From Myxococcota bacterium (lineage in GTDB: Bacteria; Myxococcota_A; SURF-8): 64,000 nt of DNA. The notes beneath the pieces are model-generated. The model was not told the DNA's origin, made no database searches, and saw nothing but the letters and a program-made list of their open reading frames with translations. Shown in pieces: positions 1 to 64,000 of the stretch; within the stretch, counting starts at the first letter, position 1; the number at the start of each line of letters is the position of its first letter. The stretch lies in NCBI GenBank assembly GCA_965140415.1, contig OZ223209.1, forward strand, positions 4,128,001 to 4,192,000, in the 5' to 3' direction. The position numbers and the translations under genes were made by a program.

Positions 1-160
1 TGAATAACGGCGAGCAGCGCGAACATACAATAAAACCTATCATATCCGTTAACTTAGAACATATTCAGTCTCCCACACATCCTGCCTGATCTGCCCCATC
101 CACGGCCTTTCCGAAATTCTCTCGGTTTGCAGAGATTCTCTGCTTAAGGCCGCATTCAAT

Positions 161-910
161 TTATCGGACGGTCCGGCAAGGGGAGCCAATACACTCTCCG
201 GGCAAAACTTGCATAACAGCGGTTTTGCCCGGTTTGCTTTTTATGCTCAAACTTGTCAATCGACACGGAGATTTGCCTAAATATATAGGAGATTCACAAG
301 TCGACTGACAACTTCGGTCCATACCGTTAGTATTACTTGACTTTTTCGACTTCTTCGCGGGCTTATTCTGTCCGCTTCCACCGCCAGAATGGCCGCCACC
401 GGGGGAGTTTTTCGGTCCTTTGCTGTCAAGAACCTGCTCGATACCCTTACCTTCCAAAAGCTTCACTCTGACCTTTTTCCCATCGTAGGTGATCCCGTCT
501 ACGAGTAACCGCACAAGTTCCTTCTGCTCTCCAGGCGTCAATACGTCCCAAACTGCATCGAATTTCTGGAGCAGTTCCTTGACGACTTCAGCATTGACGG
601 TACGGGCTTCCTCATCACGAATCCGGTCTTCAAGTGTTTTGATTTCGATGTCGATAGCATCCAACTGTTCATCGAAATCCTGTATCTGGGCCTTGATGAC
701 CTTTGATGCCTTCCCGGTCTGTCCGATAACCTTGAGAACCTGGCGTGCTTCTTTCTCGATGGTCGTACGGCGCTTGGCAAGCGCTGATTTCTTCTTCGAT
801 AGCTTTGGAATAGCCTGCTGAACGGAAGCGTTCACTTCTGCGATCACCTGGTCAATGAACTCCGGCTTTCGGGCCAGTTCACGAATGCCGTGCACAACAC
901 GGTCAATCAG
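161..910 (-). pseudogene. C-terminal remnant of a large serine recombinase (coiled-coil region)
   Basis: RVVHGIRELARKPEFIDQV...long coiled coil...VWDVLTPGEQKELVRLLVDGITYD resembles LSR C-termini; no catalytic or Zn-ribbon N-terminus; upstream part of the ORF is antisense to another fragment. Confidence 0.65.
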
Positions 911-1297
911 ATCAAGGTCGGCTTCCTGGCCAGCGTGGAACGTGATGAAACGCTGGAAAAGGAGCTGCACGACAAGGTCCACGCGCCCGCCGCTCCCTGG
1001 GGACTGATCTGGCCGGATGAGGAATTCGGTTTCGGTACCGGTCATCACTTTTCCGGACATACTGACAACGAACCAATCGACGATGACATCCTTGCTGAAC
1101 TGCAGATGGTCGGTTTGAGTACAGATCAAGCAGTTGAACTGCTCGACGCTATTGATGACTGGCTAGGCGACCTGGACGAGTCCTGGGTCATCCTGGACGG
1201 CGTCCTCGGCGGCGATGGCCGATCAGTCGATCCATGGTCCGTGCTGCAGGTGCTGGGGGAATGGGGAATTGTGGGCGGTGCACATCATGTGGTTTGA
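890..1297 (+). pseudogene. acidic hypothetical protein, probably a 5'-truncated fragment
   Basis: Coding-like acidic ORF that begins at the junction with the recombinase remnant; no clear start or RBS. Confidence 0.35.
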
Positions 1298-1371
1298 TAA
1301 AGGAGCGATGCTCATGGGAAGGGGCGCGAGCCTCTTCTTTTAGTTCCGATCACAGTGCTATCCAGAAGTTG

Positions 1372-2640
1372 TCACTTAGCAAATGGCCAAACCGTCTCGA
1401 CCATCGCCCCTCCGAGGGGTGAATCGGAAATGGCCAGATGGCCTCCGTGCCGTTGCATGATTCGGCTGACGATGGCCAGGCCAAGGCCCACACCGCCTGT
1501 CCTGCGTCCGCGGTCGGCATTGAGACGGACGAAAGGAGCCAAGACCTTCTCGCGCAGTTCTTCCGGAATGCCGGGTCCATCGTCGTGAATGGCCACGCTG
1601 ACCTGTTCGTTTTCCTCCTTAAGCTCAAGCCAAACCCTGTTTCGTGCATGGCGAACGGCGTTTCTCAACAGGTTCTCGATCGCCCGCTGAAAGAGACGCT
1701 GATCGGCATGAATGCTCGCGGTGACCGGCAGCTCAAGCTTTACCTCAACGTTTCGGCCTTCCGGCGCCTCCAGTTCCGCCAACTCGGTCAAATCGGTCAG
1801 GCTTTGGGTTGGGTCAAAGGTTCGGCGATCAATTTCGATCTCATCGGACTGCACGTAGCTCAATAACTCCGCCACAAGATCGTCCAAGGCGTCGAGCTCA
1901 AGCGTCATCGCCTGGAGCCGCTCTTCGCGCTTCTCCTCCGATTGATTGGCAAGCAACTCCATTTGGAACCGAAGCCTGGAAAGCGGCGAGCCGAGTTCGT
2001 GTGATACTGCCTGCACAAGTTCATCGCGACTTCGGATCAATCGCTCCACTCGTTCGGCCATTTCGTTGAAACTGGCAGCCAACTCGTTGGATGGGCTTCC
2101 CTGGTCATCCACTCGAATGGTCAGTTCCCCTGCCGCTAAAGCTTTATTCGCGCTTTCGACCTTCCGGAGTTGGTATTCGACACGCAGAGCCACCAAACCG
2201 GCGATAAGAGGCAGACCAATGATCGCGATAATCACTCCAATAGGAAAGAATCCTTGAGGAGGAGAGAATGGATTGACCGGACCGGCGGCCAGAGCCGATT
2301 GACCATTATTGAATACCAGATAATACCACTCCTCCCGTGGAGAAACCCTGTGTGGAATCCGTTCACCTCGCTTCACATGGCGACCGACAAATCGCTCGAC
2401 CTCAGCCAGGGAGACAATTCCCAAATCGACACCGAAATGAGGTTGGAGTTCGTGCAACCGTGAGACCCGGTTCGCGTCCGGCTCCTGGTCGAGGATTTCA
2501 TGAACCAGGAACACACCTTCATGTCGAGCTCTCTGATTCGTCCAGGACAGGGTTTGAGCGTAGGCGATCAGAATAGCAAACCCGATCGCCCAACTCATAA
2601 GAACACTCACAATGACCAGGCGTATAAACGAACGTCTCAT
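1372..2640 (-). CDS. sensor histidine kinase (HAMP-HisKA-HATPase, RstB-like)
   Basis: Two TM segments, H-box SHELGSPL, N-box ENLLRNA, DDGPG and GVGLGL boxes. Confidence 0.95.
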   Translation of the reverse strand: MRRSFIRLVIVSVLMSWAIGFAILIAYAQTLSWTNQRARHEGVFLVHEILDQEPDANRVSRLHELQPHFGVDLGIVSLAEVERFVGRHVKRGERIPHRVSPREEWYYLVFNNGQSALAAGPVNPFSPPQGFFPIGVIIAIIGLPLIAGLVALRVEYQLRKVESANKALAAGELTIRVDDQGSPSNELAASFNEMAERVERLIRSRDELVQAVSHELGSPLSRLRFQMELLANQSEEKREERLQAMTLELDALDDLVAELLSYVQSDEIEIDRRTFDPTQSLTDLTELAELEAPEGRNVEVKLELPVTASIHADQRLFQRAIENLLRNAVRHARNRVWLELKEENEQVSVAIHDDGPGIPEELREKVLAPFVRLNADRGRRTGGVGLGLAIVSRIMQRHGGHLAISDSPLGGAMVETVWPFAK

Positions 2641-3347
2641 CGGGAAACCAATAGGTACCCTGCACTTCGCACAGACTTGAGCTGGTTCGGATCGAAACCG
2701 GCCTGTTGAAGTTTCTGCCGAATACGGCTCACGTGCACATCCATACCTCGGTTAATGCCGTCGTATTCAACTTCCATGATATCCAAATAAAGATCCTCTC
2801 GCTTTACCACACTCCCTGCGTCCCTTGCTAGCATGGAAAGTATGTCGAACTCCATTGTGGTCAGTGCCACCGGCCGCCCATTGATGCTGACTTCACGTGA
2901 TCGCATGTCGAGTCGTAGTGGTCCTATGTCGATAATGTCATTGATGGCCTCATTTTTTAACGTCCGGACATCATTGAAACGACGCAACTGAGTTCGGATT
3001 CGCGCCAGAAGAATCCTTGGTTCAATCGGCTTGTTTACGAAGTCATCAGCCCCGAGTTCTAAACCGGCCACATGGTCCGATTCACTCTGGCTTGCAGTAA
3101 GCATCAATATGGCTCCAGAATACGTGCCTCGAACCTGACGGCAGACGTCCAGACCACCGATTCCAGGTAACATCAGGTCCAGGATAACAAGGTCAGGGCT
3201 GTTTTTTAGAATCGCTGAAACCCCATCTTCCCCTGTCGCTACTCGTGTAAGCTCGTAACCTTGCAGACCGAGATATTCCATCAGCAGTTCTGCCAACTGG
3301 TCGTCATCTTCAACGATGAGAATATGCGCCATATCATTCTTCATCAT
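2637..3347 (-). CDS. OmpR-family response regulator
   Basis: ILIVEDD, LDLMLPG, GADDFVNKP, winged-helix DVHVSRIRQKL; overlaps the kinase start by 4 nt. Confidence 0.95.
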   Translation of the reverse strand: MMKNDMAHILIVEDDDQLAELLMEYLGLQGYELTRVATGEDGVSAILKNSPDLVILDLMLPGIGGLDVCRQVRGTYSGAILMLTASQSESDHVAGLELGADDFVNKPIEPRILLARIRTQLRRFNDVRTLKNEAINDIIDIGPLRLDMRSREVSINGRPVALTTMEFDILSMLARDAGSVVKREDLYLDIMEVEYDGINRGMDVHVSRIRQKLQQAGFDPNQLKSVRSAGYLLVSR

Positions 3348-3513
3348 TCACAAAGTATACCTTATCCAAATGATCGCGCAAGCTACAATGCCCTTCTCTA
3401 CAAAACTCAATATTTCTCATATTGTATCAAGCAATTCGACATTCTAGAATTATCGCCAGACGGATAGATGAACCGATGAACACCGTAACGATGACACGTA
3501 ACCGCAGGAGAGA

Positions 3514-5682
3514 ATGATGAAGAAACTACTGCCCTTACTCTTTTGTGCGCTTGGCTTGTTGGCGCTCACGACCGGCTGTTCCTCCGACGCAAAAGCGGAA
3601 TCCACCCCTTCATTGGATGATGGAGACACTTCAATGGAAGACGGAGACACCCCGTCAGAAGATGGCGACACTCCTTTGGAAGACGGAGATACATCGTTGG
3701 AAGACCTTTACAGAGACCTGTATCTTGAGGGTGGCGAACCGCCGGAGATTCCTGAAGGGCAAATGTGGGAGATGCTCGGAACCCAGATGGCGACCTTGAG
3801 AGAAACAGAGGCGCTCGTTCGGCAGAGCCTCCTCAATAAGGGCATGATCACCGTTATGATATGTGGCGCTAATTCTCCCCTTCCAACGACACCGGGCGCG
3901 CAAGCCTGCACCGCCGTATTTGTCAATGGACAGTTCCTGCTGTTTGACGCCGGCGATGGCGCCCAGCGATCCATGGAAGACCTTGATTTGCCAGTGGCTG
4001 ACCTTTCCGCCGTATTTATCACCCATTACCATAACGATCACGTTGCGGACATCGGAGAGGTGATTGAGCGAAGTTGGACTCTGGGACGCCGCCATAAGGT
4101 TTCGGTATATGGCGGTGAAGGGTTGACGCAATTCATCAAAGGCATCGAGGATACATACGAGATCGACTACGGAGTCCGAGAAGCTCATCATGGCGAAACA
4201 TTTCTTCCCAGAGAATATTTAGAAGTGGACGCCAATCCCATCGACCTCGCTGAAGGAGAGAGTGTCGTCGTTTACGAACGTGACGGGGTCGTCGTCACGG
4301 CGTTTGACGTCCATCATCCGCCTGTCGAACCGGCGATGGGGTTTACCGTCACCTATGCGGGAAAGAAAATCGTGATCAGCGGAGACACGGCCTATACGGA
4401 AACCCTGGAGCAGCATAGCGAGAATGCCGATGTGCTGGTCAGCGATGTCATGAACCATGAAGCTGTGACTGCCATGGAAGCGGTCAGCGCAGCAAATGGT
4501 TGGTACCGCAACGCGATTATATTCCGTGACATCAAAGAGTACCATATCGATGTCAATGAACTCGGGAAGTTGGCTCAAGACAGCGGTGTTAAAACCTTGC
4601 TGCTGACGCATATGATTCCCTACATGGACAATGATACCGTCCGGAATCTCTGGTACAACATCCCAATTATGACAAAGTATTCGGGAAACTTCCGTATCTC
4701 TCATGATGGTGCGATGGTGAAAATGCGTCTGGCAAAGCCCGATGGACGCGAAATCATCACCGAATACTATGACAGCGGCGCCTTGCGCAGCGAGGTCTCC
4801 TACCTTGGTGACATCAAGGATGGCATTGGGCTTACCTGGTATGAAAATGGTGACCTCAAGAGCGAAATCAACTGGACAATGGGTTCCGGCCAGGCGGTGA
4901 ATTATGACAGAAATGGCGCGTTGATACAGCCGAGTATCCATCCGGATTATTCAGGGAAAACCTTCACGCTGCACGATAAAAAAGCGCTTATCATCACAAC
5001 CAGCGTTTCGACCCTGGGAGAGGACGGAGCGGCGACGGGCGTGTTTGCTTCGGAAATGACGGCGCCTTACTACGAGTTTTCAGATGCAGGCATGCAGGTG
5101 GATGTGGCCAGTATTGAAGGAGGCGAGATACCGATCGATCCACAATCCTTCCTGCCGGCCATCATATCAAAATACGACGAACGTTACCGGAATGATCCGG
5201 TCTTCAAGGACAAGACAAACAACTCGCTGAAGATCGACGACCTTGATTTCACGGATTACGACGTCGTCTATCTGGCCGGCGGCTGGGGGGCGGCCTATGA
5301 CCTGGGGTTTTCTGAGGTTCTGGGCGAGAAGATCTCCTTAGCCTACCAGGCCGGGATACCGCTCGGGGCCGTATGCCATGGTCCGCTCGGCTTCCTGAAC
5401 GCCAGGGATGAGAGCGGAATACTTTTGGTTGAAGGGCGCCGGATGACGGGTGTCACGGACAAACAGGTATCGGAGTTGGGGATTGAAATGACTCCGCAGC
5501 ATCCGGAGACCGAGCTAAGAAATGCCGGTGCGATTTTTGAGAGCATCACCTCAACCAGTGATTTCATGGCCAATTATGTCGTCTCTGACGGTCTCATCGT
5601 GACGGGGCAGAATCAGAATTCCGGAGCTGAGACGGCACATTGGTTGATGGAGTTGATTGAGGCGGCAAGCGAAAGACGCTGA
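3514..5682 (+). CDS. lipoprotein: RNase Z/AtsA-like MBL-fold hydrolase + MORN-like segment + DJ-1/PfpI domain
   Basis: Lipobox TTGC; THYHNDH, ISGDT, LTHM; YYDSG/WYENG repeats; ASEMTAP and AVCHG of DJ-1/Hsp31 family. Confidence 0.85.
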   Translation: MMKKLLPLLFCALGLLALTTGCSSDAKAESTPSLDDGDTSMEDGDTPSEDGDTPLEDGDTSLEDLYRDLYLEGGEPPEIPEGQMWEMLGTQMATLRETEALVRQSLLNKGMITVMICGANSPLPTTPGAQACTAVFVNGQFLLFDAGDGAQRSMEDLDLPVADLSAVFITHYHNDHVADIGEVIERSWTLGRRHKVSVYGGEGLTQFIKGIEDTYEIDYGVREAHHGETFLPREYLEVDANPIDLAEGESVVVYERDGVVVTAFDVHHPPVEPAMGFTVTYAGKKIVISGDTAYTETLEQHSENADVLVSDVMNHEAVTAMEAVSAANGWYRNAIIFRDIKEYHIDVNELGKLAQDSGVKTLLLTHMIPYMDNDTVRNLWYNIPIMTKYSGNFRISHDGAMVKMRLAKPDGREIITEYYDSGALRSEVSYLGDIKDGIGLTWYENGDLKSEINWTMGSGQAVNYDRNGALIQPSIHPDYSGKTFTLHDKKALIITTSVSTLGEDGAATGVFASEMTAPYYEFSDAGMQVDVASIEGGEIPIDPQSFLPAIISKYDERYRNDPVFKDKTNNSLKIDDLDFTDYDVVYLAGGWGAAYDLGFSEVLGEKISLAYQAGIPLGAVCHGPLGFLNARDESGILLVEGRRMTGVTDKQVSELGIEMTPQHPETELRNAGAIFESITSTSDFMANYVVSDGLIVTGQNQNSGAETAHWLMELIEAASERR
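3616..3705 (+). repeat. four 21-nt tandem repeats encoding (D/E)DGDTxx
   Basis: gatgatggagacact / gaagacggagacacc / gaagatggcgacact / gaagacggagataca at 21-nt period. Confidence 0.85.
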
Positions 5683-5705
5683 TGGCAATGAAAGCGAGGA
5701 GAACC

Positions 5706-6476
5706 ATGAAAGCTGTGAATCTAGGATGGCTTTTGCTGATTTGCATAGCCCTGATCGCCTGCAGCGATGAGGATAAGGCCAATACACCAGACGGTGATAC
5801 CGACCAACTAGACGGCGATTCCACCGACAATGAAGCCATTGACGGAGACGGCGAAAGCGAACAGTCCGGTGGTGATGAGGACATCGCCGAGACCGACTCC
5901 GATGAAGAAGATGTCCCCAGAGTCGGCTACGAAATCCTGCAGATCCTGTCCATGAATGAAATCGTTGTTTGGATCAGCACGGAGATCACCCAGGAGGAGT
6001 TCGACGCTATTGATGCGCCGCCCATGGAATGGATCAAGAACGAACCTCGCGAGGGCGACCCGGACGGGGCTTTCTTTGCCCGCTCACCAGATTCAACAGT
6101 AAATGGCGAGTTTACCTATGAGGAGCATTTCGGCCACGAGTGGATGCACAACGCCACGGTCATCGAAGCCAACACACCACTGGATGATGACGGTCTGCTC
6201 AGGCTCAGCCGCGTTGCCAAGTTTCATACGGTGACCTTCAACGCCGGTCGGACATTGAAGGTGCTTGTCTCGCCGGATGGCGGGCAGTACGTGCGCATCT
6301 CCCGCGATGCCTTCCGCACGGTTGAAGAACCGACCCTGCCTGACGGATGGTCCATCGTGGACTACGTAACACCTGAACTACTGGAAATAGAGTTGCCCAA
6401 TCCGACGGACAACATTCGCTGCGACAATGAAGATTCGTTCCAGGGACCATTGCCCGACCTGCCGCTGGGTGAATAG
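5706..6476 (+). CDS. hypothetical lipoprotein
   Basis: RBS gagga, lipobox LIAC, DGD linker; C-terminal domain resembles the middle domain of the next gene. Confidence 0.8.
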   Translation: MKAVNLGWLLLICIALIACSDEDKANTPDGDTDQLDGDSTDNEAIDGDGESEQSGGDEDIAETDSDEEDVPRVGYEILQILSMNEIVVWISTEITQEEFDAIDAPPMEWIKNEPREGDPDGAFFARSPDSTVNGEFTYEEHFGHEWMHNATVIEANTPLDDDGLLRLSRVAKFHTVTFNAGRTLKVLVSPDGGQYVRISRDAFRTVEEPTLPDGWSIVDYVTPELLEIELPNPTDNIRCDNEDSFQGPLPDLPLGE

Positions 6477-6494
6477 AGGAAAGAGAGGATACCG

Positions 6495-8543
6495 ATGAAA
6501 CTTAGAAGTATGCTACTTGTACTGACCATCTTCGTCGTTTTCGCAGGTTGCAGTGATGGTGAGGGTGCTAGCTCCAATACCGGAGATGATCGCCCTTGCG
6601 ATGCCGAACCCGAGATCCTGACCACGGAGGACGGCGTCGAATTCGTGCGCACCCCGGATTCATGCTTTGACAATCTACCAGACTGGCCGTATGAACCACA
6701 CTACGTAGAGATCGATGGGCTGCGACAGGCATATGTTGATGAAGGTCCGGCGGACGGCCCGGTGGTCTTGCTGCTGCACGGTCAGCCCTCATGGGCCTAC
6801 CTGTACCGCAAGATGATTCCGGTCCTCGTGGACGGTGGGTTCCGCGTCATCGCCATGGATCACTTGGGCATGGGACGTTCGGACAAGCCCATTGACATCG
6901 ATTACTACACCTACCTGCGCCACAACGAGCGTCTGCTAAGATTCATCCAGGAACTCGACCTGCGCGACATCAACCTTTTCGTGCAGGATTGGGGTAGCCT
7001 GATCGGTCTGCGTGTGGCCGGTCTGAATCCCGATCTGTTTGCTCGGATCGCCGTCGGCGACGGCATGCTACCGGTCTTCCCGGAAGGTGTTCAGCCTTTC
7101 CCGCCGGTCGAGAATCCAAACGAGATCGTGGATATGGAGCCACTTTTCGACCAGATGCCGGAGCAGCAGGTGCCGATGTACGATGGTTGCGAACCCTTGT
7201 CAGGGCTCGATCCGAGCTACTTCGGTAATTGGATGGAATACTCCATGAAAGCCAGATCCTTCCACGCCTCTGAGGTCGTCGAGGCCATGACTTGGTTCGA
7301 CCTGTCATCCGAGGTGGAAGCGGCCTATGACGCGCCGTTTCCCAACAGGATCTACATGGCCGGTCCGCGCAAGTTCCCGTCTTGTGTAAACGAGGTTCCG
7401 GGAACGACTGAGGAAGCTTGGGAAGGGCTTAAGTCATTTGAAAAACCATTTTTAGCGATCTGGGCCTCCAACGATCCGGGCAACCTGGGATCCTGCGAGG
7501 CGCAGCAGAATCTGGTCGATTCCATTCCGGGCGCGGCGGGACAACCCCATGACCGACTTGCCGAGGCCAGCCATTTCCTTCAGGACGATCAAGGGGCGGA
7601 GATCGCGCGACGCCTGGTCCCGTTCTACTCCGACCAAAGCGACCGCACCGATCAGAGTCAACGCGGATTCCGCTACTGCGAGATCCTATTGGGATACATG
7701 GTCGATGGTGAGTTGCGCGCCGAGGCATGGGGTACGCAGGGACTAAATCTCTGTCCTGCGGAACAATGGGAAGCGCTGGATCCCGACGCCATCCAAGAGC
7801 AATACGAGGCGGACGTCATTAGGATGAATGGCCCCCGCCAATGGATACCTGACGGTGGAAACGCTGAATTCCCGGATCGCGAACACCGCATGTATGGCGA
7901 TCTGGAAATGCAACTGCTTGCCACGATCATCGTGGACCCGGCGAACGCGACCGGTGCTCCCTACACTGAAGGCCGGGTCGAGCGGAGCACGGTCTACGAA
8001 TTCTGGTCCGGCTTCGAGACTTACGAGCTCGTTTCTCCAGACGGCTCGGTTTACATCATGCAGGCCATGTCACAGATCGTGGACCCGGACTTGACCATGG
8101 ATGACCTATCGACTCTGGGATCGCGCCTTGAGCTGCCTGATGGCTGGACATATCAGGTTAAGCGACGGATCACGGATCTTGAGTTGGTGATCGAAAGCGA
8201 AGCCATCATGATCCAGGACGAACTTCAGAACTCTTATCAGCGCATGAGCGAAGGCGAACCAGCCCAACAGTTGCCGGTGCTCGAAGACGGCACCGGGACG
8301 CCGTGTGCGAGCGATGCGGACTGCGAAGGCCTCGATGCGTCGCACTGTCTGGTTGCCAGTGGTCAAGGTTATTGTACGGTTGAAGGATGCGAGAGCGGCG
8401 CTTGCGGAACGCCTTACGTTTGCTGCTATGGCTGCAACGAGATGGCCGCTCCCATGCTGCCGTTCGAAGGATCGGCTTGCATTCCCGGTGAGGACGGCAT
8501 CACCAGTCTGCTCACCGGCCAGGCCGGTTGCACCTGCGATTGA
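6495..8543 (+). CDS. lipoprotein haloalkane dehalogenase-like alpha/beta hydrolase + unknown domain + 12-Cys tail
   Basis: LLHGQPSWAYLYRKMI, nucleophile FVQDWG, AYDAPFP, SHFLQDD; lipobox FAGC. Confidence 0.85.
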   Translation: MKLRSMLLVLTIFVVFAGCSDGEGASSNTGDDRPCDAEPEILTTEDGVEFVRTPDSCFDNLPDWPYEPHYVEIDGLRQAYVDEGPADGPVVLLLHGQPSWAYLYRKMIPVLVDGGFRVIAMDHLGMGRSDKPIDIDYYTYLRHNERLLRFIQELDLRDINLFVQDWGSLIGLRVAGLNPDLFARIAVGDGMLPVFPEGVQPFPPVENPNEIVDMEPLFDQMPEQQVPMYDGCEPLSGLDPSYFGNWMEYSMKARSFHASEVVEAMTWFDLSSEVEAAYDAPFPNRIYMAGPRKFPSCVNEVPGTTEEAWEGLKSFEKPFLAIWASNDPGNLGSCEAQQNLVDSIPGAAGQPHDRLAEASHFLQDDQGAEIARRLVPFYSDQSDRTDQSQRGFRYCEILLGYMVDGELRAEAWGTQGLNLCPAEQWEALDPDAIQEQYEADVIRMNGPRQWIPDGGNAEFPDREHRMYGDLEMQLLATIIVDPANATGAPYTEGRVERSTVYEFWSGFETYELVSPDGSVYIMQAMSQIVDPDLTMDDLSTLGSRLELPDGWTYQVKRRITDLELVIESEAIMIQDELQNSYQRMSEGEPAQQLPVLEDGTGTPCASDADCEGLDASHCLVASGQGYCTVEGCESGACGTPYVCCYGCNEMAAPMLPFEGSACIPGEDGITSLLTGQAGCTCD

Positions 8544-8557
8544 GAATGGAGGAACCC

Positions 8558-9922
8558 ATGAAACACCTGAATATCCTGCTGCTCCTGGCTGTCTGCCTGG
8601 CCTTTGCCGCTTGCAGCACTGACAATAGTGACGCCGTGACAGACGGAGATATCGACAACGAAAATGTAATTGATGGCGACATGTCGGAAACTGACAGTGA
8701 TGTCGAAACGACACCGCCTCTGGAGCTCACAACCGACTTGTGCGACGACCCGAGCAACCTGCAGGCCGTGATGGAGGCCTTACAGAACAGTGGGGGCGGA
8801 GGCATGTTCGGCGGAGGCATGTTCGGCGGCGCCAACCAGGAGCAGTTCGAACGTATGATGGCGGCACCGACCGATGGTCCTTTCTACATGTTCAACCTGC
8901 TCCGCTATCGCGAGTGGGCCGAGTATTCCGACGGACGGGAGACCGATCTGACCGGGCGCGAGGCGAACGCTCTCTATTCTCCTGTGGAGTTTCTTGAGGC
9001 AATCGGCGCCCGGCCCGTCTACATGACCGAGATTCACGACCAGATTGATGGCAATGACATTTTCTGGGACGAAATCGCAATCGTGGAGTACCCGTGCCCA
9101 CTGGCTTTCTTCGCCATGTTGTCGCAACCTGAGTTCCAAGCCCGAGCCGTGCATAAAGAAGCGGGGGTAGAGAAAACCATCGCCATCGTCACAGATCTGG
9201 TGCCGATTCCCCCTCCCGCTGACCCGGACCAGTCCGAGGCGGCCTTCCCGCCGGCCGCCGATGACCCGGCCTTCGACCTGATCCACGTGATGGACTTCCA
9301 CGACATCGCCCATTACGAAGAAGGAGCAGACGAACCCGAGCGGACGGGGAGAGAGGCCTGGGAGATGTATCAGGCCAGCGGCCAGGGCGCTTCGTCTGAA
9401 CTCGGTCACTATCCTACCGCCATCCTGGAGATTCAGGGTGTGTTTACAGGAGACGAACGCAGCTGGGACCAGATTCAGATGATTCACATGTCGAGTATGG
9501 AGGGTTTCCAGGTCCTGCTCGACGACGACACCCGTGAGGCTGGCCGCTACCATCGCTATGCGGCCTTGCAGCATAACTATTCGATGATCACCTTCCCGAC
9601 TCTCTCACAGATACCGTACGCAGGCGACGACTCGGGCGGTGATGGTCCCATGCCGGTCACTGACGACGGTACTGGCACCCTATGCCAGACAGACGACGAC
9701 TGCCCCGGTGATGGCGTTGACAAATGCCTCACGGATGGCGGCGCAGGAGGATTCTGCACCAGGGAAGGTTGCGGTGCAGGCGAATGCGAATCCCCATACC
9801 TCTGCTGTCATGATTGCAGCGAGATGGTGGCTGACATGCTCCCGTTCGAGGGTTCCGCCTGTCTGCCCGGTGATATGACAGGTCAGCTCACCGTTGCACC
9901 GGTTTCGTGCACATGCGACTGA
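8558..9922 (+). CDS. lipoprotein with two tandem DUF1330-like domains + 12-Cys tail
   Basis: Lipobox FAAC; internal repeat NLLRYR..Y..G..TGREA..LY / HVMDFH..Y..G..TGREA..MY. Confidence 0.7.
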   Translation: MKHLNILLLLAVCLAFAACSTDNSDAVTDGDIDNENVIDGDMSETDSDVETTPPLELTTDLCDDPSNLQAVMEALQNSGGGGMFGGGMFGGANQEQFERMMAAPTDGPFYMFNLLRYREWAEYSDGRETDLTGREANALYSPVEFLEAIGARPVYMTEIHDQIDGNDIFWDEIAIVEYPCPLAFFAMLSQPEFQARAVHKEAGVEKTIAIVTDLVPIPPPADPDQSEAAFPPAADDPAFDLIHVMDFHDIAHYEEGADEPERTGREAWEMYQASGQGASSELGHYPTAILEIQGVFTGDERSWDQIQMIHMSSMEGFQVLLDDDTREAGRYHRYAALQHNYSMITFPTLSQIPYAGDDSGGDGPMPVTDDGTGTLCQTDDDCPGDGVDKCLTDGGAGGFCTREGCGAGECESPYLCCHDCSEMVADMLPFEGSACLPGDMTGQLTVAPVSCTCD

Positions 9923-9945
9923 TAGAGAGGAGCATATATAGAACA

Positions 9946-10545
9946 ATGAAATACACAAACCTGAAAGCGATCCTTTTCATCTGTGTATTCGTGGCGATGG
10001 TTATATTCATCTCTCCACAAACCGATGCTCAGGAACCCTTATCTGAGCGGGAAACGTTCACCGGAACATGGGTGAATGCTGAAAATGTGGAGGAGGAAGA
10101 GAAACGCCAGCGAGCGATCAAGAAACTGACCAACGATATGCCGGGCATCATGCGCCGAATAGCCAAAAAGCGTTTGGATGAGCGAACGACCCCGCCAAAA
10201 GAGATAGGAATCAAAGTCGTGGAGGATCGGGTTGAGTTCATGCTGGATAACAATACGATCTCACTCCAGTTTGGCGCGAAACCGATTACGGTCAAGAGAA
10301 ATGGGAATCAGGGAAAGGTGTCCGCCCGATTTGATGATGGGAAAATCGTGGTGACGTCTGTAGGAAATAATGGTAAGCGCACGACGACCTATACACTTTC
10401 GGAGGATATGGAAACGCTAACCAGATCGCTCCACATGAAAGGTGACCGGCTCCCACGTGCGCTTGTCTGCCAGGCAACGTATCGGCAAAAACCGGATACA
10501 GCGAAACAGGACGCGCCAAAGCAGTCAGCTAATGGAGAAGAATGA
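9946..10545 (+). CDS. hypothetical secreted protein
   Basis: RBS gagg, signal peptide, operon position. Confidence 0.7.
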   Translation: MKYTNLKAILFICVFVAMVIFISPQTDAQEPLSERETFTGTWVNAENVEEEEKRQRAIKKLTNDMPGIMRRIAKKRLDERTTPPKEIGIKVVEDRVEFMLDNNTISLQFGAKPITVKRNGNQGKVSARFDDGKIVVTSVGNNGKRTTTYTLSEDMETLTRSLHMKGDRLPRALVCQATYRQKPDTAKQDAPKQSANGEE

Positions 10546-11804
10546 TGATCCAGTCTCGAAACCGCTCGCATGCAATCTCGATCTTGCTCGTCCTCATGCA
10601 GATAGTCGGATTCGGCGTTTTCGGATGCGACGATCCCAATAACGCTGATGCGGGTGACCATGGCCCCATCGATGGCGATACGACGATAGACGGCGACAGC
10701 GTTGAAGACGGCGATACCGATCCGGATGGGAACGAGAACGACGACTCCCTGACCACCGACTGCGCCGGGCCGCTTCCTGTCGGCGAAACACCTCCGTCTC
10801 CGGCCGCTGATTGCGACAACCTGGACGCCATCATTTATCAGGGCGTGAAACAGCAGATCGCAGCCGGCCAGGAGGCAGCCGCCGCCGTTCGAGAGCAACT
10901 GCTCGACCCCGGAACCATCACAGTCGTTCTCTGCGGCACCGGATCGCCTTTTCCCACGCCGCGTGCGGAATCCTGCACGGCGGTGTTCGTGGGCGGCAAA
11001 TTCCTGCTCTTCGACGCAGGTAACGGGGCGGTTCAGTCCATGCTCAATGAGAACCTTCCACTGGCCGACCTGGACGCGCTGTTCTTGACCCATTTCCATT
11101 CCGACCATATGGCCGAAGTGGGCAACGTCGTGAGTACAAGTTGGATCCTCGGACGCCAAGGGCCGTTGCCGGTCTACGGCGGCGAAGGGTTGTCACGCAT
11201 CGTCGGCGGCTTCAATCGGCTGTATGCGCTGGATGAGACCTATAGAAGAGCACATCACGGAGAGGGTGTCTTCCCACCCGGAACGGAAGGCGCGAGCGAA
11301 CACCTGATCGCTCCTCCTGATGTAACAGGAAGCATTGTCTACGACAAGGACGGCATCGTCGTGAAAGCCTACCCGCTGGATCATTCGCCCGTCGAACCGG
11401 CCTTTGGCTATCGCATCGAATACCAAGGGCGCGTTGTGGCCATCAGCGGCGATTCGCTGCTCGTCGATGGCTTGCGAAACCTGGCGCAGGGAGCCGATAT
11501 TCTGGTTGGGGATGCCATGAACAAGGCCGCCGTCGAAGCGATGGAATGCGCCTTCAAAGACCTCGGCGACGAACGTAACGAATCGGTCATACGGGATATC
11601 CGAACCTATCACCTCGACATATCGGAACTGGCGCAGCTGGCTGAAGAAGCGAACGTGAAGACCCTGGCGCTCACCCACATGGTGCCCGGCGCGGACAACG
11701 AGATGCTGATGGGTATGCTGTTCGAAGATCCGGTGACGGCCATCTTCAGCGGGGAATTGCTCATCGCCAATGATGGTGATCGGGTGAGTTTATCCTTGGA
11801 TTGA
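10542..11804 (+). CDS. lipoprotein RNase Z/AtsA-like MBL-fold hydrolase (paralog of the 3514 N-terminal part)
   Basis: CGTGSP, LFDAG, THFHSDH, ISGDS, LTHM; lipobox VFGC with DGD linker. Confidence 0.88.
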   Translation: MMIQSRNRSHAISILLVLMQIVGFGVFGCDDPNNADAGDHGPIDGDTTIDGDSVEDGDTDPDGNENDDSLTTDCAGPLPVGETPPSPAADCDNLDAIIYQGVKQQIAAGQEAAAAVREQLLDPGTITVVLCGTGSPFPTPRAESCTAVFVGGKFLLFDAGNGAVQSMLNENLPLADLDALFLTHFHSDHMAEVGNVVSTSWILGRQGPLPVYGGEGLSRIVGGFNRLYALDETYRRAHHGEGVFPPGTEGASEHLIAPPDVTGSIVYDKDGIVVKAYPLDHSPVEPAFGYRIEYQGRVVAISGDSLLVDGLRNLAQGADILVGDAMNKAAVEAMECAFKDLGDERNESVIRDIRTYHLDISELAQLAEEANVKTLALTHMVPGADNEMLMGMLFEDPVTAIFSGELLIANDGDRVSLSLD

Positions 11805-11882
11805 GGCGATCGACACTCGCTGGTAGAATATCTCGATTGAACTCCATTTGTTGTGCAATCGCTTGACATTTTCGCCTGCTAG

Positions 11883-11917
11883 TATACTCTTGGTTTAACA
11901 ACTAAACTTGGAGTCTA
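11883..11917. promoter_or_regulatory. two TAnAC-N5-GTnTA palindromes, putative TetR operator
   Basis: tatactcttggttta (11883-11897) and taaacttggagtcta (11903-11917) just before the TetR ATG; ttgaca at 11863. Confidence 0.45.
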
Positions 11918-11919
11918 TA

Positions 11920-12573
11920 ATGGGATGTCAAGAAAGACGTGGACGGGAGATTCAAGAGAGAAAACAAAGCATTATGAAATGCAGCCAGAAGCTCTTCGAA
12001 GAGAAAGGATTCACTGGAGCGACCATGGATGACATAGCCGCCGAAGCAGATTTAACGAAAGCCACGGTCTATAAATATTTCTGTTCCAAGCAAGAATTGC
12101 TTGGTTCGTTGTTACTCACGAATATGAGAACTTTGATCGAGTGGTTTGCCGAAACAGATCGAAAGCACACGGAGCCACTTGAAAAGCTCAACGCTTTCGG
12201 TGAGATTTTCATCCATTTCATGCGTAGCGAAGTTCCAAACTCCATTGGCTCCTACCTTCTGCACCTCGATTTCAATAGCGCCAACATGTCCGAAGCCTTG
12301 CGAATGGAGTTGCGCGAGCATCTGGCAATGCTCTTCGCCCAGGTCCGGAAGTTGATCGACGATGGCGTCCAGAAAAAGATTTTCAAGAAGGACTTCGATG
12401 CCACCCGGATGTCGCTGGTGATCTGGGGAGCGACGATCGGTATCCAGGTATTGAGCGCTAAGCTGACGCCGCATATCTTGCCGGACTTCGGTGAAGATGT
12501 GTTCAATGAAGTGTTGAAACTGATGCCCACGGGCCTTCTGGAGTCTGCAGGGCGATCGAACGATCTCGGTTGA
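11920..12573 (+). CDS. TetR/AcrR family transcriptional regulator
   Basis: LFEEKGFTGATMDDIAAEADLTKATVYKYFCSKQEL HTH. Confidence 0.95.
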   Translation: MGCQERRGREIQERKQSIMKCSQKLFEEKGFTGATMDDIAAEADLTKATVYKYFCSKQELLGSLLLTNMRTLIEWFAETDRKHTEPLEKLNAFGEIFIHFMRSEVPNSIGSYLLHLDFNSANMSEALRMELREHLAMLFAQVRKLIDDGVQKKIFKKDFDATRMSLVIWGATIGIQVLSAKLTPHILPDFGEDVFNEVLKLMPTGLLESAGRSNDLG

Positions 12574-12607
12574 TGCACCGGATTACAATCGCCATAGGAG
12601 GAATAAC

Positions 12608-14170
12608 ATGAAGAATCTTTCAAGACGTTGCTTTCTAGGTATGACAGCGGCTTCACTAGGCACTGTGGCGATTGCAGGGTGCGGTTCGGCCGCCTCCAGT
12701 TTACCAAAGGGAGATGCCGATTCCGATACACCGGATGGCGACACCACGGATTCGGAAAGCGTTTGCGCGGGTCCGAATGACCTTCCCGTCCTCGCGGAGA
12801 CGGACGTGTTAGTAGTGGGCGGCGGTCCGGCAGGTATGGCTGCGGCGATTGCCGCCAGTCGTGCCGGAGCGGAAACCATGCTGGTCGAACGCTACGGATT
12901 TTACGGCGGCGTCATAACCCAGTCCATCATGGGTTCCATTACCTGGTGGCGATATGCCGAAACGGTATCCGCTGGAGGCGTCTGCTCCGAAATCGAGGCG
13001 AAAGCCAAGGAAATGGGCGGCAGCATCAATCTGCTGGAGGCCATCGACAATCCAAGCGTACAGGACATGCTCTATGAACAGGCCGAGGCGAATGGGCTGA
13101 TCGTGGATGGTGAGCCCACCTATGAAATCCTAAAGTCGGAGATGTTCAAGATCGTTGCTGATACCCTCGTTTTGGACGCGGGCGTGGAGCCGCTGCTTCA
13201 CTGTTCGGTGGTTGGCGCTCTTATGGACGGCGACAAGATTGCGGGTGTCATCACCGAGAGCAAATCCGGCCGCCAGGCGATTCGCGCCAAACGGGTGATC
13301 GACGCCTCCGGCGATGCGGATGTGGCGGCTTTTTCGGGCGCGCCGTTTACGAAAGCCGACAAGGACAAACTCATGGAGGTAACCACCAACTTCTCAGTGG
13401 CCAACGTAGATTTGATGGCCCTGATGACCTACATCGTACTTGAAAACCGCACCATGGCGGACTGGATCGACCGTGATTGCGGTAAAGAAAAGAATATGTT
13501 TAGTACGCATTTCTTCCGTGCGTTCGAGGAAGCGGCGGCGGCAGGAGAGATCCCTGGCGACGTCGAGTTGCGCGCCTTTCCGGGCGGCTTCACGTCTCCG
13601 GGCAACGTCCTTTCGCTCAATGCGGTGCATCTGCATGGCGTCGATCCGACGAACGTCATGGATCTGACACATGCGGAAATCGAAGGCCGCAGGCGCGTGC
13701 TGATGGCGATGGATGTTTTAAAAAAGCGCGTGCCGGGCTTCAAGGACGCCGAACTCACGATGATCGGCGCGTCGCTGGGTTGCCGGGAGTCGCGCAAAAT
13801 CGAGGCCGAATACCGGATCACGGAGCAGGAGGTGATGAACCAGGGGACTTTTCAAGACAGCATCGGCATCTTCCCGGAATTCATCGACGGCTACAAAGTC
13901 TTGTGTCTGCCCACCACTGGGCGTTACTTCCAGGTTCCCTATCGAATCATTGTGCCGCAAAAGATCGAAAACCTGCTCGTCGCCGGTCGCTCCGTATCCA
14001 GCGATCGCATCGCCCACGGTGCTGTCCGACAGATGGGCTGCTGCATGGTCACGGGGCAGGGAGCGGGTGTGGCGGCGGCGCTTTCGCTAAAGGAGAGCTG
14101 CACCTGCAGGGAGATGGACATCACCAAGATACAAAACGAACTGGCCCGTCAAAACGTGCGGATTGGTTAG
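12608..14170 (+). CDS. FAD-dependent oxidoreductase, Tat-type lipoprotein
   Basis: SRRCFL + IAGC; DVLVVGGGPAG, IDASGDAD, RESR, LLVAGR, GQGAGVAAAL. Confidence 0.88.
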   Translation: MKNLSRRCFLGMTAASLGTVAIAGCGSAASSLPKGDADSDTPDGDTTDSESVCAGPNDLPVLAETDVLVVGGGPAGMAAAIAASRAGAETMLVERYGFYGGVITQSIMGSITWWRYAETVSAGGVCSEIEAKAKEMGGSINLLEAIDNPSVQDMLYEQAEANGLIVDGEPTYEILKSEMFKIVADTLVLDAGVEPLLHCSVVGALMDGDKIAGVITESKSGRQAIRAKRVIDASGDADVAAFSGAPFTKADKDKLMEVTTNFSVANVDLMALMTYIVLENRTMADWIDRDCGKEKNMFSTHFFRAFEEAAAAGEIPGDVELRAFPGGFTSPGNVLSLNAVHLHGVDPTNVMDLTHAEIEGRRRVLMAMDVLKKRVPGFKDAELTMIGASLGCRESRKIEAEYRITEQEVMNQGTFQDSIGIFPEFIDGYKVLCLPTTGRYFQVPYRIIVPQKIENLLVAGRSVSSDRIAHGAVRQMGCCMVTGQGAGVAAALSLKESCTCREMDITKIQNELARQNVRIG

Positions 14171-14219
14171 AATCAGTCGCGCCATGTGCGCCAAAGCTTC
14201 TTTGTTGGAGAAACAAGAA

Positions 14220-15809
14220 ATGAACGTACATTTCAAATGGTTACCTGCCGTGATTCTGGCCATTGTGTTCACTTGCATCGCTTGTTCGGAAACCAACGAT
14301 CCGGGAGAAACGGATGGAGATATTCCTCCGGACGGCGACGAGGATGTGGATTTCGATGCGTCGGAGGGTGACGTACCCGAGGCTGAAGAAAAACCCGAGC
14401 CGGAATCCACGCTTGCTTGGCTGTATGCCCGCAGCGGCGAACACCCAGGCATCTTCGACGATGACGGACGCCAATGGCTCTTGCGCGGGGTGAACTTCAA
14501 TCACCTGGGCGACTATTGGCAGGTGCATCCCTCCCTGCCCACCGTGGCCGAACTCAGCGACGAAGACTGGGACGACGCCGCTTACTACGGCGCGAACGTC
14601 ATCCGTCTAGTGACGACCTGGTCTTTTTGGCAGCCGGAAAGAGACACCTTTAACGAAGAGTATTTGGAGCGTGTCCGGGCCGCCATCAAGGAGGCCAACG
14701 AGCGCGAGATGTACGTGGTGATCGACATGCACCAGGACGCCTGGTCCAAGTTCGTGTTCACACCGGCGGATGAAGTTTGCCCGGAAGGGACGAATCACCA
14801 GAAGGGTTGGGACGGCGCACCGGAGTGGGCGACATTCACGGACGATCAACCAACCTGCACGCCAGGACGCCGCGAGGAAAGCCCGTCCGTCATTCGCGCT
14901 TGGACGAACTTCTATGACAATCGGGAAGGCATCCGGGATGAACTGGTGCGCGTCTGGGCGCGCATCGCCAGGGAGTTCGCCCATCATTCCGGCGTAGCGG
15001 GCTTTGATCTCATCAACGAACCGGGTGAGGGCGAGGATAACACTCGTGAAGGTCTGACCACGTTCTACCGCAGCGCCATCGACGTCATCCGCGAAGCCGA
15101 GGCCGAAGTTGGTGGTCGTGGCCATATCATTATCTTTGAACCCAGCGCGCATGCGGTCTTGCCTGATTTCGACCTGCACGACGACCCGCAACTTGTCTTT
15201 GGCGCCCACAATTACTTCGGGATGATTCACTCCAGTGAAGATTTGCTGGAAGATTCCTTCGGACTCTATGCCTGGCTTGCCGAGCAGTACGGAGGCCGGA
15301 CTGTATGGATCGGTGAATACGGCGCGTTTGGCGATGAGGAGCGAAACACCGAATATATGACGAAATACGCCGCCTACGAAGACGCCATTCCCGGTTCCGG
15401 CGGGACCTGGTGGCAGTGGGCGCAGCGCTGCGGCGATCCGCACAACGTGCAGCAGCCACCGACCAAGGAGTGGCTTGAAGAGAAACAGGCGTCCTGCGAT
15501 GACGAATCCTATACGCGGCGCTACTCGGATCCACCCGCCAAATGTATGGACCGCGCCTTTCCGCGCGCCGTACCGGGACGGCTGGTGTCGATCGGGGAAG
15601 GTGCTTGCGACGGCTATCTCTCCGTGACCGGGGAAACCGACACATCGGGTGAAGCGGAATTGTGGTATCCGTCAGCAACCGAGACGGAGCCCACGGTCAG
15701 CGGAGAGAACATCGGATCGGTCACGCTGAACAAGGTCCCCGGAGGGTGGCGAGTCATCGCCACGGTTTCCAGCGCATACAGTATCAACGTGAGTATGGCA
15801 TCAAAGTAA
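14220..15809 (+). CDS. GH5 glycoside hydrolase, endoglycoceramidase-like lipoprotein
   Basis: LRGVN, IDMHQD, DGAPEWA, acid/base NEP, nucleophile IGEYG. Confidence 0.85.
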   Translation: MNVHFKWLPAVILAIVFTCIACSETNDPGETDGDIPPDGDEDVDFDASEGDVPEAEEKPEPESTLAWLYARSGEHPGIFDDDGRQWLLRGVNFNHLGDYWQVHPSLPTVAELSDEDWDDAAYYGANVIRLVTTWSFWQPERDTFNEEYLERVRAAIKEANEREMYVVIDMHQDAWSKFVFTPADEVCPEGTNHQKGWDGAPEWATFTDDQPTCTPGRREESPSVIRAWTNFYDNREGIRDELVRVWARIAREFAHHSGVAGFDLINEPGEGEDNTREGLTTFYRSAIDVIREAEAEVGGRGHIIIFEPSAHAVLPDFDLHDDPQLVFGAHNYFGMIHSSEDLLEDSFGLYAWLAEQYGGRTVWIGEYGAFGDEERNTEYMTKYAAYEDAIPGSGGTWWQWAQRCGDPHNVQQPPTKEWLEEKQASCDDESYTRRYSDPPAKCMDRAFPRAVPGRLVSIGEGACDGYLSVTGETDTSGEAELWYPSATETEPTVSGENIGSVTLNKVPGGWRVIATVSSAYSINVSMASK

Positions 15810-15878
15810 TCGCTAACGACGATCAAACATAGGATAGGCGACAGAGATAGTTGGTCCGCTTCAAGAATTGGAGGGTAT

Positions 15879-17216
15879 ATGAGAAGCGCAAGCTTGATAT
15901 TGTTACTGGTCTCGTTTGCTTTGATTGGCTGTTCGCAGAATTCCTCGTCCAACGATTCCTACGATGGAGATCAGGACCAACCCGAACAGGAATTCGAGTT
16001 GGAAGACGAAACGGAACAAAAAGGAGAAGAAGCTGACGATACGCCTCAAGCACCTTCCGATGATCCCGCCGACTACCGGGTTGACACGAGTAAGACCTAC
16101 AAAATCCAGGTGTCCGATCCACGATGGGTGGTTCCCTCGGACGGTTTGCCTTCTCAGGCTCCGGCTGCGGTTTCCAACGCCAACGTGGACATCCAGTTCT
16201 TCGGCGAAAAGCTCTACATGGCTTGGCGGGCCGCCCCTTTCCACTTCGCAGGCAACGAAACCCTGATGCATGTCGTGTCTTCGACCGACGGCGGTCACAC
16301 CTGGGACTACGAAGCCACGGTGGACAAAGACACCGACGTGCGAGAGCCGCGATTTCTGGTCATCGACGGACAGTTGCAATTGACGTTCTTCGAGGCCGGG
16401 ACCGACATGTTCTCCTTTGAGCCTAAACGGCTGTGGCGTATGTTTTACCAGAGTCCCGGCAGTTGGACCGAACCCGAAATCATGTTGGACAGCCCGGAAG
16501 TGTTGTGGGATGTGAAGACCCGGAACGGGAAGGTCTACATGACCTCCTACCGGGGGAACCATTACGACGTTTCGGGCGAGAGCCTGCTTGAAGTGCGGTT
16601 CAAATACTCCGCCGACGGCATCAACTGGCATCCCATCGACGGCAACGAAGGCGTGGTATACACGGGCGGCGTGTCGGAAGTAGCCTTTGAATTTGACGCG
16701 GAAGGCAACCTGTGGGCAGTGACGCGCAACGAAGACGGGGATGACAGCGGCTTCGGCGCGCACGTCTGCTTCGCGCCTAAAAATGCACTTTCCGAGTGGG
16801 AATGTTCGGAACGGAGTGATCCGAATCGCTATGATTCTCCGGAAATGTTCCGTCATGGAGAGGAAATCTATCTAGTAGCACGTCGCGATGTCGGCGGTCC
16901 TTACGATGAAGGGCGCGACGATCTTTCATTCGAAGAACAGAAAAGCACGTATCTGATGAATTATTCTCTTCGTCCGAAAGGAACGGCGCTTTATCGTATC
17001 AACCGGGACGAACGAAAAGTTGAGAAACTGTTTGATCTGCCAGGTTGTGGAGACAACGCATTCCCGTCGGTGCGTCGTCTTGGTACGCATGAATTTCTGA
17101 TGGCCAATTATACGAATCCGCTCGATATGACGGACAGCAACTGGCTGAATGGCCAAACATCCAGTCGGGGTACACAGATATACTTGATGACAATCTCATT
17201 TATTCAAGATGAATAA
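15879..17216 (+). CDS. lipoprotein with Asp-box (BNR) beta-propeller, sialidase-like fold
   Basis: SSTDGGHTW and YSADGINW Asp-boxes, DVREP; lipobox LIGC. Confidence 0.65.
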   Translation: MRSASLILLLVSFALIGCSQNSSSNDSYDGDQDQPEQEFELEDETEQKGEEADDTPQAPSDDPADYRVDTSKTYKIQVSDPRWVVPSDGLPSQAPAAVSNANVDIQFFGEKLYMAWRAAPFHFAGNETLMHVVSSTDGGHTWDYEATVDKDTDVREPRFLVIDGQLQLTFFEAGTDMFSFEPKRLWRMFYQSPGSWTEPEIMLDSPEVLWDVKTRNGKVYMTSYRGNHYDVSGESLLEVRFKYSADGINWHPIDGNEGVVYTGGVSEVAFEFDAEGNLWAVTRNEDGDDSGFGAHVCFAPKNALSEWECSERSDPNRYDSPEMFRHGEEIYLVARRDVGGPYDEGRDDLSFEEQKSTYLMNYSLRPKGTALYRINRDERKVEKLFDLPGCGDNAFPSVRRLGTHEFLMANYTNPLDMTDSNWLNGQTSSRGTQIYLMTISFIQDE

Positions 17217-17719
17217 TACTGGTTCGTCACCTGTAATGGTTTTAGTACGTTGAAAGCCTCACCATTTCGACGTTTCCAGCAATCTCTACAGCCGATTGGG
17301 CGATGAGTTTCTCCAGAGCGAAACGAATTTCAAAGCCCGTGTATCCCGAAAGCTCCGTCCAAGCTGAAATCACTTGCCTTTTCGTGATCGCTCCGCAAAG
17401 CTGTCTTGCATGAAAATCTTGCTCATCATCACGATATTGGCCGCTTTGAATTTTTTCCTCTTCGGTTACGTCCAACGGAAACTGATCCTGCTTGTCGCCT
17501 TGCAACGTCAGCAGTTGGCCGTTTGGATAGGCGGGTATTGTCCGTTGCCTTCGCCCTTGCGGGCGGGGCGCTCCCTATACCCACCCATTATTGGCCGGGG
17601 TTGCATATATGCAACGATTCCCCTTCAGCTCATGGTTTCAATACTTTCGATTTGCATCGATTTCAGGTTCATTCGAATATGATATACTGGATCGGTCTGA
17701 ATATTCGCAAAGAGGTTTG

Positions 17720-18640
17720 ATGAATTCATCAAAACGGACAAAGAGATGGATCATCGGGGCAATTTCAGCCCCTGGTCTACTGGTATTAGTGGTGACGGTC
17801 GCCATTTTCATCCTGACGCATCGAGTAGAAGGTCACTACTTCAACTCCAATGGGATTCGGATCCATTACACTGACGAAGGAGAAGGAACGCCGGTCGTTC
17901 TGCTTCACGGATTTGCGGTCAATGCGGATCTCAATTGGCGAATCCCCGGCGTCACAGAGAAACTCGCCGATCGATTCCGCGTCATTGCTATGGATTTACG
18001 CGGTCATGGTTTGAGTTCCAAGCCACATGACCCTGATAAATACGGAACCGAGATGGTCGAGGACGTTATTCGGCTCCTCGATCACCTCAAGATCGACAAA
18101 GCGTGGGTAGCAGGCTATTCCCTGGGTGGGTTTATCGCGCTCAAACTGGCGGTTTTACATCCCGACCGTCTATTTGGAGTCGCTCCCTGCGGAGCAGGCT
18201 GGGAGCAGCCCGAGCATGGGCGATTCCTGGCTGCCCTGGATCGCTTTGCCGATCAGCTGGAGCAAGGCGGCTCCATCGGTCCGCTGGCGGCGGAAATCGA
18301 CCCGAAACGACCCAAACCTGGTTTCATCCATCGGCTATGGGTCAATCTGATGACTGGATACTTTAACGACAAGCAGGCGCTGATCGCCATGATACGAGCG
18401 ATCCCCGAACTGGCGATTACCAGGGAAGAACTAAGTGACGTGCCGGTTCCCGTTCTGGCGGTTGTAGGCGAAATCGACCTGCTGTCGGTGGGGGCAAAAT
18501 CTATGGAAGGCGTTTTGCCTGATTTACGGCTGGTGATCGTCCCCGATGCGGATCACATGCAGGTCCCTGGCAGTGATGTACTGCTGAATGAGTTGATTCG
18601 GTTCTTCAGTGGAGATGTTCGCAACGCTCCATCAGACTGA
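17720..18640 (+). CDS. alpha/beta hydrolase with N-terminal membrane anchor
   Basis: LLHGF, DLRGHG, GYSLGG, GEID, DADH. Confidence 0.9.
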   Translation: MNSSKRTKRWIIGAISAPGLLVLVVTVAIFILTHRVEGHYFNSNGIRIHYTDEGEGTPVVLLHGFAVNADLNWRIPGVTEKLADRFRVIAMDLRGHGLSSKPHDPDKYGTEMVEDVIRLLDHLKIDKAWVAGYSLGGFIALKLAVLHPDRLFGVAPCGAGWEQPEHGRFLAALDRFADQLEQGGSIGPLAAEIDPKRPKPGFIHRLWVNLMTGYFNDKQALIAMIRAIPELAITREELSDVPVPVLAVVGEIDLLSVGAKSMEGVLPDLRLVIVPDADHMQVPGSDVLLNELIRFFSGDVRNAPSD

Positions 18641-18733
18641 TGACTGGCTCGCTACGCCCGGGTCAGTCTGTTCCCTTCGAGCGATATGGCGATCCGGAAC
18701 ACGTTTTCTTCTTACGTCGACTAAAGAAGAAGC

Positions 18734-20335
18734 TCAAAGGCTCCTTCTCCGCTGGATTACCCAAAGAGGCAACAGAATGATTATTATTACGACAACAGAC
18801 CAATTCATTTCAACCTGACTGCAATCACCTCCGGCTCCGGAAGCGCCATCGACTACATCGGAATTGTTATCTCCATCTGAAAGGGAATCGCCATCGGGGT
18901 TTATCGTATCATTATCCGCCGGCTGGACATCTCCATCGGGATGCGCCTCGTCTCCGTCGGAAGCCACCTGATCGCCATCGGTCAACACATCATCGCCATC
19001 TATTGGGCGTTCATCACCGTCCGGTTCCGAGATATCACCATCCTCCGTCGGAACACATTCGCCATCCAGGCAATGTGTTCCGGGATCACAATACATCAAA
19101 GGCTGCCATTCCCCCTGCGGGTTGCATATTTCAACGGATTCAAGTCCGGCGCAGCGAAAATCATTGAAGGTGCAATCGCCTTCAGCGTCTGCGTCGCCAT
19201 CCGGCAACGAACCGCATTGTTCCGACGCCTCACCCGGACAGGTTTCCGTCCCCGTGCCACAACCATCCAAGCGCGTATCGAAGGAACCACGACCATCCGT
19301 CGCCCAGGAGTACCATTCCTCCCACCAGCCGCGATAGCTGTTGACCAGTTCTATCTGATTCGGTGTTGGCCGTTGCCCCGGATCGTATACGATCACGAAG
19401 GCCGCTTTCCAATGACACCGTTCCAAAGGCGGATCACGATCCCCCAAAACACGAACAATATCCCCAATGCTTACATCTACCCGCTCGCCTTCCACCGTCC
19501 GTTCGCTTCCTTGCGCCACCGGGAATCCATCCGTATCGCTCAGGTACGGGGTCTTGACTACGAAAGAGGGGCTGACCTCGTTTGCCAGGCGTAACCCCAT
19601 CAGGTACTGATCCAGTTCTCCATACTTCAACGCTTCACGCGTCAGGTGAAAATGGGTATCGTCGATCGGTTCTATAGTGTTTGCGTACATCACCGAAGGT
19701 TGATTCAGGTAAATGGACCAATGGCGATTGAAATCCTCCGCCGGATGACCGTTGCAGGTCTCGCCCGTCGTCGATCCACCGCCGTTGCCGGTGTAAGCCC
19801 GCAACAGGCATTGTGTTCCATTTCCATCGTTCAGATCGAAGCTGGCGTTGGCCAGCCACTGGTGGCCGAATTCGTGGCCCATCAACTCTAAAGTGGACAG
19901 AGTAAAGCCGAAGATGCCTGAATACGTGGTGTCAGGATCGTCGGTTATGTAATTCAGACTGCCCATCTTTACGGCGTGGCGCAGCCGTGTACTACAGAAT
20001 TGCGCTCGTGAATCTCCCATCTCCAGCCCGGTACCGAGACTGGGAGAGTACACCGGAAAGCCGCTAGCGACATTGGCGAGCATGCCCAGGGAGCGTGTGG
20101 TATAGATGAAGAGAGCGTCGTAGCTGTCCGGCATTTCCCGATAGAAGGCGCAGGCGGCGCGCATCTGGAAACCGTACGTAATCATATCCGAATGAATCGA
20201 GCCGTCTGAATCCTCGATCAGGACAACGTTTCCGACAACCTCAGCGTAAATCGGGAGACTCACGATGGAGGAAAAAAGAAAAAGGAGGATGCTTGCATAC
20301 AATTTCAACACAGTTTTGCTCCCTGGAACTTGCAC
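18734..20335 (-). CDS. secreted zinc metallopeptidase-like protein with DGD repeats and MYXO-CTERM-like tail
   Basis: Signal peptide, HEFGH, Cys-rich segment, 7-aa DGD repeats, GGDC-TM-RRR C-terminus. Confidence 0.75.
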   Translation of the reverse strand: MQVPGSKTVLKLYASILLFLFSSIVSLPIYAEVVGNVVLIEDSDGSIHSDMITYGFQMRAACAFYREMPDSYDALFIYTTRSLGMLANVASGFPVYSPSLGTGLEMGDSRAQFCSTRLRHAVKMGSLNYITDDPDTTYSGIFGFTLSTLELMGHEFGHQWLANASFDLNDGNGTQCLLRAYTGNGGGSTTGETCNGHPAEDFNRHWSIYLNQPSVMYANTIEPIDDTHFHLTREALKYGELDQYLMGLRLANEVSPSFVVKTPYLSDTDGFPVAQGSERTVEGERVDVSIGDIVRVLGDRDPPLERCHWKAAFVIVYDPGQRPTPNQIELVNSYRGWWEEWYSWATDGRGSFDTRLDGCGTGTETCPGEASEQCGSLPDGDADAEGDCTFNDFRCAGLESVEICNPQGEWQPLMYCDPGTHCLDGECVPTEDGDISEPDGDERPIDGDDVLTDGDQVASDGDEAHPDGDVQPADNDTINPDGDSLSDGDNNSDVVDGASGAGGDCSQVEMNWSVVVIIIILLPLWVIQRRRSL

Positions 20336-20499
20336 TGCTTGGTTTGGTTTCGGTGTTTATCAGAACACTCAATTACCAGGAATGTACCATGAGACCACTG
20401 AACAGACAATGATTCGATCTGAGATATCCGTATCTTTCCGGCCTGGCATGTGCTAGGGTCAATTCATCGACTTACTCCTTCCGGGATCGGAGCATTTGC

Positions 20500-21375
20500 A
20501 TGGACATGATCGGAACTCCGCACGAAACCCGTGTGCAAGATACCACCATCGTGTGGGGTGAGATGGGCGACGGCCCGCCATTGGTACTGTTGCACGGGCT
20601 GTTCGATTCGCACCGCACCTGGCGGCGCGTGGCGCCGTTGCTGGCAACGAAATACTGCGTCCTGATGCCCGATCTGCCGGGCAACGGCTATTCGGGCCGC
20701 CCGGATGCCCCCTACACCCTGGACTGGAATGCGGATGTCGTGTCGGACTGGATGGCGGCTATTGGAGTGAATACGGCCCATATCTGCGGGCATTCCTACG
20801 GCGGCGGTGTCGTCCAGTGGATGTTGCTCAATCATCGGGAACGGATCGAGCGCTTGGCGCTGGTGTCCTCGGGAGGACTAGGGCGCGGAGTGGCGCTGGG
20901 GATGCGTTTGGCAGCCTTTCCCTTCTTCGGCTCCAGGATCACCCCGTTTGCGCTCCGTTATGGCCTTCCGCGCGTCCTGAAGTACATCTCCGGCACCTTC
21001 GGAAACATGGAAACAGACGAGCAGGAGCGCTTCATAGAAATGAGCCGCATTCCCGGCACGGAAATGGCCTTTCAGCGGACGCTGACAGGCGTCATCAATG
21101 TCTTCGGCCAATACATGCAGACCTCCCAGCGCTCAGAGGAAGTGGACGACATGCCGCCGGTGGCGATGTTCTGGGGCGAGAAGGATCCCATCATCCCGAT
21201 TCGCCATGGGCGGGAGGCGGTAAAGCGTTCGGAGAACATCACACTCACCACCTATAAGAAATGTGGGCACTATCCCCATCTCGATGCGACTGAAGCCTTT
21301 GCGCGTGATCTGTTGGCCTTTCTCGACGATCCAAAAGCCCGTCCGGCGCGGATGGGATCGAAGGCGACTGCATAA
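20500..21375 (+). CDS. alpha/beta fold hydrolase
   Basis: LLHG, DLPGNG, GHSYGG, WGEKD, CGHYPH. Confidence 0.92.
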   Translation: MDMIGTPHETRVQDTTIVWGEMGDGPPLVLLHGLFDSHRTWRRVAPLLATKYCVLMPDLPGNGYSGRPDAPYTLDWNADVVSDWMAAIGVNTAHICGHSYGGGVVQWMLLNHRERIERLALVSSGGLGRGVALGMRLAAFPFFGSRITPFALRYGLPRVLKYISGTFGNMETDEQERFIEMSRIPGTEMAFQRTLTGVINVFGQYMQTSQRSEEVDDMPPVAMFWGEKDPIIPIRHGREAVKRSENITLTTYKKCGHYPHLDATEAFARDLLAFLDDPKARPARMGSKATA

Positions 21376-21397
21376 CAGACGGTCATTCTGTCGGCTC

Positions 21398-22168
21398 TTA
21401 CCGATACCGCTCCACCGGGTCCTGCTGGTAAAAACTTTTCAGTTGGTCGTAGAGTTCCGGGTGGCAGCGGGAGAGCTTTTCGGGCTGCTCGAAAAACACC
21501 TCCGTTACCACGGCGAAGAATTCCGGAGGGTTCTTGGTGGCGTAGGGGCGAATGAACGCCGGGCATCGCCCTTCGATTCGCTTGGTGAGATTCTGGTATT
21601 CCTCGCCCAACACTCTGGCCCATGCGATGTAATGCGAGCGCTTCTCCAGTTTCGGCGCGCCGTCGTCCGCTCCGTCTTCGCCGTCCAGCTGATGGGCGAA
21701 TTCATGGAATACGAGGTTGTGCCCGTCGTTCACATCCGCCGCACCCTTTTTGACGTCGTCCCAGGACAGCACCACCTCGCCCCTGCGCCAACTCTCGCCA
21801 AGCCGAACCTCCTGCCTCTCTTCGAGCAGGCCGCCGGGTCCGCGACTAGTCAGAGTCGCCATGTAAGCCTGAGGATAGACGATGATCGTGCTCAGCCCCG
21901 GGTAATAGTCCGTTTTGCGGTGCAGCAGCAGCATACAAGCCTGGGCGGCGATGGTCACACGGATCTCGTCCGTGATCTCCACGCCATGCACGCCTTCGAA
22001 ATGCATTTCCGCAAGGAAGACCTGAATGTGGCCCTTGAGTTCAATCTGCTCTTCGGGCCGAAGCATCTTGTAATATGGCACGTTCCGTTCGATATGCGCG
22101 CACCACTCCTGCGGGAAGGGGTTTTGGCGTATCTTTTCACGCCGTCTGTTTTTGAACCAGCTAAACAT
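21398..22168 (-). CDS. MtfA-like zinc-dependent peptidase (M90)
   Basis: IAAQAC, LGESW, HNLVFHEFAHQLD, YATKNPPEFFAV. Confidence 0.92.
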   Translation of the reverse strand: MFSWFKNRRREKIRQNPFPQEWCAHIERNVPYYKMLRPEEQIELKGHIQVFLAEMHFEGVHGVEITDEIRVTIAAQACMLLLHRKTDYYPGLSTIIVYPQAYMATLTSRGPGGLLEERQEVRLGESWRRGEVVLSWDDVKKGAADVNDGHNLVFHEFAHQLDGEDGADDGAPKLEKRSHYIAWARVLGEEYQNLTKRIEGRCPAFIRPYATKNPPEFFAVVTEVFFEQPEKLSRCHPELYDQLKSFYQQDPVERYR

Positions 22169-22492
22169 GGAAAGGAATCATAGCATCTAATCGTAGAGAT
22201 TCCAACATTTTGAAAAAGGGGCGGTGGCAGAAGCCGATTCTTTTCACTATGAATAAGCTCTGAATAGCAGTCCCTGTTTCATGAGATTGACCTCCTATTG
22301 GGGTGGAAAATTGGGCGCACTTGTCTGGTCTTCAACCGGAATGGATGATTGGAGATGTGCTGAAATGGCTGGGAAAGTCCGGCTAGAATGCGCTGTCTTC
22401 TTCTATGCTTATAACACATAATGAGGTGAAGTTTCGGAACAGGATCGCCTTTCATGGAATATGGATCCAGGGTTTTTCATCTATGAAATATT

Positions 22493-22516
22493 ACGGTATT
22501 CGTAAACGGTATTCGT
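22493..22516. promoter_or_regulatory. tandem ACG-N5-CGT sites, putative PadR operator
   Basis: acggtattcgt exactly repeated at 22493 and 22506, just upstream of the PadR ATG. Confidence 0.55.
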
Positions 22517-22532
22517 TTAGAAAGTTGTCGCA

Positions 22533-22862
22533 ATGAAAGAAGTCGAACGCGAAATTCTATTGGCTTTCTGGAAAATCCACATCCTGCATCACGCAGCCAA
22601 GGAGCCGGTTTACGGCCAGTGGATGCTCACCGAATTGCGCCATCACGGCTACGACGTTAGCCCAGGGACGCTTTACCCGATGCTTAAACGCATGGAGCGC
22701 CACGACTGGCTCGTTTCAGAGCGGGACAAGTCCGCCGGACCAAAGGGTCGCATCGACTACCGCATCACCGAATATGGCCGCGAGGTTCTCACCCTTGTTC
22801 AGCGACAACTTCATGAATTGAGTGATGAATTGGATGAGCAACCGACGACGGCAACACTCTGA
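22533..22862 (+). CDS. PadR family transcriptional regulator
   Basis: YGQWM, SPGTLYPMLKRME, YRITEYG. Confidence 0.93.
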   Translation: MKEVEREILLAFWKIHILHHAAKEPVYGQWMLTELRHHGYDVSPGTLYPMLKRMERHDWLVSERDKSAGPKGRIDYRITEYGREVLTLVQRQLHELSDELDEQPTTATL

Positions 22863-22889
22863 TATGCCACATGGAGAAAGGGAATCACC

Positions 22890-23378
22890 ATGCCATCCAT
22901 ACTCGAAAAAATAAGCCGAACTCACGCCCCGACCGCTATCTGGCTGATCCGACTGGCGCTGGGCGGGGTTTTCCTGTCTGAAGGCATTCAGAAATTCCTC
23001 TACCCGGCAGCTCACGGCGCGGGGCGCTTCGAATCCATTGGGATTCCCGCGCCGGAAATCATGGGACCGTTTATCGGTTCACTAGAAATCGTCTGTGGCT
23101 TATTCGTGCTGGCGGGACTCCTGATTCGCCCGGCAACGGTGATTCTTGGCTCCATCATGGTTGTGGCGATTGTCTCAACCAAGATTCCGATGGGCATCGG
23201 TAGCGGCTACTGGCTCTTCGCCGATCTGGCCGCCAACAAGATCGGCTTCTGGTCCATGCTGCACGAGAGCCGCACGGACTTCGCCATGCTGACCGGTTCG
23301 CTGTTCCTGCTCATCGTCGGAGCCGTACCGCTTTCGTTGGATGCAAAACTCGACCGCTTCCTCAAGGGGGCGTCATGA
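22890..23378 (+). CDS. DoxX family membrane protein
   Basis: RLALGGVFLSEGIQKF, EIVCGL, LSLD. Confidence 0.9.
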   Translation: MPSILEKISRTHAPTAIWLIRLALGGVFLSEGIQKFLYPAAHGAGRFESIGIPAPEIMGPFIGSLEIVCGLFVLAGLLIRPATVILGSIMVVAIVSTKIPMGIGSGYWLFADLAANKIGFWSMLHESRTDFAMLTGSLFLLIVGAVPLSLDAKLDRFLKGAS

Positions 23379-24583
23379 ATGAACAAGATCGTAACACGCA
23401 AAACAATGAAACAACCAACACCGCCGACAGGGAAAACGGGACGACTCCACGGACATCATTGAAAGAACTGGCGCTTCTGTTCTTCCGACTGGGAGCGACG
23501 GCCTTCGGTGGCCCGGCGGCGCACATCGCCATGATGGAAGACGAGGTTGTCAAGCGCCGCAAATGGCTTTCCGAGGAGCGTTTCCTTGACCTGCTCGGCG
23601 CGACGAACCTGATTCCCGGCCCCAATTCTACCGAGATGGCCATTCACATAGGCTGGCAGCGGCGGCGCTGGACCGGGTTGCTGGTGGCTGGATCGGCCTT
23701 CATCCTGCCCGCCATGCTGATCGTCGGCATCTTCGCCTGGGTGTACGTGACCTACGGCTCGCTTCCCCAGGTGGACTGGCTGCTCTACGGCGTCAAGCCG
23801 GTCGTCATCGCGGTGGTGGTGCAGGCGCTCTGGGGGCTTGCGCCGAAGGCGGCCAAGAACTGGCCTCTGCGGATTCTCGCCGTCATCGCCGTCGCGGCGG
23901 TGTTGTTCGGTGTCAACGAGATCGCCGTGCTCTTCGGCGCGGGTGCGGTCATGCTTGTGGGGAGTAAAATCAAATCAGGCGGCGGATCGTCGCTCAACGG
24001 CTTCGCCCCGATTCTGCCCATGCTCAGCCTTTCTGCCGTTAGCCAAACGGTCACGCTTTCGGGCCTGTTTTGGGTCTTCGCCAAGATCGGCTCGGTGCTT
24101 TTCGGCAGCGGTTATGTGCTGTTGGCCTTTCTCCGGGCCGATCTCGTCGAGCGTCTGGGCTGGTTGACCGAGGCGCAGTTGATCGATGCCGTAGCCGTCG
24201 GCCAGGTAACGCCCGGCCCGGTCTTCACCACGGCCACCTTCATCGGCTATCTGCTCTCCGGCCCGACTGGCGCACTGGTCGCCACTGTGGGCATTTTTCT
24301 TCCGGCCTTCATTTTCGTGGCGCTCTCCGGTCCTCTGGTGCCGCGCCTCAGGAATTCTGACCTGGCCGGAGCCTTCCTCGACGGCGTCAACGTCGCCTCG
24401 CTGGCGCTGATGGCGGTCGTGACGGCCTACCTGACCCATGCGGCTGTCGTGGACTGGGCGACGGCGATTCTCGGCGTGTTGAGCGCGATATTACTGTTAC
24501 GCTTCAAGCTGAATTCCACTTGGCTGATCGCGGGCGGTGCGCTGACGGGACTGCTGTTGAAGGGGACGGGGATTTCGTTCTGA
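23375..24583 (+). CDS. chrA: chromate efflux transporter (long-chain CHR)
   Basis: FGGP...PGP and FGSG...QVTPGP in the two halves. Confidence 0.93.
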   Translation: MNEQDRNTQNNETTNTADRENGTTPRTSLKELALLFFRLGATAFGGPAAHIAMMEDEVVKRRKWLSEERFLDLLGATNLIPGPNSTEMAIHIGWQRRRWTGLLVAGSAFILPAMLIVGIFAWVYVTYGSLPQVDWLLYGVKPVVIAVVVQALWGLAPKAAKNWPLRILAVIAVAAVLFGVNEIAVLFGAGAVMLVGSKIKSGGGSSLNGFAPILPMLSLSAVSQTVTLSGLFWVFAKIGSVLFGSGYVLLAFLRADLVERLGWLTEAQLIDAVAVGQVTPGPVFTTATFIGYLLSGPTGALVATVGIFLPAFIFVALSGPLVPRLRNSDLAGAFLDGVNVASLALMAVVTAYLTHAAVVDWATAILGVLSAILLLRFKLNSTWLIAGGALTGLLLKGTGISF

Positions 24584-24731
24584 GAGGTGTAGTAACAATA
24601 GCGGCGGAGATTATTTGCGCCCAGATCCGCGCGGTGCTCTGGCAGACATGGACGATGTCGGCTCCGGTCAGGCCGGGGCAGCCTGTTTCTCTCGAGCGAC
24701 ATGGCAATCCGGCAAACGCATTCCACCTAGA

Positions 24732-24920
24732 TCATCTAAAAGAAGAAGTGAAAGACTCGGATTCAGGATCAGTATGGTCATCGCCATCCGATACATCCCC
24801 ATCGGGATCGGACCCTTCGTTTTCGGACTCTTGCATGTCGCCATCATCGCAGGATGCGAGTAAGAATGTGATGGCAATCGCAATGAATAGATTTCGCAAG
24901 GGCATGGGTTTTATCTCCAT
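24732..24920 (-). pseudogene. truncated lipoprotein (signal peptide + DGD linker only)
   Basis: FLLASC followed by three DGD motifs, then a stop. Confidence 0.5.
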
Positions 24921-25080
24921 GATATTATTATCAGCGGAGAGGATACCGATTGCAAGCATAAGTTATTGACCAGCAAGATCGCCTGTTGACAGCCGCCATG
25001 GGTTCCGGCAAACTCTACATAATCAAATGATCATCAGCCGTGAGAATCAACCTGCAAGCTACTTTTCCGAGGAGACGATT

Positions 25081-25947
25081 ATGCTTTTACTGCAACGCTT
25101 ATTCCCACGAGTCGCTTGTCTGCTAATCCTGCTTATAAGTTATTCAGCCTGCGAAGACGACGACCGCATCTCCTTCACCTCCGACGGCGACGACGCCGAG
25201 TCAGCCTCCGAGACGGAAATGGAAACGGACGGAGACCTCGATAACGAGCGAATGGAGGAGGTGGACAGTTCGCCTGACGGGGATATCGAAACCGAAACGG
25301 AAGAGCAATCCTTGCCATGTGAAGGACCGTGCTCCACCGATGCTTTCGAAGCGTATTGCTCGGACAGCCGCCACCTCTGCGTTTGCGGTGAAAACGGACA
25401 GATGAGCTCCCGGGAGTGCAAAGACCACAGAAGCCGTATGCCCAATGGCTGCAACACTCATTGCCTTTCCCGCGAAGGCGTCGGAGCCGACTGCGTGTGC
25501 ACCAACGGTCTTTGCTTCAACGATTTAGACTGCCGCATCATGGATAAGGGTGATTACTGCGTGTCCTTTCTGATGAACAATTATTGCGCCGCAGAGTGCC
25601 CGGTGGTCACTTGCGATGACGGCTCTCCCTGTATCGACGTTGCCCGCCCCGGCGGACGCGGGGTGTGTTTTCCGCAAGGCATCAAACCGGACGAGGAATG
25701 TCAGGCCGTCGGACTGCCCTGCACCGATGGCAAGCTTTGTTCGACCGTATGCCTGGGCCTCGTCACAGACGGTGCGCTTTTTTGCTTGGAGCCCTGCCAA
25801 GCCCTTTCTAATTCCTGCGCCGAAGACGAAATCTGCATGGGGTATGACCAAGACCGAGACGGTCGCGTGGATCACGGGGTCTGCTCGCAGCCCTTCACCA
25901 GCTATCCGGATTGCGGGTGGCCATCGGAAGATGGCGATGAAAATTAG
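25081..25947 (+). CDS. Cys-rich lipoprotein
   Basis: RBS gagga, YSAC lipobox, DGD linker, more than 20 Cys. Confidence 0.75.
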   Translation: MLLLQRLFPRVACLLILLISYSACEDDDRISFTSDGDDAESASETEMETDGDLDNERMEEVDSSPDGDIETETEEQSLPCEGPCSTDAFEAYCSDSRHLCVCGENGQMSSRECKDHRSRMPNGCNTHCLSREGVGADCVCTNGLCFNDLDCRIMDKGDYCVSFLMNNYCAAECPVVTCDDGSPCIDVARPGGRGVCFPQGIKPDEECQAVGLPCTDGKLCSTVCLGLVTDGALFCLEPCQALSNSCAEDEICMGYDQDRDGRVDHGVCSQPFTSYPDCGWPSEDGDEN

Positions 25948-26284
25948 CCGCAAGAAGGTCGCTCCATTTGCTCTTTAGGATCATTTCGGACGACCTCACC
26001 GCACCGAATGCTTTTTCCAGATCCACTCCGAACCGAATCTGTGATTTCCGGCTTGGCGTCGGAAAACGTTTTCCGCCTTATCCTGCTATAAGAAGAAGCG
26101 CAAGTGCTCCTTCTCCGTCGAATTGCTCGGCTTGAGGATGGATGGCGGGATCGGGTGCTGTAGCGCTTAGGACAACTAACGCTTGATGAACTACCGGATA
26201 AGCAGTTCAGCACCGAGCTTGACGCCTTCGGTTGGAGGCATAGGAGAATCGTCAAGCTCAACGAAATTTTCTATTTTGACTTTA

Positions 26285-27561
26285 GGCAACCTCTATTAAT
26301 GCGTTTTGAGACCGGCGAATTTCACATTTCCTATATTTCAGTTTGAGTTCCAATTTGTTTTACGGATTTCGATGCGTATCCGCCATAGCTTTTCGGATAC
26401 TTTCACATAGGGCTGAAGAGATCCGCCGCGATGCACCCCGATTCATCCCACCGTAGGCGCCAAACCGGCGTAACGGTCCAGGTTGTAGGCCAGATTGCGC
26501 AGGCCGATCTTGACGCTCGCCCGCAACAGCCCCACCGCGTGGACGATCCCATCGCCTGCTCGCTTCGCCTGAATCCCGAACACATGCTCCACTCGACTGC
26601 GTATCCTGGCGCGCGTGCGGTTGCCTCTTTGCTCCCAATCCGTCAAGGGCCGATTGCGATAGCCTTTGCTTTGCAGGTGCTCACGGAAGCCTTTGGCCTT
26701 CAAGTTCTGCCTCTTCTCCTCCGAACGATAGGCGGAATCGGCACATACGTCACGGCTGGTGTTGGATTCATCCAACAACTCCTCGAACACCTGGCTGTCG
26801 TGAACCGCCGCGTCGGTCACGGCGTAGCTCCGGACGAACTTGTGTTTCACATCCACGGATATGTGATTCTTGTAACCATAGTAGGTGACACCGCGTTTCT
26901 TCGTCCAGCGCGCATCCACATCCTTCTGCCGCCGCTTCGCGTCGCTCCAGTCGTCGGGTGCATCGCCTCGCTTGATCTTCTCGTTCTCATCCCGACGGTT
27001 GCGCTGTTTGGGCACGGACACGATACTCGCGTCCACGATCTGGCCCTTCTGCGCCGCAAAGCCGTGCTCGGTCAGAAACGTATTGAACTGCACGAAAATC
27101 GTTTCGACCAGCCCGGCCTCCTTCAACCGTTCCCGAAACAGCCAGATGGTTTTGGCGTCCGGCACGGCGTCACCGAGTTCCAGCCCCACGAAACGCATGA
27201 AGGAAAGGCGGTCGAGCACCTGCTGCTCGGTCTGGTCGTCGGAGAGATTGTAGAGCGACTGCAACACCAGCATCTTGAACATCAGGATCACATCGAAAGG
27301 TTTGCGCCCGGCCGTGCTTTTGCGCTCTTTCTCGTGAATCGTCTCAAGCTCCTCGCGAAAAGATTCCCACTCAATCAGTGCATTCAGCTTGATCAACGGG
27401 TCGCCGTTGCGGTCGATCTTTTTCAGGCGGAACTGTAAATCGAAGAGACCGGGGGACGACATGGCAAAAGACCTTTCAATAGTTGGGAAGAGCGATAATA
27501 CTGAGTATATCAGACAATCATTTTCACTTCATGGAAATTCAGTTCATTTTTAGAGGTAGCC
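26285..27561 (-). mobile_element. IS5-family insertion sequence
   Basis: Imperfect 17-bp TIRs ggcaacctctattaatg (26285-26301) and reverse complement ggctacctctaaaaatg (27545-27561) enclosing a transposase. Confidence 0.85.
26443..27462 (-). CDS. IS5-family transposase
   Basis: GRKPF, LSDDQTE, PDAKTIWLFRE, IVDAS, YGYKNH, ADSAY, RSRVEHVFG. Confidence 0.95.
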   Translation of the reverse strand: MSSPGLFDLQFRLKKIDRNGDPLIKLNALIEWESFREELETIHEKERKSTAGRKPFDVILMFKMLVLQSLYNLSDDQTEQQVLDRLSFMRFVGLELGDAVPDAKTIWLFRERLKEAGLVETIFVQFNTFLTEHGFAAQKGQIVDASIVSVPKQRNRRDENEKIKRGDAPDDWSDAKRRQKDVDARWTKKRGVTYYGYKNHISVDVKHKFVRSYAVTDAAVHDSQVFEELLDESNTSRDVCADSAYRSEEKRQNLKAKGFREHLQSKGYRNRPLTDWEQRGNRTRARIRSRVEHVFGIQAKRAGDGIVHAVGLLRASVKIGLRNLAYNLDRYAGLAPTVG

Positions 27562-27743
27562 TTCAGACGACTGAAACACCTCAAAAAGGCTTCATCCCAT
27601 CTGATTCCTGCTGATTCCGGGTCGTAGAGCCAAGTTACAGCACGAGGACAGCACGAGATGCTGGAAGGAGAGAATCATGATTTGTACCCGATGTGGAGCA
27701 ATTGCCGATGGTACGGTAGAAGGTCTACCGCGTCACCGGTCTT

Positions 27744-28151
27744 TTGCCTGGCCAGTTCCGCCAGCGATATACCAACCAGCCCCTCGGTCGTGACGAGCGC
27801 AAGCGCCTGGTCATCTCTTGCGTGGACAACATGGCGGCTCGCCGGACGATCTGGGAACAGGCAAAGGCGCAAGGCACACGCTCGAAACCGATCACCGTCA
27901 TTGATCCGCGTCAGGGCGGCGAGTACATCGTGATCTACACCGCCAAGTCCCACGGCGACCTGATGGGTGCGCAAGCTTACGAGGATACGCTGCACCCGGC
28001 GGAGGAGTCCATGCAGTTGCCATGCACGGCGCGGGCGGTGATCTACAACTCGATGCTTACCGGCGCGCTGGTGGCCATCCTGGTGAAGAAGCACGCTCGA
28101 GGAGAACCACTACATGCTGACCTGGGTGCAGTGAACCAGCCATCAGTTTAA
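27744..28151 (+). pseudogene. C-terminal fragment of a ThiF/E1-like adenylyltransferase
   Basis: VISCVDNMAARRTIW, IDPRQG, PCTARAVIY; GxGxxG N-terminus absent. Confidence 0.65.
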
Positions 28152-28226
28152 TGGATGGTTGCCGACATCCCGTTGGAAGAACCGAATCAGCTCATTCTGA
28201 AGTTCATCACTACCGGGAACTCGCAC
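28094..28226 (-). repeat. diverged inverted copy of 18557-18683 (3' end of the alpha/beta hydrolase and flank)
   Basis: VPGSDELQNELIRFFQRDVGNHPLN* vs VPGSDVLLNELIRFFSGDVRNAPSD*; DNA similarity continues past the stop. Confidence 0.85.
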
Positions 28227-28471
28227 GCAACTTAGGTCTTCTAAGGACAAGGACCTCTCATATATTGGGAGAGCTAAAGAATCAATAGGGGTCCCAAAAA
28301 GCGAAGGGGAAAGTCGGCTCTGTGACCCCCCTAAAGATATCCAGAATGGCAAAGTTCTCTGTTTTGTTGGCACTCAAAAACTAGCTTCACTCCCCAGTGT
28401 AAGAAAATGCTGTGTATGAAATTCCGATACTACACTGGAACACGTATGGCTTTCCGAGAGAATATCAGATT

Positions 28472-31240
28472 CTATCTAAACAGGCGGGGCTTGAAGCCTG
28501 ATCTTTCTTTTTTCCGCGACAAGTGAAGAGCCGCCAATAAAAACAATAGAAGCATTGCCCATCCGTTTTCGGAATCATTCGCCAGCCAGCAGCCACCCGA
28601 TCCTTCAGAGTCGGAAGGAGAACCGGCGGGCTCGGATTCGTCTGGCTCCGTATCGCCATTGAAAGCATCGTCCGTATCGCCGTCCGTGGTTGGCAGACTG
28701 CATTCGTACGGGGTGTCCAGCCGGGTTTCGGGCAATACGCAGAGGTGGCGGTCGAAGAGCTCCGGGTTGTAATACGCCATGGCGGTGAGGTAGGTCAGCG
28801 TCGCTGCCCAGAGATGCGGGTTGGCGACCTGTTGCTCGTAGACGCCGTTGCTATAAAGAAAGACTTCGCCGTAGTGGCGTGTTTGCGGGGTGGGAAGGTC
28901 GTGGGTTTGGATACGGAGTGCTTCGGCCAGTGTTTCACGATCTTCGCTGTCGCCGAGGGCGAGCGCTGCGGCTAGCGTGACTTTGTTCAGATACGAGCCG
29001 CCATCCGTTTCGCCTCGCAAGACAGCCAGCACGTCATCGAGGTTGATACGCATCTGTTCCTTGGATTTCGCTTCTTTGAAGTCGAAAAGTCTGCCGGGCC
29101 AGATCGCCGTGCTGGAGGCGGCGTGCAGGTTGCTTCCGGGATGGCCGGACAGATTGCGGCGTTCTAGCAGCAGGCCGCTTTCCGAGTCGACGAGATGGGT
29201 GAGGATAGCCTCGCGCAACTCTTCCGCGCGCGCTTCGTAGGCATCTGCCTCCGCGTCGTGTTCGAGCGCACGCGCGATCTTGGCGGCATTGACGAGGCCT
29301 GCGAAGATGGGGCCCGCGCCGAAAAGTGTTGAGGTGTAGGCCGGGTTGTCGTTTTCGTTGGCAGGAGCGGCCAGTCCGGTCTCGGGATCGCGCCAGCGTG
29401 TAAGGAGATCCGCGCCAAGCTTGACCGTAGGCCAGACATCTTTCAGATAAGCGGTTCGGGCGTCGTCGCCTTCGATATATCCCGCGTGATAGCCGTAGTT
29501 CCACAGCAGAAAAGCGGTGTTGTCGATCTCATAGCGAATGAAGCCACCGATCATGCCATCGGCATAGTAATTCATTTCCCAGGCTCCGGCCGGATAGGTT
29601 TCGCTTTCGGGATCGTCCGGGTCCAGCGGCGGCGGCGCGTCGATCAAGGCCTCGGGCTCGGCGGGACTTTTCCTCTGCCAGGCAGCATAGTTGAGCATGC
29701 GCCTCGTAACGAGGTCATGGAGCCCGGCCGCATCGAGCGCTGCATTGAAGAAAGCGCCGTCGCGCGGCCAGTCCTCGCCGTATGCGGGTTGGCGGCTTAG
29801 CGAGGCTACGATCGCGCCGGTGTTTCGGTCGGTCCCGACCAGCAGGTTAACCAGCGTGCGGCGGCAAAAAGCGAGTATGTCGGCATCGTCTGTGTCGGGA
29901 AGCCGAAGCGGTTCAATGCGCGCCATCCAATCGCTGAGTGTCGAATCCAGGTGGTCCTGGAAATCGCTGGCGCGGGCGTGGCTCAATAAAGCGGCCACCT
30001 CCGAAGCGGTGTCGGCGAATCCGAGGTAAAGCGTGGCCTGTTTTCCTTCCGGGCTGCTCACAAGTGTCAGTTCCATCGCGCTGTTGACCTGTCCAGCGGC
30101 GACGTGCGAGCCACCGAGACCGTCTGGTGCGTCCGAGTAAGCATCTTCGGCCTCATATACCCAGCCCTCGCTTTCCCGAACGGCTTCAAGAGCTGGTTTC
30201 ACGCACCGAAGCATGTCGAGCGCGCTCAGGTCCATCGGATCCGCTTCGGGAAAACGTTCGGGGAGCAACAGGATGTTCTCTCCCAGTTCATCGATGGCGG
30301 CGCAAAGCTCTGTGGTGTCGAATCCTATCTGGACGGAGCGGTCCGATACTTTGGCTGCTCCGGACATAGCTATGTATACACCCGGCGCATATTGGGTTTC
30401 CAGGTCGGCGGCGAGTTTGGCCACTGCGTCAGCCGGGATGCTTTCCTCCTGAAGCAGCGTGCCGATCGGGCCGTAGTCGATGGCGGGCGGGATCACGAGA
30501 TCAATCAGGCTGGCGACCTGTCCGGTATCACCAGGCCGGAAGTGGAAGAGAATATCCCGGGCAGCATCGTAAATGGCTGCGAAGTCGTTTCTGGGGTCGA
30601 GTGCCCAATCTGCTATTGGGAGCTTTGGAACGCGGGCGAGTGTGGGCGAAAGATTGGCGTAAGCGATGAGGGAAAGGGGGTCGGCCTGTGCGCCATCTTT
30701 TTGGGTGACATGGACATGACGCGCAAGTACGTCAGTATCCGAGAGAACCAGATCGGTTACGTGAACGGTGATGCCGAGGTTGTCGTTCGTAAGCGTGGTG
30801 ACCACAACAGGTGCGAACTCCGATGCGTAGGAAAGTGATGAGATCCAGCCTTCTCCGCGCAGCCACGTGAAGCGTTCCTCTTCTCCCACCCGATAGCGAA
30901 GGCCGAAAAACGCGCCCATGCCTTCCTTCGCACCGAAACGGGGCCAGGAACGGGCATCCGGGTGATTACTGGTGATGTATGCCAGCTGATCGGTGTAGCT
31001 GGGTGATGGCCAGGTAAGCACACTCAATTCGCCGAATGCGCTAAGTCCGGCAGACAGCCCACCGTTACCGGCGATGGCGTGCACGTTTGTGGCTCCCATC
31101 AAGTGTTCGTTGATGGGAAGGCTGCTCCAATTCTCTGAGGCCGATAAAGGCGCACAGAAAAGAAATAACGAGAACGCGAGCGATACGATGCGTAGTCGGT
31201 GCGGAACGATGGGAGCTGAAGACACTGTATTGATCGGCAT
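28472..31240 (-). CDS. secreted GH15-like six-hairpin glycosidase with MYXO-CTERM-like tail
   Basis: TGAIVAS...YGEDWPRDG, YEIDNT; GSGGC-TM-RKK C-terminus. Confidence 0.75.
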   Translation of the reverse strand: MPINTVSSAPIVPHRLRIVSLAFSLFLFCAPLSASENWSSLPINEHLMGATNVHAIAGNGGLSAGLSAFGELSVLTWPSPSYTDQLAYITSNHPDARSWPRFGAKEGMGAFFGLRYRVGEEERFTWLRGEGWISSLSYASEFAPVVVTTLTNDNLGITVHVTDLVLSDTDVLARHVHVTQKDGAQADPLSLIAYANLSPTLARVPKLPIADWALDPRNDFAAIYDAARDILFHFRPGDTGQVASLIDLVIPPAIDYGPIGTLLQEESIPADAVAKLAADLETQYAPGVYIAMSGAAKVSDRSVQIGFDTTELCAAIDELGENILLLPERFPEADPMDLSALDMLRCVKPALEAVRESEGWVYEAEDAYSDAPDGLGGSHVAAGQVNSAMELTLVSSPEGKQATLYLGFADTASEVAALLSHARASDFQDHLDSTLSDWMARIEPLRLPDTDDADILAFCRRTLVNLLVGTDRNTGAIVASLSRQPAYGEDWPRDGAFFNAALDAAGLHDLVTRRMLNYAAWQRKSPAEPEALIDAPPPLDPDDPESETYPAGAWEMNYYADGMIGGFIRYEIDNTAFLLWNYGYHAGYIEGDDARTAYLKDVWPTVKLGADLLTRWRDPETGLAAPANENDNPAYTSTLFGAGPIFAGLVNAAKIARALEHDAEADAYEARAEELREAILTHLVDSESGLLLERRNLSGHPGSNLHAASSTAIWPGRLFDFKEAKSKEQMRINLDDVLAVLRGETDGGSYLNKVTLAAALALGDSEDRETLAEALRIQTHDLPTPQTRHYGEVFLYSNGVYEQQVANPHLWAATLTYLTAMAYYNPELFDRHLCVLPETRLDTPYECSLPTTDGDTDDAFNGDTEPDESEPAGSPSDSEGSGGCWLANDSENGWAMLLLFLLAALHLSRKKERSGFKPRLFR

Positions 31241-31387
31241 AAGCTTCCTTCGACCTCCTGATCTTGTCCTACTATTCGTTACTATAACCGTTCATACTAC
31301 TGTAAAGCTTTGAAATCAAACGTTTTCACAAACAAAAGTCTCGTTTGGACAAACCTGTCGACCGACGATCCTGGATTCGCATAGAAA

Positions 31388-31555
31388 CTACGCAGCACGG
31401 CATCGCAATCGCCTGATCCGCGGCAGGATTTCCTTGAAGACATCCCTGGAGACGGTCACCTCCGCCATCTGGAAAGTCGTGTAACGACCGCTTCGGACGA
31501 CCTCCGCCCCAATCTTGATCAGCTTCACCAACTGGATCCGTTGGAGCGGTATCGG
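31388..31555 (-). pseudogene. IS1380-family transposase C-terminal fragment
   Basis: KLIKIGAEVVRSGRYTTFQMAEV..R..F.EIL.RI..LR is the typical IS1380 C-terminus. Confidence 0.7.
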
Positions 31556-31599
31556 TGAACGAGGGGGCGCCATCATTGTCCTGATGGCAACCCTTGCGC

Positions 31600-32205
31600 C
31601 GATCTGCACACGTCCGACCGGATCTTCTCGGCCGGAAAGAGCGTGATGGCGACGCTCGTCGGATTCGCCGTCCAGGACGGGCGGCTGGATGTCGCCGATG
31701 TCGTTTCCGACATACTCGACGAGGACTGGTCCAGCGCGCCGGAGGAGAAGAAACGCCTCATCACCGTGGAGCATCTTCTGACCATGACCAGTGGCCTGAA
31801 TATCCTCGGCGGCTATGTGGGCGATGCGGGCACCATCTGGAATTACAACACGGCGGTTTACAAGAAGCTGCGGGACGTGCTGGAAGCTGTCACGCTGCAA
31901 GACCTTAACGACTACGCCGACTACCGCCTCTACAACCGCATCGGGATGCGCGAATCAAACTGGCGGGCCACGACCGTGATGGAGGCCAGCGTGCGCGACA
32001 TGGCGCGATTCGGCTTACTCGTCCTAAGCGATGGCTACTGGGACGGCTTCCCGGTCCTCACCGACCGGGTCTACTTCCGGCGGATGCTCGACAGCTCGCA
32101 GGACCTGAACCCGGCTTACGGCTATCTCTGGTGGCTGAACGGCAAGGACAGCTACCTCATCCCCAGCGAAGAAGATACGCCGGGCGAAGGGCCGATCATG
32201 CCCGA
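31600..32205 (+). pseudogene. serine hydrolase (beta-lactamase family) internal fragment
   Basis: SAGKS (SxxK), ITVEHLLTMTSG, WNYN, DMARFG, YGYLWWLN; both ends missing. Confidence 0.75.
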
Positions 32206-32639
32206 TGGGCGAAGGGAGGACGCGCCGACCGAGGCACGGCCGAACCCCGCCCACCTACCCACCACGCCCACGTTCCGGAGGGAACCCGAGGAGCGGAGAG
32301 GTCAGAACAAACGACAGAAAGATCGGCGGGGAGTCGTGATATCGCTTTGCGATCACCCGCTCGGATACTGGTAGAGCTAAAATGAAACCATAGGGGTCCC
32401 AAACCGGGAGACAGAGTCGGGTCTCAAACAGGTCAGGTTAACGGTGAATCGACATCGGGAGTTCCCGGATAGAGCGTCGCGTCTGCCAGACCGATCATTT
32501 TGACACTGAAGTAACCTTCCGTAATCGCCTGTTAATTCTTGATATTGGCGAGTGTTTTTAGTACAGTAAGCCCTCGATAACGGATAGATAGAGCCCTTTT
32601 CCAACGTCACGCAATACTTAGCGTCAGCGGAGTCTGCAT

Positions 32640-33464
32640 ATGCATCGAAACCTTTCGACATCTCTTGGTTTATTGTTGCTGGTTATCTGTGTCCTGTCGT
32701 CGACTTGGATATACGCCGAAGAGCGTGACGGTCTGGTGGTTTGGCGGCTGGAGGCGAAGACCGGCGTTTCCGAAAATGACATCGATTCCCTGACCGGCAT
32801 CATCAGCGCCGAGGTGGAGAAGCAGTCCGGTAAAAAAGTGATCAGCGAAACTGATATCCAGACCATTTTACGTGGCGAAGAAACCAAGCAGAACTGCGGC
32901 GCGGAGAGCGACAACTGCATCGCCGAGATCGGGGCGGCCTTAGGTGTTCCGGAGGTCGTGGCGGGCGACCTGGGGCGCGTGGGTGGTATTTACGTTCTGA
33001 ATCTTCGCCGCATCAACGTGCGGACGGCGGAGGTCATCAAGCGTATCAGTCGTCAGGTGGAAGGCTCGTTGACGGATCTCGTTAAAATCGTGCCCCAGGC
33101 AGCGGCGGATCTCTTTGGCAATAAAACGGATTCCGGCGTCAGCCAAGGGGAGATGAGCGTCTACGAGAAAGCCGCTTACGGAACTTTTTTCTCGGGTCTG
33201 GGGGTGACGGTCATCGGGATAGTCGGTGCAGTCCAGATGAAAGCCGCCAAGGACGACGGCGACAAGGGGGCCTTCGACGGCTGGAAGGGCGCGACGATCG
33301 CTTGCTGGACCATCGGAGGCGCAGCGATGGTGACGGGCGCAGCGCTATGGATCGTGGATGCGGTGAAAAAGAAAAGCGGCGAGCCGAATGAACCGGATCC
33401 TGTCACATTCGGTATCGCCCCACAGAAGGATGGACTATCCGCCTCCTTGTTGGTGAGGTGGTAG
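32640..33464 (+). CDS. hypothetical secreted/membrane protein heading the giant-lipoprotein operon
   Basis: Signal peptide, C-x6-CIAEIGAALG domain, C-terminal hydrophobic segments ending in RW; 1 nt from the next ATG. Confidence 0.75.
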   Translation: MHRNLSTSLGLLLLVICVLSSTWIYAEERDGLVVWRLEAKTGVSENDIDSLTGIISAEVEKQSGKKVISETDIQTILRGEETKQNCGAESDNCIAEIGAALGVPEVVAGDLGRVGGIYVLNLRRINVRTAEVIKRISRQVEGSLTDLVKIVPQAAADLFGNKTDSGVSQGEMSVYEKAAYGTFFSGLGVTVIGIVGAVQMKAAKDDGDKGAFDGWKGATIACWTIGGAAMVTGAALWIVDAVKKKSGEPNEPDPVTFGIAPQKDGLSASLLVRW

Positions 33465-33465
33465 G

Positions 33466-36400
33466 ATGCCGCTTCGCGCCCTGTTGATTCTTCTGATTGT
33501 CTGCCTTTCTCCCGCCTGCGACTGGTTCCAATGGGAAGAGCCGGGCGGCGTCACGGATGGAGATACGGACCAGGAACTATCCGATCACGAAGTTGCTTGC
33601 ACCTGTTCCGACGTCAATGAATGCTGCGACGGCTGCCAGCCGATCGCCGAAGGTATGGCATGCAACGACGGCGTCGCCTGCACCGATACGGACCGCTGCC
33701 AGTCCGGGGTCTGCTCCGGGGATATCGGCGACGGCTGGTGTCTGATCGACGACGAGTGCGTCGAGGATTCCGCCGACAGCCCGGAGAACTTCTGCCGCTT
33801 CTGCGATGCCGCCTACAGTCAGAACCAATGGCGAAACAAGCCAAACGGCATCGGCTGCGACGATGATGACCTCTGCACCCATTCCGACGTCTGCACGGCG
33901 GGCGAATGCACGGGCGAGGTGATCGTTTGCGAAAGCACCGCCTGTCTGGAACGCGCTTGCAACGGCTCGGATAGTTGCACGGAAACCGCTATCAACGAGG
34001 GCGGCTTCTGCGACGACGGCGATTTCTGCACGGTGGACGGTCAATGCGCAAACGGCGTCTGCATCGAACAGGCGCGGGATTGCTCCGAAGTGGAAGGCCC
34101 CTGCGCCGATTCCCGTTGCGACTCGGACGAAGCCGCCTGTCTGCCCGTACCGATCAACGAAGGTCTGGACTGTGACGACAATGATAATTGCAGCACGGCG
34201 AGCGCTTGTGAAGCCGGTGTGTGCGTGGAAACCGAGCACCTCAACGATTGCCCGGCCACCTGGACCTGCGGCCCATCGCCTTCCGGCTGCGCCACCTGCG
34301 GCGACCTGGCGCCGGGCGAGATCTGCGAAAACCACAAGGCCCGCACGGTTAGCGAGGGCTTCGTACCGATCATGGCCGGAACCTTCTGGATGGGTGAGGG
34401 AGATGAAGAAGACGAGCCGCGCCACGTCGTGAGGCTGACTTATAATTTCGAACTGGCCGAAACGGAAACCACACAAGGCCAATTCGCCTCTCTGATGGGC
34501 TATAACCCCAGCTACTTTAAACATTGTGGCGACAACTGCCCGGTGGAGAGCTTGAGCTGGCATGAAACCCTGGCCTACGCCAATGTCAAATCGCGCATGA
34601 TCGGCTTGCCGGAATGCTTCGATTGCACGGGCGAAGGAGCGGAAATAAATTGCGCGCTGAAAAGCGAGTATCCAAAGCCGCAGGACTGTCCCGGCTATCG
34701 CCTGCCCACCGAGGCGGAATGGGAATGGGCGGCGAGAGCGGGCGTGCATTCGGCGCGAACATATTTGGGAGACGGTGTGTACGGCTGTGATTCACCGGAC
34801 CCAATCTTGGATGCAATCGGCTGGTATTGCGCCAATTGCTCTGTTGAATATGAAGGATGTCTTGATCTATCCGAACAAGAGGGGCCGGAATGTGCGGGAA
34901 CACAACCAGTGAGACAAAAACTGCCTAATGCATGGGGGCTTTACGACATACTGGGCAATGTCTGGGAATTCGTCTGGGATGGTTGGGACGGATCTCCCTA
35001 TCCAAACCCGGAGGAGATGATCATTGATCCCATCGGCGATGGTGTTAGTGAAAGACATTCCGTTCGCGGAAGTGCTTATTGGGCCTCACAATTCAGTTCT
35101 TCGAATAGGTTCACTAATGATACAATTCCTATTGGTGGACGTAGTGTCGGCTTCCGCCTGGCGCGGAGTTTTCCCGATGATGCAGAGGGAGCTGCTGGGA
35201 TGGTGGCGGCGGATGCGCATTACACCTGCGCCATAACGCTTGGTGGTAAAGTAAGATGCTGGGGCGCTGGATATTATGGCAACCTCGCTAATGGTATTCC
35301 ATACGACGAAAATCATCCGCGCGATAACGACGCCTTTGCTCCGGGATCTCCGCTCGATCTGCCGGGAAAAGCGGCCTCCGTTTCTCTCGGTGATCACCAC
35401 GCCTGTTCTTTGCTGATCGATGGCCGAGTGTATTGCTGGGGCTACAACGCCCAGGGCCAATGCGGGGTGGATGACTTGGATGGACAATACCGACCTGTGC
35501 AGGTACAGGGTCTGGCAGACGATATCGTAGATGTTAAAGCATCCTACAGGCACACCTGCGCCTTGGATAGCTCGGGAAATGTGTTTTGCTGGGGATACAA
35601 CAATGCCGGTCAACTGGGTTGGGGAGAATTTAATGGCGATTCACATCCCGTTCCCGACCAAGTCCTTGGGCTCGGTAGCGAAGCCGTGAGTTTGGGCTTG
35701 GGAACATATCATAGTTGCGCCATTTTGCTCGATGGCCGAGCTCAATGCTGGGGGCACAACTGGTACGGAACATTGGGGGACGGAACCACCACCCAGAGAA
35801 TAGAACCGGCCGATGTATTGAATTCAGAGGGGAGTAATTCATTGAGTGGAGTATTGAAGCTTGATAGCGGAGAATCCTATAGTTGTGCCATGGTTTCCAG
35901 TGGCAAGGTCTATTGCTGGGGGAAAGGAAGCGAAGGCAATTTAGGCCAAGCTGATTTAGTCAACGAACAAAAGTTACCAGTGCTGCTCGATAGTATCGAT
36001 CAGATAGTGATCAATATTTCCGTCTCACGAAATTCCACCTGCGCCCGGTCTCAGGATAATCTTTTTTGTTGGGGGAACAGTAATAAAGGCGAACTGGGGG
36101 CGGGCTATGGCGGGACAACTTTATTTTTACCGACAAAAGTTCTGTTGACATCTGAAATCCTTCCCGTGGATGTCACCGTGGGCGACGCCCATAGTTGCGG
36201 TCGATATGGCGATGGTTCGTTGAGCTGCTGGGGAATGAATACATATGGCGAACTCGGCCATGGCGACCAGAATGACATGTATGCCCACGCGCCAATTAAG
36301 CTGGAAGCATTGGATTCACCGGCACAATCCATCTCTGCAAATAACAGTTATGTCTGTGCCGCTTTGCAGGATGGAACCGGACATTGCTGGGGTGGTGGAG

Positions 36401-37413
36401 GTAGCGGACAGCTGGGACAGGGAGAACGAGCGAACAGCGCAAACCCGGTAGCAATTGCCACGCTGGATAACATTGCTTCCATAGCCAGCGGCTTTTACCA
36501 TGCCTGTGTCTTGACCGAGGAGAACACCGTCTATTGTTGGGGTGAAAATCATCGCGGTCAGTTAGGACAGGGTGATACCGAAGACCAGTTGACTCCTCAA
36601 CTCATTCCGGATCTGGAAAATATCACCCAGCTCGATTCCGGCTGGCATCATAGCTGTGCCTTGAATACGAACGGGAGCCTGAAGTGCTGGGGAGTCAACG
36701 GCAATTTACAGCTTGGGAATGCAAGCAGCGCACAGTCGGAAACGCCAACCCAGGTAAGCGGACTGGAATCCGGGGTTCGGCAGGTTTCAGTGAATCGCTA
36801 TCATGGCTGTGCGTTGCTCGAAACCAGTCAAGCCATGTGTTGGGGATACAACAAGCATGGCCAGCTCGGCGACAGTACGAACACACAGCGCTCGACGCCG
36901 GTTTTCGTTCTGGAATCGGAAGGTGAAAGCTTCACCCGACTGACAAGCGTCATCAAAGTGGCGACTGCCGGATTTCATAGCTGCGCACTGTTGTCGGATG
37001 AAACGATGAAATGTTGGGGTTATGGTAGATACGGCCAATTAGGCGATGGAACCAGTGAGAATATGTACACGGCCGTCAGCGTTTTGGCCGATGAAAGCGG
37101 CACTCCCTTGTCCGGCGTGGCCGATATTTTTCTCGGTGGCCATACCACCTCCTGCGCCATCATGAAGGACGGCGGCCAGGTCAAATGTTGGGGAGAACCC
37201 ATCGACAAAACCCTACCCAATCGCTATTACCCCACCGACATCGAAGGTTTAACCGATGTGGAAGAGCTGGCCATCAGCTTCAACAATGCCTGCGCACGGA
37301 AAACGGACGGCAGCGTCTGGTGCTGGGGTAGCATAGACAGCGGTCTGATGGGCGACGGACGCTCGACGGTGGCGCTGGAGCCGGTAGACGTAGTAGGCTT
37401 TGAAGCGCCATGA
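33466..37413 (+). CDS. giant lipoprotein: Cys-rich repeats + FGE-sulfatase domain + RCC1 repeats
   Basis: SPAC lipobox; CDDxxxCT repeats; RLPTEAEWE, NAWGLYD, GFRL; many CWGxNxxGQLG repeats. Confidence 0.9.
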   Translation: MPLRALLILLIVCLSPACDWFQWEEPGGVTDGDTDQELSDHEVACTCSDVNECCDGCQPIAEGMACNDGVACTDTDRCQSGVCSGDIGDGWCLIDDECVEDSADSPENFCRFCDAAYSQNQWRNKPNGIGCDDDDLCTHSDVCTAGECTGEVIVCESTACLERACNGSDSCTETAINEGGFCDDGDFCTVDGQCANGVCIEQARDCSEVEGPCADSRCDSDEAACLPVPINEGLDCDDNDNCSTASACEAGVCVETEHLNDCPATWTCGPSPSGCATCGDLAPGEICENHKARTVSEGFVPIMAGTFWMGEGDEEDEPRHVVRLTYNFELAETETTQGQFASLMGYNPSYFKHCGDNCPVESLSWHETLAYANVKSRMIGLPECFDCTGEGAEINCALKSEYPKPQDCPGYRLPTEAEWEWAARAGVHSARTYLGDGVYGCDSPDPILDAIGWYCANCSVEYEGCLDLSEQEGPECAGTQPVRQKLPNAWGLYDILGNVWEFVWDGWDGSPYPNPEEMIIDPIGDGVSERHSVRGSAYWASQFSSSNRFTNDTIPIGGRSVGFRLARSFPDDAEGAAGMVAADAHYTCAITLGGKVRCWGAGYYGNLANGIPYDENHPRDNDAFAPGSPLDLPGKAASVSLGDHHACSLLIDGRVYCWGYNAQGQCGVDDLDGQYRPVQVQGLADDIVDVKASYRHTCALDSSGNVFCWGYNNAGQLGWGEFNGDSHPVPDQVLGLGSEAVSLGLGTYHSCAILLDGRAQCWGHNWYGTLGDGTTTQRIEPADVLNSEGSNSLSGVLKLDSGESYSCAMVSSGKVYCWGKGSEGNLGQADLVNEQKLPVLLDSIDQIVINISVSRNSTCARSQDNLFCWGNSNKGELGAGYGGTTLFLPTKVLLTSEILPVDVTVGDAHSCGRYGDGSLSCWGMNTYGELGHGDQNDMYAHAPIKLEALDSPAQSISANNSYVCAALQDGTGHCWGGGGSGQLGQGERANSANPVAIATLDNIASIASGFYHACVLTEENTVYCWGENHRGQLGQGDTEDQLTPQLIPDLENITQLDSGWHHSCALNTNGSLKCWGVNGNLQLGNASSAQSETPTQVSGLESGVRQVSVNRYHGCALLETSQAMCWGYNKHGQLGDSTNTQRSTPVFVLESEGESFTRLTSVIKVATAGFHSCALLSDETMKCWGYGRYGQLGDGTSENMYTAVSVLADESGTPLSGVADIFLGGHTTSCAIMKDGGQVKCWGEPIDKTLPNRYYPTDIEGLTDVEELAISFNNACARKTDGSVWCWGSIDSGLMGDGRSTVALEPVDVVGFEAP

Positions 37414-37417
37414 GAAC

Positions 37418-37530
37418 AATGAAGAATGATGAATGCGAAATGCGGAATGCGGAATAAGGAATCGAGAGGTAATGCGACCATGACATTGAAACATCTGCTA
37501 TTCATCATTCATCTTTCAGCATTCATCATT
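37418..37530. repeat. inverted heptamer repeat arrays spanning RBS and start of the next gene
   Basis: aatgaag aatgatg aatgcga aatgcgg aatgcgg (37418-37455) vs attcatc attcatc tttcagc attcatc (37500-37530). Confidence 0.7.
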
Positions 37531-40500
37531 CTCCTCCTCCCCGCTTGCGACTGGTTTGAGTGGGAAGAGCCAGGGGGCATGGTTGATGGCGATATTGATT
37601 CGCCCGCCACCGATGGAGATGTCGAAATAGATTTCATCGTCGATGGGGATGACGAACCAATCTCTGACAGTGACGACGACACCGAAACCATCTGCACCTG
37701 CTTCGATATCAACGATTGCTGTGATGGTTGTTTGCCAATCAATGAATCGGCGTCTTGCAACACCGGTCTGGGTTGCACCGAAGGTACGTGTTCTTCCGGT
37801 GCCTGTGAAGCTGCACCCAAGGCGGGCGCTTGCCTGATCAATGGCGCGTGTTATGTCGAATTTGACACCGAACCTGGAAATGTTTGCCACTACTGCGACC
37901 CCTTCACCAGTCCCACCGGCTGGCGCAACGAGCGCAACGGCACCGACTGCGAGGACGGTAGCATCTGCACCATCAATGAGAAATGTGCGGCAGGAGAATG
38001 TACCGATACCGATCCCCTGCCCAACGACTGCGGCGATTACGAATGTGGATGGAGCAATTCCGGCTGCTACGAATGCGGCATCTGCGACAGTGAGACGCAG
38101 GTCTGCTGGGAAAACGAGGAGCACGGCACCAAGCGCTGCGCGCCGAACAAAGGCGGCGACTGTGGCGACATGAATGGCTTGCAGGAAGGAAGTCCCTGGC
38201 CCATGCGCGGTGGCTGCCCGACCCACCAGGGGCGAAGTCCGTATCAAGGTCCGCAGCACCCGACGATGAAGTGGGCGTTCGAAGTAGGAAGTAGCATCAT
38301 GTCAGCACCGGTGATTGCGGCGGATGGGACGGTATACTTTGGAAATCACAACAATGGTTACTATGCACTCAATGCTGATGGGACAGAGAAATGGAAGTTT
38401 TCAGTAGGCACTCCTTTGTATTCAACTTCTGCGTTATCTAGTGAGAATGTCTTATATTTCTCGTCGTCTCACGGTGTACTTCATGCCATTGATTCTACTG
38501 GCACTGAAAAATGGCAAGTTTCATTTTGTGAGTATCAGACATTTTCCTCTCCAACCATTGACGATGTGGGAAATATTTATATTGGCTCTGGTAATCCAGA
38601 CAAAGATTCATGGAGAGGGCTCACGGCAATAAGCTCTGATGGAAATATTCTTTGGACTTATGAAACAGCAGAAGTGGTTGTATCTAGTCCTTCCATTGGA
38701 AAAAATGGAGTGATCTATTTTGGTAGTGGAAGCTGGGAAGTCAACGCAGGTCACATTTACGCGATAGATTCTAGCGGTTCACTGCTATGGAGTCGTGATA
38801 TTGGAACTGGTGTGCGTTCGACCCCAACAATTGGCAGTGATGGAACTATCTACTTCGGATCGGATAGCGGTATTATCTATGCATTTAATCCTAATGGAGA
38901 TGAAAAATGGCGATTTGGTGATGAAGAACTGTTTAATGCCTCACCAAGTATCGGTCTGGATGGCACATTGTATATCGGCACGGATAACGGGGATGACCAG
39001 AATTTCCTATACGCCATTACACCGGATGGACACGAAAAATGGAAAATCCCGATGCCGGGTGTTATCTGGACCGATGTCCTCATCGACAGAGACGGTACAC
39101 TCTACTTTGGCTGCAACGATGGTAAACTATATTCGTACAGTCCTGACGGCGAGCAACTCTGGGCGTTTTTTACCGGTAAACACATTTATACCTCTCCGGT
39201 GCTTTCGGCTGACGGCACACTTTATTTCGGTGTGACAGGACAGGGAATGGCTGGAAGCACAGCTCCCTACTTCCTCTACGCCCTCGGCCACTGCGATGAA
39301 CAAGCAGGCGAATGTATCAACCACTGCGGCAACATGGCGGGCTTGCAGGCCGGGGCGGTCTGGCCGATGAGGGGCGGTTGCCCGACATATCAGGGAAGAA
39401 GTCGCTTCGCCGGGCCGAATTATCCGACCTTATTGTGGAAGTATGATGCTCCGATGGGGTTGTATGGCACGCCGAGCATCGGGAAGGATCACGACATTTA
39501 CTTCGGAACCGGCGCACCTGGTGCGACCGAAGGTCTGATGATAGCAGTTGATTTCAATGGTGTAGAAAAATGGCGCTATGATGCTCAGGGTGGTATAACA
39601 AGTTCTCCCAGCCTATCTAATGATGATCATATTTACTTTGGTTCTTACGACAACTATCTCTATAAGCTGGATTCAGATGGCAACGAAGTTTGGACCTACG
39701 ACGCCGGAGGCGATGTTTGGAAAACGAATCTGGCACCCGATGGTACAGTATTTTTTGGATCGCGCGGGAATAATCTGGTGGCCTTGAATCCCGATGGAAC
39801 GGAGAAGTGGAAGGAAAGCTTCGATAATCGAGTGGGGACTCCCTCCGTCGCTCCCGATGGAACTCTTGTTGCTCCGATTGGAGATATCAGAACGGTGGGC
39901 TCTTCAATCATTGTTGGCTACGATCAACAAGGACTAAAACTGTGGGAAACCGAAACAAGTATTAATTTGACCTACTCGGGAGTTATGTCGCCCGACAATA
40001 CATTTAACTTTGGCGGAGGATGGACCGGCTCGGATGACGGCTGGTTGTGGGCTATTGACATAAATGGGATTACCCGTTGGACGTATGAATATCAGGAGAA
40101 CCTCGGTCTTAGGCCGTTTTCCATAACTCAAACAGGAAACATTTTAGCAACAAGCCAGGATTCCATTCTTTATGAGTTCGATCAGTTAGGTAACATTGTT
40201 TACCAATCCGAAAGTAATTTCATCAATTTCACGAGCGGTAGTGCGATAGACCGGTATAGAAGCCTGTATATGTATAAAGGTGGCTATCTTTGGCGTCTTG
40301 ATGAAAATCATGAAATGGATTGGTCGTTTAATCTCGGGAATGGCACGAACAACTCCCCCGTCATCGGTCCCTACAACACCGTGTTGGCCGCCACAACCAG
40401 CGGCTCCCTCTACGCCATCGGCGGCTTCGTGAAGATCCCGGCCGGAACCTTCGTCATGGGCAGCCCGGATGGGATCAATTGCCCGCCGGATGTCCCCGAC

Positions 40501-41520
40501 TGCAACATCGCCGATTACCCGGCCGAACCGGGACGAGCCGAAGGCGAAATCGAAATCCAACGCCTCGTCACCTTGACGCATGACTTTGAGATGTCCATCT
40601 ACGAAACCACCCAGCAACAATTCGAAACCTATATGGGTTACAACCCCAGCCGCTTCATCAACTGCGGTCCGACCTGCCCGGTGGAGATGGTGAACTGGTA
40701 TGAATCGGTCGCCTACGCCAATGCGCTGTCAGAATCGGTGGGACTCACGCCCTGTTATGCCATCACGGAGATTGTTTGCAAAGATGATGTGGCAAGCGCT
40801 GATGGCGACGCCGATACCGAGCCTCAAACCTTCGACGACATCCACGCCTGCGCCGAGCGCGGCGGTATTTATGAAGCATCGGTGGAACTGAACGACGTGG
40901 ATTCTTGGTTTGATTGTGAAGGATATCGTCTGCCAAACTACAAGGAATGGGAATATGCTGCTCGCGCCGGAACGCGTACTGCCTTATACAACGGCGACAT
41001 CACATACACTGGTCGGGAGCCACTTGATCCGAATCTGGACGAGATCGGCTGGTATGGCGGAAACTCAAATGTTTCCTATGATGGTGGTGAAAATTGCACA
41101 TCGTGGTTTGAGGGTGCACACCTTTGCGGCTCTCATCCTGTTGCCGAAAAAGAGCCAAATACAATTGGACTCTATGATATGAGTGGCAATGTTTGGGAAC
41201 GAGTTGGAGACAGTACAGGATTTGGTGCCATAATAAAGGGCGGGAGTTGGCAAACCGTTGCCCTCAATGGCCGATCTGCTGCAAGAGGGGGAGCTGCATC
41301 TGGTGACAAATACAGTCACGTCGGCTTCCGCCTGGTCCGCACCCTGAACCCCGACCCGGACGCTGACGGCATCGGTTCCGACGCCGACGATTCCGGGCGC
41401 GTGCACGATCATCCCTGCTCCGGTAGCCAAACGGAAAACTGTGACGATAACTGCCCCTATGCCGCGAACCCCGATCAGGCCGATACGAATGGCAATGGGG
41501 TCGGCGATGCGTGCGAATAG
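37480..41520 (+). CDS. giant lipoprotein: Cys-rich + two PQQ/BamB-like propellers + FGE-sulfatase + TSP3 tail
   Basis: LPAC lipobox; repeated SSPxIGxDGTIYFG..LYA..DGxEKW; RLPNYKEWE, GLYDMSGNVWE, GFRL; DNCP..NPDQADTNGNGVGDAC. Confidence 0.9.
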   Translation: MTLKHLLFIIHLSAFIILLLPACDWFEWEEPGGMVDGDIDSPATDGDVEIDFIVDGDDEPISDSDDDTETICTCFDINDCCDGCLPINESASCNTGLGCTEGTCSSGACEAAPKAGACLINGACYVEFDTEPGNVCHYCDPFTSPTGWRNERNGTDCEDGSICTINEKCAAGECTDTDPLPNDCGDYECGWSNSGCYECGICDSETQVCWENEEHGTKRCAPNKGGDCGDMNGLQEGSPWPMRGGCPTHQGRSPYQGPQHPTMKWAFEVGSSIMSAPVIAADGTVYFGNHNNGYYALNADGTEKWKFSVGTPLYSTSALSSENVLYFSSSHGVLHAIDSTGTEKWQVSFCEYQTFSSPTIDDVGNIYIGSGNPDKDSWRGLTAISSDGNILWTYETAEVVVSSPSIGKNGVIYFGSGSWEVNAGHIYAIDSSGSLLWSRDIGTGVRSTPTIGSDGTIYFGSDSGIIYAFNPNGDEKWRFGDEELFNASPSIGLDGTLYIGTDNGDDQNFLYAITPDGHEKWKIPMPGVIWTDVLIDRDGTLYFGCNDGKLYSYSPDGEQLWAFFTGKHIYTSPVLSADGTLYFGVTGQGMAGSTAPYFLYALGHCDEQAGECINHCGNMAGLQAGAVWPMRGGCPTYQGRSRFAGPNYPTLLWKYDAPMGLYGTPSIGKDHDIYFGTGAPGATEGLMIAVDFNGVEKWRYDAQGGITSSPSLSNDDHIYFGSYDNYLYKLDSDGNEVWTYDAGGDVWKTNLAPDGTVFFGSRGNNLVALNPDGTEKWKESFDNRVGTPSVAPDGTLVAPIGDIRTVGSSIIVGYDQQGLKLWETETSINLTYSGVMSPDNTFNFGGGWTGSDDGWLWAIDINGITRWTYEYQENLGLRPFSITQTGNILATSQDSILYEFDQLGNIVYQSESNFINFTSGSAIDRYRSLYMYKGGYLWRLDENHEMDWSFNLGNGTNNSPVIGPYNTVLAATTSGSLYAIGGFVKIPAGTFVMGSPDGINCPPDVPDCNIADYPAEPGRAEGEIEIQRLVTLTHDFEMSIYETTQQQFETYMGYNPSRFINCGPTCPVEMVNWYESVAYANALSESVGLTPCYAITEIVCKDDVASADGDADTEPQTFDDIHACAERGGIYEASVELNDVDSWFDCEGYRLPNYKEWEYAARAGTRTALYNGDITYTGREPLDPNLDEIGWYGGNSNVSYDGGENCTSWFEGAHLCGSHPVAEKEPNTIGLYDMSGNVWERVGDSTGFGAIIKGGSWQTVALNGRSAARGGAASGDKYSHVGFRLVRTLNPDPDADGIGSDADDSGRVHDHPCSGSQTENCDDNCPYAANPDQADTNGNGVGDACE

Positions 41521-41532
41521 GAACGTCTTACG

Positions 41533-41770
41533 ATGAAGAAGTGCACGAGCAGACGCAATATGGCCAATAGCAGTGGTTGTAGTGATCTTCGTGTTTTTTT
41601 CTCCCCGCCTGCGATTGGTTCGAGTGGGAGGAGCCGGGTGAGATGGCGGATGGTGATGTGGACAGCTCCGCTACGGATGGAGACGTGGAGCAGGAGTCGT
41701 CTTCCGACGGCGACGAGGAAAATAGTTTTTGCAACCCGGCCGAATCGGTGTGTTGCGACCCGGACGGCCG
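41533..41770 (+). pseudogene. third, frameshifted and truncated paralog of the PACDWFxWEEPG lipoproteins
   Basis: cccgcctgcgattggttcgagtgggaggagccgggt = PACDWFEWEEPG then three DGD; signal peptide split across frames. Confidence 0.8.
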
Positions 41771-41963
41771 GTCCGTCGGCAAGCATAAGGCACTGGAGAC
41801 CGGCTCCGCAGCCCACATCCAATCCCGAACTACCTTCCGGAAGTTCAAGAGCTTCGATCGCATCACGAAAAACCGGCTCCCGCAATTGGCTTGTAAAGAG
41901 AAGTTTTTCCAGATATGTGCTTGGCACCGGTTTTATCTCCAATTCATATTGGGTGACGGTCAA
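41770..41963 (-). pseudogene. class I SAM methyltransferase N-terminal fragment
   Basis: GLDVGCGAG motif I, then runs into the antisense of the lipoprotein remnant. Confidence 0.7.
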
Positions 41964-42045
41964 TGAATGAAACCTTATTTACGTGTAGTGCAGAAATTAG
42001 ATCAAATTCTATGGCTACGACTTAGATTCCTGCACAGCCGAAGGC

Positions 42046-42204
42046 TCAACCATCGCACAGGTATACCGATATCGGCACGTCATGCGTGTCCGCCAACTCC
42101 TTCCCCCTCAACCAGACCTCCCGATCGTGCTGGGCAAGGTAATAATCGCAGCTGAAACAATCCAGGCCGCAGGGGGCGGTCAGTTCTTTGTAATCCATGT
42201 CCAT
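42046..42204 (-). pseudogene. DUF3795-like Cys protein, truncated
   Basis: APCGLDCFSC...CDG stop. Confidence 0.65.
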
Positions 42205-42212
42205 TTCCTTTC

Positions 42213-43052
42213 CTATTTCCGAGATGCTACGATGGCGAAAGTGTCGGATTCGGGGTCTAACGGATTTCCGCAAACATTGCCCAATAGTTCTACAACTCTG
42301 AATCCGTACTCTGAAAGTTCGGCTTCGATCATTTCGGGACGGAAGTGTTGCAACCAATTGTAAACGGTTCGTTTGCGTGACTTTTCGATGATCGTGTATT
42401 TGTCTAGGATCACTTTTTCAGGTTCATATTTGAATGTGTTTACAAAACCGAAGTAATCATCCGGCGACCAGAAGCTGTTTAACTGGTTGAGCTCATAGGT
42501 GGCGGACTCCTCTCGTTGCTCAAACAAATTTAGCGAATGCACGTCAAACAGAAACATGCCGCCCGGAACCAGTACGCCGGAAATCCTCTCTAACAGTAGT
42601 TTCCTTTGTTTCGGGCTGAGAACGCAGTAGTCACACATAATCATCATGGCTAGATCGAAGCGTTCTTCTGTTGCGAATTCGAGATAGTTTTGATGGATGT
42701 AATTGATCGCCAAGCCTTCATTTGAGGCGATCGATTTGGCGTATTCCAGCGAGTGTCTGGAAAAATCTAGGCCTGTCACTGTAGCTCCAAGCTTGGCTAA
42801 TCGTGTGGTGTACAATCCCGGCCCGCATCCAAAATCAACGATTCTGGTTTCTGCGCCTACGGAAAAACGAGTGCCTATCCAACTTACGGAGTTGTCGATG
42901 AATGCAGGATTTCTCGAAGAGAGATCGATTTCTTCATTTAAGTGATACTTCAGCATCTGTTTCGAGGTGTATTCATCGGTCCACAGGTCTTCAGCGGTGT
43001 AAATCGAGAAAGGTTCTGGTCTGCTATTGATATTTTTGAGTTGTTCAAACAT
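42213..43052 (-). CDS. class I SAM-dependent methyltransferase
   Basis: VDFGCGPGLY, GLDFS, LVPGG. Confidence 0.92.
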   Translation of the reverse strand: MFEQLKNINSRPEPFSIYTAEDLWTDEYTSKQMLKYHLNEEIDLSSRNPAFIDNSVSWIGTRFSVGAETRIVDFGCGPGLYTTRLAKLGATVTGLDFSRHSLEYAKSIASNEGLAINYIHQNYLEFATEERFDLAMMIMCDYCVLSPKQRKLLLERISGVLVPGGMFLFDVHSLNLFEQREESATYELNQLNSFWSPDDYFGFVNTFKYEPEKVILDKYTIIEKSRKRTVYNWLQHFRPEMIEAELSEYGFRVVELLGNVCGNPLDPESDTFAIVASRK

Positions 43053-43087
43053 TCTATTTTAATCCTCTGTGTCTGAGAGCACGATTT

Positions 43088-43981
43088 TTAGTCCAACACC
43101 GTCACCGCGGCCAGACGCCGAGGGACGGTCTTTCGATACTTATATTTCGAATAACCCAGCGAAAGGCTGGCGTAAACTTCCCGGTTTTCCGGCAATCCGA
43201 TCAAATCCCTCAGTTCGCTCGACCGATTGATGACGGGGCCGATCAGACCGTTGAAAAAACCCTCGACACCGAGCGATCGAGCCAGGAGCATGGAAAACGA
43301 AGCGGCGATCCAGCAGTTGTCTTGAGCAGAAGGTTCCGACACATTCGAATGAAAGAAAATCATGAGGGGACAGTCACGCGTGATTTCATTTCCTTTGCCC
43401 TCTTTGAACCACTTGATGTACCAGCGCATACCGGGCATGACGAAATCCGTCAGCGTATTGATCCGCGCCTTTCCAACGGACATCTTCATAAGGAGACGGA
43501 TCATCGGGTTGGCCAGGTTCTTATCCAAGTCTTCGTATGCGCCGATGGCGCCATTGCCGATCTCTTTCAAAAGGTCCGGGTTACTGACAGCGATTACGCC
43601 AAGACTGTTTTTTCCGGAGCCGGTCGGTGATATGTGTGCGGCTTCGATGATCCTATCGATGGTTTCTCGCTCCACCGGCTTATTCGAATAGCGTCGTACC
43701 GAACGCCGATTTTTCATCAATTGCAGAAACTCGTTCGGATCGACATGGCTTTCTTCAACCGGACGAAAGCTTTCCATATCGAGCGCATCAATGGTTATCG
43801 AATCTGTCGGACAAACAGTAACGCATTGCCCACAGGCTGCACACAGTTCGGCGCGTTCGGCAGATACGACCGTCTCCTTCTTGCCGCTTACTTCCCGAAC
43901 TTCGGGAATATGACGCGGGCAAATGACGGAGCAAATCCCACAAGATTTACAGGTTTCCTGATTTATCGTAATCGGATTCAT
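43088..43981 (-). CDS. nitroreductase with N-terminal 2x[4Fe-4S] ferredoxin domain
   Basis: CKSCGICSVIC, CAACGQCVTVC, RRSVRRY, SPTG. Confidence 0.92.
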   Translation of the reverse strand: MNPITINQETCKSCGICSVICPRHIPEVREVSGKKETVVSAERAELCAACGQCVTVCPTDSITIDALDMESFRPVEESHVDPNEFLQLMKNRRSVRRYSNKPVERETIDRIIEAAHISPTGSGKNSLGVIAVSNPDLLKEIGNGAIGAYEDLDKNLANPMIRLLMKMSVGKARINTLTDFVMPGMRWYIKWFKEGKGNEITRDCPLMIFFHSNVSEPSAQDNCWIAASFSMLLARSLGVEGFFNGLIGPVINRSSELRDLIGLPENREVYASLSLGYSKYKYRKTVPRRLAAVTVLD

Positions 43982-44286
43982 GACAGAGCCTTTCTTTCTG
44001 GATATATGGCTGGCCGTTTGTGATGGCTTATCTCTACTTCAGACGGACTATTGTATGCGTGAGCATTCTTCCTGATCCTGCACGACCTACAGAAATCGAA
44101 ACACACTCCATTTGTGGATCTGCAACCATCGCAGGTCATGCCTTTTCGGGTTTCATCAGAGCCGAATGTTTCCTTGAAAAACGCGACGGCCTTCTCCCTG
44201 TCCTTTCCGTGACTCGTGCGACTATGACGATAAGCGGGGCATTTTCCGCAATCCACGCCGCAGTATCCAATGTGCTGCGCGCTCAT
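43978..44286 (-). CDS. DUF3795-like Cys protein (C-terminus possibly degenerate)
   Basis: YCGVDCGKCPAY...CDGC...CRSCRIR; ATGA overlaps on both sides. Confidence 0.65.
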   Translation of the reverse strand: MSAQHIGYCGVDCGKCPAYRHSRTSHGKDREKAVAFFKETFGSDETRKGMTCDGCRSTNGVCFDFCRSCRIRKNAHAYNSPSEVEISHHKRPAIYPERKALS

Positions 44287-45179
44287 ATCTGCTCCATTTC
44301 TGCTCTTCCTTCTGAAGACCATTCGTTGGATAGTTGCTCGTAGTGATCGAAAAGTTTGTGTTTGCCATGTTTAGGTGCGACAACATCGTTCAGCATCATT
44401 GTTGTAAAAAACGCCAGCAATTCACCCTGGTGCCGATTGAAGAGGCGAGTAATCGCCACGATGGCCTTCATCAGCCAAGCAGGAGTAGAGCTGATTTTGG
44501 GTTTGGTGTCCAGAGCCTTGAATGCTGTCTCCGCCATTTGCCGGTATGTCATGATCTCCGGCCCTCCAACGTTGATCTCGACGTCAGTGCTATCCACTGC
44601 GTCGACACAGACTTTTGCCAAATCGGCTCCGTGGATCGGGTTCATGCGATTCTCTCCCGAGCCAACCAGCCAAACCCGGCCTTTCTTCGCCATATCGAGA
44701 AACTCCCCCATGTCGGAGAAATACCCGGTGGGTCGAACGATGGTGTAATCGAGGCCGGATTTTTCAAGCTCGGCCACGAAATCCTCATGTGCCTTTACGA
44801 TATCCAGATGGAGTAGGTTGGGACCGTTGAGCACGGACACGTAGATGAACTTCCTAACTCCCGCTCGTTTAGCTTCAATGAGTAAATTCAGGTTACCCTG
44901 GTAGTCGACATCTTGAAAGGTCAGTCCGTCTTTTTGGCGTGTGATACCAAGGGAAGAAAACACCACATCGATTCCTTTGCATACGCCAAACAATGACTCC
45001 GGTTCGGTGACTTTAGCCTGGAATATCTCATCGGGCTGGGTGCTGAGCGCCGCCAGCTTCTCCGCCGAACGTGCCAGGGCGCGGACGTAATTACCGCGCC
45101 TCTTAAATTCTTCGACAGCATGTCCACCGAGATAGCCGGTAGCTCCAGCGACCAGGATGTGATTTGTGTTGGGGTTCAT
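44283..45179 (-). CDS. atypical SDR / NAD(P)H-binding oxidoreductase
   Basis: ILVAGATGYLG, VDYQGN, RPTGYF, PIHGADLA. Confidence 0.92.
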   Translation of the reverse strand: MNPNTNHILVAGATGYLGGHAVEEFKRRGNYVRALARSAEKLAALSTQPDEIFQAKVTEPESLFGVCKGIDVVFSSLGITRQKDGLTFQDVDYQGNLNLLIEAKRAGVRKFIYVSVLNGPNLLHLDIVKAHEDFVAELEKSGLDYTIVRPTGYFSDMGEFLDMAKKGRVWLVGSGENRMNPIHGADLAKVCVDAVDSTDVEINVGGPEIMTYRQMAETAFKALDTKPKISSTPAWLMKAIVAITRLFNRHQGELLAFFTTMMLNDVVAPKHGKHKLFDHYEQLSNEWSSEGRAEMEQI

Positions 45180-45222
45180 CGATTTTTCCTAAGCATAGTG
45201 ACTCGGCAATAAGGAATCGCTG

Positions 45223-45765
45223 TCATCTTTTGACACCGGGATTGATTTTCAAGTCACGAAGATTTTTAAGATACTTGGTTATCTCGGTATTTGGCAGAAT
45301 CTCATAAGATACCGTGCCAGGTGCGGCGCGCTTGGTCATGAGTTTGAATATAAAGCTGTCCGGATATCGCTCGGCTGCCTCTCGTGAAGACCACTGGTAA
45401 ATCCCTTGGAACTCATTTGTGCTTTCGTTGATTGTCCAATCCTTCTGCCGGAATCCTTCCATGCCCATCAGAAACGGCGCTGGAATGATCGAGAGCCGCT
45501 GGTTTGCCCCGGAACTGAGATCCTTGAATTTGAACCTGACCTTGAAAACCGCAAGGTTGTCCGGGTTGTCACCCGAACCATCGACTTTCAGCGTCCGAAA
45601 CACGGTAAACGTCTGCCCGTCTTCCATGGTCAATACTTTGCCCACGTATTGTTCGGGGAAATGGATGTTCCCGCTCAATAGATTCCATATGGAGGTTCTT
45701 CCGATGATCAATCCGGCTATCAGCAAAACGCCCCCGACGATAAGTATTACTTTCCTGTATTTCAT
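45223..45765 (-). CDS. membrane-anchored YdhR-like (dimeric alpha/beta barrel) protein
   Basis: N-terminal TM; GFRQKDW...FQGIYQW...AAERY. Confidence 0.55.
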   Translation of the reverse strand: MKYRKVILIVGGVLLIAGLIIGRTSIWNLLSGNIHFPEQYVGKVLTMEDGQTFTVFRTLKVDGSGDNPDNLAVFKVRFKFKDLSSGANQRLSIIPAPFLMGMEGFRQKDWTINESTNEFQGIYQWSSREAAERYPDSFIFKLMTKRAAPGTVSYEILPNTEITKYLKNLRDLKINPGVKR

Positions 45766-45794
45766 TTTTCACACCTTGTCAGTTCAAGGTTGTT

Positions 45795-45845
45795 GAGGTA
45801 ACCGGTAGCTCCAGTCACCAGAATGTGATTTGTGCTGGAATTCAT
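45795..45845 (-). repeat. diverged duplicate of the first 17 codons of the SDR gene
   Basis: MNSSTNHILVTGATGYL vs MNPNTNHILVAGATGYL (45129-45179). Confidence 0.85.
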
Positions 45846-45857
45846 CGGTTTATCCTT

Positions 45858-46805
45858 TCAGCCGGAAAAGCAGGCAAGCAAACCATCCATGTTTGGAGTT
45901 TCCACGCCCGACATCTTTTTGATCGCCGAAAACTCTTCATTCAAGGCTCTGAATTCGTCACCGATAACTTTAACATGGAGCCCGAATCCCACTTCAGCGA
46001 AACGCGAGGAAAACATCTTCCGAAACACTTTCGGGGCAATCCAGAGTGGCAGCCAGTAGAACAGATTGAAAACGGGCGGCTGGCGTTTTGTGTAACCGAC
46101 TTTTGCAAGCACATTTCCGGCTTCACGACAGGCCAGGACATACTTGCGGAGTCCATCATTATCCTCTGCAGCCTTTTTAAGGTCACCATTGTGTTTGAAA
46201 ATCAGGCCTACGGTCGGACCCATGAAGGCGAAATGGTATTTCAGCCAGCCGTCCATGTTTTGCTCAAGGCTTACAGGCAGACAGGCGCTCTCGAAAAACT
46301 TTTGGAGAACTTGCATCCGATCCGTAATGCCGACTTCAAGCTCACCTAAAAAAAGCTTGCCTCTTTTACCTTCTGGCTTCTCCTTGTCCACGAAGACCAG
46401 GTCATCACCGTCCCATCCTCCACCGCCACCGGGGAATCCCAGCAGCACCTTGTCTTTGGGCAGTTGCTCGCAATATCGTTCAAACCCCGATACATCATTA
46501 CCCATGACAAGAACCATTTTGAGATGCTTGTTCGCAGACAGGATGGGACAGATTTTCTCTCGATTGATTTTGTTCATGGTGACAATAATGAGATCGTAGC
46601 GATCTTCCGGAGCCAAGTGATCTGTCAGTTTCACCTGGGCAGTTTCTTTTTCTCCGGTGAATCCATCTGTGAGCGTAATCCCATGTCTTTGAAGGTTATT
46701 ATAGGTTTCATTTCTGGCAAGCAGCGTCACATCCTTGCCGCCTTGCTGCAGGCGTAGTGCCAGCCATTGTCCAATCGGTCCTGAGCCGTAAATCAAAGTA
46801 TTCAT
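45858..46805 (-). CDS. ketopantoate reductase family protein
   Basis: IYGSGPIG, VTLLAR, YDLIIVT, WLKYH, ETP. Confidence 0.85.
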   Translation of the reverse strand: MNTLIYGSGPIGQWLALRLQQGGKDVTLLARNETYNNLQRHGITLTDGFTGEKETAQVKLTDHLAPEDRYDLIIVTMNKINREKICPILSANKHLKMVLVMGNDVSGFERYCEQLPKDKVLLGFPGGGGGWDGDDLVFVDKEKPEGKRGKLFLGELEVGITDRMQVLQKFFESACLPVSLEQNMDGWLKYHFAFMGPTVGLIFKHNGDLKKAAEDNDGLRKYVLACREAGNVLAKVGYTKRQPPVFNLFYWLPLWIAPKVFRKMFSSRFAEVGFGLHVKVIGDEFRALNEEFSAIKKMSGVETPNMDGLLACFSG

Positions 46806-47425
46806 GATTGTTCTCTTTCTTTTTTGATGTAGCCCCAGGCTTTGGCAACAACTGGATTCCGCCTGAAGAACAGCTCGCGTTTTGACTCTGGCACATGGTT
46901 CAGCGGGCAAGCGAAATTCATGCATTGGGAGCAAAGGAACATTTTCAGGGTAGTAAAGAAACCTGTGGCTAGAAGAACGTATATTCCAAGCATGAACCAA
47001 AGTTCACTCATGACGAGGAATACTAGCGGGTAGCCCCACACAACTGCAAAACCGGCCAAGAATACTGTTTTTTCGATAAACGACATGGGACCGGGTCGAT
47101 ATTTCCACAGTTTGGGTGAACCATGATTGGCCCAGCACGATAGCGTCTTGCCTTCTTCTGCGTAGTGCGGACAGTGGGAACACATCACACGGATTTCGAT
47201 GAAATTAAAGTACAGGATAATTATCCCAATCCAAACAACCAGCGGAACCCAGCCGATACTGAAGATACCCCACCCTCCTAAAAGGAATGCCGGAAAACTT
47301 ATCAAGTAGAAATGCAAAAGTTCCTTTTTACTGAAATGACAATGCACTGAATCGGCTGTGGGACAGCTATTGCAATTCGATGCCTTGCAGGTCGAGATAG
47401 GTTTCGTTTCTTCTAAAAATGCCAT
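46802..47425 (-). CDS. Cys-motif membrane protein
   Basis: Four TM segments; CSHCPHY and CSQCMNFACPLN motifs. Confidence 0.75.
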   Translation of the reverse strand: MAFLEETKPISTCKASNCNSCPTADSVHCHFSKKELLHFYLISFPAFLLGGWGIFSIGWVPLVVWIGIIILYFNFIEIRVMCSHCPHYAEEGKTLSCWANHGSPKLWKYRPGPMSFIEKTVFLAGFAVVWGYPLVFLVMSELWFMLGIYVLLATGFFTTLKMFLCSQCMNFACPLNHVPESKRELFFRRNPVVAKAWGYIKKEREQS

Positions 47426-47427
47426 GA

Positions 47428-47733
47428 TTAGCCTCTCTTTCCACTGTTAGAAACGAGTTCGTTGATATTTTCACTGTCAAACTCGACCCACACCGAATGG
47501 TTGACCAATCCCAGCTCTTTTAAAAGCGTCGCCAGGGTTTTGCCTTTTTCAGACACTTTCAGGATTGATGTTTGATGATGCAGGTGAATGGTCATGTCTG
47601 TCTCAACTGAGTAATGTCTGTAGATACTGAAATTCTCCAGTCCCAGATTGTTTGCATATTCATGGATCTGCGAAACAATCTCTTTGTTTGGTTCCTGCGA
47701 AAGCCGTATTCGGATGACTTCAACGATGTTCAT
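47428..47733 (-). CDS. hypothetical protein
   Basis: RBS agagagg; operon position. Confidence 0.65.
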   Translation of the reverse strand: MNIVEVIRIRLSQEPNKEIVSQIHEYANNLGLENFSIYRHYSVETDMTIHLHHQTSILKVSEKGKTLATLLKELGLVNHSVWVEFDSENINELVSNSGKRG

Positions 47734-47750
47734 ATCTCATTTCCTCTCTT

Positions 47751-48449
47751 TCACCAGTTGCCAATCACGCGGCGGATTTCTTTGATCTCGGATTTCATTG
47801 ATTTTTGTGTCGTGCGATTCATGATGAATGTCGGGACGTGCATTACCAGCTCGATGCTGGTACGTTGAATCAACAAGGTTCGTGTCCCGTTTTCGATGGA
47901 GAACAGTTTGTAGTATCCTGACAATTCTTCGAAATCTCCGCCCACTAATTCCCATTCAATGAACTTGTCTTGATAGTGAAGATAGTTCAGATCTACTGAT
48001 ACGGTTTTCACGCCATAGTTGAAAATCTCGCTGACTTTTGCCATGTTTCTATCCCACTCGGCATGAATGGATTCGAGGTTGGAATTGATTTGAGTTCGAA
48101 GCGGATAATCTTTAAGAACGGCCATTACCTGTTGACGCGGGGCATTGATGACGGCCACACACTCATAGTGTCGTGACCCATCTAATTCAGGTAAGGTTCC
48201 GGTACGGATCTCTCCATTTAGAAGGGCTCTCCATGCTTCCTCGCTGAACTCGGGCATTGATCCGAGCTTTTCCGGGGCTAAAGAAATTTCGTCAGTTAGA
48301 GGGAGGGGGGCAAATTGCGGATTGGGGAGGGAAGCATGGCACGTTTGCGAGTGAAGCATGGAGAGTATAAGAATTATGGAAAGTAAAAGGACTGCGATCA
48401 TCAAGTCCTTCATTGAATCCCTGTTGTGCAAGCTATTATTTTTCATCAT
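47751..48449 (-). CDS. secreted SRPBCC/START-like protein
   Basis: Signal peptide; INAPRQQVMAVLKDY, IEWELVGGDFEELSGYY. Confidence 0.65.
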   Translation of the reverse strand: MMKNNSLHNRDSMKDLMIAVLLLSIILILSMLHSQTCHASLPNPQFAPLPLTDEISLAPEKLGSMPEFSEEAWRALLNGEIRTGTLPELDGSRHYECVAVINAPRQQVMAVLKDYPLRTQINSNLESIHAEWDRNMAKVSEIFNYGVKTVSVDLNYLHYQDKFIEWELVGGDFEELSGYYKLFSIENGTRTLLIQRTSIELVMHVPTFIMNRTTQKSMKSEIKEIRRVIGNW

Positions 48450-48493
48450 CTCACCTCATTATTTTGTCAGCATCGTAACTGAGTGAGAGACTC

Positions 48494-48509
48494 TGCTTAG
48501 ATCGTGCCA
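48494..48509 (-). promoter_or_regulatory. putative sigma54 -24/-12 promoter
   Basis: TGGCACG-ATCT-AAGCA on minus strand with correct GG-N10-GC spacing, 45 nt upstream of the operon. Confidence 0.6.
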
Positions 48510-48561
48510 AAACTTAAAGCTCCGTGATTTCATGTAGATACAATTTCACCCCAGGCAAACA

Positions 48562-48627
48562 TTCCAAATACGGCAGATAATTGCCTGTCAAATACGGCAT
48601 GATCGTGCTATGGTGCCAAATACGGCA
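48562..48627. promoter_or_regulatory. three TGCC-AAATAC-GGCA-like sites, putative enhancer (UAS)
   Basis: caaatacggca at 48565, 48589 and 48617. Confidence 0.6.
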
Positions 48628-48657
48628 CCAATTCAATTCTGGAAAAGGCAGGCCACG

Positions 48658-50757
48658 ATGATCAATGAAAACGACTTCTTCCGGCAGGCGACACTGAAGA
48701 TTTGCGGAAACCTGGCAATCGAACAAGCGCTCCATGAGGCTTTGCTCTACATTGGCCGATATATCCCAATAGACGTCTTTTTCTTGGAATACTTCGATCC
48801 TGAATCAAACTCCGCCCGAACCATCGCGAGAGCCGACGGTAACGGCGGTGTTCCACTTGATCTGGTCACCCCAATTCCAGCCGATGCACGTGAGCATCGT
48901 GACTTTAAAGCAACGGCTGTGCTTGGCAAAGCCATGATTCTTAATCACTGTGAAGAGAATCACATGGCGACGACGATGCTTCGTTTTCATAACTATGATG
49001 AAAAAAGCACCTCTTTAATCACCATGCAATTGATAGGTGAAGGTGAGGTATTCGGTGGCTTGGTGGCTATTGCCGAAAAGCGAGATGCATTCACAGATGA
49101 ACATGCTCAGCTAATTTCATCTCTTTCGAAACCTTTTTCCATTGCCATGGCGAATGCCCTTCACCACCGAGATGTTCTACTAACCAAAGATCGCCTGGTC
49201 GATGAAAACGAGTTTTTCCGTAACATGACCATGCACATCTGCGGAAATCTCGTTCTGGAAGATGGGCTTCATGCATGTATGGAATACCTGACGAACCACA
49301 TTCCCGGATATGCCATCTATCTACAGCAATATGACCCGGGGTTGGGAGCGATGCGTCTCGTGTCCCGCGCCACGATGAACAAGGGGGAGCGGCTGGACCG
49401 GCTGGTGCCGATGTCCGATACGGCAAAGGCAGCCATGACACGGATTTGGGAGGGCTACCTTGCCGGAAACATGCCGCCCGTGTTCGTGGTCAACGATCCG
49501 AAACAGCAACCGGTGACCATGAGCATGCTGGAAGCGCTGGACCTGCCGCTGTCCTCAGCCTTGAGCCTGCCGCTGCTTGTCAACGATCAGCCAGTAGGGG
49601 CTTTGGTGCTGCTGGCCGAGGGCGAGAACCGGTTCAGTGAGGAACATATCCGGCTCTATAGCACTCTCAAAGTTCCGTTTTTCATCGCCATGTCCAATAC
49701 GCTTAAACATATGGAAGTACTGAAGCTAAAAGATATGCTGGCGGATGATAACCGCTTCTTACAACGCGAAATACACAGGATGACCGGTGATGATATCATC
49801 GGAAGTGACTTTGGTTTGAAGCATGTTATGGACATGGTACGACAGGTTGCTCCTTTGGATAGTCCGGTTCTTCTTATGGGAGAAACAGGTGTCGGCAAAG
49901 ACGTAATCGCTAATGCGATCCATTTCTCTTCACCCCGCAATGACAAACCCTTTATCGCGGTTAACAGTGGAGCCATACCGGATTCATTGCTGGACAGCGA
50001 GCTATTCGGTCATGAAAAAGGAGCATTCACCGGAGCACTCAAACAGAAGCGTGGCCGTTTCGAACGTGCAGATAAGGGAACGATCTTTCTAGATGAAATC
50101 GGCGAGCTACCGCCCCAGGCGCAGATACGGCTGCTTCGAGTGGTGCAAAACCGGGAAATTGAACGCGTGGGTGGGACGGATACGATTCCCATAGATGTCC
50201 GTATCATCGCAGCCACCCACAGAAGCCTGGAGGATATGGTCGCCGCTGGTCAGTTTCGTGAAGATCTTTGGTTCAGGCTAAACGTATTTCCGATAACCAT
50301 CCCACCGTTACGCGAGCGCACAGAAGATATTCCCGCGCTGGTCCACCACTTCATCGAAAGCAAATCGAACCAGCTCAGGCTTCCACCTGGAATGAAGTGT
50401 GCATCAGGTGAAATGAATCGCCTGATGGCCTACCACTGGCCGGGAAACGTGCGAGAACTGGAAAATGTTGTCGAGCGAGCATTGATTTTGCACCCACAAG
50501 GACCATTATCATTCAATCTGCAAACAGAACAGAAGAGAGAATCTGAAGTTCCGAAAAAGGTGTCCATTACAACTGATGCATATTCTGGTTTGACGAAATT
50601 GGACGATGTTATTTCGCATCACATCAAGCATATCTTGGGAAACACCAATGGTAAGGTCCAAGGGAAAGATGGCGCAGCCGCATTGCTTGGCGTGAATCCG
50701 AGTACACTTCGAAATAAAATGAAGAAACTTGGGATACCGTATGGTATAAATCAGTAG
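48658..50757 (+). CDS. sigma54-dependent transcriptional activator with two GAF-like domains
   Basis: GETGVGK, GAFTGA, LDEIGE, WPGNVREL, C-terminal HTH; duplicated EN(D/E)FFR...ICGNL. Confidence 0.95.
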   Translation: MINENDFFRQATLKICGNLAIEQALHEALLYIGRYIPIDVFFLEYFDPESNSARTIARADGNGGVPLDLVTPIPADAREHRDFKATAVLGKAMILNHCEENHMATTMLRFHNYDEKSTSLITMQLIGEGEVFGGLVAIAEKRDAFTDEHAQLISSLSKPFSIAMANALHHRDVLLTKDRLVDENEFFRNMTMHICGNLVLEDGLHACMEYLTNHIPGYAIYLQQYDPGLGAMRLVSRATMNKGERLDRLVPMSDTAKAAMTRIWEGYLAGNMPPVFVVNDPKQQPVTMSMLEALDLPLSSALSLPLLVNDQPVGALVLLAEGENRFSEEHIRLYSTLKVPFFIAMSNTLKHMEVLKLKDMLADDNRFLQREIHRMTGDDIIGSDFGLKHVMDMVRQVAPLDSPVLLMGETGVGKDVIANAIHFSSPRNDKPFIAVNSGAIPDSLLDSELFGHEKGAFTGALKQKRGRFERADKGTIFLDEIGELPPQAQIRLLRVVQNREIERVGGTDTIPIDVRIIAATHRSLEDMVAAGQFREDLWFRLNVFPITIPPLRERTEDIPALVHHFIESKSNQLRLPPGMKCASGEMNRLMAYHWPGNVRELENVVERALILHPQGPLSFNLQTEQKRESEVPKKVSITTDAYSGLTKLDDVISHHIKHILGNTNGKVQGKDGAAALLGVNPSTLRNKMKKLGIPYGINQ

Positions 50758-50867
50758 ATTTTGTATTATCAGGTCGCGTTTCAATTCTGTGAGCTAAAAG
50801 AAGAGGCTCGCACCTCTTCCTGGGAACATTGTTCACTCAGCCAATCGCATGATTTACACCATTCACA

Positions 50868-50957
50868 AAGCCGCTCTTGGGCTAGACGGTGAATGCGGTC
50901 TTTCAGTTCAGCTGCCGCCTTTTCCGTAAATGTGAATGCAACGATGTTAGCCGGCGA
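50868..50957 (-). pseudogene. UvrD/REP helicase motif Ia fragment
   Basis: PANIVAFTFTEKAAAELKDRI. Confidence 0.65.
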
Positions 50958-51251
50958 TGATCGAGCAGATGACCACAACGCCGATCATCGTCTGCATCGG
51001 TCAGGGCCATAACGAACATTATCAGATACGCAGTACGTTTCATTTGCTTCTGCCGATAGTTTCGGATGATGAAAACAGTATTTTCCAGTGGTGCAGAATT
51101 ACCACAAGGTTCTAATTTACTCAAATGTTATCACGAAACGGTATCGGACACCGAATGTCAAGACAGCGAAAAACAGCAACTACAAATCCCGTTCTCATCC
51201 CTCCCGAAACATGCTTTTCTGCAACTTTGTCAATATTTGTCAACGAGGCAC

Positions 51252-51282
51252 AAAAAAAGGTTACGCCGAGCTGACGTAACCT
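51252..51282 (-). terminator. intrinsic terminator downstream of the tRNA fragment
   Basis: aggttacg-N9-cgtaacct stem followed by a T run on the minus strand. Confidence 0.75.
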
Positions 51283-51292
51283 ACTGAAATCA

Positions 51293-51339
51293 TGGAGCCA
51301 ACGAGCGGATTCGAACCGCTGACCTGCTGATTACGAATC
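51293..51339 (-). mobile_element. 3' half of tRNA-Thr(CGT): integration att core
   Basis: Minus strand gattcgtaatcagcaggtcagcggttcgaatccgctcgttggctcca has anticodon loop, T arm and CCA; 5' half absent. Confidence 0.85.
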
Positions 51340-52034
51340 GTATATGACCCCATTATTTAGGCAAAGAGTAAGTTCTTGTAATTACTAATTTTACACGTAA
51401 TATCAGTCAGTTAAAATAAAATTAGTCTGACCTGTAGGTATGAAATGTTCAGTCAAAACCTGCCAATTCCAGCCATTTTCTTTGCAGTTTTGTCAAGATT
51501 TGTCAACGAATCTGGATGGTGAGCGAGTATCTGAGGGAGGCGTAAAATCAAGGTGTTTCTCTCTTTAGGATCTTGGTGGATTATCACGGATCGGGAATTT
51601 TCCTGGTTCGATGGGAGTATAACGAAATCAATTATGAAGGATTTCTGCTGTTAGGATGCGCTATTATACTGCTCAGGCATTTTTGAGATGGCTTCTAGTG
51701 ATTATCATTAAACTCCATGGGCCAGCTCAGTTAAGTCCCTGTTGACAGGTATAATTCAAGGTTTTAACATTCCTTTCGTTAAGTACCTACTATACAGCAT
51801 AGCACTTACTTTATAGTGTGTTATGAACTGATGGAGGGTGCCTATAATAATCGCATGCGACCTAAAAAAAGCTGGAGGCGTCGAGTTTTTCTGCTATTTT
51901 CAGCTTGCCATACATGTCATTGGAGGAAATTTGATTGCGTTTCCTCTATAAGGTCTGCAATCATTTCCCGATGACCTTATACAGTCATAAAGGGATGCCA
52001 CCTACTTGTATGATAACGGCAAGGTTGATTTCCG

Positions 52035-52712
52035 ATGTCTGAGAAAACGACTGAAGTTAAAGATAGCCACCTCCAACCCACACCAATCATCGACAGTGGA
52101 CATGAAAGAGTGCGTGCTTTTGCACTTGAACATGCCGGCAAATCCAACGATAAGGTTGAACAGGCCGTTGGGTTGTATTATGCGGTTCGCGATCTGATCC
52201 GCTACAATCCTTACACCTTTTCCCTAACCGTCGAAACGCTCAAGGCCTCCAGTAGTCTTACTACAGGCGAAGCATGGTGTGTGCCCAAGGCAGCCTTGCT
52301 TGCCGCCTGTTGCCGCGCAATGGGTATCCCGTCTCGTGTGGGATTCGCAGATGTCCGCAATCATCTGTCTACCAAACGTATGCGTGAAATGATGAAAACC
52401 GACGTGTTTCACTGGCACGGCTACACCCTGCTGTATCTTGAAGGCAAATGGGTGAAAGCGACTCCGGCATTCAACCGGGAACTGTGTGAACGATTCAACT
52501 TCAAGACGCTGGACTTCGATGGCACGCACGACTCTTTGTACCATCCTTTCGATCTTGATGGAAAGAAGCATATGGAGTATCTACACTTCAGGGGCGAGTA
52601 TGACGACGTGCCAATAGACGAAATGAAAGCGAGTATACAAGAGCTATACGGTAGCGAAACATTCGACGCAGACAACGCAGATTTTGACAAAGAAACGGAA
52701 AGGCTGGACTGA
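52035..52712 (+). CDS. transglutaminase-like family protein
   Basis: WCVPKA, GFADVRNH, WHGY, WVKATPAF. Confidence 0.9.
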   Translation: MSEKTTEVKDSHLQPTPIIDSGHERVRAFALEHAGKSNDKVEQAVGLYYAVRDLIRYNPYTFSLTVETLKASSSLTTGEAWCVPKAALLAACCRAMGIPSRVGFADVRNHLSTKRMREMMKTDVFHWHGYTLLYLEGKWVKATPAFNRELCERFNFKTLDFDGTHDSLYHPFDLDGKKHMEYLHFRGEYDDVPIDEMKASIQELYGSETFDADNADFDKETERLD

Positions 52713-53359
52713 TGACTCATCGGACGCTTTGGTACTTTACGGATTGTGTGTGCGCCTGGTGCTACAGCATGGCACCGAACATGGAACGCTTAATGGATGA
52801 ATTCGGAGATCGGATCAAGCTGCGCCTGGTTAGTTATGGTCTGTGTCCGGCAGAGCGGGCGATCGTTTTGAGACCGGAAAGTCGGGAGGGGTTTAAAAAG
52901 GAACTGAATCGCATCGAGACCCGCACCGGTGTGGCTTTCGGCCAAGCTTTTCGTAACTTGATCGAACAGGACGGTCTGGTTTTCGATAGTCATCCCGCCT
53001 CTAAAGCCTTGGCTCTATTGCGCCGTACTCAGTCCGATGACACACTCTCTTTTCTCCATGCTATCCAGCGTTCCGTATATGAGGACGGCCATCTTCCCGG
53101 TGATGAAGCCATGTTGAAAGAGCATTTGCTTCGCTTCGGTATCACTGAAGAAGTTTTCAAACGGGATTGGAATTCTGAAGAATTAGAAGACGACACCTAT
53201 GATGATTATGACCTGACCATGGAACGAGATATCAACATTGTTCCCAGCCTTTTAGTTCCCGATGAACCGAACGCACCGCGTTTCTGTTCGGGATTCATTC
53301 GCTATGATCTGCTCAAACAGCGGGTATCGGATTGGCTGGACCGACAAGCAATCGTGTAG
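52712..53359 (+). CDS. DsbA family protein
   Basis: DCVCAWCY, DSHPAS, IVPSL. Confidence 0.85.
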   Translation: MTHRTLWYFTDCVCAWCYSMAPNMERLMDEFGDRIKLRLVSYGLCPAERAIVLRPESREGFKKELNRIETRTGVAFGQAFRNLIEQDGLVFDSHPASKALALLRRTQSDDTLSFLHAIQRSVYEDGHLPGDEAMLKEHLLRFGITEEVFKRDWNSEELEDDTYDDYDLTMERDINIVPSLLVPDEPNAPRFCSGFIRYDLLKQRVSDWLDRQAIV

Positions 53360-53364
53360 CTTTA

Positions 53365-53670
53365 TCATTCCATCCAGAGGAAACGTTTCAGGTTTATCCG
53401 ATCGTTCTCATCGAAATGAACGCCCTCGCTCTGTAAAAGAGCTTTCTGTTCCTCATAACCTCTGGACCTGGGTAGGCTGATTGCACCCTTGGCATTGATG
53501 ACCCGTTGCCAGGGAAGATTATACTTGCGACTCATGGAATGGATGATTCGGGTCACCTGTCTGGCACCGTTGGGGTGTCCGGCCATGATTGCGATGGTTC
53601 CATATGTACAGACCTTCCCCTCTGGGATGCTTCTCATTATTTCGATCACTCTCCTGGTAAAGTCATTCAT
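53365..53670 (-). CDS. MGMT-family alkyltransferase-like protein
   Basis: IPEGKVCTYG, ARQV, PWQRVIN (Trp in place of the active Cys), LLQSEGV. Confidence 0.9.
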   Translation of the reverse strand: MNDFTRRVIEIMRSIPEGKVCTYGTIAIMAGHPNGARQVTRIIHSMSRKYNLPWQRVINAKGAISLPRSRGYEEQKALLQSEGVHFDENDRINLKRFLWME

Positions 53671-53893
53671 GATATTCTTGTATGGTCCGTACCTGAATCC
53701 CAGTTTCTTCAACTGAAAACGCTGGATACCGGGAGTTATTCTCAGCAGTTCCATAACTACTCCGAAAAGAACGTCAGTATCCGGTTGAAGTTCATACCAC
53801 ACCTGTCAATAAGCACCAACACGTAAAAAACAATCTGAGAAGTCCATTCCGATTATACTTGACTATTTGGCAAACTATCAAAACAATGTCTCC

Positions 53894-54205
53894 ATGACAT
53901 GTTGCACGACGAAAAAAACGAAGGAAGACTTCAAACGTCAGGCGAGAATCCACAAGGCACTGGCCAATGAGGCACGGCTGCTCATCGTAGACCGCTTGAA
54001 AAACTGCGAGTGTTCGGTGAGTGAGTTGGCATCAGCAGTGGAACTGGACATATCCACCGTGTCCAACCATCTTTCCGTACTTCTCTCCGCCGGGATTGTG
54101 GACAATCGCAAAGCAGGCACCACGGTCTATTACCGTCTGCTAACACCTTGTGTGCTTGACATGTTCGCATGCACCGAAAAGGTGTTGAAAAACCGCGACG
54201 GATAG
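53894..54205 (+). CDS. ArsR/SmtB family regulator
   Basis: KALANEARL, STVSNHLSVL, YYRL; CC near the N-terminus. Confidence 0.92.
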   Translation: MTCCTTKKTKEDFKRQARIHKALANEARLLIVDRLKNCECSVSELASAVELDISTVSNHLSVLLSAGIVDNRKAGTTVYYRLLTPCVLDMFACTEKVLKNRDG

Positions 54206-54398
54206 ATTTTCCCTATTGGAGAACACTCTATGACCGAACAATCAACTGTATTACATACAATCATTCAAGCCGGACACGGCAAAGCTAAAACAATGGGTCT
54301 TCACTTGGATGAATTGACTATACTATTGAAAACCTTACTGGATTACGAGTTATAAGCTTTTCTTCATTCTCTTTATGAGTAAGTTGTAGGGGTATCTA

Positions 54399-55607
54399 AT
54401 GTCCGAAAACCATTCATGGAAAGGTTGGGCGCTCTTCGGCGTCCTGTTTCTCGTCGCCACGCTGTCGGCGGCGCTCGTTACGAAACTATTGGTTCTGACC
54501 GCACTGCCGGTAGGCTTTCTGTTCGGGTTCTTTTTGCAAAAAGGCGACCTCTGCGGCTCAAGCGCCTTCAGCGAAGTGTTATTGATGAAGTCCTGGTCCA
54601 AGGTCTTCGGCATCTGGACGGTGATCGTCGTCTCAATGCTGGGCTTCGCTTTGCTGCATGGCTTCGATCTCATTACACTTACCATCAAACCGATGTGGTG
54701 GCTGAATTACCTGATCGGCGGCGCAGTCTTCGGTGTTGGTATGGTGCTGGCTGGAGGCTGCGTGTCGGGCTGCCTGTATAAAGCTGGGACAGGCAATCTC
54801 AACTCCATCGTGGCGTTGATCGGTATTCCGTTGGGCGTCTCGCTTGTGGAGTACGGACCTTTGAAGGGACTCTACAACGGCATGAAATCCGTGACGACGA
54901 CCGCACCGGATGGTGGCCCGCTGAGTCTTTTCGCGCTGCTCGGTGTTCCTTACTGGACGCTGGCGATCTTTTTCGCTGTGGCAACGATTATTGCTCTGGT
55001 TTTCTGGAAGAGAAAGTCTAGCAAAACCAACCCCCAACCCAAAACAGTAAAAGGATTCAAAGACTGGTTGATGCACCCATGGAAACCCTGGCAGGCGGGG
55101 GTGGCCATCGGATTGCTTGCCATGGCGGCCTATATGTCCTCCGCTGCCAGCGGACGAAACTATCCCCTCGGCGTCACCCACGGCGTGCTGTTCACTCAGG
55201 TGCTGATTACCGACTCCAGCATCCAGCACGTTTACGAGAAACCCGATCCCAAACCGGTGGTTTCAGATGCAAAACCGTTAGCCCCAAAACCAGAGAAAAA
55301 GGTTGTCTGGTGGCTGGTGTTGCTGGTCGGCGCTCTTGTGCTCGGCTCACACACCTCGGCGAGACTGTCAGGGCAAGCAAAGCTTCTTCCTAAACCACCT
55401 GATCAGGTACTGATCGCCCTGCTTGGCGGCTTCCTTGTCGGCACAGGTGCCGCGCTGGCCAAAGGATGCGTGGTCGGCAATATCATGAGCGGCTGGGCAC
55501 TGATGAGCCTTGGCACGGTATTTTTCGGTGTGGTGGCGATTCTGGCCAACTGGGCGACGACATATGTCTATCTGATGGGCGGGAACCCATTCTCCGGTAG
55601 GAAATGA
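54399..55607 (+). CDS. YeeE/YedE sulfur-compound transporter
   Basis: GDLC, FGVGMVLAGGCVSG, LAKGCVVG. Confidence 0.88.
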   Translation: MSENHSWKGWALFGVLFLVATLSAALVTKLLVLTALPVGFLFGFFLQKGDLCGSSAFSEVLLMKSWSKVFGIWTVIVVSMLGFALLHGFDLITLTIKPMWWLNYLIGGAVFGVGMVLAGGCVSGCLYKAGTGNLNSIVALIGIPLGVSLVEYGPLKGLYNGMKSVTTTAPDGGPLSLFALLGVPYWTLAIFFAVATIIALVFWKRKSSKTNPQPKTVKGFKDWLMHPWKPWQAGVAIGLLAMAAYMSSAASGRNYPLGVTHGVLFTQVLITDSSIQHVYEKPDPKPVVSDAKPLAPKPEKKVVWWLVLLVGALVLGSHTSARLSGQAKLLPKPPDQVLIALLGGFLVGTGAALAKGCVVGNIMSGWALMSLGTVFFGVVAILANWATTYVYLMGGNPFSGRK

Positions 55608-55699
55608 TTGCACCGGAGGCGATCAGAAGATAGCGAATCGAAAGGATGAAAAAAGAGAAGCGGGCATCATGTCCCACTTCTCTGTCAGAGACCAAGATT

Positions 55700-57103
55700 C
55701 TAGGGTTCCTCTTCTTCCTGTTCACCGCAGAGGCAGGGGTCATCGGACTCGTTTACATCGCAACCGCCGCTTGTGTAAGAAGGATCAACAGCGGTGCAGA
55801 TGTCATCGCAGGATTGCATGGTCCAGTATCCGTAGTAGTAATCCTCACCTTCGCAGACAGACAGCATCCCGTTTTCCTCACAGTACATCTCGCCGGGGAA
55901 GCACTCCGGCATGACGCCGTCCATTGCACCATATTCACAGTTGCACAGTTCCGTTCCGCCTTCGTAACAACCCAGTGAATAGTAGTCGTAGCCATAGTTT
56001 TCATAACACCAATCATTGCAACTCATCGACTGGTAATAGCCCGGCTCGCCCTGGTGATCGGCTGGATCTGAATCGTCGTAGGGAGTGCAGCGGTTCAGGT
56101 TGTAATCATCCGCACACTGATCCTCGCCCACGAAACACTCAATGGGCTCGCCTTCGATTATGCCATATTCACACTGGCAGGGATTCTGCGTATCTTCCGC
56201 ATCGCAACCATAGGAGACATAATCCGCACCAAATTCCTCTACGCAGTAATCTTCGCAAAGGTACATTGTGAACCATTCACTGGGATTCTCACAGACGAAC
56301 AACTTCGATCCGTCCTCGCAATACATTTCCCCCGAAGTACAATAGGCAAGATCTCCGTCGGGAATGTCTTCGCCATCTCCATCCACATCTCCATCGATAT
56401 CACCATCCGGCAACTGACAGTCGCACAGATTACCGCTCTGATCTTCATCGCAGATCGAACTTGGCTGGTACTCTTCCCCGAACTGGCTTTCGCAATATTC
56501 CTCACAGGTCTTGTACTGGAACATGCTGGTATCGTCGCACACCTGCACGGTCTCGTTATCCAGGCAATACACCTCCCCCGGTGTACATTCCACCATGACA
56601 CCTAGCAACATGTCGTACTCGCATTCGCAGCCACTGGGATCGTCCGACGAGCACTGGATGCTGAAGATTTCCTCGTCCGGCGGTCGATGCTCCGCGCAGT
56701 AATCGTTGCAGTTAACCGTAACGATTTCCCCATCGCGGCATAAAGTCGCCTCGAAGTTTTCGCTACAGGCCAAAAGCTGATCCGCGCCACAGGAACTGTC
56801 GCCATCGATTTCGTAATCCACATCCCCCACCGGCACTCCGGCCAGGGCGTTGTCGCTGTCCGTTTCCACCGCATCCTGATCCCCTTGCCCGATAATGATG
56901 GTGTCTGAGTCCGAGCACGATGGGCTTCCCAGCGCCAGTCCTGCCGCCAGTAGCAACGTTACCGCCGCACGTGCGACTTTTTGCGGGAAGAACCAGGAAA
57001 GCCACAGCGCCCGCGCAGTTAGACTCTGAGCGCTTTCACTGCCGTACCGGGCCTGCCGATACCGTTTGATGGGCTGCACCTTAAAGGGGGATTTCTTGTT
57101 CAT
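55700..57103 (-). CDS. Cys-rich repeat lipoprotein with N-terminal leader-like extension
   Basis: Basic/Tyr N-terminus, hydrophobic stretch ending GSPSC, five 8-Cys repeats; 29 nt downstream of the rSAM gene. Confidence 0.85.
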   Translation of the reverse strand: MNKKSPFKVQPIKRYRQARYGSESAQSLTARALWLSWFFPQKVARAAVTLLLAAGLALGSPSCSDSDTIIIGQGDQDAVETDSDNALAGVPVGDVDYEIDGDSSCGADQLLACSENFEATLCRDGEIVTVNCNDYCAEHRPPDEEIFSIQCSSDDPSGCECEYDMLLGVMVECTPGEVYCLDNETVQVCDDTSMFQYKTCEEYCESQFGEEYQPSSICDEDQSGNLCDCQLPDGDIDGDVDGDGEDIPDGDLAYCTSGEMYCEDGSKLFVCENPSEWFTMYLCEDYCVEEFGADYVSYGCDAEDTQNPCQCEYGIIEGEPIECFVGEDQCADDYNLNRCTPYDDSDPADHQGEPGYYQSMSCNDWCYENYGYDYYSLGCYEGGTELCNCEYGAMDGVMPECFPGEMYCEENGMLSVCEGEDYYYGYWTMQSCDDICTAVDPSYTSGGCDVNESDDPCLCGEQEEEEP

Positions 57104-57132
57104 AATGACACCTTTATTTTATTCGTCGGTTT

Positions 57133-58254
57133 TCAATCGTAACCGTATTCCAACTGGTCCTGCTGATAACGATATTGTTTTTTCAGAAAATGCCGGTCCT
57201 TTTCCGCCCATAGAATGTTGCCGATTTCATCCGAAATGGGAATCAGCATGCGTTCGTGTTCGCATAGAATCGGGGCTACCTGGGTCAGTTCACCGGTAAG
57301 CTGCCAGTTCATACAACCGCAGTAGTTGGCACAACGTCCCTGCATGGCACAACCCTCACACTGGGGCCGGGGTTGCTTGTTGCGTTGAATCAACATCTGC
57401 CAGCGCTCGTTCAAGCCGGTGTCGGCGTGCCCGATCTGATACTCCTGCGCGTCGGGTCGGTCGCTGACGAACTGCACGCAGGGGAAAATACGACCATCCG
57501 GTGCCATGGAAATCTTCCGCTTACCGAAATCACATATTTCACCCAACTGAATCGGTGAACGGGCATGGCTTTTCAGTTTCTCATCGAACAGGCTCATATA
57601 GAAATATTCGCCGCTGCAGGTAGTCTCGATGTACCACCTGGCCAGCTTCTTGTAACTTTCCCGCAACGCCTCGAATGATTCCAGATCCCAGTCCGGATCG
57701 CTGAAGGCGGGTTGATGCACCATATAGCGAATTCCGCGCGACCACATGTACAGAATCGACTCGTAGAGGCGGTCGGCGGATTTGGGAGTAATGACGCTGG
57801 TAAAAATGCTGCGCGGATTGTAGCGCAGGATCATATCCAGTTTGCTGTCGATCAAATCGAAACTGCCACGCCCATCGGGTAAAATGCGTTGGCCGTCGTG
57901 AGCTTGACGATCACCATCTAACGAGATTGCATACAGGATGTTGTTATCGCGGCAAAACGCCAGACGTTCTTCGTTAAACAGCGTTCCATTGGTGCTTAGC
58001 CTGAAATGCATGGATTTTCCGACTTCACGCCCGCGCTGTAAGGAATACTCTGTCAATCGTTGCAGTAAATCGAACTGTAACAACGGCTCGCCACCGAAAT
58101 AGGAAACACAGGCGGAATTCTGACCGAGTTTCACTGCCAGATCGATCCCTTTTCGAGCGGTCTGCTCACTCATGTCTTCCTGAACTTTGCCGGGTGCATA
58201 GCAATAGGTACAGCGCAAGTTGCAGTTTTTCGTGAGATGTAAAATAATCTTCAT
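57133..58254 (-). CDS. radical SAM/SPASM domain enzyme
   Basis: CNLRCTYC, FGGEPLL, TNG, ISLDG; SPASM CDFG..DGRIFPC..CEGC..C..C.C..C. Confidence 0.95.
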   Translation of the reverse strand: MKIILHLTKNCNLRCTYCYAPGKVQEDMSEQTARKGIDLAVKLGQNSACVSYFGGEPLLQFDLLQRLTEYSLQRGREVGKSMHFRLSTNGTLFNEERLAFCRDNNILYAISLDGDRQAHDGQRILPDGRGSFDLIDSKLDMILRYNPRSIFTSVITPKSADRLYESILYMWSRGIRYMVHQPAFSDPDWDLESFEALRESYKKLARWYIETTCSGEYFYMSLFDEKLKSHARSPIQLGEICDFGKRKISMAPDGRIFPCVQFVSDRPDAQEYQIGHADTGLNERWQMLIQRNKQPRPQCEGCAMQGRCANYCGCMNWQLTGELTQVAPILCEHERMLIPISDEIGNILWAEKDRHFLKKQYRYQQDQLEYGYD

Positions 58255-58572
58255 AAACTCGGCACCCTTTCGAATCTCAGTGGCGGACAACTTGAAAAGC
58301 AAGTTTCAGGCCAAATGATAGCAGCCGAACTTCAATAGCACAACTGACTTAACTATCTATTTTCACTAATTTATTATTACCCTTACCAATCAAACAGATC
58401 GATTCGCTTCCGTAAAGTGTCAAGCCAGCCTGTCATGTCCGCCATTGTTGACATCGTTAGCACTTTCTTCCCCTCCCCTTTTCCCCTGATTTCCATCACC
58501 ACACTTGACAGAAACCAGGGAAATTGTTTTGATATCGTTCAAGATCTCAAACCGTATCAAGGAAAATCGCAC

Positions 58573-59232
58573 ATGCAAACCATCAAGTTCAATGGCGAGA
58601 CAATCACCTCCAGCAAAGTGATTTGCGTCGGCCAGAATTATCTGACCCACATTCGCGAAATGGGCGGAAACGAGATTCCGGAAGAACCGGTGCTGTTTTT
58701 AAAACCCAACTCTGCGATTCGCTATAACCCACAGGAAATCACCATTCCCGCCTCACTCGGATTATTACATCACGAGGTGGAACTCTGTTTTCTAATCGGT
58801 AAAAAGGGATGTAATATTCCGGTTGAACAGGCGCAGGAATACATCGCCGCCTATTGCATCGGCATCGACTTCACCCTGCGCGATCGCCAAAACGTCGCCC
58901 GCAAATCCGGCCTACCCTGGGATCTGGCCAAAGGCTTCGATGCTTCCGGCATATACGGAGAGCTGGTTGCTTGTGACAAACTTTCGAATATCAACAACTT
59001 GGATGTCTCACTTACTCTGAATGGGAAATTGCGACAACAGGGACACACCTCGGATCTGCTTCGAAAACCCAATGAATTGCTTAGTTACGCCAGCCGCTTT
59101 GTGACACTGGAAGTGGGTGATCTGTTCATGACCGGTACCCCGAAAGGTGTTGGAGCCGTGGAAGATGGCGACCGCATCCTGGCGGAAATCAGCACCCTAC
59201 CCAGCCTGGAATTTATAGTTCACCGCTCCTAA
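58573..59232 (+). CDS. fumarylacetoacetate hydrolase family protein
   Basis: CVGQNY, FLKP, HHEVEL, DFTLRD, AKGFD, TGTPKG. Confidence 0.93.
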   Translation: MQTIKFNGETITSSKVICVGQNYLTHIREMGGNEIPEEPVLFLKPNSAIRYNPQEITIPASLGLLHHEVELCFLIGKKGCNIPVEQAQEYIAAYCIGIDFTLRDRQNVARKSGLPWDLAKGFDASGIYGELVACDKLSNINNLDVSLTLNGKLRQQGHTSDLLRKPNELLSYASRFVTLEVGDLFMTGTPKGVGAVEDGDRILAEISTLPSLEFIVHRS

Positions 59233-59307
59233 ATCAGGTTATATTGTTATTTCTGGTTCATTTTAACTTTTAATTACAAACAGTTAACCAACTAGGAAAA
59301 TTTTTCC

Positions 59308-59334
59308 TAAAGCTTTTTGCTCATTTGCCGAATA
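59308..59334 (+). promoter_or_regulatory. putative sigma28 promoter
   Basis: TAAA-N15-GCCGAATA upstream of the YjfB-like gene. Confidence 0.6.
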
Positions 59335-59379
59335 CACATACAGGAGTGTTTTATTACGGGTCTGGACAAGGATGCCACC

Positions 59380-59589
59380 ATGATTTCATCACTCGCTTCC
59401 ACAATTCTCAATTCCCAAGCCGCCTCTCAGCAGCAGGAAATCGCAGTTGCCGTAGCCAAGATGGCGCTGGATTCTCAAAAAAGCGAAGGAGCGGCATTAG
59501 TTGAGATGCTGCAACAGAACGTCGCAGCGGCACAAATGGCCAACGCCATCGATTCTCAACTTGGCCAGATGGTCGACGTCTACGCCTAA
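59380..59589 (+). CDS. YjfB-family (putative motility) small protein
   Basis: IAVAVAKMALDSQKSEGAALVEML...LGQMVDVYA. Confidence 0.8.
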   Translation: MISSLASTILNSQAASQQQEIAVAVAKMALDSQKSEGAALVEMLQQNVAAAQMANAIDSQLGQMVDVYA

Positions 59590-59702
59590 GTTAATTTAGC
59601 TCTGCCCACCCACGAATTCTTGTAGGATTCTCTTCCAATCAGGATGCAGGCAGTCACATGATCTGCACGTTGCGGTTCTGATCCCAGAATCTACGAAAAC
59701 AC

Positions 59703-59727
59703 AAAAAACGGCGGGATCGACCCGCCG
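59703..59727 (-). terminator. intrinsic terminator of the TPR gene
   Basis: cggcggg-atcga-cccgccg stem with T6 on the minus strand. Confidence 0.7.
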
Positions 59728-59756
59728 CTATAAGTAACTTTTCCTTGTACTACTCT

Positions 59757-60899
59757 TTATTTTCCGAATAGAGCCTTGCCGCCGGCTCTGCGTTCACCGG
59801 CTTTAATCTGTCGGATCACCTCCAGGATTTCCGCTTTGATCGACAACATTTCATGCGTCATGGGAGGATTGGCTTTCATCGTTTTGTAAAGTTTGACGAA
59901 AGTGGCTAGCGCATCTTCGGTGAGATCGGGAGAAAGGTATTGTGACCATCCCAGCTTGTACAGAATTCGATAATAGGTTTTACCGGGTTTGTAATGCTCC
60001 AGCGCCTGTTCATAGAGCGTAGCCGCCTTCGAATAGTGATCAAAGGCAGTCGGCGTATCGAATTCATACTCCGCCATACGGAAATAGGCATCGCCTAGAT
60101 ATTTGCTACTCGGGTATTTCTTAACGAAAGACCGCCACAGGGCAATCGCCTGTTTCTGCATGCCGACTTCCATCTTCACCGCCGCCAGCAGACGATGAAC
60201 GCTGTCCATCGCTTTGAAGCCGGGAAAGCGCTTTCCGATTTCTTCGCAGGCTGCGATGATACGCTCATAATTGCTGTTGTATTCACGCGAAATCATGATG
60301 GAAGGCTGCCCATTCAGAATCGACCTCGGTTTGACAGGAGCGACTTCCACATCCTTGTCGCCATCGGCAACGGGTTGCGGTTCTGCGACAGGCTTGGTTT
60401 CCTGCTGCAACGCTTGCGGTGCCTGGCTTCGCACGGCGTAAAGCTCCTGGGCGAAAAAGAGCAAAATGTAAGGATCGGCATCCAGCTTCAATCGCTCAGT
60501 CGCTAAAAATGCAAAAGCCTTACGAAGTTCGTCCAGTTCCTTGTTCATTTCGCTGACTTTGACATTCAACTCGGCGTGAATACCTTCAATTTTCTCTTTG
60601 CTGCTGACCGCATCCAAACTACTATCGGAGTAAATTGCGTTCAGTTGTTTATCGCGATCGGCTTCCAACTGCGCCAACTGCTTCGGATACTGCAACAACT
60701 TCAAATGGATCTGGTACAGTCCCTGATCTGTCTCGTTGAATACCTCTGGAAATTCAACAAGTTGGGGACGAAACTCCAAACTAAACTGTAGTCCGGGCGA
60801 GGAAATCGCCTGAGCGCTTAAAGGAATCAACAACATCAAGATTGCGAGCAAACAACCCGTAATCCGGCTTTTTGTTTGAATCATGCGAGCTTGCGGCAT
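59757..60899 (-). CDS. secreted tetratricopeptide-repeat protein
   Basis: RBS aggag, signal peptide, FVKKYPSSKYLGDAYFRMAEY, LYKLGW. Confidence 0.8.
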   Translation of the reverse strand: MPQARMIQTKSRITGCLLAILMLLIPLSAQAISSPGLQFSLEFRPQLVEFPEVFNETDQGLYQIHLKLLQYPKQLAQLEADRDKQLNAIYSDSSLDAVSSKEKIEGIHAELNVKVSEMNKELDELRKAFAFLATERLKLDADPYILLFFAQELYAVRSQAPQALQQETKPVAEPQPVADGDKDVEVAPVKPRSILNGQPSIMISREYNSNYERIIAACEEIGKRFPGFKAMDSVHRLLAAVKMEVGMQKQAIALWRSFVKKYPSSKYLGDAYFRMAEYEFDTPTAFDHYSKAATLYEQALEHYKPGKTYYRILYKLGWSQYLSPDLTEDALATFVKLYKTMKANPPMTHEMLSIKAEILEVIRQIKAGERRAGGKALFGK

Positions 60900-61285
60900 A
60901 GTGATTTTTCTCCTTGCCAGTAGCGTTGCGATTTTATCTATGTACATTCCAAATGATCGAGTATTGTTGCTGACTCGTGAAGTCATTAAACGAAAGCCTT
61001 TTTCTCCGACATCAAGCAGGAAAAAAGCCCCACGCCCCCAGTAGAACGAGTTCGGTAGAGGGCTCAAATCATTTTGTTTGTCTGTTCGAACGTTATTCGA
61101 TTCGATTGGCTACACCCGACTTCAGGCAGGTTTGCCGCACGTTTCGTTTAAGTAGCGTACCACTCGCTTCTTTTCAGTGTCAAGCTTTTTACCCGAGACT
61201 CAAACAGTCATTTTCGTAGAAAATCCTTGACCTTACCGCGACAGAACAGCTACCCTTCCATGGGTGACGCAAAAGGAGGAATCGG

Positions 61286-61660
61286 ATGAAACGTTTTGTA
61301 ATCAGCATGCTGGTTCTGTTTTTTTTATGCTGTGGGTTAGTCCTTCCGGCTCAAGCCAAAGTACGTGAATCTATTAGTGAAAACTATGATAACATCTGGA
61401 GTGCAGCGGTACGCTTTATCCGGGTGGATAAAGACTGGAAAATTCTGGACAAGGATAAAGATGCCGGATTTATTGTGTTTATGTATACCTCAGAGCAGGG
61501 AGAAGCCTCTCGCGCCTCCATCGAACTGATGAAAGACGCCGACAACCCAGATAAAGCCAAAGCCGCTTTCGTAATTCAGGTTTCCATTCCCAAATCCAGC
61601 AGTATCCAGGAACGGATGCTCATCACCGATTTGCGTGCAAAGATACGCGAAGAATTTTAA
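61286..61660 (+). CDS. hypothetical secreted protein
   Basis: Strong RBS aggagg, signal peptide AQA. Confidence 0.8.
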   Translation: MKRFVISMLVLFFLCCGLVLPAQAKVRESISENYDNIWSAAVRFIRVDKDWKILDKDKDAGFIVFMYTSEQGEASRASIELMKDADNPDKAKAAFVIQVSIPKSSSIQERMLITDLRAKIREEF

Positions 61661-61669
61661 ACTCTCCGG

Positions 61670-62242
61670 TTATTCCTCAAATTCAGGGATGGGATGATCG
61701 CTCTTCCAGGAAACATCTTTTCGATTTTCCACCGCATTGGCATATCGGGCTGCGGCAAAGAGGAAATCGCTGCCCCGGTTGATGAACGCGCGCACATTCG
61801 TGTCGATTGTCTCTATACGCCCTAAAGCGATTATACGCCGCTCGGCTCGGCGGCAGACCGTGCGAGCGATGTGCAACGCCCCCGCCGCCTGGCATCCTCC
61901 CGGTAGAATGAACTGAGACAGAGGTCCGGTGCGCTGCTCGAAAACGTCGACAGCTCGCTCCAACGCCTGAATATCAGCTTCACTCACACTCATAGGTGCA
62001 AAGTCGCCATCCGGTGGCGTAGCAAGATTGCTTGAACAGTTGAACAAGCGATGCTGGAAGAAATCCAGTGAGCGGTCCAGTAGTGCATCTGAAACCAGCG
62101 AACGAGCCCAGCCAATCGTCGAATTGGTCTCATCCACCGCACCATACGCTTCAACGCGAATAGCATCTTTCGGCACCCGGCGACCGTCTACCAACGATGT
62201 TTCGCCCTTATCCCCTTTGCGCGTGTAGATATTGGACCCCAT
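61670..62242 (-). CDS. PduO-type ATP:cob(I)alamin adenosyltransferase
   Basis: IYTRKGDKGET, YGAVDE, FILPGG, ARTVCRRAER, NRGSD. Confidence 0.93.
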   Translation of the reverse strand: MGSNIYTRKGDKGETSLVDGRRVPKDAIRVEAYGAVDETNSTIGWARSLVSDALLDRSLDFFQHRLFNCSSNLATPPDGDFAPMSVSEADIQALERAVDVFEQRTGPLSQFILPGGCQAAGALHIARTVCRRAERRIIALGRIETIDTNVRAFINRGSDFLFAAARYANAVENRKDVSWKSDHPIPEFEE

Positions 62243-62547
62243 TATCACCTCTCTTCGTTCGACTGAAAGTGTATCGCTTGTGCTAACTTCACCATAGCGC
62301 CGCCAACAAATGGCTGTCAAGCAGTGCATTCCTGCAAAACTGCGGTCACAATCCAACGACAACCTGCAAGAAATTCATAAAAAGCTTAAATCCCTAATCG
62401 AATTGGAGTAGAATACTCAAAGCCATTCAGGCTGATATCCAATTTGTTCGCAGTATATTTTTTAGCGGTGCAAACCGAATTCGCTCCGCAATCGAAATAA
62501 AGCAATAACGAATCGTGTACTTATAACCCATGCGTAAAGGAAAAACC

Positions 62548-64000
62548 ATGTTTAGAGTCATGCCAAGCGTAGCGGCCCTGCTGCTGATCGCTGTCATGGG
62601 CCTGTGTATGCAGTGCGCAGACGTCGATCTGGAGGAAAAAGCCTCCTACAATTATTTCTCTGAATTGATTGCGGTAAACAATGCCGATTGGAACGTCATC
62701 CCCTTACCGAATAATCTGCTGAATCCGGCTTTACAGGCTCAAATCGGGATTTCAATCCCCGGTGTCCCCGAAGCAGAGGAAACTCCGAGCACGATTTCGC
62801 TGCCGACACTCTCTCAGCAAGCTGCCGATTATATTGGTTGCTTGGGATTTAACAGCAACTTCGGTTTCGACGATCCCGTCGCCGATACCTCGTTGACTGG
62901 CGACCTGCTGGCCGGACAGAACCGACTGAGCGGATTCATTCAGGGCTTCATTCCGAAGATCCCGGTCAGTATGCCCCTGGATATGACCAGCATCAAGCGC
63001 TACACCGGCGCGGAAAGCGGACCGGGTAGCGCTGCGGAAGCCAACCTCTTTTTCCTGGACGTAACCGACTGTGTGGGCGATTTGGAAAGCTGCATGGATA
63101 TCTCCAAAGCAGTCCCCTTCCCAACCGAAGATTACAGCGGCGACTACATGGCCTTCAATATCGAAGGGCGCGACAAACCGCCTTATTTTCTGACCCTTCG
63201 CAACCAGCCGCCAGCAGGAGTCATCGGGGGCACGCCACAGGATTTCGAAGATGGCCACACTTACCTGCTGGTATTGACCGGCTACGATGAAAAGGGCATC
63301 AAGAGCCTGCCAGACGAAAATGCGGGCGATGTCGTACATTCACTAAAGCCCGATCCCTATTTCACTCTTATGGCAACCGACCAGCCCTTCCTCATCAACA
63401 CCAGTGCCGAGGGAGAAGAAGAAAACATTGCCATCCTGAACAATCTTATCACCGATCTGACCGATTCCTACGTCAACGATGACGGTGAGACGGTGTATTA
63501 CGTTGAAAACGAAGACGGCGAACGTTGCGTGCCGACTCCGCAGAAAACACGCATGGAACGCGTAATCGAGTTGGAAGGCGCACGACAGATCATCAACTGG
63601 GGTCTGCAAGTCTGGGAAGGTTTGGTTGGCGAGTCACGCAACCGCAACGAAGTGGCAATTGCCTATCACTTCACTATTGCCCAAAATCCGATGGTTCCCT
63701 TGCTGGATGCCGTCGGTATGCTCTACGGCAATAACCCGATGCTGGTCAGTCCAGCCGATTATTTCACTAAAAACAGCTCGGATATCACCAAGGCGGACAC
63801 CGCCACCGATGCCGTCGCCAGTTTCACCATCTCCGATGACGTCGATCTGGACAGCATCAATGGCGACACCGTACAGTTGTTCACGCTTGATAATGGCAGC
63901 GTAAAAACAGTGGCGGCTACCGTTGGCACAAACGTTGCTGATGATGGCACGGTCACGGTTACGGTTACACCGACTTCGGCGCTTTCCAATAACACAACCT
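62548..64000 (+). CDS. large lipoprotein with Ig-like (Big_5-type) domain, runs off the window
   Basis: RBS aaagga; MFRVMPSVAALLLIAVMGLCMQC; IPLPNNLL; open to the end, finishing DLDSINGDTVQL...VTVTPTSALSNNTT. Confidence 0.75.
   Translation, partial: MFRVMPSVAALLLIAVMGLCMQCADVDLEEKASYNYFSELIAVNNADWNVIPLPNNLLNPALQAQIGISIPGVPEAEETPSTISLPTLSQQAADYIGCLGFNSNFGFDDPVADTSLTGDLLAGQNRLSGFIQGFIPKIPVSMPLDMTSIKRYTGAESGPGSAAEANLFFLDVTDCVGDLESCMDISKAVPFPTEDYSGDYMAFNIEGRDKPPYFLTLRNQPPAGVIGGTPQDFEDGHTYLLVLTGYDEKGIKSLPDENAGDVVHSLKPDPYFTLMATDQPFLINTSAEGEEENIAILNNLITDLTDSYVNDDGETVYYVENEDGERCVPTPQKTRMERVIELEGARQIINWGLQVWEGLVGESRNRNEVAIAYHFTIAQNPMVPLLDAVGMLYGNNPMLVSPADYFTKNSSDITKADTATDAVASFTISDDVDLDSINGDTVQLFTLDNGSVKTVAATVGTNVADDGTVTVTVTPTSALSNNTT

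Follow-up and report, generated by a model that had tools for sequence, protein, structure and literature searches.

A radical SAM/SPASM enzyme lacking an N-terminal RRE and its leader-bearing, lipoprotein-type partner: a candidate enzyme-substrate pair for protein modification before export

The window analysed here, a stretch of 64,000 nt from a Myxococcota bacterium, carries on its reverse strand a radical SAM/SPASM gene lying 29 nt upstream of the gene for a partner protein, and the coordinates of both bear out the two-gene unit that the first-pass annotation had proposed. The radical SAM ORF spans 57133..58302 (-), with the ATG at 58254 as its probable start; its stop codon occupies 57133-57135, while the partner ATG lies at 57101-57103, with a ribosome-binding site at 5-nt spacing from it. 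The features of the locus are the following:

57133..58254, minus strand: radical SAM/SPASM enzyme, 373 aa (ORF, Pfam/NCBIfam profiles, alignment of homologues)
57104..57132, minus strand: intergenic spacer of 29 nt, with the ribosome-binding site AAGGTG at 57109-57114
55700..57103, minus strand: partner protein, 467 aa, made of leader, lipoprotein-type signal, acidic linker and five 8-Cys modules
56969..57103, minus strand: whole N-terminal extension, probably cytoplasmic, residues 1-45 (start-codon analysis, conservation)
57032..57091, minus strand: predicted docking motif of the leader, residues 5-24 (SPFKVQPIKRYRQARYGSES; alignment of leaders and complex model)
56915..56968, minus strand: hydrophobic signal segment and lipobox-like LALGSPSC, residues 46-63 (start analysis, alignment)
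56792..56914, minus strand: acidic linker after Cys63, residues 64-104, including ALAGVPVGDVDYEIDGD (low confidence in the model)
55721..56791, minus strand: five 8-Cys modules, residues 105-461 (pLDDT 80-95, confident fold)
56588..56620, minus strand: inter-module linker 1, EYDMLLGVMVE, residues 162-172 (low confidence in the model)
56342..56377, minus strand: inter-module linker 2, DGEDIPDGDLAY, residues 243-254
56138..56170, minus strand: inter-module linker 3, EYGIIEGEPIE, residues 312-322
55904..55936, minus strand: inter-module linker 4, EYGAMDGVMPE, residues 390-400
55654..55683, minus strand: terminator-like hairpin with an 11-bp stem followed by a T run, 17 nt past the partner stop

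The hairpin, which may close the two-gene unit, comes from a consensus scan for which the regional total of such sites is not above that of shuffles. Neighbouring genes include those for an FAA hydrolase, a YeeE-type sulphur transporter and ArsR. No sulfatase gene was found among the nine neighbouring genes scanned at 52-62 kb of the window, as had been claimed, and the neighbourhood scan detected neither proteases, exporters or further tailoring genes accompanying the pair nor a qhp operon.

Profile matches for the enzyme indicate radical SAM membership (PF04055, 56.4 bits against a cut-off of 29.5), with the CX3CX2C motif at residues 11-18 and C11, C15 and C18 invariant in 21 sequences. The full set of SPASM cysteines claimed earlier is also borne out, the SPASM region containing eight of them (241, 259, 299, 302, 308, 312, 314 and 331), all invariant in 21 homologues and arranged as C241-x12-G254-x4-C259, C299-x2-C302-x5-C308-x3-C312 and C331, plus the extra C314; PF13186 (SPASM) itself scores merely 15.3 bits against a cut-off of 21.5. 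Since CX3CX2C begins at residue 11, there is no space for an N-terminal RRE, whose absence had likewise been annotated, and the sole PqqD-like gene of the genome is located 3.5 Mb from the locus. The closest solved relative in a PDB search is CteB, the SCIFF/thermocellin thioether maturase (PDB 5WGG/5WHY; 213.6 bits, E 4e-62), versus 120.7 bits for anSME. CteB shares with the window enzyme the radical SAM core and the SPASM region (aligned enzyme residues 3-337), but it has an RRE at its residues 1-98, the alignment starting only at CteB residue 99, and it displays seven SPASM Cys, with an Ala at the place of C314, instead of eight. Because this alignment ends at residue 337, residues 338-373 represent an extra C-terminal stretch, so that the tail past the aligned part comprises ~36 residues in the window enzyme versus 12 in CteB. 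No curated family cut-off among the NCBIfam profiles is reached by the enzyme, the best curated models being the PapB, nif11-type, CXXX-repeat, CcpM, SCIFF and QhpD maturases.

The N-terminal extension of the partner had been described as the longest among the lipoproteins of the window, and this is confirmed by the position of its lipobox Cys, residue 63 versus residues 18-41 in the five other candidates found by a crude scan. No downstream in-frame ATG, GTG or TTG is placed so as to yield a normal signal peptide, the V ahead of the hydrophobic segment being encoded by GTC and the lone TTG falling within the hydrophobic run. In the absence of a suitable start codon the 45-aa extension must be translated, which is confirmed by its conservation as protein in other genomes; both facts rule out a downstream start that would remove it. 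Alignment of leaders yields the core motif P-[VIL]-x-x-Y-x-x-[AP]-x-Y-[PGA], with Tyr20 invariant in 23/23 leaders and Tyr15 kept in at least 90% of them. Regarding the export signal, Cys63 (codon 56915-56917) is invariant in the 11/11 rows of alignment A1, and LALGSPSC, when tested against the lipobox pattern [LVI][ASTVI][GAS]C, is non-canonical at -3 and -2. Because of this non-canonical S-P-S-C, the proposed cleavage at Cys63 relies on the orthologues, whose lipoboxes read VSAC, LIAC and VAAC.

The partner contains 41 Cys, namely Cys63 and 40 others distributed in five units spaced C8C9C10C4C15C8C2C, in agreement with the five 8-Cys modules annotated earlier. Its mature part is very acidic (54 D, 50 E, 2 K, 3 R). 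The AlphaFold2 model has a mean pLDDT of 74.3, with values <50 at residues 59-100. All four G-x4-C linkers described before (MLLGVMVEC, IPDGDLAYC, IIEGEPIEC and AMDGVMPEC) and the three CxCEY(D/G) motifs were located at their places. Among 73 modules the linker Gly is conserved in 77%, and the residue following the linker Tyr is most often Asp (45%) rather than Gly, which makes splicing at Tyr-Gly unlikely. No splicease model appears among the best 25 of 75 NCBIfam matches, which is a weak test of the enzyme. The module consensus also shows acidic residues at fixed sites: D at C1+4 (42%), C2+2 (64%) and C6+1 (56%), and E at C5+2 (47%) and C8+1 (51%).

The partner was also compared with known families and folds. 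Foldseek returned 0 matches at E<=0.001 among the at least 500 PDB matches listed, its best resemblances being Cys-rich eukaryotic repeats (E 0.025), and the top match of an ESM Atlas search with the modules (0.79) is under the level of a lead. The partner has no NCBIfam match at E<=0.1, including the curated Bacteroidota-type models of rSAM-associated lipoproteins, and its only Pfam match, to PF12454, stays below threshold with 16.1 bits where the cut-off is 23.2.

Profiles built on the extension were used to explore its distribution, the enzyme itself having at least 265 homologues. Within its own 5.98-Mb genome only two full-length matches exist (E 4.9e-27 and 7.5e-22), and both sit directly downstream of the two paralogous radical SAM genes. 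The second of these enzymes is 54% identical to that of the window, and 66 nt behind its gene lies that of a 200-aa partner, which shares 35% identity with the window partner over its first ~100 residues and has a Cys-free mature part. All six radical SAM orthologues from the same family or order (58-69% identity; L011-L016) are followed by a leader-bearing partner. Further away, among the 11 loci that match the enzyme best (L040-L050, at 35-43% identity), 10 carry a gene with the leader next to the radical SAM gene, recognised in eight cases by a profile match at E<=1e-10, in one by a weak profile match and in one by eye, while in L049 the partner domain is present with no leader in the called ORF. 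These pairs come from Deltaproteobacteria, Krumholzibacteriia, Saprospiraceae, Thermoguttaceae, Akkermansia and Planctomycetaceae MAGs. Homologous enzymes adjoin leader-sharing proteins in several phyla, a point that the neighbourhood analysis suggested by the first-pass annotation was meant to check.

Co-occurrence points in the same direction. Among 401 genomes of the phylum, 18 full-length leader matches were found in 11 genomes, all of which (11/11) carry the radical SAM gene; 14 of the matches adjoin that gene or stand in tandem behind another partner, and 4 lie elsewhere. A search of 1.84 billion representative proteins with the leader profile retrieved only 35 clusters at E<=1e-3, whose mature parts fall into no fewer than four unrelated kinds. 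Among enzymes at 35-39% identity, partners contain 0-1 Cys (for example P0149, P0151 and the second partner of L047). A lipobox, or a site like that of signal peptidase I, is present in most partners, and some distant ones in the enzyme clade show twin-arginine-like signals directly behind the leader motif, L048 having almost nothing in between. In profile searches with nine partners of other classes, NCBIfam yielded no match at E<=0.01 and Pfam a single sub-threshold one; the commonest non-Cys partner domain was modelled with a pLDDT of 67.7, and its structure search yielded 0 matches at E<=0.001 and weak nuclease-like resemblances. The conserved element of the partner is its N-terminal extension and not the Cys modules, and the 40-Cys repeat, placed at the centre of the system by the first-pass annotation, loses that position, since the paralogous pair and many others have mature parts with 0-1 Cys. 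On the contrary, the proposal that the basic Pro/Tyr segment acts as a leader gains strength, this segment being the sole element common to all partners of the enzyme clade and its full-length matches being restricted to enzyme-bearing genomes among the 401 searched.

A complex model built from the enzyme, leader residues 1-45, SAM and three 4Fe-4S clusters also places this segment on the enzyme. Three runs gave ipSAE values of 0.87, 0.87 and 0.00, the best of three controls being 0.00; 58 of 80 solved complexes attain the ipSAE mark, as do 2 of 110 mismatched pairs, counts only roughly valid here because the inputs included our own alignments and ligands. Contact agreement among runs is at least 0% and the partner pLDDT at least 29, and the leader's own fold is uncertain. 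In the modelled interface, leader residues 5-15 and 17-24 would face enzyme residues 189-194, 230-234, 298-304, 326-350 and 361-363, with Tyr20 in contact with 342, 345, 346, 348 and 349; two of these, D342 and L348, are invariant, and a third, W349, is 90% conserved. Conservation of this interface is barely higher than that of the whole enzyme (0.64 versus 0.60) and hence uninformative, and no confident contact of the leader with the radical SAM core (residues 1-188) was reported. The model supports docking of leader residues 5-24 on the SPASM/C-terminal region as a prediction. Leader position 21 (Gly/Ala/His versus Pro) tracks enzyme residue 345 (Gly versus Ala) in 7/7 cases of the first class; this covariation was not counted, because the Pro class is mixed and the pattern tracks phylogeny.

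Several characterised systems share some traits with this pair. Like the window enzyme, anSME (TIGR03942; PDB 4K36-4K39) lacks an RRE, and, as proposed for the window system, it acts on whole proteins that are later exported; both its auxiliary clusters are fully Cys-ligated, and to our knowledge it uses no N-terminal leader. The window enzyme scores just 96.2 bits with TIGR03942, against a cut-off of 349.45, and this score, together with the missing sulfatase neighbour, rules out a sulfatase maturase; it also has a conserved partner of its own, the lack of which would have spoken against the annotated pair. TorD/DmsD-type chaperones are cytoplasmic proteins that grip Tat precursors at or beside the export signal until maturation is complete. 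They provide an analogy and not a homology; in the window system the gripping role would fall to the modifying enzyme, and the element held would be a dedicated motif upstream of the signal.

QhpD (TIGR03906; 138.2 bits against a cut-off of 453) is a radical SAM/SPASM enzyme that cross-links the protein subunit QhpC, which receives its cross-links in the cytoplasm and then goes to the periplasm; QhpC is a small dedicated enzyme subunit, unlike the window partner. The chemistry of QhpD is given as thioether formation in PMC10114670. CteB acts on a small cytoplasmic peptide, instead of an exported protein, and its family model (TIGR03974) scores 139.4 bits on the window enzyme against a cut-off of 425. 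PapB, the freyrasin ranthipeptide maturase, supplies the best curated model (NF047865, 212.9 bits over nearly the full length, the cut-off being 340). As far as PMC9413430 describes it, PapB acts via an RRE, is leader-dependent and tolerates very different cores. It requires a substrate Cys, whereas many partners in the clade of the window enzyme have none: Cys-then-Asp/Glu pairs of the PapB type are numerous in the window partner, and the mature parts of partners of close and distant homologues can be Cys-free. Lastly, CrpC of Methanococcus voltae (TIGR04463; 60.9 bits against a cut-off of 525) is an archaeal radical SAM/SPASM enzyme which, unlike that of the window, carries an RRE together with seven SPASM Cys. 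PMC13692751 describes it as cross-linking CrpA, a 28.8-kDa Cys-rich repeat protein that has a leader-like N-terminus of 47 residues in common with the neighbouring CrpB, and the description consulted mentions no export signal behind it. In the literature surveyed, we found no radical SAM enzyme paired with a leader placed ahead of a signal peptide, although relatives might figure among the bacterial Cys-rich, RS-associated proteins tabulated in the supplement of PMC13692751.

Considering the above, the two genes probably, though far from securely, constitute an enzyme-substrate pair of an unnamed multi-phylum system in which the enzyme acts as a leader-guided maturase before export. The partner would be made with a cytoplasmic leader of ~45 aa ahead of an otherwise ordinary lipoprotein-type export signal. 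Its motif (residues 5-24) would dock on the SPASM/C-terminal part of the enzyme, replacing the missing RRE domain and keeping the precursor in the cytoplasm while the enzyme performs a radical modification on the part destined for export. Leader and signal peptide would then be removed together at Cys63 upon export, leaving a very acidic, five-module and probably disulfide-rich lipoprotein. As for the chemistry, we give a roughly even chance to a Cys-independent change at short, Gly-centred acidic linker motifs common to Cys-rich and Cys-free partners. A target motif present in every partner class could not be demonstrated, and the Gly-centred one, noticed by eye, could reflect common descent or acidic low-complexity composition.

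The second choice, which we hold to be unlikely though by no means negligible, is a thioether maturase of the ranthionine type, bonding the sulphur of Cys to a carbon (beta or gamma) of nearby Asp/Glu within the modules, with the leader serving only as a guide. It is conceived by analogy with QhpD/QhpC, PapB/PapA and CrpC/CrpA. The closest relatives of the enzyme are indeed the thioether-forming CteB, PapB and QhpD, and because the nearest characterised relatives all use a substrate Cys, a Cys-rich partner fits them better than a Cys-independent chemistry would. The partner offers 40 module Cys and 104 Asp plus Glu, with acidic residues at fixed spots behind several of these Cys, and PMC9413430 credits PapB with accepting nearly every leader-tethered Cys that has an Asp/Glu downstream, while CrpC/CrpA, as portrayed in PMC13692751, offer a cross-linked Cys-rich repeat protein whose N-terminus recurs in CrpB. 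Nonetheless, cross-links in the modules are disfavoured because Cys-free partners exist, both that of the 54%-identical paralogue, without Cys past its lipobox, and those with 0-1 Cys beside more distant enzymes. Moreover, the SPASM region has eight, and not seven, invariant Cys: seven-Cys thioether enzymes keep an open iron site that is thought, according to PMC13692751, to take the substrate Cys, and C314 may occupy it here. Plain disulfide knots would be equally compatible with the eight Cys of each module and with its compact, confidently predicted fold, and the enzyme attains none of the curated thioether cut-offs.

It is improbable that the leader is itself the substrate, for instance at Tyr20, the product being either the leader-signal peptide, which is discarded, or a protein that stays permanently anchored by its N-terminus. 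The leader alone is common to all partners, its two tyrosines are highly conserved, and L048 carries nearly nothing from the motif to its twin-arginine-like signal, all of which agrees with such a role. However, the complex model sets residues 5-24 on the SPASM/C-terminal surface, away from confident contact with the core, and a leader lost with the signal peptide would be an odd site for a lasting modification. Weaker still, and very unlikely, is the absence of any enzyme-substrate relation, with an ordinary disulfide-rich lipoprotein beside an enzyme that acts elsewhere or uses the partner tail as a membrane anchor: the lack of accompanying proteases, exporters and tailoring genes suits it, but the pairing is preserved across phyla despite swapped mature domains, the leader is restricted to enzyme-bearing genomes among the 401 searched, and the cleavage site in most partners would remove the supposed anchor.

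Returning to the leader-guided maturase, a broader formulation is put forward tentatively, as a possibility that we would not yet call probable: the enzyme family may have given up the RRE in favour of a docking surface at the C-terminus, which grips a short 'Tyr-Pro box' placed before Sec-, lipoprotein- or Tat-type signals, thereby serving as a general pre-export checkpoint that adds a Cys-independent modification to structurally unrelated surface and periplasmic proteins. The range covered by this formulation includes Myxococcota-like bacteria, Bacteroidota, Verrucomicrobiota, Planctomycetota and others.

What is known of radical SAM maturases comes chiefly from small peptide natural products, and those acting on whole proteins are few, their substrates being sulfatases, QhpC and CrpA (2026). 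The recurrent pairing of enzyme and tag, without a curated family, points to an undescribed route of protein modification before export. If so, a short portable tag before the export signal would recruit an RRE-less radical SAM enzyme to unrelated exported proteins in several phyla, including that of a gut Akkermansia MAG, and bacterial surface proteins would be seen to undergo a wider variety of radical post-translational chemistry. The leader motif would also provide a simple new handle for genome mining, and the compact pair of tag and enzyme could be of use in protein engineering. The Cys-free partners of 83 aa (L017) and 200 aa (paralogous pair) would open the chemistry to direct mass spectrometry. 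As a possible lead, G-x(1-4)-P-Tyr/Phe-like strings were noticed by eye in several partner classes.

The radical SAM (rSAM)/SPASM gene and the gene of its partner are regarded as a two-gene unit because of their close spacing, a hairpin at the 3' end, and flanking genes on the opposite strand, which encode a FAA hydrolase and a YeeE-type sulphur transporter. Its features are the following:

57133..58302, minus strand, open reading frame of the rSAM enzyme, likely start ATG at 58254 (373 aa)
55700..57103, minus strand, partner gene (467 aa), 29 nt behind the rSAM gene
29-nt spacer, minus strand, ribosome-binding site AAGGTG, 5 nt ahead of the partner ATG
55683..55654, hairpin with a T run behind the partner gene

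Beside the unit, at 52035-55607, lie genes for transglutaminase-like, DsbA-like thioredoxin-fold, and MGMT-type DNA-binding domain proteins, together with those for an ArsR regulator and a YeeE/YedE sulphur transporter, with no evident connection to the pair. A 436-aa TPR-containing protein with a hydrophobic segment at its N-terminus is encoded at 59757-61067 on the minus strand.

No alternative start codon shortening the partner N-terminus was found, and the protein is organized as follows:

residues 1-45, basic extension containing Pro and Tyr (the leader)
residues 46-63, hydrophobic segment ending LALGSPSC
residues 64-104, acidic stretch
residues 105-461, five modules

All features listed in the first-pass annotation, namely Cys modules, linkers, and CxCEY(D/G) motifs, were found in the sequence. 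The 41 cysteines comprise Cys63 and five units of spacing C8C9C10C4C15C8C2C, with four G-x4-C linkers and three CxCEY(D/G) motifs, and the mature part contains 104 Asp and Glu versus 5 Lys and Arg. Across 73 modules from 23 proteins, the consensus reads CxYxxxDGxxxxCxPGxxxCxDxxxLxxC...CxxYCxxxxGxxYxSxGCD...CxCEY, and the linker Gly is kept in 77% of them. All 11 of the 11 close leaders keep Cys63, the lipobox being canonical in the orthologues and non-canonical in the window's partner. In an AlphaFold2 model built with 16 aligned relatives, the modules are confidently folded (pLDDT 80-95); values stay below 50 in the leader, at residues 59-100, and in all four linkers between modules. The partner has no model in Pfam or NCBIfam, and Foldseek returned no solved fold at E≤0.001 among the matches listed.

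Regarding the enzyme, the Pfam Radical_SAM match lies above cut-off and that of SPASM is weak. Among 21 aligned homologues, C11, C15, and C18 are invariant, as are the full SPASM pattern (C241, C259, C299, C302, C308, C312, and C331) and one additional cysteine, C314. The cut-off of every curated NCBIfam family was missed: PapB (212.9 bits, cut-off 340), nif11-type (155, 518.7), CXXX-repeat (152.3, 350), SCIFF (139.4, 425), QhpD (138.2, 453), anSME (96.2, 349.45), and TIGR04463, the CrpC family (60.9, 525). CteB is the best relative of solved structure (213.6 bits) and has Ala at the position of C314; the alignment begins at CteB residue 99, past its N-terminal RRE, and ends at enzyme residue 337, so that residues 338-373 are extra relative to CteB. 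The sole PqqD-like (RRE) gene of the genome is ~3.5 Mb from the pair. The closest homologues, at 58-69% identity, are annotated only generically, e.g. as 'radical SAM protein', with Myxococcota, Myxococcales, Polyangia, or 'Deltaproteobacteria' MAGs as source labels.

The conserved element of the system is the leader, not the cysteines. A second pair in the same genome (G000:C1:3710154-3711953; locus L004, 1501..3300) encodes an rSAM protein 54% identical to the window's and, 66 nt further, a 200-aa partner that shows 35% identity to the window's partner over its first ~100 residues. After the lipobox this protein is Cys-free and made up of acidic repeats, for example MIIGDADYVPDED, which makes it an ideal small test substrate. 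Just two full-length leader matches occur in this genome, each directly behind one of these two rSAM genes, and the next profile match (E 5.9e-4) covers the signal-peptide part only.

Homologues of the enzyme at E≤1e-50 were found in 33 of the 401 genomes of the phylum. A leader-bearing Cys-module partner follows the rSAM gene in all six close orthologous loci (L011-L016), while in L017 (37% identity) two small Cys-free acidic lipoproteins with leader follow (83 and 230 aa), and in L018 (39%) a leader-bearing protein with a globular non-Cys domain. Full-length leader matches number 18, in 11 of 401 genomes, and the rSAM enzyme is present in 11/11 of these; the co-occurrence is given as counts, without statistics, because relatives are not independent. 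Fourteen of the 18 adjoin the rSAM gene or stand in tandem behind another partner. The other four (L145, L146, L147, and L150, in G024:C2, G018:C1, G048:C8, and G048:C43) are Cys-module genes with no rSAM gene within 1.5 kb, in genomes each having an rSAM/partner locus elsewhere, and may be additional substrates on which the enzyme acts in trans. In L016 (G048:C33:17300-18405) the rSAM match is split between two frames, in pieces that overlap (query 1-244 and 236-369), owing to a frameshift or assembly error; that genome still has three leader-bearing Cys-module genes.

The leader is portable. Against 1.84 billion representative proteins, its profile recovered just 35 clusters at E≤1e-3, 15 of them at E≤1e-10, with mature parts of at least four kinds: Cys modules, Cys-free acidic repeats, a globular domain ending ...VRxYIxWAKxQG, and one further, different domain. 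Some leader-bearing proteins, e.g. P0149 and P0151, lack Cys entirely. In a scan across phyla (one genome per species, 80 loci), a leader-bearing gene sits beside the rSAM gene in 10 of the 11 best enzyme matches (L040-L050, 35-43% identity), recognised by profile at E≤1e-10 in eight (L040, L042-L047, and L050), as a weak match in L041 (E 0.023), and by eye in L048; in L049 the partner domain is downstream and the called ORF has no leader. Record labels of these MAGs include Deltaproteobacteria, Krumholzibacteriia, Saprospiraceae, Thermoguttaceae, Akkermansia muciniphila, Planctomycetaceae, and Kiritimatiellae. The 69 loci of lower enzyme identity (L051-L119) gave no leader-profile match at E<0.01, the nearest being L082 (0.014).

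For nine partners of other classes, NCBIfam returned nothing at E≤0.01 and Pfam one sub-threshold match. The commonest partner domain beyond the window's lineage (L042:2231-2758 and relatives, alignment A5) is alpha/beta, with an invariant Asp within '...DG(F/Y)D...' and '...WLKxQGVI' at its C-terminus; its similarity to PD-(D/E)xK nuclease folds (lambda exonuclease, E 0.02; Cas4 SSO0001; RecU) is weak and non-significant. At L045:5115-6302, in a gut Verrucomicrobiota MAG labelled Akkermansia muciniphila, an enzyme 37% identical accompanies a 395-aa partner that bears the leader and belongs to the globular class.

A complex was modelled in which the enzyme was given alignment A2 and the leader (residues 1-45) alignment A3, with SAM and three 4Fe-4S clusters added. 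Two of three runs gave an ipSAE of 0.87 and the third 0.00, the highest value among three controls being 0.00. Of solved complexes, 58 of 80 attain the ipSAE mark, as do 2 of 110 mismatched pairs; these counts are only rough here since own alignments and ligands were used. Contact agreement between runs was at least 0% and partner pLDDT at least 29. At the confident interface of the model, leader residues 5-15 and 17-24, coinciding exactly with the conserved motif, would face enzyme residues 189-194, 230-234, 298-304, 326-350, and 361-363, with Tyr20 placed against 342, 345, 346, 348, and 349. D342 and L348 are invariant among homologues, and W349, R335, P339, and Y361 at least 90% conserved, while conservation of the interface as a whole (0.64) is barely higher than that of the rest of the enzyme (0.60). 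For the radical SAM core the model gave no confident contact with the leader, and the predicted docking region lies partly within the stretch absent from CteB. The model thus supports, but does not prove, the motif being a recognition leader that docks on the SPASM/C-terminal region.

Enzyme and partner are probably an enzyme-substrate pair guided by this leader. The leader would dock on the enzyme, the precursor would be modified in the cytoplasm ahead of export, and leader and signal would then be removed together at Cys63. Provided that this holds, chances are about even that the chemistry dispenses with a substrate Cys, as favoured by the Cys-free partners of the paralogous pair and of other phyla. 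Thioether formation, which appears rather unlikely, fits the relatives of the enzyme and the Cys/Asp/Glu-rich partner of the window, and has protein-level precedents in QhpD and also in CrpC/CrpA (PMC13692751). According to the same paper, seven-Cys enzymes are thought to leave an iron site open for a substrate Cys; the extra invariant C314 could close it here, which would likewise favour a chemistry independent of substrate Cys. That the leader is itself the substrate is very improbable.

As to the target, a short motif centred on a conserved Gly is shared, within the window's lineage, by Cys-rich and Cys-free partners alike (CEYDITDGDIAGC in P0135 versus HYDITDGIPPDGDYY in P0126). Because this motif falls in linkers left disordered by the AlphaFold2 model, the linkers, as the first-pass annotation had proposed, are our best guess for the site of modification, although the motif may just as well represent acidic low-complexity sequence that was inherited.

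The system resembles leader-guided rSAM/SPASM maturases in its workings, and also the protein-level cases QhpD, CrpC, and anSME, yet by NCBIfam cut-offs the enzyme lies outside the curated families of all of them. It differs in the absence of an RRE, in the eight Cys of its SPASM region, and in a docking region predicted at the C-terminus, and its partners differ in a leader placed ahead of the export signal and common to unrelated exported proteins. No description of such a system was found by full-text literature searches (PMC13692751 without its supplementary lists). It is widespread and unannotated, and its small Cys-free partners make direct testing possible.

Visual inspection of L051 and, in the phylum set, of L024 and L025 showed shorter '...Y-P...' variants ahead of a signal. 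In L048:3219-3998, L025:2624-3286 (minus strand), and L024:924-1481, a twin-arginine-like signal (TRREVLAG, RERRGLLKLMG, and RRDRRRVLRWLG) and a lipobox come almost immediately after a Tyr-Pro motif, which hints that in these distant pairs an already folded or modified protein may be exported by Tat.
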